This document shows positions 1 through 21,511 of a DNA stretch of 21,511 bases, one piece after another. Source of the DNA: Pseudomonadota bacterium (lineage in GTDB: Bacteria; Bdellovibrionota; FAC87; UBA2466). How positions within the stretch are numbered: position 1 is the first letter of the stretch; each line of letters opens with the position of its first letter. The stretch is taken from positions 1 to 21,511 of the forward strand of contig JAYUGC010000176.1 in assembly GCA_043767805.1 (NCBI GenBank), in the 5' to 3' direction. The position numbers were made by a program, and so were the translations under genes. The notes beneath the pieces are model-generated. The model saw only the letters and a list, made by a program, of their open reading frames with translations. It did no database searches and was not told the DNA's origin.

Positions 1-747
1 CAAGGCGCCGAAGGTCAGGTCGTAAGTGGATCTCGTCGCTAGGCCGTCGGCGAAAGTGTCCGCGCGGTCCAAATGGATCCGCTCTCCGCGGTGCCAAGAG
101 TCGTGCGAGGCCGCAGCTCCGGCGGCCTGCACTCCGTAGACTTTGAGCGAAGGCCGCAATTGGCGCGCGGCCACGATGGCTCCCACCGCCTGGGAACCGC
201 CGCCCACCGCGACGACGATGGCGTCTAGGTCCGGAACATCCTCGAGCATTTCGAGAGAAAGAGTGCCCGCACCGGCGAGAACATGTTTATTGTTAGTCGA
301 ATGAATTTCCTGAAGGCCGTGCTTCGCCGAGAGCTCCTTCATTACCAAGACAGCTTCGTCGTAGTCTTTTCCCTGCTCGATGAGCTTTGCGCCGAGCGAA
401 CGAATACCAGCGTTCTTCTCGGGATTATTCCCCTTCGGCACACAGATCGTTACCGAAATGCCGAGGAGCTTCCCCGCAAGCGAGACGCCAAGCCCGTGAT
501 TGCCGCGAGTCGCCGCGATGACTCCTCTTTTTCGATCGGCTTCGGAGAGCGCGGTCATGACCGACAACGCATTGCGTACCTTGAAGGCGTTGGTTGGGAG
601 GTGGTTCTCGTGTTTTACCCAAACGCCAGCGTGGCTGCCGACGGCTTCATCCAGTTCCGGATACCTGCGAAAGGCGGTCCGTTTCAAATAAAGAGAAAGT
701 CTCTCCCGCGCCGCCTGGATATCTTCGAACGAGATAGGAAAGTTCAT
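1..747 (-). CDS. PLP-dependent threonine/serine dehydratase (fold type II); 3' end lies outside the window
   Basis: Not in the ORF track; translated by hand from ATG at 747 (ATGA overlap with the thiQ stop): MNFPISFEDIQAARERL...VWVKHENHLPTNAFKVRNA...GVIAATRGNHG...VAVGGGSQ. PLP-lysine motif AFKVR, TRGNHG motif and Gly-rich phosphate loop. Confidence 0.9.
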   Translation of the reverse strand, partial: MNFPISFEDIQAARERLSLYLKRTAFRRYPELDEAVGSHAGVWVKHENHLPTNAFKVRNALSVMTALSEADRKRGVIAATRGNHGLGVSLAGKLLGISVTICVPKGNNPEKNAGIRSLGAKLIEQGKDYDEAVLVMKELSAKHGLQEIHSTNNKHVLAGAGTLSLEMLEDVPDLDAIVVAVGGGSQAVGAIVAARQLRPSLKVYGVQAAGAAASHDSWHRGERIHLDRADTFADGLATRSTYDLTFGAL

Positions 748-1451
748 AAGGTGCCAAAAAGAGTTTCGCGCAGTTTAGGATCGTCGAGATTCATACCTCT
801 CGGGTCCGCGGCCCACATCACCTTTCCCTCGGAAAGGCTGATCGCCTGATCCGCGAGCTCCTTCAAGTCCTCGATGAAATGACTGACGAGCAAAGTGCAG
901 GTTTTCGATTCGGTCACGAGGTCTCTTAGCTTCTGGCGAAGCGAAGCGCGCGTGGACGGATCGAGCGCGGAGAAGGGCTCATCCAAAAGCAGCACGGGAA
1001 AGCGCACGGCCAACGCCCGGGCAATGCCCACTCGCTGCGCTTGTCCGACGGAAACTTCGTGCGGGTAGCGGGCGGAAAGCTCACCAATCTCTAGCCGTTC
1101 GAGCCAGTCTTTCGCCTGCTTTCGTCTCTCGGTCTTACTGACCTTCTGAATCATCAAGCCGTACTCGACGTTCTCACTCACCGTGAGATGAGGAAAGAGC
1201 GCGCCGCGCTGAAAAACCATCGCCATGCGCCGCTTCTCGGGCGGGAGCGGTGTCAGATCGAGAGCTCCATAAGTCACCGTGCCCTGAGACGGCGTGATGA
1301 AGCCCGTCATCGCATTCAAAAGCGTGGTCTTACCCGAGCCGCTTCGGCCAAGAAGGCAAGTGATAGTGCCGGGCTCGAGCTCGAGTTTGGGAACGGTTAC
1401 TTCGAATCCGCCGACTCTAGCCCTCAGATACTCAACTTTGAGCGCGGACAT
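744..1451 (-). CDS. thiQ: ABC transporter ATP-binding subunit, ThiQ-like
   Basis: Walker A GRSGSGKT, Q-loop VFQ, signature VSVGQ, Walker B LLLDEPFS, H-loop VSH; follows thiB/thiP-like genes. Confidence 0.8.
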   Translation of the reverse strand: MSALKVEYLRARVGGFEVTVPKLELEPGTITCLLGRSGSGKTTLLNAMTGFITPSQGTVTYGALDLTPLPPEKRRMAMVFQRGALFPHLTVSENVEYGLMIQKVSKTERRKQAKDWLERLEIGELSARYPHEVSVGQAQRVGIARALAVRFPVLLLDEPFSALDPSTRASLRQKLRDLVTESKTCTLLVSHFIEDLKELADQAISLSEGKVMWAADPRGMNLDDPKLRETLFGTL

Positions 1452-3003
1452 GATCTTCCTCCAAACGGCCGATTCCCCAAAAGAGCGAGGCCATCATCAC
1501 GAGCAGAAGCAAAGCCGCCCCGTACGCTTCCGAAAACTGATAGCGGCCCATCAAACGAAAAATCCAAAGCGGCAACGTCTCATTGTCTTGTCCCAGAAAG
1601 AGCAGAACGGCTCCCACTTCCCCCAAAGAAAAGGAAAGCGCCATGACCAAGCCGAGACCGAGCGTGCGCTTTAGCAAGGGTAACTCTATCGTCGTCAGAA
1701 TCTGCCACGTCGAGGCGCCGAGGGAGGCCGCCGCCGGATAGAGTGCAGCGGGCACCCGACGAAACCCGTCTTGTAGCGTGCGAAAGACCAGAGGCAGCGC
1801 GATGGTCCCTTGAACGATAGCCGCCGGAATCAAGCTGCCCCGAAACCAATCCTGCTTCTCTTTAAGGAGCACGACCCAACCCACGGTGAGGAGCAGAGTC
1901 GAAACCGAAACAGGAAAATTTGCGGCGCCCCCGAGCCACGCCCGAAATGCAGCGGGCTTTCCGCGATGAGCGCCATAGGCCAAGGGCAAGGTAAGTCCGA
2001 GGGAAAAACCACACGCCAGAAGGCCGAGCTTTAAGGATTGCAGAGCCGCGCGCGCTAAAACCCCGTAATCCAAGCTTCCGAGAGAGCGGCCGCCCTCCAC
2101 AACGAGCCCGACGATCGGCACTCCCACTAGAAGGGTAAGGCCCACACCCAAGAGGGCGAGCCAAACGTTGCCGAGCCGATACAGGGGAAACGAGGCCGAG
2201 CGCGCTTCCGCAGGCCGCGGCCCCTGACGGAGAAACGCTACGTACAAAAGGCCCGAGACCACGGCTTGAATCGCGGCAAGACGAACGGCGAGCGCGAGAT
2301 CGAACTCGATTTTGACCGCCTGGTAGATAGCGACTTCCAAAGTCGTGAAACGAGGGCCGCCTCCCAAAAGGAGTACGATGAGAAAGCTCGACGCGCAGTA
2401 AAGAAAGCTCAAGACGAAAGCGGTACGAATCTCGGGAAGGATCCGCCGGAGCGTAATCGTAAAGAAACAATGGACCCGGCTGGCGCCCAGCGACAGCGCC
2501 GCGCGCTCGGGCTCTCGTTCTGTTTCCCCAAGCGCCGTGCCGACTGCTTTTAAATAGAGCGGGAAATTCAAGAAGACGTGACCGAGTAAAATGCCGGGCC
2601 AGCCGTACAAGAGGCCAGGCGGCAAAAAGCGGCCGAGCCATCCCGATTGGCCCCAGATGCCGAGCAGTCCCAAAGCGACCAGAAGTACCGGCAAAGCGAA
2701 GGGTAATAGCGACAAACGCCACAGCGTTTCACGCCCGGGAAAGCGCATCTCGCTATAGACGAGCGCGGCCCCGATGCCGACGAGGCCCGACAAAACGGCG
2801 CTTACCAACGCCTGCCCATAAGTGAAGCCGAGAATATGGAGGAAAAAGCCCTGGCTCCACGGCGCTTCTCCCGGAGGCGTCCCGAGTGCGCCGATTACGA
2901 GACTCGCGACCGGCACCACAAAGACGGCCACAAAACCGACGAGCGCCGAAACGCCGAGGACGGTCGGAAGCGGGCTTTTCGCCTCGACTCCCGGAGCGCT
3001 CAT
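1432..3003 (-). CDS. thiP: ABC transporter permease, ThiP-like (two fused permease domains)
   Basis: Many TM helices with two EAA-type loops (ERAALSLGAS, YPAAASLGAS); LYGWPGILLGHVFLNFP and LLLGGGPRFTTLEVAIYQA are typical of ThiP. Start moved to the ATG at 3003 (ATGA overlap with the thiB stop). Confidence 0.85.
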   Translation of the reverse strand: MSAPGVEAKSPLPTVLGVSALVGFVAVFVVPVASLVIGALGTPPGEAPWSQGFFLHILGFTYGQALVSAVLSGLVGIGAALVYSEMRFPGRETLWRLSLLPFALPVLLVALGLLGIWGQSGWLGRFLPPGLLYGWPGILLGHVFLNFPLYLKAVGTALGETEREPERAALSLGASRVHCFFTITLRRILPEIRTAFVLSFLYCASSFLIVLLLGGGPRFTTLEVAIYQAVKIEFDLALAVRLAAIQAVVSGLLYVAFLRQGPRPAEARSASFPLYRLGNVWLALLGVGLTLLVGVPIVGLVVEGGRSLGSLDYGVLARAALQSLKLGLLACGFSLGLTLPLAYGAHRGKPAAFRAWLGGAANFPVSVSTLLLTVGWVVLLKEKQDWFRGSLIPAAIVQGTIALPLVFRTLQDGFRRVPAALYPAAASLGASTWQILTTIELPLLKRTLGLGLVMALSFSLGEVGAVLLFLGQDNETLPLWIFRLMGRYQFSEAYGAALLLLVMMASLFWGIGRLEEDHVRAQS

Positions 3004-4025
3004 GGACGAATACCGGAAACAACCGACGTCCAATCCTTGAGCCATTCGTTTTTCTTTTTCTGGACTTCGGAAACGTCGGCGACAAGCACCTTACTGACGG
3101 GAGGCAATTTCTTGAAGCTCTCGGGCAGCTCCGTGCCGAGGCGCGCGGGATACATCCACTGGTGCAGCGGGATGCCCTTTTGGACTTCGGCGGAGAGAAG
3201 CGTCTGCATCCACTTTCTCGCCCAATCCTTGCGCACGGAATGGGTGACGACCGCGGCGGCTTCCGTTTGCCGGTAGTTGCCTTCCGGAAAGAGCAGCGCG
3301 CGGATGTTCTCCCGCTTTTCTTTTTCGACGTGGTACGCGGGGCTCGTCGTGTAAGACACCACGAACTTTGCCTCGCCTTTTAGGAACAAGCCGTACGTTC
3401 CGGACCAACCCGGGGCGATGGTCAGAATCTGTGAGGAAAGCGCCTTCCAAAACGAAGAGGCTCCTTCCCCGAACGCGAGCCGCGTCCAGACAAGAAAGCT
3501 CATGCCAATGCTGGAAGTGCGAGGGTCCTGCATCGCCAAGCTCTTTTTAAATTTCGGATCGGCGGCGAGCTCCTTCAAAGAGATTCCCGCCGGCACGTTG
3601 GTACGCAGGCTGTCGTACAAAATGGAAAGGTAGCCGTAATCGAATGGCACGAACTGGCCTTCGGCGTCGAATTTAAGCTGAGGATCGAGTCCTTGCATGA
3701 GCTCGGGCGGCGCTTTGTCGAAGGCGTGCAGATCACGCGCGCGGCCCAAAAGACTTTCGTCGATGCCGAGAAGGATGTCCGCTTTGGTCGCCTTGCCTTC
3801 GAGAGCGATCTGATTGAGCGCTTCGCCCTCGGTCGGAAATCCGACGAAGCGGCAGTCTCCCGAGTATTGCTTCTTGAACTCGGCCTTAATCAGCTCGGCG
3901 AGCGAGCCTTTCCCGGTGAACGCATCGTAAGCGTAGACGACGACTTCTTTGGATGGCTTTGGTGCGGCGTCAGCGACGGCCGGAAGCAGAGCGATTAGCG
4001 GGAGGAGTAGCAACGTCTTCAGCAT
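3000..4025 (-). CDS. thiB: Thiamine ABC transporter substrate-binding protein (ThiB/TbpA)
   Basis: Signal peptide; VYAYDAF, PFDYGY, QDPRTSSIG, PGWSGTYGLFLKGE, VSYTTSPAYH and QWMYP motifs of ThiB; AGGAGG upstream of the ATG. Confidence 0.9.
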   Translation of the reverse strand: MLKTLLLLPLIALLPAVADAAPKPSKEVVVYAYDAFTGKGSLAELIKAEFKKQYSGDCRFVGFPTEGEALNQIALEGKATKADILLGIDESLLGRARDLHAFDKAPPELMQGLDPQLKFDAEGQFVPFDYGYLSILYDSLRTNVPAGISLKELAADPKFKKSLAMQDPRTSSIGMSFLVWTRLAFGEGASSFWKALSSQILTIAPGWSGTYGLFLKGEAKFVVSYTTSPAYHVEKEKRENIRALLFPEGNYRQTEAAAVVTHSVRKDWARKWMQTLLSAEVQKGIPLHQWMYPARLGTELPESFKKLPPVSKVLVADVSEVQKKKNEWLKDWTSVVSGIRP

Positions 4026-4455
4026 GGTAAGGCCTCCTGGGAGTGGCCGATACCATAGCTAGACCCACACGGGCCGTCAAAATGAGAATCAGGCAGCCCA
4101 AGGACGCCATGAAGGCGAAAAACCACCGTGAGCTCGCTTCGAAACGGGTCTTCAGACGCTCGCACGTCATCACGCCGTTCTCGACGAGATGGCGGCCAGA
4201 GGCTCCCGCGCTCGCGGTCTCGAGCCAGCGGTGCGTCGTCTGAAAATTGTCCCGCAAAACGGAAACACCCTGTTCGAGAGACCAGAGTCCGGAGGCAAGC
4301 TCGCGCACGGCCGTCGGTAGCCGAGCCCGATGACTCGCCTGTACCGCCTCTAAGGCCTGTAGACACTCATTCCAGCGATCGAGCTCGCTCGCTCCGCCCA
4401 ACGGGCCACTCACCGCGATGAGACCCGCGGCGGCTATGATCCAGAAGGCTTTCAT
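3970..4455 (-). CDS. Hypothetical membrane-anchored protein (signal peptide, helical domain, C-terminal TM helix)
   Basis: ATGA-coupled to the prmA stop; hydrophobic N-terminus and a WFFAFMASLGCLILIL segment; fills the prmA-thiB gap and overlaps thiB by 56 nt. Confidence 0.6.
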   Translation of the reverse strand: MKAFWIIAAAGLIAVSGPLGGASELDRWNECLQALEAVQASHRARLPTAVRELASGLWSLEQGVSVLRDNFQTTHRWLETASAGASGRHLVENGVMTCERLKTRFEASSRWFFAFMASLGCLILILTARVGLAMVSATPRRPYHAEDVATPPANRSASGRR

Positions 4456-5330
4456 GGATTACGCCGGTAGGCCGCCGCCGACCATTCTCCGTTCGACTGA
4501 GTTTCCTCGCGCGTGAAGCCAACTCCGGTAAAGAGAGCTTCGACCTCGGGGAGCTGATGGGTCAGAAGGCCGGAGAGTAAGACGCGGCCTTCGGGCTTTA
4601 AAAGCTTATGGTAGAGCTTCACCAGCATCACGTGCACTTCGAGCAAAATATTGGAAACGATTAGATCGACCGTTCCCTTCACCTGAGACAACTCGCCCGC
4701 GTATAGGTGAATGTGCTTGCAGTCGTTCAATTTCAAATTGTCGATGGCGACTTCCGCGGCAATGGGATCGTTGTCCATCGCCTCGATGTGCTTCACGCCG
4801 AGTTTTTCGCCGACGATGGCCAAAATTCCGGTGCCCGTGCCGACATCGACGAGCTTCATCGTATCCAGATGCTGGGAGTCCTTGAGAGCCCGTTCCATCA
4901 GATGCATCGCGAGCTGAGTACTCGGATGAAGGCCCGTGCCGAACGCTTGGCCCAAGTCCATTACGATGGGGGTCATGCCCATGGGCACTTCCGTCGTCTT
5001 GTCCCAAGCGGGAAGCAGGAAGAAATGATGGGAAAGCTTTTGCGCTTTATAGAACTCCTTATGGAGCTCGACCCAGTTCGCGTCTTGAACCGCCGCAAGC
5101 TCGGGCTTCGCGAACACGGGAAGGGAAAACATCTGAGACAGCGAATCTATATAGACGCCGATGTCCCGCAACGCTCCTGGCGCGGACTTGCCATCGAAGT
5201 AACCGACCAGATGGGACGCCGTGCCCTTATCGGTGTCGGAAACGCCGCGTGCTCCGAGCTCGAAGAGACGGTTAGACACCGCTTCTTTACGTTCCCCGTC
5301 CACCACTACTCGAATCTCGAACCACTCCAC
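4452..5330 (-). CDS. prmA: Ribosomal protein L11 methyltransferase
   Basis: GQAFGTGLHPST, SAM motif VDVGTGTGILAI, DNDP, VSNIL, LSGLL, GEW; GTG start with AAGGTGA upstream. Confidence 0.92.
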   Translation of the reverse strand: MEWFEIRVVVDGERKEAVSNRLFELGARGVSDTDKGTASHLVGYFDGKSAPGALRDIGVYIDSLSQMFSLPVFAKPELAAVQDANWVELHKEFYKAQKLSHHFFLLPAWDKTTEVPMGMTPIVMDLGQAFGTGLHPSTQLAMHLMERALKDSQHLDTMKLVDVGTGTGILAIVGEKLGVKHIEAMDNDPIAAEVAIDNLKLNDCKHIHLYAGELSQVKGTVDLIVSNILLEVHVMLVKLYHKLLKPEGRVLLSGLLTHQLPEVEALFTGVGFTREETQSNGEWSAAAYRRNP

Positions 5331-5339
5331 GACTCACCT

Positions 5340-6659
5340 TTACTGTTTGGGCATCTGAGGCTCGTCGTCAGGGTCGCCGCCCTTTGGCTTGTCGTCCCCG
5401 CTCTTGCCGAGCTTGTCCTCGAGGGTGGCCAATCGGCGCGCGGCCTTGGTCAATTCCTCGGGCTCCCGTATTAGCTCGACGGCCTTCCGCCAAGCATCCC
5501 GGGCTTTCTTGTACTCGCGCTTGCTCTCCAGTGCAAAGGCAAGCCACGCCCAATTCATGCCGTTTTGCGGTTCGACGCTCGTGGCCTGCAGAAAATTGCC
5601 GCCCGCCTGGTCCACCAGCTTCAAGTTCACGTAGCAGATACCCAGCTCGCGGAAAGCCGCGCCTTCCGGCGGGTTTTCGTTGGTGTATTTGAGCAGATCG
5701 GCCATCGCTTTGTCGTACTTGGCGAGATTGCGGTACACGATGCCGCGGCGAAGAAGAACGGCGCCCGTCGCCTTTTTATCGGGACTCATTTGCTCGATTT
5801 GCTGGAGCGCCTCTTTGTACTGCTTGGCCTCCATGAGCTTGTCGATGAGCTTAGTGACGTAGCGATTGAGCTTCTCGTTCGCCGCCGGAGATTTCGGATT
5901 GATGGCGATGGCTTTCTGCCAATATTTGATCGCGTCGCCGAGCTTTCCTTTGCGCTCGTAGAGATTACCCATCTGCTCGAGCACGCCGGCATCCGCCTTA
6001 TTCAAGCGATAGCACTCGGCGAGCCACTTCGCCGCGTCCCGTTCGTTGCCGGCATTCACCGATAAAATGGCGAGGTTATAGCGGCTGGCAAGATTTTTCG
6101 GCCAGAGGATCGACGTCTTTTCCAAATGCGTTTTCGCGCGGTTTAAATCCCCGCGGGCGAGATAGAAACGGCCGAGGCCCCAGTGCGCGATGCCGCTGCT
6201 CGGTTTCTTGTCGACCACGTCTTTGTAAATAAAGGCCGCGGTATCGAGCTGCCCTTGCGCTTCGTAGAACTCGGCTTGGGTCTCACTCACCCGCACGGCG
6301 ATGCCGGATCCCTTCACCTGGGACGAAAGCGCGCTCAAAGCGACGCGGGCCTTATCGAACTCTTTTTTGGCAACATGCGAGTAGGCCACCAGTAGCTGGT
6401 ACTCGGGCAAGGCGAAGTTCGCCCGCAGCCGGTCCATGAGCTTTTCGGCCGCCTCGATGCGGTTCGTGCGGTAGTAAACCCAGGCACAATCGATGAAATT
6501 GTCGCGATCGTAAGTCCCCAGAACCTCGAATTGGCGGCACACAGCAATGGCTTCGTCGAGGCGGTTTTCCTCCAGCATGCGGCGCGCGGGGCGAGCTCCC
6601 AGCGCCACTCCAGTCCAGGCGGATGCCCAAATCAGAGCTATTTGTACCCAATATCGCAT
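5340..6659 (-). CDS. Exported tetratricopeptide-repeat protein
   Basis: Signal-peptide-like N-terminus; multiple TPR units (AHWGLGRFY..., VLEQMGNLY...AIKYWQKAIAINP, AFRELGICY...); low-complexity C-terminal tail. Confidence 0.85.
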   Translation of the reverse strand: MRYWVQIALIWASAWTGVALGARPARRMLEENRLDEAIAVCRQFEVLGTYDRDNFIDCAWVYYRTNRIEAAEKLMDRLRANFALPEYQLLVAYSHVAKKEFDKARVALSALSSQVKGSGIAVRVSETQAEFYEAQGQLDTAAFIYKDVVDKKPSSGIAHWGLGRFYLARGDLNRAKTHLEKTSILWPKNLASRYNLAILSVNAGNERDAAKWLAECYRLNKADAGVLEQMGNLYERKGKLGDAIKYWQKAIAINPKSPAANEKLNRYVTKLIDKLMEAKQYKEALQQIEQMSPDKKATGAVLLRRGIVYRNLAKYDKAMADLLKYTNENPPEGAAFRELGICYVNLKLVDQAGGNFLQATSVEPQNGMNWAWLAFALESKREYKKARDAWRKAVELIREPEELTKAARRLATLEDKLGKSGDDKPKGGDPDDEPQMPKQ

Positions 6660-6678
6660 AGTTAAACTGGCCTACCCT

Positions 6679-6727
6679 GTCCTAGGTCTAGGACTAGGGG
6701 AGGTCCATTAGGAAAGATCGTCCTAAT
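6679..6727. promoter_or_regulatory. Two inverted repeats in the divergent TPR/NtrC intergenic region (candidate operator or UAS sites)
   Basis: GTCCTAG-gt-CTAGGAC (6679-6694) and ATTAGGA-N7-TCCTAAT (6707-6727); both are built from TCCTA/TAGGA half-sites. Confidence 0.4.
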
Positions 6728-6796
6728 TCGGCTTTTTCTTGAGCCATTCCGGCAGGCACTTTGACTCGGCGCAACACTTTGCGTTAAACCCAGGCC

Positions 6797-8137
6797 ATGC
6801 CCATCCGGCCGGAAATCGTCGTGGTGGACGACGACCCCATTGCCCTGCAGACCATCAAAATGGTCCTGAGCGAGGAGTTCGGCGTTCACTGTTTTACTCG
6901 TCCCGCGGACGCCGAGGACACCTTGCGCCGCCGGGAAGTGGATCTCGCCGTGCTGGACCTGAACATCTCCGACCAATCGGGGCTCGACGTGCTTCGCCAC
7001 TGGCGCGGGAAATTTCCGGAGCTCGAGATCGTTTTTTGTAGCGGCGAAACGAAAGTCGCTCGCGCCATTCAGTGCTTGCGGGAGGGCGCTTCCGATTTCG
7101 TGGTGAAGCCGTTCGACCGCCAGGATCTTCTGCTCATCGTCCGCCGGGTTCTCGAAAAAAGTCAGCTCAAGCGCCGGGTCGAAAAGCTCGCGCCCATGGT
7201 GCACCCTCAACCGATGCCGTTCATCGGATCGGCGCCGGTCATCCGCGAGCTTCTGGACAAAGTGGAGAAGCTCCGCGGACAGCCGCACCTCAACGTTTTG
7301 ATCTTGGGTGAGAGCGGAACGGGCAAAGAGCTCGTTGCCCGTCTTCTTCACCAGGAAACCGCGGAAACGCCGCGGCCATTCGTCATCGTCAACACTCCTG
7401 CTATCCCGGCGAATCTCATGGAGGCCGAACTATTTGGCGTCATGAAGGGCGCGTACACGGACGCGAAAACGTCGCGCGCGGGAAAGTTCGAGCTCGCCGA
7501 TGGAGGCGACGTTTTCCTGGACGAGATTGGCGATCTTCCTTTCGAGACCCAGGCAAAAATGCTGCGCACGCTTCAAGATCGCACCGTCGAGCGCATCGGC
7601 TCCGGCAAAGCGAGACAAGTCAGTTTCCGCGTCATCTCGGCGACAAACCAGCCTTTGGGCCAGCTCATCGAGCTGGGCCGGTTCCGCGAAGACTTGCTCT
7701 ATCGCCTGAGTGACGTGGTGCTTCGCCTTCCGACTCTTGCCGAAAGGCGGGAAGACATTCCGCTCTTGGCCGAGCATTTTCTAAAAAAGCACGCCCGCGG
7801 CCCGGTGCCGGCGCTTTCCGAAGCGGCTCTCAAACAGCTCAGGGATTTCTCGTGGCCGGGTAACGTGCGCCAGCTCGAATCGACGTTAAAGCGCGCCCTC
7901 GCCTTTCATCGGGGAGGCGCCATCGAGCAAGTCGATTGCTACGACGCGAGTCTCTTCGGCGCTCGCGCCGATCGTCCCAAAGCGCTCGTCCAGTCCCTGG
8001 ACGATACCGAGAAAAGACTCATCGCCGAGGCCCTGGGTCGCAACGGCGGCAACCGCGCGGCCGCTCTCTCCGAGCTCAAGATGTCGCGCGCGACTTTCTA
8101 TCGCCGCGTTCAGCAGCTGAGCATCCCGCTCAAGTAG
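6797..8137 (+). CDS. Sigma54-dependent response regulator (NtrC/AtoC family: REC, AAA+, Fis-type HTH)
   Basis: REC domain (VVDDD, LDL, KPF); Walker A GESGTGKE; ELFG..KGAYTDA; Walker B FLDEIGD; FREDLLYRL; WPGNVRQLE; C-terminal HTH MSRATFYRRV. Confidence 0.95.
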   Translation: MPIRPEIVVVDDDPIALQTIKMVLSEEFGVHCFTRPADAEDTLRRREVDLAVLDLNISDQSGLDVLRHWRGKFPELEIVFCSGETKVARAIQCLREGASDFVVKPFDRQDLLLIVRRVLEKSQLKRRVEKLAPMVHPQPMPFIGSAPVIRELLDKVEKLRGQPHLNVLILGESGTGKELVARLLHQETAETPRPFVIVNTPAIPANLMEAELFGVMKGAYTDAKTSRAGKFELADGGDVFLDEIGDLPFETQAKMLRTLQDRTVERIGSGKARQVSFRVISATNQPLGQLIELGRFREDLLYRLSDVVLRLPTLAERREDIPLLAEHFLKKHARGPVPALSEAALKQLRDFSWPGNVRQLESTLKRALAFHRGGAIEQVDCYDASLFGARADRPKALVQSLDDTEKRLIAEALGRNGGNRAAALSELKMSRATFYRRVQQLSIPLK

Positions 8138-8158
8138 GCTTAGGCTAAGAGCCGATAA
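8130..8158 (+). promoter_or_regulatory. Possible sigma28 (FliA)-type promoter for the 8167 ORF
   Basis: Perfect -10 GCCGATAA (8151-8158) with TCAAG at 8130-8134; the 16-nt spacer is slightly longer than canonical. Confidence 0.35.
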
Positions 8159-8166
8159 GACTAGGC

Positions 8167-8619
8167 ATGCGTCTAATTCTCATCTCTGTTTTGTGTCTCG
8201 GCCTAAACGTTTCCCTTCACGCCGAGAGCGGAAAGGTAAACCCTTTCGGCTTGGCGACTCAGTATCCGGGTCCCGCCGGCATTCTCTTCCCGGGCCTTGC
8301 GACGGCGGCAGCGATAAATCCCGCGGCGCTCGGCTTCTTCGATAGAAGCACGGCCATTCAGCTCGCTTACGGACCTCCCGGACAGTCAGGCGACGTGCAC
8401 CGCTACTTCGCTTCCGTGGGGACGAGCAAAAAAGGAGTGGGATTCGGCGCGGGCCTAAACGGCAGCGTACAGAACGGAGACTTCAGTAACGGCGCCTTCG
8501 CGGGAGTCGGTTTCGATTTCGAAAAAGTCGCCCTTGTTTTGACCGTGCGGGAAAATAACCTCTCTGGGCCGTTTTCCCCGAGCATCGACTTCGGCATTCT
8601 CTTTGGCAAAGGAGCTTAG
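8167..8619 (+). CDS. Exported outer-membrane-protein-like ORF, possibly truncated
   Basis: Signal peptide (…VSLHA), INPAAL motif, then alternating Gly/aromatic beta-strand segments; only 150 aa; stop overlaps the stop of the convergent gene. Confidence 0.6.
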   Translation: MRLILISVLCLGLNVSLHAESGKVNPFGLATQYPGPAGILFPGLATAAAINPAALGFFDRSTAIQLAYGPPGQSGDVHRYFASVGTSKKGVGFGAGLNGSVQNGDFSNGAFAGVGFDFEKVALVLTVRENNLSGPFSPSIDFGILFGKGA

Positions 8620-9407
8620 TTCTCTGACGCTTTCGCGGGAGTCGGCGTGGGCTCGGGAGCGGGAACCGGGCAGAGCTTCGCGCGATCCGAAGTCAGGATC
8701 TTCTTCTCTTTGAGCAAATCGCAAATCGCCCGGACTGAGTTTGGCTTGCGAGCTAGCTCCGCCAACAGAGGGGCTTTCAACTGGGGCCAGCAATCGCGGG
8801 AAGCGATCTCTTTGGCTTCTTTTCTCGGCCCTTCTTCCGCTGAGTCCAGACCAGCCAGCACCGCGTTTTGCCAAAACTCGTCCCGGCAAATCTTGTCGCG
8901 GCTGTTCTTGATGAGAGCGTGCTTCAAGAAGGGGAGCACGGCTTCGTGGGACTCTTTTTCGGCTACCAGGCCCGCCGCTCGGCGAACGAGAGCGAGATCC
9001 CGGGGCTCGCCTTGCACGAAAGTCAGAAGGCGTGCGCCGCACTCGTCGTCGATGAACGGATTCTCATAACATTTGCGAAGGGCGGCGAAAGTCACTTCGA
9101 TCCGCTTATCGAGGTATTTCCGGGAGCGCCGGAGGGAGGGGTACTCCGCGAGAAGACTCGTCGCCAGGGTCCCCAATTGAGAGCCTCCTTGGGCGCTAAG
9201 GATGTCCAACTGCCCCAGGGCCGCCTTCTCCACCAGGGCTTCCCAGCGGGGATTGCGATCGGCGGCGGGGACTTCCTTCAGACGGAAGACCATCTCGGAC
9301 CAGGACGTCTGCCTAGCCAGCGCATCGAGCTCCTCCATGGTGATGGTATGAACCTCTAAAGAGGGGTCGGACGCCCAAGCCAAGCCAATGAATAAGAGCC
9401 AGCGCAT
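8616..9407 (-). CDS. Hypothetical exported alpha-helical protein with several Cys and a Pro/Thr tail
   Basis: Short signal peptide MRWLLFIGLAWA; helical amphipathic pattern; six Cys; extended -10 TGCTAAAAT just upstream. Confidence 0.7.
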   Translation of the reverse strand: MRWLLFIGLAWASDPSLEVHTITMEELDALARQTSWSEMVFRLKEVPAADRNPRWEALVEKAALGQLDILSAQGGSQLGTLATSLLAEYPSLRRSRKYLDKRIEVTFAALRKCYENPFIDDECGARLLTFVQGEPRDLALVRRAAGLVAEKESHEAVLPFLKHALIKNSRDKICRDEFWQNAVLAGLDSAEEGPRKEAKEIASRDCWPQLKAPLLAELARKPNSVRAICDLLKEKKILTSDRAKLCPVPAPEPTPTPAKASEN

Positions 9408-9415
9408 TGGTTCTC

Positions 9416-9454
9416 ATTTTAGCAGATCGCCCCATTCCCTCCCCATGCTATAAA
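9416..9454. promoter_or_regulatory. Back-to-back extended -10 promoters (TGCTAAAAT on minus at 9416-9424; TGCTATAAA on plus at 9446-9454)
   Basis: Each TGn-TAnnnn element lies 8 nt from its start codon (9407 and 9463), with no clear SD. Confidence 0.5.
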
Positions 9455-9462
9455 CCGACCTT

Positions 9463-10710
9463 ATGAGCGCTCTGATTTATCAATCCGGCGAGGCGTTTTG
9501 CGAAGGGGTTGCCCTCTCTCGCATCGCTTCTGAAGTGGGTACCCCCACGTACGTTTATTCCCGGGCGGCTTTGAAAAAAGCGGCTCGCTCCCTGAAAGAG
9601 GCTTTCGCGAGCCACCCCACCCTTCCCTGCTACGCGGTGAAGGCGAACGGCAATCTTTCGGTGCTCAGAGAGATTTTCGCGGAAGGCTTCGGCGCGGACG
9701 TCGTCTCGGGCGGCGAAATGGACCGAGCTCTGGCGGGCGGCGCCAAAGCCGAAAAGATCGTCTTCTCGGGCGTCGGCAAAACCAACGACGAAATGGCTCG
9801 GGCCTTGAAAGCCGGCGTGATGAGCTTCAACGCGGAATCCCTGGATGAGATCGACCGCTTAGCGACTGTCGCGCGCGGTCTCGGTAAGACCGCGTCCATC
9901 TGCCTTCGCATCAATCCGAACATCGACGCCAAGACGAACCCCTACATCGCGACGGGCCTCTACACGACGAAGTTCGGCATCGCGGAAAGCGACCTTCCCG
10001 CGGCCCTCGATCTCGTGCGCGCGCGCAAAGAAATTCGCCTCCTCGGTCTCGACTGCCACATCGGTAGCCAAATCACCGAGATCGGCCCTTTCGCTGAAGC
10101 AGCGCGGCGCATGGCGGATCTTTCCATGAAAGTGAAGGCGCAAGGCTTTGCTCTCGAAGTCATCGATCTCGGCGGAGGCCTCGGCATCCGTTATGACGAC
10201 GAGGAACCGCCGTCGATTCAAGCTTACGCGGAAGCGGTGCTCGCCGCGGTCAAGCCCACGGGACTGAAGCTCATCCTGGAGCCCGGCCGCTGGCTCGTCG
10301 GTAATGCCGGCCTCATCGTAACCCGGGTCGTTGGCACAAAGCGCACGCCCGCGAAAGCGTTTTTGATTGTCGACGCGGCCATGAACGATCTTATGCGCCC
10401 CGCCCTCTACGAAGCGTTTCACGGCATCAAGCCCGCGAAGGAAAACGCCTGGTCCGGAGAAAATGGCGACGTCGTCGGTCCCATCTGCGAGAGCGGAGAC
10501 TTTCTCGCCAAGGACAGAAAACTTCCGGAGGCGAAAGCCGGCGATCTTCTCATCGTGGAATCTTGCGGCGCTTATGGTTCCTCGATGGCGTCTCGGTACA
10601 ATTGCCGCGCGCTCGGCGCCGAAGTCCTGGTCGATGGCGCGAACTTCAAGGTGGTCCGTCCTCGCGAGACGGTCGAAAGTCAGTGGGAATCGGAAAAGCG
10701 CCTGCTATGA
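9463..10710 (+). CDS. lysA: Diaminopimelate decarboxylase
   Basis: GTPTYVYS, PLP-lysine YAVKAN, HIGSQ, DLGGG, EPGR, RPALY, VVGPICESGD, GAYG. Confidence 0.96.
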   Translation: MSALIYQSGEAFCEGVALSRIASEVGTPTYVYSRAALKKAARSLKEAFASHPTLPCYAVKANGNLSVLREIFAEGFGADVVSGGEMDRALAGGAKAEKIVFSGVGKTNDEMARALKAGVMSFNAESLDEIDRLATVARGLGKTASICLRINPNIDAKTNPYIATGLYTTKFGIAESDLPAALDLVRARKEIRLLGLDCHIGSQITEIGPFAEAARRMADLSMKVKAQGFALEVIDLGGGLGIRYDDEEPPSIQAYAEAVLAAVKPTGLKLILEPGRWLVGNAGLIVTRVVGTKRTPAKAFLIVDAAMNDLMRPALYEAFHGIKPAKENAWSGENGDVVGPICESGDFLAKDRKLPEAKAGDLLIVESCGAYGSSMASRYNCRALGAEVLVDGANFKVVRPRETVESQWESEKRLL

Positions 10711-11939
10711 ACGGCGTCGTCGTTCAGAAGTATGGCGGCACGTCCGTTGGCTCCCCCGAGCGCATCAAGGCCCTCGCGGCCCGCGTGGCTCGTCAGTACC
10801 GGGAAGGCTTACGTCACAACGCGGTCGTGGTCAGCGCCATGTCGGGCGAGACGAATCGGCTCGTTGCGCTCATGCGCCAGGTGAACCCGGCCGCTTCGGC
10901 CCTCGCCTACGACATGGCGATTTCCGCCGGTGAGCAAGTGAGCGTGGGTCTCGTCGCCGCCGCCCTCGAAGGCGAAGGCATTAAAGCGATTCCGCTCCTC
11001 GGCCATCAACTGGGCATCCTGACCGACAGCGCGCACTCCCAGGCGCGCATTCAATCCATTCAAAGAGAAATCATCGACGAAGCGTGGGACAACGGCGCCA
11101 TTCCCGTGGTCGCGGGCTTTCAAGGGGTGACCGACGAGAACGCGATTACCACGCTCGGTCGTGGCGGCAGCGATACCAGCGCCGTGGCTCTCGCCATCGC
11201 GCTCAAAGCGGATTTCTGCGAGATCAATACGGACGTCGACGGCGTGTACTCCGCCGATCCCCGATCCGTCCCCGAAGCGAGGCATCTCGCCCGCCTCGAT
11301 TACGACACGGCTTTGGAGATGGCTTCGTTGGGCAGCAAGGTTTTGCACCCGCGCTGCGTGGAGCTCGGCTCCAAGTTTCGCATGCCTATCGTCGTCAGAA
11401 GCAGTTTCGATCCGGATTACGCCAGGAGAACGTGGATTATGAACTATACGCCGCAAGAAGTTTTGGAAACGCCGGTAGTCACCGGGGTGACCGTGGCGAA
11501 AGACGTGGCCCGTCTCACGGTAGAAGGTTTCAGCCGCGAGGCTCCCATCTTGAAAGATCTTTTCGCGGTAGTCGCCGAAGCTTCCATCAACGTAGACGTC
11601 ATCGTCCACGATCGGCATTCCGAGGGGCATTTGCAATCGGTGGGCTTTACGGTGCCTGCGGAAGACGTCGCGAAAACCTTGGCGGCGGTCGAGCCCTTGA
11701 AGTCTCGGCCCGAGTACCAGGCGCTCACCATCACTAAACAAACGGGTCTCGTGAAAGTTTCGGCCATCGGCGTGGGCATGCGTAGCCACTCGGGCGTCGC
11801 GAGCCGCGCCTTCGCCGCTCTCCAGGACAACGGTATTCCGATTCTCATGGTAACGACCTCCGAGATTAAGATCTCTTGCGTCGTTCCCGACGATCTCGCC
11901 GATAAAGCGGCGCGCGTGCTTCACTCGGAATTCTGCTAA
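10707..11939 (+). CDS. lysC: Aspartate kinase with two ACT domains
   Basis: True start is the ATG at 10707 (ATGA overlap with lysA): VVQKYGGTSV, VVSAM, AGFQG, TTLGRGGSDTSAV, TDVDGVY..DPR, TSEIKIS. Confidence 0.96.
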   Translation: MNGVVVQKYGGTSVGSPERIKALAARVARQYREGLRHNAVVVSAMSGETNRLVALMRQVNPAASALAYDMAISAGEQVSVGLVAAALEGEGIKAIPLLGHQLGILTDSAHSQARIQSIQREIIDEAWDNGAIPVVAGFQGVTDENAITTLGRGGSDTSAVALAIALKADFCEINTDVDGVYSADPRSVPEARHLARLDYDTALEMASLGSKVLHPRCVELGSKFRMPIVVRSSFDPDYARRTWIMNYTPQEVLETPVVTGVTVAKDVARLTVEGFSREAPILKDLFAVVAEASINVDVIVHDRHSEGHLQSVGFTVPAEDVAKTLAAVEPLKSRPEYQALTITKQTGLVKVSAIGVGMRSHSGVASRAFAALQDNGIPILMVTTSEIKISCVVPDDLADKAARVLHSEFC

Positions 11940-11941
11940 AG

Positions 11942-12862
11942 GTGGCGCGCCGTGCCCTCGTTCTTGGCTCCGGTGTCATCGGGCTGACCACGGCCGTAGT
12001 GCTTGCGGAAGCCGGATGGAAAGTGAACGTGTGGGCCCGGGAGTTTCCGCCCGACACCACTTCCGATCTCGCCCCGGCGCTTTGGTATCCCCATAAGCTC
12101 GAGCCTTTAGAAGCGACTCGTCGCTGGGCCTTGGCCTCGCTTAGTGAATTTCAGCGGCTGGCCGAAACGCCCGACGTTACGGGTGTTCGGCTGGTGCCCG
12201 GCCATAAATATTTTCACCGGCCCATGGGGCCTCCTTGGTGGGCGTCTCATGTCGACAGCTTTCGGCTTTTGGGCTCGTCGCAGGTTCCTGAAGGATGCCG
12301 CGCGGGCTATGCGTTCACGCTTCCCGTCGCCGACATGTCTCGTTACCTGCCTTATCTTCAAGCGCGCCTTCGCCTGGCGGGAGGTCGGTGGGAAAAGAAA
12401 TTCCTCACTTCTTTCGAGGAAACCCAAGGCGTCGCAGACGTGGTTCTCAATTGCACGGGCCTCGGCGCGAGGGAGCTGGGAGACGGGACAGTCTTCCCGA
12501 TTCGGGGACAGGTTTTGCGGGTTCCCAAGCTCGCCAAAGAAGAAATTTTATTGGACGACGATAATCCCGAAGGAATGATCTACGTCATTCCTCGCTTTGA
12601 CCAGGCTATCGTCGGAGGAAGCACCAAGCCCCACGACGAAAATCTCCAACCCGATGAGTCGGAATCAAACGCCATTAGGCAGAGAGCGTCCCATTATTTC
12701 CCCGGCCTGGAAGCGGGATCCGCCCAAGTCGGTCTCCGGCCGGGGCGTCCCGTTGTTCGCTTGGAAAAAGAAGGCCGTCTCGTGCATTGTTACGGCCACG
12801 GAGGCTCCGGCGTTTCGCTTTCCTGGGGCTCCGCGCGTGAGGCCGCGGGCCTAATCGATTGA
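11942..12862 (+). CDS. D-amino acid oxidase family FAD oxidoreductase
   Basis: GSGVIG Rossmann motif, NCTGLGA, PIRGQ, YVIPR, GLRPGR, HCYGHGGSGVSLSWG: classic DAAO features. GTG start 2 nt after the lysC stop. Confidence 0.9.
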   Translation: MARRALVLGSGVIGLTTAVVLAEAGWKVNVWAREFPPDTTSDLAPALWYPHKLEPLEATRRWALASLSEFQRLAETPDVTGVRLVPGHKYFHRPMGPPWWASHVDSFRLLGSSQVPEGCRAGYAFTLPVADMSRYLPYLQARLRLAGGRWEKKFLTSFEETQGVADVVLNCTGLGARELGDGTVFPIRGQVLRVPKLAKEEILLDDDNPEGMIYVIPRFDQAIVGGSTKPHDENLQPDESESNAIRQRASHYFPGLEAGSAQVGLRPGRPVVRLEKEGRLVHCYGHGGSGVSLSWGSAREAAGLID

Positions 12863-12905
12863 TCGCCGTTGCTGTCCCGCAGGTCCTTGAAGAGTGGCTG
12901 CGGCC

Positions 12906-14189
12906 CTAGTGCCTAGGTTGGCGTCCCTTGGAAAAGACTCCGACGATTTCGACGTGGTGGGACCACTGAAATTGGTCGATGACTTGGAGACTTTCCAGAC
13001 GGTATCCGCCCTGGCAAAGCACGCGCGCGTCGCGGGCAAAGGTCGCGGGGTTACAGGAAACCCCGAGGAGTACCGGCGTTTTCGCGCCCGTCATCGCTAG
13101 AGCTTGCTCCGCGCAACCGGCGCGCGGCGGATCAAAGACGACGGCGTCGTAGCGGTTGATCTCGTCCCGGCGTAGGGGACTGCGGAACAAGTCGCGCCGA
13201 AAGGCACGAAGACGAAGTCCTTTGGATGCTTGGTCCAGCGCGGTCACGGCAGTGGGAACCGAGTCATAGGCATCGACAGCCCCTCGCTCGACGAGGGGGC
13301 CGGAGAAAGTGCCGCAACCCGAAAAAAGATCCGCGAAATTTCCTTGGGCCGGCAAGGCGCTCATGACCGCCTTGACCAGGGCCTTCTCACCTTCCGCGGT
13401 TGGCTGCAGAAACGCGAACGGAGGCAAGTGCACTTTCAATTTTCCGAAAGTGCCTACGACGGGCGAGCGGCTCCCTATCACCTCAATCGGATGCTTTTCA
13501 CTTTCGCGCCAGCTGACGCGGGACAAATTCAAGGCATCGAGCATGGCGAGAAAGCTTTTTCGAACCTGAACGTCCGGCCTTCCTTGACGGCCCACGGGTC
13601 CGGTCACGACCAAATCAATGGCGTCGCCGACAAGCTGTAAGAAGACATCCGCCTTTTCCCCTTCGATGAGGATAGGCGCGAGAAAAGGTTTCAAGGCGTT
13701 TCGTATCTCGAGGATTTTGGGGTCGGCGACCAGACACGAATCGATATCGGAGATTTCCTGAGATCGGCGCCGATAATACCCAAGCACGATGCGGCCTTTG
13801 ATCTTGGTCGCGTTCAAAGTCGCGCGGCGCCGGTTCTGGCCGCCGAGAAAGATCGGGGGAAGCCAGCGCTTCGGCTCCAGACGCTGCTTCAAAAACGCAT
13901 CGCGCACCATCTCCGGTTTCCAGCGCCGGTAGTAAGTCTCCTTCAAGTGCTGAAGGGTGCAATTGCCGCACTGATGGTAATGTTTGCAGGGGGCGGGAGC
14001 CCGATAAGGCGACGGTTCTAGAAGCCGCGTCACCTCGCCCCTATTCACCCCGAGCTTGTCCTTATAGAGACGGGCCTTCACGCGATCGCCCGGAACGGTG
14101 CGATCGACGAAAACGGGGCCCCGTGGGCTCAATGAAACGCCGTCTCCTTGAGGGCCCAATTGGCGGATGGTGAGCTCGGAAAAAGCCAT
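12906..14189 (-). CDS. rlmD: 23S rRNA m5U methyltransferase, RlmD/RumA (TrmA) family
   Basis: TRAM-like N-terminus, Fe-S motif CKHYHQCGNC...C, AFLQ, DLFSGCGTF, DPPRAG, catalytic VSCNPATFARD, DQF...HVE. Confidence 0.85.
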   Translation of the reverse strand: MAFSELTIRQLGPQGDGVSLSPRGPVFVDRTVPGDRVKARLYKDKLGVNRGEVTRLLEPSPYRAPAPCKHYHQCGNCTLQHLKETYYRRWKPEMVRDAFLKQRLEPKRWLPPIFLGGQNRRRATLNATKIKGRIVLGYYRRRSQEISDIDSCLVADPKILEIRNALKPFLAPILIEGEKADVFLQLVGDAIDLVVTGPVGRQGRPDVQVRKSFLAMLDALNLSRVSWRESEKHPIEVIGSRSPVVGTFGKLKVHLPPFAFLQPTAEGEKALVKAVMSALPAQGNFADLFSGCGTFSGPLVERGAVDAYDSVPTAVTALDQASKGLRLRAFRRDLFRSPLRRDEINRYDAVVFDPPRAGCAEQALAMTGAKTPVLLGVSCNPATFARDARVLCQGGYRLESLQVIDQFQWSHHVEIVGVFSKGRQPRH

Positions 14190-14332
14190 GGCCGCTGATT
14201 AAACACAATTCCCGTTCTCTTAAAAGGTGCCTGGACATCTTTTACGACGGCGTTGACTCGCCGCATACGCCTCACCCCTGGGCGCGGGCGGGTCTCTCTG
14301 TTCAGCGACTCGACATAAATCGCCGAAGCCCT

Positions 14333-14359
14333 TCAGGGTTTTCCCCTTCTCTCCGATAC
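14333..14359 (+). promoter_or_regulatory. Possible sigma28-like promoter
   Basis: TCAGG-N14-TCCGATAC has canonical FliA spacing but mismatches in both boxes. Confidence 0.3.
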
Positions 14360-14449
14360 GAAAAGTGAGGCGGAGCTCTTTTCAAATGGCTCCAGTTTCC
14401 CAGCGCTTACCTCCTCCAGGTCCCAAGGTTGGACGGCGCGGGAGAGACC

Positions 14450-14467
14450 TTGGCAATGCCTGTGCAA
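14450..14467 (+). promoter_or_regulatory. Sigma54 (-24/-12) promoter
   Basis: TTGGCAATGCCTGTGCAA: GG(14452-53)-N10-GC(14464-65), matching TGGCAC-N5-TTGCW; about 35 nt upstream of the ATG at 14500. Confidence 0.65.
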
Positions 14468-14499
14468 GAGCAAGGCTCGGGACTTTGAAGACGACGACC

Positions 14500-14940
14500 A
14501 TGAAACGAAATACGCTGTTTAATATTCTTACGGTCTTCACGCTGATGACGGGCGCGGCTCTCGCCGGGGAAATCGACGTCACCGCCGACACGAATTTCGT
14601 CGCGAAGCCAAAGCGCAAAGCGTCCGCCGCAGTCGTTAAGGCCACCGAGAAGGCCTCGTTCAAGATACCCGCTCCGCTCGTCGGACCGATCCCTGCTCCC
14701 ACGCAATGGGTGAACACCATGGAAGCGTCCATGGGACCGCTCTCGCCTCGTACGACTGCCGCCCTGACTTTGGAAAGCGGCGGACAGCCTTTGATTCTTT
14801 GGATGGGCTGGGCATTCGCCGTCATTTTCGGCGGCGTGCTCCTCAGCCAAAGCTTACGTACGCGCCGCAAATACTCGAACATGCTTCGAGCCGGTGAGCG
14901 CGACACCTTCTACATGCCGCCGAACCGCCGCCGGTTCTAG
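14500..14940 (+). CDS. Hypothetical membrane-anchored protein (signal peptide, Pro/Ala-rich linker, C-terminal TM helix and basic tail)
   Basis: MKRNTLFNILTVFTLMTGAALA signal; LILWMGWAFAVIFGGVLL TM helix followed by RTRRK. Start at 14500 is preferred over the GTG at 14365. Confidence 0.7.
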   Translation: MKRNTLFNILTVFTLMTGAALAGEIDVTADTNFVAKPKRKASAAVVKATEKASFKIPAPLVGPIPAPTQWVNTMEASMGPLSPRTTAALTLESGGQPLILWMGWAFAVIFGGVLLSQSLRTRRKYSNMLRAGERDTFYMPPNRRRF

Positions 14941-15137
14941 TTCATGGACTTTCTGATCTCGTCTAGCTCGCCCACGTTTTTCGCCGTGGACTGAATGTTC
15001 GTTTGCGGGCTCGTGATGTGGCCTTCCACCACTCCGATTAAGCCGCCGACCGCATCGATTTGGCTCTTGGTCGGCTGAGAGAGTTGAACGAGCTCATTTG
15101 AAACCTCCGGGCGAGACTCTAGTTCAGTAGGTTCTGT
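14937..15137 (-). pseudogene. Startless coiled-coil-like reading frame; possible gene remnant
   Basis: Open frame ...ELESRPEVSNELVQLSQPTKSQIDAVGGLIGVVEGHITSPQTNIQSTAKNVGELDEIRKSMN* with no start codon at its 5' end; fills the intergenic gap. Confidence 0.3.
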
Positions 15138-16089
15138 CTAGGCAAAGGTGCACAAGCCCCGCTAGGGCGTCTCTGGTAACGGAGGGAGGCATTTCTTTAA
15201 GCCAACTTTCGGTCCGCGCCGCTTTTTGAGCGAGCTCGGCCCTCGCCGGCGCGTCTTCCTCGCGCTGGGCCGCTTTGGTGAAAGCGGCGACTAGCTCGGG
15301 CCCAACGGTTTTTTTGGCGAAGTCCTTTTCCGTTCTCTTCCTCAGATCGGGATTGGCCATCACCATTTTCCACGTCACCCAGTTGAGCTTTCCTTCCCGC
15401 AAATCGCTCCAGCGCTCTTTCGTGGGACAACCGTGCACGTCGAGTAAATCGTCCGAGAACTGAAAGACGGCGCCGAACCCTTCCAAGAACTCTCCGACCG
15501 CCGCCAAGGATACCGTAGGCCTGAGGAGTGGCCCTACTTCACCAGCCCACCTAAGCAGTGAGGAGGTTTTCAACCGGCTGATATCGAAGTAGATCTGCTC
15601 TCGCAAGGGAATCTTGTAGCGAGTTTCGTATTGTAGGCACTCGCCTTGAGCGAGATCTTTCACCGTCCGGCAAAGCCGCCGGAGAATTTCGATATTTCCA
15701 GCGAGCGCCACCTGATGGATGGCGTCGCTGAAAAGGTAGTCTCCCGCGAGGACGGGCAAAGTATTGTCGTAGAGGGCGTTGGCGGAGGGCTCTCCCCTCC
15801 TGACCTCCGATTTATCGACCACGTCGTCGTGCAGAAGGCTTGCGGTATGAATCGCCTCCGCGGCCCACGCATAGGTCTCCAACTCCGTCTCGGGCACGCC
15901 GCACATCTCGCCGAACCAAAAAACGAGGCGCGATCTGAGTCGCTTGCCTTTGCGCTCCCAAAGCGCGCCGCAGATGTCTTCGACCAACGCCACTTCCGGG
16001 GGCGAAATAGGTCCGCTCACCCGATCGAGCTTATCGACGAAGGAAGCTGATTTACTAAACGCCGAAAGCACCGCCGCAGAAGGGCTCAT
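15124..16089 (-). CDS. Long-chain trans-polyprenyl diphosphate synthase (IspB/HepT-like)
   Basis: GKRLR, FARM IHTASLLHDDVVD..RRG, AGDYLF, GE..Q, KT, SARM FQFSDDLLD, DLREGK. Ala at position -5 of the FARM indicates a long-chain product. ATGA-coupled to the menA-like gene. Confidence 0.92.
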   Translation of the reverse strand: MSPSAAVLSAFSKSASFVDKLDRVSGPISPPEVALVEDICGALWERKGKRLRSRLVFWFGEMCGVPETELETYAWAAEAIHTASLLHDDVVDKSEVRRGEPSANALYDNTLPVLAGDYLFSDAIHQVALAGNIEILRRLCRTVKDLAQGECLQYETRYKIPLREQIYFDISRLKTSSLLRWAGEVGPLLRPTVSLAAVGEFLEGFGAVFQFSDDLLDVHGCPTKERWSDLREGKLNWVTWKMVMANPDLRKRTEKDFAKKTVGPELVAAFTKAAQREEDAPARAELAQKAARTESWLKEMPPSVTRDALAGLVHLCLDRTY

Positions 16090-16904
16090 CGAAAGACCTC
16101 CGAGTAGAGAACGACAAGCGCTCCCACGCCAACTACCTGAGAGGCTCCAACCAAGATGGACTTAGGCTCGATACGCGCCGAGGTCACTCGCCAGATAACG
16201 ATGGCTCCGCAGAGCAGCATCACCAATTTCGGCCCGTGCGCGAGGCAAAGAAAGACGAGGGCTGCCGCGAAAAGAAGTTTCGCCGTCGAAGCCGCCGCCC
16301 GAGCCCCGTGACGAACGGCAAAAGACTGTTTGCCCGCCAGAGAATCGGTCAAGACTTGGGGAGGTTGATGCGAGAACAAAATGGCGACGGAAAGAAGCGC
16401 ATACGCGGCGATTAGCGCGAGCCCGGTCAGGTCCATTCGTCCCATCGCGAGCCAGTAAAGACAGCCCGCCACTCCCGGTCCGTAACAAAGACCGGTCGCC
16501 CACTCGCCGAGCGCGCTGTAGGAAAGCGGCTTTTTCCCGGCGTTATAGGAAATGCCCAAGGCAACTAAGGGCAAAGCGAAGTAGAGGAGGCTCGCTCGTC
16601 CGGCGCCAAAAACGGCGACTAGTCCGACGAGCACTCCCACGGCTGCGGACACCCAGCCGTGGCGTGAAGCAATTTTGAGGTTGCCCTGGTGAAAATGGAT
16701 CCAGGAATCGCTCTTCTCGACATCCGCGCCTCGTCGCCAATCGGTCACGTCGTTCAGCACGTTGATGCCGTGCTGAAGGAGGATGACTCCCGCCCCCGCC
16801 AGAAGCACCCAGCCGCCATTTCGTCCGGAAGTCAGGGCCAATACCGAGAGAACGGGCAATAGCGACACGAGGTAGATGGGCGGATTTAGGGTTTTCCAAA
16901 ACAT
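16086..16904 (-). CDS. menA: UbiA-superfamily prenyltransferase, MenA-like
   Basis: Multi-TM; NDVTDWRRGAD (MenA NDxxDxxxGxD), YNAG..PLSY.ALGE, D..AGKQSFAVRHG. Confidence 0.8.
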   Translation of the reverse strand: MFWKTLNPPIYLVSLLPVLSVLALTSGRNGGWVLLAGAGVILLQHGINVLNDVTDWRRGADVEKSDSWIHFHQGNLKIASRHGWVSAAVGVLVGLVAVFGAGRASLLYFALPLVALGISYNAGKKPLSYSALGEWATGLCYGPGVAGCLYWLAMGRMDLTGLALIAAYALLSVAILFSHQPPQVLTDSLAGKQSFAVRHGARAAASTAKLLFAAALVFLCLAHGPKLVMLLCGAIVIWRVTSARIEPKSILVGASQVVGVGALVVLYSEVFR

Positions 16905-16913
16905 AGTGAGAAT

Positions 16914-16937
16914 CGGCGGCCCCCGAAGGGGCCGCCG
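16914..16937 (-). other. Very stable GC hairpin with a cUUCGg tetraloop between the di-iron gene and menA
   Basis: Minus strand reads CGGCGGCCCC-TTCG-GGGGCCGCCG (perfect 10-bp stem); no U-tract; 9 nt before the menA ATG. Confidence 0.75.
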
Positions 16938-16946
16938 CTCCGATGA

Positions 16947-17501
16947 TTAAGAGGCCATGCGAGCGACTTGCACTTCGGTCAGGGCTTGCTGAAACCAGAG
17001 CGCGTGAGTGCGCTCGGAATCAATGACCCGCTGATAGACGCCGGCTGCTTTGGAATTGCCGGCAGTCAGCGCCTCGTCGCGGAAACGGGGATAAATGTCC
17101 TGGAACTCGCGGGTCTCGACGCGGATGGCGACTTTCAGGGCGTTCTCGATGACCTGCTCCGCGTTCATCGCGATGAGACGGTCGGAGTGCGCCTGAATTT
17201 CGGTGAGCGCCGCGGTCGCCCGCGTGGTCTCCTCGCCCGCCTCCGGGCTACCGAGCTCTTGATACAGCTCTCTGAGCCAGATGGAGTGGAGCTTCTCTTC
17301 GCCCGCCACCTTCAAGAAGAGCTCGGCTACTTTGGGATAGCCCGCCTTCTTGGCCCAGCGCGCGAACTCCGGGTACATGACTTTGTTCTCGTACTCTTCC
17401 ACGTCCACGAAGGACTTCGCCGTGGCTTCCCCGTCACTACCGGACTTAGCCGCCGCGAAGCATTCGAAGATCATGTCTTCGGTGATTTGCTTTTGGTCCA
17501 T
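16947..17501 (-). CDS. Ferritin-like di-iron protein of the rubrerythrin superfamily, symerythrin-like, without rubredoxin domain
   Basis: Start at ATG 17501 (AAGGAG 6 nt upstream), 184 aa. Two symmetric halves: E35xxE38...MYP...E69xxH72 and E129xxE132...IYP...E163xxH166. No CxxC motifs. Confidence 0.85.
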   Translation of the reverse strand: MDQKQITEDMIFECFAAAKSGSDGEATAKSFVDVEEYENKVMYPEFARWAKKAGYPKVAELFLKVAGEEKLHSIWLRELYQELGSPEAGEETTRATAALTEIQAHSDRLIAMNAEQVIENALKVAIRVETREFQDIYPRFRDEALTAGNSKAAGVYQRVIDSERTHALWFQQALTEVQVARMAS

Positions 17502-17515
17502 GGTCATCTCCTTGG

Positions 17516-17569
17516 TTTCTGTACTTTCAGTATATTCTGAAACATCCGAAAGTACAGAATACCCAGAAG
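17516..17569. promoter_or_regulatory. Operator-like array of six phased 9-bp units with nested palindromes (candidate GbsR-family binding site)
   Basis: TTTCTGTAC|TTTCAGTAT|ATTCTGAAA|CATCCGAAA|GTACAGAAT|ACCCAGAAG. Perfect 12-bp IR TTCTGTACTTTC (17517-28) / GAAAGTACAGAA (17548-59); inner TTTCAG-N6-CTGAAA (17525-42). Confidence 0.75.
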
Positions 17570-17579
17570 CCAATGTCAA
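17551..17579 (-). promoter_or_regulatory. Sigma70-type promoter for the di-iron/menA/prenyl synthase operon
   Basis: Perfect TTGACA (17579-17574) with a weak -10 candidate TGTACT at 17 nt spacing; the -10 lies inside the operator array. Confidence 0.45.
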
Positions 17580-17602
17580 GGGACCGTGCTATGCCTTGGG
17601 CC

Positions 17603-18274
17603 ATGGTGGAACTGCCCTTCAGCCGCATCGCGGCTCAATACGATCGACTCAATGGCGTGCTCTCGCTCGGCACGCACGCGCTCTGGAAGAGAAAGCTCGT
17701 GCACACCATGCTCCGTTTACAGCCGCGGCCCGAGCGAGTTCTCGACGTCGCCACGGGCACGGGTGAAATCGCGCACCGCTTCTCGCGGAAAGTGCCCGGC
17801 GCGGAAGTCATCGGCCTGGACCCTTGCGCGGAAATGATCGAGGTGGGAAAAGCGAAGGGACGCAAGGCCAAGTGGATCGTCGCGGGCTCGGAGCGCATTC
17901 CGCTTCCCGATGAAAGCGTCGATATCCTCACCTGCGCTTTCGGCGTGAGAAACTTCACGGAGAGGCCGCGCGCCTTTCGCGAATGGGCGCGCCTCTTGAA
18001 ACCCAGCGGCGTGGTAGGGGTCATCGAAATCCATCCCATCCCCCGCGTTTGGTACCGCCCGCTCCTCGCCTTCTATTGGAAACACCTTATGCCGAGGCTC
18101 GGACGGCTACTTGCCGAAGAGAAAGCCTATCGGTACCTGAGGGACTCCACCGTCGGCTTTCTCTCGGCCCCCGCCATGGTGGAAGAGGCCCGGCTAGCCG
18201 GTCTCGAGTCTTTAGAGACCCGCTCCCTTTTTGCCTCCGGTATGGTAAGTTTCTGCCTTTTCCGGAAGCCATGA
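17603..18274 (+). CDS. menG: Demethylmenaquinone/ubiquinone C-methyltransferase (MenG/UbiE family)
   Basis: FSRIAAQYDRLNGVLSLGTHALWKR, SAM motif VLDVATGTG, AFGVRN, LKPSG, AYRYLRDS. Start at 17603 is preferred (17591 or 17573 are possible). Confidence 0.88.
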   Translation: MVELPFSRIAAQYDRLNGVLSLGTHALWKRKLVHTMLRLQPRPERVLDVATGTGEIAHRFSRKVPGAEVIGLDPCAEMIEVGKAKGRKAKWIVAGSERIPLPDESVDILTCAFGVRNFTERPRAFREWARLLKPSGVVGVIEIHPIPRVWYRPLLAFYWKHLMPRLGRLLAEEKAYRYLRDSTVGFLSAPAMVEEARLAGLESLETRSLFASGMVSFCLFRKP

Positions 18275-18813
18275 GTCAGGAAACCGAAACCTCAATGACC
18301 GAAGAAGAAATCGCGTTCTCCGAGATCATCGGAGATCTCGTGGAGCAGCTCGGTTTCAAGCGCCACCTCGGCCGCATCTGGTCCCTCATCTTTTTGCGCC
18401 CCGAGCCAGTGAGTCCCACCGACATTCAGACGGAGCTTTCGCTCAGCGCCGGCACGGTGAGCTCCGCTCTAGCCGAGCTGCAGACGTGGGGCGTAGTAAA
18501 GCGCATCCGCATCGCCGCCGATCGTAATTTCTATTACGAAGCGGATGTGCAGATCTGGCGCTCGGTCAGTAACGTGCTGCGCACTCGTGAGCTTCGGATT
18601 TTGGAAGAGGCCAGCGCCGGGCTCGCCGGACTCGCGACTTCCTTGGAAAAGCGCTCCAGTGCCAACGCCTCCTTTCAAATTAAGCGCGTGAAGCACGTAA
18701 GAGAGTCGGTCGATACGGCGACCCTGCTGTTCACCCACCTAGTCTCCCCCTCGCCTTTGAATCTAGTGAAGATGAATAAACTTTTTCAGCGCCTTAAGAA
18801 CATCAACCTTTAG
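18271..18813 (+). CDS. GbsR/MarR-family transcriptional regulator
   Basis: Start at ATG 18271 (ATGA overlap with menG); GFKRHLGRIWSLIFL.PEP...DIQTELSLSAGTVSSALAELQTWGVV...R.FYYEA.VQIW is a GbsR-type winged-HTH pattern. Confidence 0.85.
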   Translation: MSQETETSMTEEEIAFSEIIGDLVEQLGFKRHLGRIWSLIFLRPEPVSPTDIQTELSLSAGTVSSALAELQTWGVVKRIRIAADRNFYYEADVQIWRSVSNVLRTRELRILEEASAGLAGLATSLEKRSSANASFQIKRVKHVRESVDTATLLFTHLVSPSPLNLVKMNKLFQRLKNINL

Positions 18814-18822
18814 AGGGATGCC

Positions 18823-19211
18823 ATGATCGATCACACGGGCTTGAAAGTTAAGGATCCGAAGAAGAGCCGGCAGTTCTACGAAAAAGCGCTAGCCCCTCTC
18901 GGGTACGAAGTCCTGATGGAGATTCCGAAGGAATATACGGGCGGGATGACGGTGCTGGGCTACGGCGTTAAGCCCAGCCGGATTTTTGGACCTCGGAAGG
19001 CACACCCAATGAGCCCCGCATTCACCTCGCCTTCCGGGCCGATACTCACGCTCAGGTCGATGCGTTCTATAAGGCGGCTCTCGCGGCGGGCGGAAAAGAC
19101 AACGGTCCCCCGGGCCCTCGCCCTCACTATCACAAAGACTACTACGGGGCCTTTCTGCTCGATCCCGACGGGCATAACATCGAGGTCGTGTGCCATTGCG
19201 AAGTTAAGTGA
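18823..19211 (+). pseudogene. VOC/glyoxalase family protein, frameshifted (1-nt deletion near 18976)
   Basis: MIDHTGLKV...FYEKALAPLGY...GYGVKP continues in a second frame as PDFWTSEG...HLAFRA...VDAFYKAALAAGGKDNGPPGPRPHYHKDYYGAFLLDPDGHNIEVVCH, stop TGA 19209-19211. Span is 389 nt (3n+2). The ORF-track C-terminus is spurious. Confidence 0.85.
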
Positions 19212-19243
19212 ACCTGGCTTGAGCTTCGTTTATCATCTTAAGT

Positions 19244-20059
19244 ATCCATTTCAGTCGCAAAATTCTGCTCGGCCTCCTCCTTACTAGCGCGCCGCTCTTT
19301 GCCGCGGACTTCACTCTCAGCGGGATGGGAATGGTCGACAACGTAATCGCCTTTTGCTCCCGAATGAGCGCGAAGCTAAAGCCGTTCGACAAGGTCGATG
19401 GGTTCGTATGGGAGGCGGGAGAGAAACCTTCGGAAGCTCTCTGGCAGAACACCATCCGTTTGCATCACAAGCGCGATTGGTACCGAGGCGAGCAGCTTCG
19501 CTATCTCAACACTCACGAAAAGCTGATGTCCGTCTTGAAAGGTTCGTGGGCGGAGGAAGAAGGCGGCAAATGGTGGCTGCTTCGAAACAGTGTAGGTCCC
19601 TTCGAAGATTTCAAACAAGAGATCACGCCGAGCACCGACTATGACCGCAAGCTCGCCGGGCAAAGCCGGCTGGATACCCATCCGCTCGAAGTGGTTCAGG
19701 TGCGACTTTTCCTGAAAAACGGGGGCGCCCCGAAAGAAAGCAACGTAATCGAGGGAGACTCCCACACGGTGACCCTCTCCAGATTCGATCCGGAGATTGA
19801 GAAGGAAGTAAGAAAACTAAACGCCCTCGGAATACCCGTCGCGGAAATCGAGGTCAGTCACACTCACCCGGTCGCGCCCCTCTTGGTCAAGCACGGGAGC
19901 TCGGCGCATGTGGAACCCGCCGAACTTTCCCTGCAGGACGTTCGGATGGCGAAAGAGGTTTCCGTGGACGTCCCCAACACCTTGGTCTCGGTGCGCGCGA
20001 TTACGCCGACCGGAACCACCTACGTCATCCGTTTCATGAACGGAAAACAGGTTTACTGA
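19244..20059 (+). CDS. Hypothetical, probably exported protein with a C-terminal JAB/MPN+ (JAMM)-like motif; start uncertain
   Basis: Frame is open from 19223; signal-peptide-like IHFSRKILLGLLLTSAPLFA lies upstream of the first ATG (19325); E...VSHTHP...LSLQD motif. Confidence 0.55.
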   Translation: MHFSRKILLGLLLTSAPLFAADFTLSGMGMVDNVIAFCSRMSAKLKPFDKVDGFVWEAGEKPSEALWQNTIRLHHKRDWYRGEQLRYLNTHEKLMSVLKGSWAEEEGGKWWLLRNSVGPFEDFKQEITPSTDYDRKLAGQSRLDTHPLEVVQVRLFLKNGGAPKESNVIEGDSHTVTLSRFDPEIEKEVRKLNALGIPVAEIEVSHTHPVAPLLVKHGSSAHVEPAELSLQDVRMAKEVSVDVPNTLVSVRAITPTGTTYVIRFMNGKQVY

Positions 20060-20874
20060 GTCGTCTTCGGCGAAAAGCGCGCCGAGATGTTCAGGCGGCG
20101 GATGACGCCGTGGACGAGCCAGGGCGTGTGGCGCGCGAGCTGGGTGAAGAACCAGCCGTGCCCCGTCACCACTCTTTCGCGTTTGCGAGCGACGATGGCA
20201 CGCGCGATCTTACGGGCCGCCACCGGCGCCGACATCTGAATGAAAGCGGGAACCTCGTCCTTGAAGCCCGAGTGCCAAACGCCGCGGTTATCGACGCGGC
20301 GGATTTCCGTCGCCACAAACCCCGGCGCGATGTGAGTCACGGAAATCTGGTAGCGCTTTAACTCGTGAAAGAGAGAGTCGGTCAGTGCGCGCACGGCGAA
20401 CTTACTCATGCCATAAGGCGAATTGCCGGGAAGCGCGACATAGCCGTTCACGCTACCGATAATGGCGAGCCGGCCCTTCGTTTCCTTCAAGTCCGCGAGC
20501 GTCGCCTTCACGGTGCGAAGGACGCCGTAGATGTTGGTCTCGAACTGACGGCGGAAATCGTCGAGAGCAAGACGTTCCACGGTGCCGACTACGCCGTAAC
20601 CCGCGTTTGCGATGACGACGTCGATGGGCTTACCGAGCGCTTCGCGAGAGGCCAGGACCGCGGCTTCCAGTTCGCCATCGACCGAGACGTCGGCTTTCAC
20701 GCAGACGACCTGGACACCGAGAGCCTTTAACTCGGTAGCCAGAGTCTCGAGTCTATCGAGCCGGCGGGCGGTGAGAACCAGATCACACCCGCGGCGAGCG
20801 AAATCCCTAGCTAGCGACTCGCCGATACCGGCGGAAGCTCCCGTAATGAACACGACCTTGCCTTGCATACTCAT
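20053..20874 (-). CDS. Short-chain dehydrogenase/reductase
   Basis: TGASAGIG, ARR, NAG, catalytic S and YGMSK, PGFVATE. Confidence 0.93.
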   Translation of the reverse strand: MSMQGKVVFITGASAGIGESLARDFARRGCDLVLTARRLDRLETLATELKALGVQVVCVKADVSVDGELEAAVLASREALGKPIDVVIANAGYGVVGTVERLALDDFRRQFETNIYGVLRTVKATLADLKETKGRLAIIGSVNGYVALPGNSPYGMSKFAVRALTDSLFHELKRYQISVTHIAPGFVATEIRRVDNRGVWHSGFKDEVPAFIQMSAPVAARKIARAIVARKRERVVTGHGWFFTQLARHTPWLVHGVIRRLNISARFSPKTTQ

Positions 20875-20900
20875 GGCGAGGTCTTACCAGGGAACGAGTT

Positions 20901-21464
20901 TTAGGGGAACCGGATGATGAAACCGGCGGTGAGCTGATAGCTCGCACCGAGAAGGCTCGGGAAGTCCTTGAAAACGGTGGTCGCATCGGCGCGGAAGGCG
21001 AGGTTACGGGCGAGAGTCGCGGTGAAGCCGGCGCCAAGATACGGTTTATAGGTCAGCGGCTCGACCGTGATGACGCTGCCTCCGCCGTCGGTCTCGGTAT
21101 GCCTGTTTCGACGGGCCTGCACGCCTCCGCGTACGGTAAAGGCGAGGAAGCGAGCGAGGTTCATATTGAAACGAACGCCGGCTTTCGCGCGATCGGTGTC
21201 ATCTTTCGTCGCAAGGCCCGTGAGCGGATAGGCTTCGTTATCCATGCTCTTTAAGTACTCGAGCTCCGCGGCCACCCAGAGGATGCCGAGCGTGAGGCGC
21301 CCGCCGTACATGAGGACATCTTTCGAGTGCGCTTCGGGAACGAGCTTTTGCACTCGCTCGTAACCGACCACAGGCTCGAACTCCGATCGGAAAGCGCCGT
21401 GGGCAAAATTAGAAACAAGGCCGGTAAGGGCCGCCAAGAGAAACCAAATTTTAGGGGAGTTCAC
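20901..21464 (-). CDS. Small outer-membrane beta-barrel protein (about 8 strands)
   Basis: Signal peptide; alternating amphipathic strands (YGGRLTLG, PYLGAGFTA); C-terminal YQLTAGFIIRF beta-signal-like strand; TGCTAAAAT upstream. Confidence 0.75.
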   Translation of the reverse strand: MNSPKIWFLLAALTGLVSNFAHGAFRSEFEPVVGYERVQKLVPEAHSKDVLMYGGRLTLGILWVAAELEYLKSMDNEAYPLTGLATKDDTDRAKAGVRFNMNLARFLAFTVRGGVQARRNRHTETDGGGSVITVEPLTYKPYLGAGFTATLARNLAFRADATTVFKDFPSLLGASYQLTAGFIIRFP

Positions 21465-21511
21465 TCTCCTATTTTAGCATGGCTTTCAGAAGGGCCAAGG
21501 GGTCAGCCGCC

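Follow-up and report, generated by a model that had tools for sequence, protein, structure and literature searches.

A symerythrin-like di-iron protein and a MenA-related prenyltransferase form a conserved gene pair that is likely a short route to a respiratory quinone

The window analysed here is a stretch of 21,511 nucleotides (contig JAYUGC010000176.1, assembly GCA_043767805.1) from a bacterium of the Bdellovibrionota. All five open reading frames between positions 15124 and 18813 were confirmed at their coordinates, and these agree with the family matches in bearing out the composition given in the preliminary description (tail synthase, prenyltransferase, di-iron protein, MenG and repressor). 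The leftward arm (minus strand) encodes a trans-polyprenyl diphosphate synthase for the tail (15124..16089; PF00348, E 3e-47; first DDxxD at residue 88; under every NCBIfam cut-off), a membrane prenyltransferase of a distinct clade sister to MenA/UBIAD1 (16086..16904) and a symerythrin-like single-chain di-iron protein of 184 aa (16947..17501). The divergent rightward arm (plus strand) encodes a MenG/UbiE C-methyltransferase (17603..18274; TIGR01934, 196.9 bits against a cut-off of 158.35), the only strong UbiE homologue in the host genome, and a predicted GbsR/CydE-type repressor of the MarR fold (18271..18813; PF12802 over the cut-off, E 2e-6; the NF047500 match is weak, 20.5 vs. a cut-off of 218 bits). 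Four-base overlaps (ATGA) occur at 16086-16089, where the tail synthase is translationally coupled to the prenyltransferase gene, and at 18271-18274. Three DNA runs from one study showed zero differences within the five genes.

The shared control region measures 101 bp, as originally described, if menG starts at 17603, but 89 bp if it starts at the alternative position 17591; a further candidate start, 17573, overlaps a -35 box. A leftward sigma-70 promoter was predicted at 17551..17579 (minus strand; TTGACA, 17 bases, TGTACT), and its TTGACA is kept in 10 of 13 intergenic regions; a generic promoter scan called 0 sites and so missed this one. The predicted repressor operator, TTTCA-N8-TGAAA (17525..17542), lies within a perfect 12-bp inverted repeat (17517-17559) and tops the genome-wide site scan (35.0 vs. 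21.4 for the runner-up). In that scan no operator-like site was scored near the host cydAB, and the two next-best sites were discarded, both lying inside unrelated ORFs. A footprinted CydE site (PMC6096048) includes the same TTTCA-N8-TGAAA. This CydE-like operator was found at 19/19 Bdellovibrionota loci, which, as far as sequence can tell, supports the earlier inclusion of the repressor in the module; repressors in the relatives' cassettes share 45-66% identity over near-full length. In the Bdellovibrionota lineage, a CydE-type repressor would likely occupy the palindrome between the promoter and the ribosome-binding site of the di-iron gene. Between the di-iron and prenyltransferase genes lies a GC hairpin with a UUCG loop and no U-tract (16909..16941, minus strand; -28.3 kcal/mol, z -4.4, 0/200 shuffles at this locus), possibly an mRNA stabiliser or attenuator. 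FNR-like boxes stood upstream of only 2/27 proteobacterial copies and were not counted as evidence.

Over the whole domain, the nearest solved ferritin-like relative of the di-iron protein is symerythrin (3sid/3qhb, the best PDB match; E 2e-23 vs. 4e-8 for sulerythrin), the match spanning residues 15-176. The C-terminal rubredoxin domain of two-domain rubrerythrins is absent from the single chain (NF045767, 57 vs. 200 bits), and no Pfam or NCBIfam model of the Coq7 family was matched. Residues E35, E38, E69, H72, E129, E132, E163, H166, F15, V128 and C14 are invariant in 178/178 homologues; the first eight of these (6 Glu, 2 His) stand at the symmetric metal-ligand positions of symerythrin, and this rubrerythrin-like ligand set is intact. 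The counterparts of F15 and V128 in symerythrin are F17 and V127, the residues of its autogenerated Val-Phe cross-link, and the invariance of this pair hints at an oxidising chemistry. The proteins form a separate subclade with approximately 33% identity to a Gloeobacterales-type homologue. The functional clue that had been proposed for the symerythrin family applies to this new subclade; at the one informative locus of a cyanobacterial symerythrin, no prenyltransferase was seen alongside. A complex prediction for the di-iron protein and the prenyltransferase gave a score of 0.00, to which we attach no weight either way.

The prenyltransferase belongs to the UbiA superfamily (PF01040, 65.5 vs. 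a cut-off of 34.2 bits), and its structure model (pLDDT 95.9) shows the UbiA fold (TM 0.56-0.69 to UbiA-family structures). Its best NCBIfam matches are all MenA models, far under their cut-offs (70.6/225, 64.6/264 and 43.5/102 bits), and UBIAD1 is the only significant PDB sequence match of the clade profile (E 9e-7). In the tree it falls in a separate, long-branch clade (100/99) that is sister to the MenA rows, outside the E. coli MenA clade and nearer MenA/UBIAD1 than UbiA, although the deep node reaches only 85/70. The first Asp-rich motif (NxxNDxxD...GxD) is intact in 76/78 homologues, while the second, NNxRDxxxD, is changed to HQPPQ in 72/78 with its last Asp retained, and the arginine of the N-terminal RP is replaced by N, Q, D, H or S (65/78 homologues readable there). 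In the alignment, the clade has neither an Asp matching AfUbiA D198 nor an Arg matching R22. According to the accessible text of PMC4106721, mutation of the D198 equivalent in E. coli MenA abolished activity; human UBIAD1 D236A, in the available part of PMC4398444, stays active. Because its second Asp motif is altered, the protein is not, by its sequence, a plain MenA, and with two MenA-conserved residues lacking, DHNA cannot be taken as given for its substrate. The original MenA assignment needs amending to a distinct clade. No clade members were found in plasmid or phage collections.

The order and orientation of the five genes recur in 18 other Bdellovibrionota genomes (16 with all five, 2 cut by contig ends), which answers the call for a neighbourhood check; the module is real and conserved, and its recurrence exceeds chance. 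At the core stand two genes, one of the di-iron subfamily and one of the MenA sister clade, whose co-occurrence in Bdellovibrionota and in sulfur-oxidising Gamma- and Betaproteobacteria is almost perfect. The conserved cassette first envisaged thus narrows to this pair, the other three genes being a Bdellovibrionota add-on, and the absence of linkage elsewhere that was to refute it is contradicted across phyla. In counts that include kin and are not independent, both genes were present in 12 and neither in 16 of 28 same-order genomes; in one gammaproteobacterial order (n = 54) the figures were 21 and 31, with 2 contig-end singletons. A class sample (n = 400) held 5 di-iron carriers and 6 clade carriers, the sixth of the latter keeping a remnant of the di-iron gene immediately upstream, and none of its 31 genomes with only weaker, ordinary MenA-type matches had the di-iron gene. 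The genes were adjacent at 25/32 loci, and at the remaining 7/7 the partner lay elsewhere in the genome (tblastn); one genome carries an extra, unpaired di-iron copy. Orphan pairs of ordinary MenA and UbiE exist without the di-iron gene. Because the mutual co-occurrence with the prenyltransferase is strict, a pathway role of the di-iron protein is favoured.

In Bdellovibrionota the pair is accompanied by the tail synthase and MenG. At 23/29 proteobacterial loci NrfD, Psr, Nqr, Sqr, hydrogenase, NosZ or UbiE is encoded within 8 kb (a count taken with no random baseline); a second ubiE stands beside the pair in two Proteobacteria, and a Coq10/RatA-like START gene is near it at four loci. No gene linked to the pair encodes a transporter that would bring in a scavenged head. 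The stated lack of ring-synthesis genes was confirmed in the window and extends to the host genome (rated 100% complete), where no men or mqn genes were found. The host MenD match is an acetolactate synthase, and those to MenB, MenE and MenF (weak, 22-30% identity) were read as paralogues; in this search of the host an E. coli MenA query missed the window prenyltransferase, which limits the reach of its negatives. MenB was not found in 41 + 5 carriers or the host, nor MqnA in 41 carriers or the host. This absence is lineage-wide rather than carrier-specific, 14 tested non-carriers lacking both pathways too. The host has chorismate synthase, a quinone-dependent complex I and cytochrome bd, and no other quinone prenyltransferase was identified in it. 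The product of the pair is probably not ubiquinone, because proteobacterial carriers retain ubiA (5/5). Homogentisate was rejected as a general head group: HPPD is present in 18/18 Bdellovibrionota carriers but in 1/43 proteobacterial ones.

We think it likely that the pair forms a short path, so far undescribed, to a respiratory quinone. Our best reading, which we hold tentatively and at somewhat below an even chance, is that it builds a menaquinone-type, low-potential quinone on a scavenged head of the naphthalene type; the di-iron protein is then the predicted dedicated oxidase of this head, acting either to prepare or to complete it. The polyprenyl synthase would make the tail (the established family function) and the membrane enzyme would join it to the head, the acceptor being conjectural. 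The di-iron site would use O2 or peroxide for an oxidation with which plain MenA can dispense. It could, for example, introduce the second oxygen on the ring, or strip a degraded naphthoquinone of an amino, carboxyl or side-chain group. MenG would methylate the product, as its family does. In Proteobacteria, resident IspB and UbiE would supply the tail and methyl steps, and therefore only the pair would be carried there. Salvaged menadione, suggested previously as a head, would leave MenG unneeded. This oxidase reading is supported by the mutual co-occurrence, the adjacency, the lack of MenB and MqnA in carriers and the quinone-gene company. Against it stand the 14 non-carriers equally devoid of men and mqn, the poor fit of an O2-dependent step with anaerobic-respiration neighbours, the replaced Asp and Arg that are conserved in MenA (though UBIAD1 D236A is active), the seven loci with separated genes, the unpaired extra di-iron copy and the missing transporter. 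Moreover, the characterised rubrerythrin-family proteins described in the accessible text of PMC3317640 are peroxidases.

That last point leads to the alternative that prenyltransferase and MenG suffice to turn scavenged DHNA into menaquinone, while the di-iron protein serves as a peroxidase, perhaps drawing its electrons from quinol, and clears naphthoquinol-derived H2O2 in air. For Lactiplantibacillus plantarum, the available portion of PMC10746273 reports that DHNA is taken up in the absence of ring genes and that it induces H2O2; one single-domain rubrerythrin acts as a peroxidase (PMC3317640, accessible text), the rubrerythrin-like ligand set is complete, and cytochrome bd, a stress oxidase, is under CydE-type repressors. 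A peroxidase would, however, be expected to serve ordinary menaquinone makers and to move alone, yet it was not found in the 31 ordinary-MenA-only genomes, orphan MenA-UbiE pairs exist without it, and it was seen in no clade-less genome except at a contig end. The altered prenyltransferase active site is also left unexplained, and we consider this alternative unlikely. A non-catalytic role of the membrane protein, as a subunit that binds or anchors its di-iron partner, or a product other than a respiratory quinone, would fit the replacement of two conserved diphosphate/Mg residues and the unreached MenA cut-offs. Motif I is nevertheless intact in 76/78 homologues, translation of a dedicated tail synthase is coupled to that of the membrane protein and MenG is co-inherited, which makes either case very unlikely. 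Hitch-hiking of unrelated genes, fixed together once and then inherited, agrees with both subfamilies being tight and rare; as the pair persists across two phyla amid many kinds of neighbouring genes, with both members retained even where they are separated, we find it scarcely credible.

Ubiquinone and plastoquinone routes prenylate, oxygenate and methylate, and the gene logic of the cassette parallels them. An endogenous benzenoid might be prenylated and then hydroxylated, oxidatively decarboxylated or closed into a second ring by the di-iron enzyme, giving a third menaquinone route or a new quinone. The host, with chorismate synthase, complex I, cytochrome bd and no other quinone prenyltransferase identified, would suit such a route, as would Thiogranum longum, reported with MK-8(H4)/MK-9(H4) and no known pathway (PMC13386864, Text S1); the di-iron protein is present in MAGs labelled Thiogranum sp. 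But T. longum itself did not turn up among the named homologues, and the authors of PMC13386864 doubt the identity of the culture. No gene that would supply a head group is linked, a route from homogentisate founders on the HPPD distribution, and MenA/UBIAD1, not UbiA, stands nearer to the clade; de novo synthesis is rather improbable. We likewise give a low probability to its boldest form, in which two enzymes make menaquinone (or some new low-potential quinone) by a third route free of men and mqn. Symerythrin would here act as a C-H-activating oxygenase, and the route would account for the menaquinones reported from sulfur oxidisers, Thiogranum among them, with neither known pathway.

In a recent survey of 26,264 genomes, numerous lineages showed no detectable quinone pathway, and four species had menaquinone without any pathway for it (PMC13386864). 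A two-gene shortcut, if true, would be invisible to gene-quorum screens of this kind, and could alter which sediment sulfur oxidisers and Bdellovibrionota score as using low-potential electron chains. Symerythrin has a solved structure and an unusual self-oxidation, and one subfamily now has a specific partner and lends itself to an easy assay; the literature mentioning symerythrin contained, in its accessible text, no tested function. No published description of the pair was found in the literature searched, which lay mostly outside subscription journals. Two species in culture, Thiosocius teredinicola and Porticoccus litoralis, appear among the named homologues of the di-iron protein and would make the pair hypothesis testable.

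Coq7 carries out a ferritin-like di-iron oxygenation within a quinone pathway. By analogy with it and other quinone hydroxylases, the window protein possibly does the same, but it has no Coq7 family match and a rubrerythrin-type ligand set. UBIAD1, the vitamin K2 synthase, differs from the clade in retaining NNxRD and in using menadione, a head that is already methylated; UBIAD1 is not known to have a di-iron partner. The likeness lies in prenylation of a salvaged head and tolerance of D236 loss (PMC4398444, in the part available). Symerythrin of Cyanophora paradoxa (PDB 3qhb/3qhc/3sid), plastid-encoded in glaucophytes according to the accessible text of PMC6330054, shares the single chain, the Phe/Val pair and the positions of all eight metal ligands. 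The subclade of the window protein differs in its invariant Cys14 and in its tie to a prenyltransferase, a tie not seen at one cyanobacterial-type locus. The operator core falls within the footprint of CydE, a GbsR-family protein; CydE controls cydAB, while here a quinone cassette carries the site and none was scored near the host cydAB, and the available part of a GbsR survey lists no quinone context. Salvage of DHNA by MenA and MenG in L. plantarum and other quinone auxotrophs likewise relies on finishing genes without ring synthesis, with an ordinary MenA and no di-iron partner reported in the accessible text of PMC10746273. By contrast, the system described here has a long-branch sister clade, a changed motif II and a constant di-iron partner.

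All five genes of the cassette were located as the preliminary description had placed them. The di-iron protein (16947-17501, 184 aa), a UbiA-family membrane protein (16086-16904, 272 aa) and a polyprenyl synthase (15124-16089) are encoded leftward, while a MenG/UbiE methyltransferase (ending at 18274) and a MarR-fold regulator (18271-18813) are encoded rightward. The window is a complete contig, the host genome is rated 100% complete, and window DNA was present in sediment metagenomes, all from one study. Directly after the repressor, a glyoxalase/VOC-type gene (18823-19210, forward strand) is frameshifted near 18975, both frames together giving one typical protein; a public contig spanning this gene, which may be the source sample, showed no difference. 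The window also harbours an ABC transporter resembling thiamine uptake (744-4025, reverse strand) and a lysA/aspartokinase/D-amino-acid-oxidase run (9463-12862, forward strand), both apparently ordinary.

The di-iron gene was present in 19 of 251 Bdellovibrionota genomes (18 of 38 from the host's order, plus a single genome from a different order). The five-gene layout was the same in 16 of the 18 other carriers and ended at contig edges in the remaining two, which bears out conservation of the neighbourhood. A single UbiA-family match was detected in 15 of the 20 non-carriers of the host's order (including G003, G005, G006, G010, G012, G017, G019, G023 and G025); judged by its score, it is probably heme O synthase. 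MenB and MqnA were absent from those cassette-less relatives that were tested. As their only UbiA-family match reads as heme O synthase, these relatives appear to respire without any known quinone pathway, and the cassette represents an optional acquisition by a lineage seemingly lacking a known quinone route.

The palindrome TTTCA-N8-TGAAA was found in the intergenic region of all 19 Bdellovibrionota loci, whereas shuffling the bases of 13 such regions produced it at most twice in 2000 trials, and the cassette operator was the top-scoring site genome-wide. The predicted operator lies between a predicted TTGACA-17-bp promoter (TTGACA element in 10 of 13 intergenic regions) and the di-iron gene's ribosome-binding site. 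According to the accessible part of PMC6096048, the GbsR-type repressor CydE, which controls cytochrome bd, has this palindrome within its footprint, and we infer that the cassette's regulator represses the cassette through it. The palindrome was absent upstream of all 27 proteobacterial copies, none of which has the regulator gene.

A scan of species genomes revealed 32 loci, of which Gamma- and Betaproteobacteria (e.g. Thiobacillus, Chromatiaceae and Sedimenticolaceae) contributed 29. The prenyltransferase gene was immediately downstream of the di-iron gene in 25 loci and elsewhere in the same genome in the other seven, so the linkage between the di-iron and MenA-like genes on which the preliminary description depended holds in other genomes. 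Both genes were present in 12 and neither in 16 of 28 same-order relatives, and in one gammaproteobacterial order (54 genomes) these numbers were 21 and 31, with two singletons, both at contig edges. When the class containing that order was sampled evenly, the di-iron gene was found in 5 of 401 genomes and the clade prenyltransferase (that of a clade beside MenA) in 6 of 400, the sixth carrier having a di-iron remnant just upstream. The di-iron gene was absent from the 31 sampled genomes with only weaker MenA-type matches; the four of these matches examined all grouped with E. coli MenA in the tree. The cassette's core is thus a two-gene pair. MenB and MqnA were found in none of 55 genomes (41 carriers and 14 non-carriers), and MenB in none of five additional carriers. 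Because the genomes behind all these counts share ancestry and many are incomplete, the counts should not be read as independent trials. Locus L139 (4944-5048) retains a C-terminal remnant alone of the di-iron gene upstream of an intact clade prenyltransferase, by decay or assembly error. In L141 (5093-6183 and 15790-17264) the pair is duplicated on either side of an nqr operon, one prenyltransferase copy being truncated. In a Chromatiaceae/Sedimenticolaceae group (L026, L030, L034, L059-L061, L063, L066) the two genes lie apart, the di-iron gene amid NrfD/Psr genes in three loci and the prenyltransferase beside what are presumably aminopeptidase-like and isomerase-like genes.

The genomic context of the pair points to quinones. 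A quinone-related gene lay within 8 kb in 23 of 29 proteobacterial loci, a raw count without random baseline (NrfD 11, NqrA 9, Sqr 8, PsrA/PhsA-like 5, START protein 2, and hydrogenase, NosZ and UbiE once each). A second ubiE adjoined the pair in two genomes, and Coq10/RatA-like START genes were near it in four loci. Polysulfide and thiosulfate reductases take electrons from menaquinol, which favours a low-potential product. All five proteobacterial carriers tested retained ubiA, therefore the pair adds something to ubiquinone. A type III sulfide:quinone reductase (selenoprotein subtype model) adjoins the pair in L025 (5697-6983).

The best match of the di-iron protein among solved structures was symerythrin (E 2e-23). 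In 178 of 178 homologues of at least 170 residues (one shorter row of 179 was left out), the clade-specific Cys14, all eight ligand positions and the Phe/Val pair aligned with symerythrin's self-made cross-link were invariant. The subfamily is compact. The proposed functional clue for the symerythrin family stands for this subclade and not beyond it, since one cyanobacterial-type locus, whose sequence reaches just 563 bases upstream, has no prenyltransferase and a presumably argC-like gene downstream; a second such locus was too short to inform.

In the host, MqnA and UbiD were not found and MenD and MenB matches fell far under the cut-off, in agreement with the lack of ring-synthesis genes noted for the window; the MenD candidate is an acetolactate synthase. 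E. coli protein queries detected no menC, menH, menD, ubiA, ubiC, ubiH, ubiI, ubiJ or ubiTUV, negatives of limited reach because the window's own MenA-like gene was also missed. Two UbiB-like kinases (about 30%) were detected. Three genes of the UbiA family are present in the host: one for heme O synthase, the cassette prenyltransferase and one scoring below the cut-off. A divergent UbiA-family gene at L004 (G000:C65:22719-26429) is flanked by ORFs that we take to resemble a PEP-utilising enzyme and an AMP-dependent ligase. The host is able to use a quinone, as it encodes cytochrome bd, complex I and a succinate dehydrogenase-like complex.

The prenyltransferase was confidently modelled as a UbiA fold, its best PDB sequence match being UBIAD1. 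In a tree of 29 rows, including 11 of the 78 clade members, the clade was long-branched (support 100/99) beside MenA, with weak deep nodes. Motif I was intact in 76 of 78 homologues, the N-terminal Arg was substituted, and motif II was HQPPQxxxD in 72 of 78, in contrast to NNxRDxxxD in MenA. Loss of the equivalent motif II Asp kills E. coli MenA but is survived by UBIAD1 (accessible parts of PMC4106721 and PMC4398444, respectively). The clade prenyltransferase is probably a functional yet different enzyme, for which DHNA should not be presumed to be the substrate.

From family knowledge, the cassette enzymes would perform tail synthesis, prenyl transfer and C-methylation. The near-perfect two-way dependence of the pair suggests that one member's product is the other's substrate, and we tentatively favour salvage of a naphthalene-type head for which the di-iron enzyme would supply a needed oxidative step. 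That the di-iron protein is instead a protective peroxidase alongside plain DHNA salvage seems less likely. In three betaproteobacterial loci (L080, L081, L084), which are likely plain DHNA salvage, ordinary MenA adjoins a UbiE-type gene and the di-iron partner is absent. Homogentisate was ruled out as a general head, HPPD being present in 18 of 18 Bdellovibrionota carriers but in only 1 of 43 proteobacterial ones.

A de novo quinone route is less likely again. Its lead is Thiogranum longum, for which the accessible part of PMC13386864 reports MK-8(H4)/MK-9(H4) with no pathway, the authors doubting the culture; named homologues of the di-iron protein include ones from Thiogranum sp. MAGs but none from T. 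longum itself. A non-quinone product or a non-catalytic role is improbable. The chemistry of the module should be easily tested.

No published description of the pair, the clade or a GbsR-type quinone regulon was found in the mostly open-access literature searched, nor any mention in the accessible parts of PMC11707229 and PMC6207618. Salvage by MenA and MenG is already known (accessible part of PMC10746273); the quinone module is real and cross-phylum, and apparently undescribed so far.

Follow-up and report, generated by a model that had tools for sequence, protein, structure and literature searches.

In certain predatory and sulfur-oxidizing bacteria, a symerythrin-like di-iron protein (hereafter SYM) always occurs together with a UbiA-family prenyltransferase, which suggests that it carries out the oxygen-dependent step in making a respiratory quinone by a route not described before. 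Our preferred reading, to which we assign a probability of about 0.5, is that SYM would activate O2 and oxygenate the ring in a compact, hitherto undescribed pathway to an isoprenoid quinone (or a quinol-like compound). The gene lies in the window, i.e., the whole 21,511-nucleotide stretch of Bdellovibrionota DNA that was analyzed here (contig JAYUGC010000176.1 of assembly GCA_043767805.1). We computed the family membership of SYM, its co-occurrence and adjacency with the prenyltransferase, and the five-gene module that contains both genes, and we found no known head-group route in the window's genome despite the quinone-dependent respiration that it encodes.

SYM is encoded on the minus strand by bases 16950–17501, with the stop codon at 16947–16949 (Table 1). 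Translation probably starts at the ATG at 17501 and not at a TTG further upstream (17579), because the homologs are 184–189 aa in length. We consider the gene to be real because the database contains 450 relatives (E <= 1e-3), most of which are 60–70% identical to it. Counted directly in the translation, the ligand residues of the first half are E35, E38, E69, and H72, accompanied by Y43-P44, and those of the second half are E129, E132, E163, and H166, accompanied by Y137-P138. Rubrerythrin (PF02915; E 4.7e-16, residues 36–173) is the sole Pfam domain, and a Pfam search of the protein found no rubredoxin domain. The two halves can be aligned to each other without gaps over 55 residues at 31% identity (E 6e-9). 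The AF2 model (pTM 0.81) places helices at residues 24–52, 56–81, 90–146, and 150–183; the N-terminal arm of this metal-free model has a pLDDT of about 50–57. Judged from its sequence, SYM belongs to the symerythrin group of di-iron carboxylate proteins and forms a soluble four-helix bundle, with predicted metal ligation.

Table 1. Genes and DNA elements of the SYM module in the window.
Feature	Coordinates	Strand	Evidence
Long-chain (IspB/solanesyl-type) polyprenyl diphosphate synthase (PPS), 321 aa	15124..16089	minus	Pfam polyprenyl_synt 2.6e-47
UbiA-family prenyltransferase, distant MenA/UBIAD1-like subfamily, 272 aa	16086..16904	minus	Pfam UbiA 5.9e-18
GC-rich hairpin between SYM and the UbiA-like gene	16914..16937	minus	Inverted-repeat search
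SYM, symerythrin-like di-iron protein, 184 aa	16947..17501	minus	Translation, motif count, Pfam, PDB match, Foldseek, tree
Divergent SYM/UbiE promoter region, 71 bp	17502..17572	.	Repeat search
UbiE/MenG-type quinol C-methyltransferase, 233 aa, divergent from SYM	17573..18274	plus	Pfam Ubie_methyltran 6.6e-43
MarR-like regulator, 180 aa	18271..18813	plus	Pfam MarR_2 2.2e-06

Among proteins of solved structure, the best sequence match of SYM is symerythrin (3qhb/3sid; E 2e-23 over the full length), with sulerythrin next (4e-8). The top Foldseek match of the model is also 3qhb (TM 0.83/0.85), and nigerythrin scores 0.63. A quick tree search joined SYM and the genuine symerythrins across a long branch, which split their 26 rows from 61 others, all representatives of the rubrerythrin family (SH-aLRT 99, length 1.69). 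Against the NCBIfam rubrerythrin model NF045767, SYM reaches 57 bits (cut-off 200). An earlier sequence-only reading had assigned the protein to the symerythrin family rather than to ordinary rubrerythrins or erythrins, and the PDB match, the fold, and the tree all bear this out; the ExxE, YP, and ExxH elements that it reported in both halves of a rubredoxin-free protein, as well as F15 and V128, were likewise confirmed by our count and by the Pfam search.

Like symerythrin (ORF180 of the Cyanophora paradoxa cyanelle; 3qhb, 3qhc, 3sid), SYM is a single, rubredoxin-free chain of ~180 aa with four helices, internal symmetry, an ExxE...ExxH motif in each half, a Phe in the N-terminal arm, and a Val preceding the second-half Glu. 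Unlike symerythrin, to which it is 31–33% identical, it belongs to a separate clade whose hosts are not of the cyanobacterial type. The cyanobacterial-type protein and SYM are not orthologs: the clade of SYM is distinct and highly conserved, shares ~33% identity with true symerythrin, and ranges over Bdellovibrionota and Gamma- and Betaproteobacteria. Symerythrin has reportedly been known since 2011 from high-resolution structures and for a striking self-made C-C crosslink; we know of no function for it.

The symmetric double motif had been put forward as the hallmark of symerythrin, and this holds only in part. SYM does carry it, but a regular expression also found two ExxE...ExxH motifs in 11 and three in one of the 61 other rubrerythrin-family representatives; since 12 of the 61 have at least two, the motif also occurs outside the symerythrins. 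By our alignment, the V128 position and the N-terminal arm separate symerythrins better: the other representatives mostly have Gly at the former (47/61, with Val in 1/61), and the F15-bearing arm is missing from 60 of them. No variation occurs at the eight ligand positions, the two YP tyrosines, F15, or V128 across 47 aligned sequences, one of which represents the genuine symerythrins (P0139). The counterparts of F15 and V128 in chain 3sid are residues 17 and 127, which we take to be the Phe-Val crosslink pair of symerythrin. The SYM clade also shows a nearly frozen N-terminal ITEDMIFECFAAA motif, and Cys14 stands where the other two clades carry Phe. Like rubrerythrin, nigerythrin, and sulerythrin, SYM falls in PF02915 and has the YP motif and the ExxE...ExxH motif of the second half; unlike them, it stands apart in the tree, possesses the Phe arm, and has Val instead of Gly before the second-half Glu. 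A search of the ESM Atlas returned generic ferritin-family and prenyltransferase clusters, and nothing more specific.

Our principal result is the genomic company that SYM keeps. Each of the 32 SYM-carrying genomes encodes exactly one ortholog of the prenyltransferase (E <= 1e-53); this co-occurrence was examined starting from SYM, and prenyltransferases without SYM were looked for in the window's order only. In that order (38 genomes), the same 18 genomes have SYM, the prenyltransferase, and the cluster-type polyprenyl synthase, with SYM and the prenyltransferase adjacent in all 18, and all three genes are missing from the other 20. Overall, the prenyltransferase lies directly downstream of SYM and on the same strand in 25 of 32 loci; two of the remaining seven loci run out at a contig edge, and in one further genome a second SYM copy adjoins the prenyltransferase. 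Where the two genes are unlinked, the neighbors of the prenyltransferase are uninformative (PepN, FKBP, CbiX, an ABC transporter, a HemN-like protein, and CtaA only). No SYM-UbiA fusion was seen among the best 150 of 229 representative matches, and the 19 longer relatives that were scanned proved to be either multi-rubrerythrin repeat proteins or a VIT1 fusion. The distribution of the clade in Bdellovibrionota and in Gamma- and Betaproteobacteria agrees with the non-phototrophic setting suspected from the sequence, and the neighbors proved as informative as had been expected. The idea of a symerythrin homolog in a new lineage stands as far as homology is concerned; SYM is, however, not a lone case but one member of a large conserved clade.

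These data also bear on the possibility that SYM is simply an ordinary symerythrin ortholog, whose role matches that in cyanobacteria and in glaucophyte plastids, and that its neighborhood is coincidental. Such an ortholog would be expected to share the fold, all of the ligands, and the presumed crosslink pair, as SYM does. We strongly disfavor this explanation and give it very little credence, in view of the separate clade with ~33% identity and of a prenyltransferase linkage that recurs in three bacterial classes: SYM is obligately tied to the prenyltransferase, whereas neither UbiA nor quinone genes were found at any of six loci of the true symerythrin clade.

The partner resembles MenA and UBIAD1 in being a membrane prenyltransferase of the UbiA superfamily, and its nearest named relatives are MenA-type proteins, E. 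coli MenA (29% identity over 112 aa), and UBIAD1, the human form of which is the best PDB match of the family profile. Unlike MenA, it scores below the cut-offs of all MenA NCBIfam models (TIGR02235, 70.6 vs 225 bits; TIGR00751, 43.5 vs 102.15), and it occurs in genomes in which MenB and MqnA/D were not found. An invariant residue, Gln183, stands at the first Asp of the second Asp-rich motif of E. coli MenA. Contig C65 of the window's genome carries another UbiA-family gene, which is unclassified.

In the window, SYM is the first gene of an operon that continues with the UbiA-like gene and the polyprenyl synthase gene, and the five-gene order (PPS<-UbiA<-SYM|UbiE->MarR) is shared by the window and eight further Bdellovibrionota genomes. 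The polyprenyl synthase gene overlaps the UbiA-like gene by 4 nt; its product is the genome's best match to E. coli IspB, and its top NCBIfam match, under the cut-off, is solanesyl diphosphate synthase. The methyltransferase exceeds the cut-off of the UbiE model TIGR01934 (196.9 vs 158.35 bits) and is the sole strong match to E. coli UbiE in the genome. The start of the MarR-like gene overlaps the UbiE stop by 4 nt, and orthologs of the regulator with 60–66% identity occupy the equivalent position in loci L001–L003 and L058–L063. No further flanking genes are common to the modules of different genera, and the module contains no ring-forming enzyme.

Two DNA elements accompany these genes. The hairpin upstream of the prenyltransferase gene has a perfect 10-bp stem (arms 16914–16923 and 16928–16937, 100% complementary), a 4-nt loop, and no T-run, and is possibly an intercistronic mRNA element. 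The divergent promoter region includes a perfect 12-bp inverted repeat (17517–17528 and 17548–17559) and an inner palindrome, TTTCA-N8-TGAAA, at 17525–17542, which is present in all seven Bdellovibrionota clusters examined. The MarR-like regulator probably uses this promoter repeat as its operator.

The window's genome (100% complete, 2.8% contamination) encodes quinone-dependent respiration, with two complex I sets, SdhA/B, and CydAB, as well as two UbiB-like genes. Profile searches of this genome found no MqnA/D, UbiD, or Coq7, and no MenB, MenD, or Ubi-type flavin hydroxylase above the cut-offs. In the wider samples, where absence was likewise judged from profile searches against draft genomes and MAGs, MenB or MqnA/D was found in 0/32 SYM carriers and UbiD in 0/151 genomes of the phylum sample. 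MenB was found in 0/13 SYM-positive genomes vs 59/151 of the whole phylum sample, an anti-correlation that is not independent evidence because it follows family lines. We therefore rejected a classical or futalosine menaquinone route with the partner as an ordinary MenA, for which MenB, MenD, and MqnA/D were not found, as well as ordinary ubiquinone synthesis, since the searches of the window's genome yielded no UbiD, Coq7, or Ubi-type hydroxylase. Homogentisate as a general ring precursor, following the logic of plant plastoquinone, was also rejected: HPPD, of which the window's genome has two copies, is above the cut-off in only 3 of the 32 carriers. Among the 20 genomes of the order that lack the whole module is one of the same genus (93% complete), and MenB, MqnA/D, and UbiD were not found in the sampled genomes of the family of these module-less genomes; in these 20 of 38 genomes, therefore, either the module is dispensable or quinones are obtained otherwise. 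We judged Bdellovibrio bacteriovorus, which is credited with UQ-8 and three Ubi homologs in a passage of a recent survey (reference 52 of PMC13386864), to be only loosely relevant.

How the module might work can be outlined from its enzymes. The cluster polyprenyl synthase would make the tail, which the MenA/UBIAD1-like membrane prenyltransferase would attach to an aromatic head. SYM would add a ring hydroxyl, whether to the still-soluble ring ahead of prenylation or to the ring once prenylated, and this hydroxylation may be a decarboxylating one. The UbiE/MenG enzyme would then C-methylate the quinol, and the MarR-like protein could control both divergent operons through the conserved palindrome. 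Coq7 (Clk-1) is a ferritin-like di-iron carboxylate protein that serves as an O2-dependent ring hydroxylase in ubiquinone synthesis. Unlike Coq7, SYM matches Rubrerythrin, and PF03232 has no match in SYM or anywhere in the genome; the likeness is one of functional analogy alone, for a role that we infer. A more far-reaching proposal would be that SYM, the prenyltransferase, UbiE/MenG, and the IspB-type synthase form a complete, unrecognized O2-dependent route to a respiratory quinone, in which a symerythrin-type di-iron center takes the place of a flavin monooxygenase or Coq7 in adding the ring oxygen; this is tentative, and we hold the odds to be somewhat against it. In our literature searches, no paper connected symerythrin- or rubrerythrin-like proteins with prenyltransferases or quinone synthesis. 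According to passages of the 2026 survey, many bacterial lineages seem to have no quinone pathway, and more quinones may await discovery (PMC13386864); a passage of the paper on mPQ names the C1 hydroxylation as a step still to be resolved (PMC11874023).

A different reading of the same neighborhood is that SYM is a peroxidase or oxidase of the rubrerythrin type that works beside the quinone pool and takes no part in making quinone. It could pass electrons from the quinol of the module to H2O2 or O2, or it could protect the prenyltransferase and the quinol and polyprenyl products, which are prone to oxidation. SYM does fall in the rubrerythrin Pfam family, within the superfamily of the solved peroxidases rubrerythrin and nigerythrin, and the characterized members of the rubrerythrin family are, to our knowledge, peroxidases or oxidases and not substrate oxygenases. 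The extra Glu in each half would also seem to leave the center coordinatively crowded for substrate oxygenation. Furthermore, in several Proteobacteria (L007, L011, L015, L017, L024, and L030) SYM adjoins quinone-reactive modules, with genes for NrfD, a 4Fe-4S dicluster protein, multiheme cytochrome c, molybdopterin oxidoreductase, and rhodanese, even where the prenyltransferase is located elsewhere. However, a general quinol-dependent protector would be expected to accompany any quinone route, whereas SYM tracks a single prenyltransferase subfamily in 32 of 32 carriers, is jointly present or jointly absent with it throughout the window's order (18/18 and 20/20, respectively), and was not found together with MenB in our samples. 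SYM also heads the biosynthetic operon, which shares a promoter bearing the putative operator with UbiE. We thus consider a peroxidase or oxidase role unlikely, and we infer an oxygenase instead, together with its candidate substrate, the order of the steps, the product, and the site of the regulator.

The pair could also serve the synthesis of a prenylated aromatic compound other than a respiratory quinone, such as a membrane antioxidant, a chromanol-like lipid, or a signaling lipid, with SYM as a tailoring oxygenase. Several observations fit this idea. The ubiquinone marker UbiD is present in 23 of the 32 carriers, these being proteobacterial, and the pair is therefore not needed there for the primary quinone. 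Except at L014, the proteobacterial pair has no UbiE or PPS gene next to it. Half of the window's order lives without the module, and the prenyltransferase falls under every MenA equivalog cut-off, with Gln replacing an Asp of the MenA motif. On the other hand, the Bdellovibrionota module includes an above-cut-off UbiE/MenG and an IspB-type synthase, which are the sole such genes of a genome that encodes quinone-dependent complexes and in which no other route was found. We regard a non-respiratory product as rather improbable, even more so than a peroxidase.

If the more far-reaching proposal of a complete respiratory-quinone route holds, the module would provide one Bdellovibrionota lineage with its sole quinone route, and it would supply a second, perhaps lower-potential quinone in sulfur-oxidizing Gamma- and Betaproteobacteria, where the gene often lies beside NrfD-type complexes. 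This could explain how low-potential NrfD-type complexes are served in sulfur oxidizers that have UQ only. SYM would then represent a third type of enzyme for the aerobic hydroxylation of quinone rings, after flavin monooxygenases and Coq7, and would provide the first physiological role for symerythrin-like proteins. The self-made Val-Phe crosslink could then be seen as a side reaction that the oxygenase undergoes when its substrate is lacking. A module of four enzymes, centered on a di-iron protein from a family not known to take part in making quinones, would fill one gap in quinone pathways, if a quinone is what the module makes, and the genomic context of SYM offers a concrete hypothesis for the sister clade of symerythrin. 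One lead comes from Thiogranum longum, a possible SYM carrier with measured MK and no MK pathway; the authors of the 2026 survey doubt the identity of the culture (Text S1 of PMC13386864), and we treat this case as a lead only.

The symerythrin-like di-iron protein gene (SYM) represents a distinct symerythrin-like clade that is locked to a MenA/UBIAD1-like prenyltransferase within a minimal quinone-type module, the function of which is potentially important and testable. SYM is a real gene: 450 relatives were recovered at E <= 1e-3, and the lengths of the best 120 of these 450 (61-85% identical, 180-232 aa) favour the ATG at 17501 as its start. Its sole Pfam domain is Rubrerythrin (E 4.7e-16), in agreement with the earlier claim that a rubredoxin domain is absent, and a gap-free alignment of one half with the other spans 55 residues at 31% identity (E 6e-9). 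Counting in the translation confirmed ExxE, YP and ExxH in both halves (E35, E38, Y43-P44, E69 and H72; E129, E132, Y137-P138, E163 and H166) and the placement of F15 and V128 described in the sequence-only reading.

Homology to the symerythrin family, also proposed from sequence alone, was recovered by sequence, fold and phylogeny. The closest solved structure by sequence is symerythrin (3sid/3qhb, E 2e-23, SYM residues 15-176 against 17-175), followed by sulerythrin (4e-8). In the sequence alignment to chain 3sid, F15 is matched to residue 17 and V128 to residue 127, which we take to be the crosslinked Phe17 and Val127 of symerythrin, F15 and V128 being their presumed equivalents. The metal-free AlphaFold2 model (pTM 0.81; input alignment of 46 sequences) has a confident bundle core (10-residue block means of 85-98) and a low-confidence N-terminal arm (50-57 across blocks 1-30). 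Foldseek ranks symerythrin first in the PDB (TM 0.83/0.85, 178 columns, 32% identity), with nigerythrin far behind (0.63). In a quick, midpoint-rooted tree of 87 rows (18 from the SYM clade, 7 genuine symerythrins, the relative P0134 and 61 rubrerythrin-family representatives of 135-215 aa drawn from P0159-P0271, longer and shorter ones being left out), SYM clade, genuine symerythrins and P0134 unite across a branch of 1.69 (SH-aLRT 99), and SYM does not group with ordinary rubrerythrins or erythrins in this tree.

Within this family, SYM stands apart. A search of 1.84 billion 50%-identity representatives returned 229 hits at E <= 1e-3 and only 5 at 1e-30; full-length members of the clade fall into essentially one cluster (P0122, 63% identity), after which the nearest relatives of full length are P0134 (39% identical) and the genuine symerythrin cluster P0139 (33% identical to SYM, E 3e-67 to 3qhb). 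Some further hits, including P0123, P0124, P0127 and P0131, are tandem arrays of 650-1957 aa with 3-8 rubrerythrin domains; these giants also hold SLH, Big_2, dockerin or Por-secretion-tail domains and have the appearance of cell-surface or secreted arrays. The doubled motif had been taken to define the group. The eight ligand positions are indeed invariant, as are the two tyrosines, F15 and V128, in all 47 rows of the SYM alignment (44 clade members plus P0122, P0134 and P0139); in an alignment-free count, however, ExxE(26-34)ExxH occurs twice in 11 and three times in one of the 61 other rubrerythrin-family representatives and, because these 12 carry at least two motifs, the doubled motif alone is insufficient to define the group. 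By sequence comparison, better discriminators are the Val preceding the second-half Glu (Val in 1/61 of those representatives, Gly in 47/61) and the N-terminal arm, which is missing from 60/61. Inside the SYM clade the N-terminal stretch ITEDMIFECFAAA is nearly frozen; 45 of the 47 rows carry C14, with Phe in the two other clades.

Features of the SYM module in the window
Feature	Position	Strand	Remark
SYM ORF	16947-17501	minus	184-aa product
UbiA-family prenyltransferase	16086-16904	minus (co-directional with SYM)	42-nt gap after SYM
Polyprenyl diphosphate synthase	15124-16089	co-directional with SYM	4-nt overlap with prenyltransferase
UbiE/MenG methyltransferase	17573-18274	opposite to SYM	71-bp spacer between
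MarR-like regulator	18271-18813	same as UbiE/MenG	4-nt overlap with methyltransferase
GC hairpin	16914-16937		within the 42-nt SYM/prenyltransferase gap; perfect 10-bp stem, 4-nt loop, no T-run after
Perfect 12-bp inverted repeat	17517-17528 / 17548-17559		SYM/UbiE divergent promoter, 17502-17572

The expectation of informative gene neighbours was borne out. Scanning one genome per species gave 32 SYM loci, three from Bdellovibrionota and the remainder bearing a Gamma- or Betaproteobacteria label (among them Thiobacillus, Thiobacillaceae, Chromatiaceae, Sedimenticolaceae and Ectothiorhodospiraceae MAGs). A prenyltransferase orthologue (39-57% identical) directly follows SYM in 25/32 loci, two of the remaining seven ending at a contig end, and exactly one orthologue (E <= 1e-53) is encoded in each of the 32 genomes. 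Two SYM copies occur in a single proteobacterial genome: the first stands alone, and the second adjoins the prenyltransferase near NiFe hydrogenase genes. Across 38 genomes of the window's order, the two genes are co-present in the same 18, adjoining in 18/18, and co-absent from the same 20; the cluster-type polyprenyl synthase (E <= 1e-66) occurs in exactly those 18, the others encoding only weak synthase paralogues (E >= 1e-22) of a kind also found in the window's genome. Pure coincidence as an explanation of this linkage is strongly disfavoured. Unlike SYM, the genuine symerythrin clade had no UbiA or quinone genes nearby in six loci, of which five have usable flanks.

SYM heads a co-directional gene set running through the prenyltransferase to the polyprenyl diphosphate synthase, and the five-gene order, with UbiE/MenG and the MarR-like regulator diverging, is conserved in the window and eight other Bdellovibrionota genomes (loci L001 and L062 being one and the same genome in this tally). 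The hairpin between SYM and the prenyltransferase may make mRNA stability or translation differ between the soluble partner and the membrane one. The palindrome TTTCA-N8-TGAAA, part of the window's perfect inverted repeat, recurs in the divergent promoter of 7/7 Bdellovibrionota clusters examined, at the same position in L058-L063, and is likely the operator, still putative, of the MarR-like regulator. The methyltransferase exceeds the TIGR01934 cut-off; the prenyltransferase falls under every MenA equivalog cut-off (best 70.6 bits vs 225). It shares 29% identity over 112 aa with E. coli MenA, and its similarity to E. coli UbiA is not significant (E 0.09); UBIAD1 is the sole PDB match of its family profile. 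Its Gln183 is invariant in all 30 sequences of the family alignment, within SHQPPQxxTDxxAGK, and replaces the Asp that opens the second Asp-rich motif of E. coli MenA, NNLRDINSDRENGK.

The window's genome (rated 100% complete, 2.8% contamination) encodes two complex I gene sets, SdhA/B, CydAB and two UbiB-like genes by tblastn with E. coli proteins, the top IspB and UbiE hits being the cluster genes, and chorismate synthase is present. Profile searches of the genome found no MqnA/D, UbiD or Coq7 and nothing over cut-off for MenD, Ubi-type flavin hydroxylases or MenB (best 113.7 bits vs 342.7); tblastn with E. coli MenA, UbiA, UbiC, UbiD and UbiJ gave nothing at 1e-6. Thus, with such respiratory complexes encoded, the organism appears to need a quinone. 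Besides the cluster gene, its UbiA-family members are a haem O synthase (over cut-off, by a CtaA-like gene) and an unclassified prenyltransferase (contig C65:24157-24987, L071:2657-3487; Pfam 31.7 bits, below cut-off) adjoining an acyl-AMP/CoA-ligase-like gene and a gene without NCBIfam match. No tail synthase, ring methyltransferase or candidate quinone prenyltransferase is recognisable in the genome other than those of the module. That its product is instead a non-respiratory prenylated compound, the next rival, seems improbable.

In a phylum sample of 151 genomes, SYM occurs in 13 (9/20 of the window's family plus its own genome, 2/3 of a sister family and 1/20 of another), and MqnA/D and UbiD in none. 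MenB, present in 59/151, is absent from the 13 SYM-positive genomes and from the window's family, an exclusion that is not independent evidence because it follows family lines. Among the 32 carriers, none has MenB or MqnA/D, and 23, none of them Bdellovibrionota, have UbiD. The 20 module-less genomes of the order lack SYM, prenyltransferase and long-chain polyprenyl synthase together (G154 and G004 among them) and include one from the window's own genus; their family is also without MenB, MqnA/D and UbiD in the sampled genomes. They may be quinone auxotrophs, fitting a predatory lifestyle, or may use another route.

HPPD is doubled in the window's genome (C193:2292-3317 and C127:13796-14782) and in each of three other Bdellovibrionota carriers (G165-G167). 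It is above cut-off in only 3/32 carriers and 0/29 proteobacterial ones (in one, G189, a contig end holds a partial match that scores below cut-off), and homogentisate is unlikely as a general ring precursor.

By analogy with Coq7, our preferred reading (probability roughly 0.5) is that SYM is the O2-activating oxygenase of the module, which could hydroxylate the ring either prior to prenylation or afterwards, possibly with decarboxylation. We infer the chemistry, substrate, step order and product, the genomic linkage itself being observed. Against the oxygenase reading, the module has no ring-forming gene, 20/38 order genomes do without it entirely and, to our knowledge, characterised family members are peroxidases. 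The main rival, unlikely though less so than a non-respiratory product, is a peroxidase or oxidase using or protecting the module's quinol.

Among the papers listed as mentioning symerythrin, none connects it with quinones, and no rubrerythrin, ferritin-like or diiron protein was tied to quinone biosynthesis among the literature matches listed. The C1 hydroxylation step of the mPQ pathway is described as unresolved (PMC11874023), PlqH, the PQ hydroxylase of cyanobacteria, is a flavin enzyme (PMC12998194), and a 2026 quinone-pathway survey gives Thiogranum longum as reported to have MK without an MK pathway, the authors doubting the culture's identity (PMC13386864 Text S1).

In sulfur-oxidiser-type Proteobacteria, SYM often lies immediately downstream of quinone-reactive modules; upstream genes in L007, L011, L015, L017, L024 and L030 encode NrfD, 4Fe-4S dicluster proteins, multihaem cytochromes c, molybdopterin oxidoreductases and rhodanese. 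Because such genes are so often upstream, there are hints that the product may serve particular respiratory complexes. In the Ectothiorhodospiraceae-type loci L006 and L012, SYM is preceded by CBS-domain genes and an SRPBCC (Polyketide_cyc) gene, the protein kind to which the quinone-binding Coq10 belongs.
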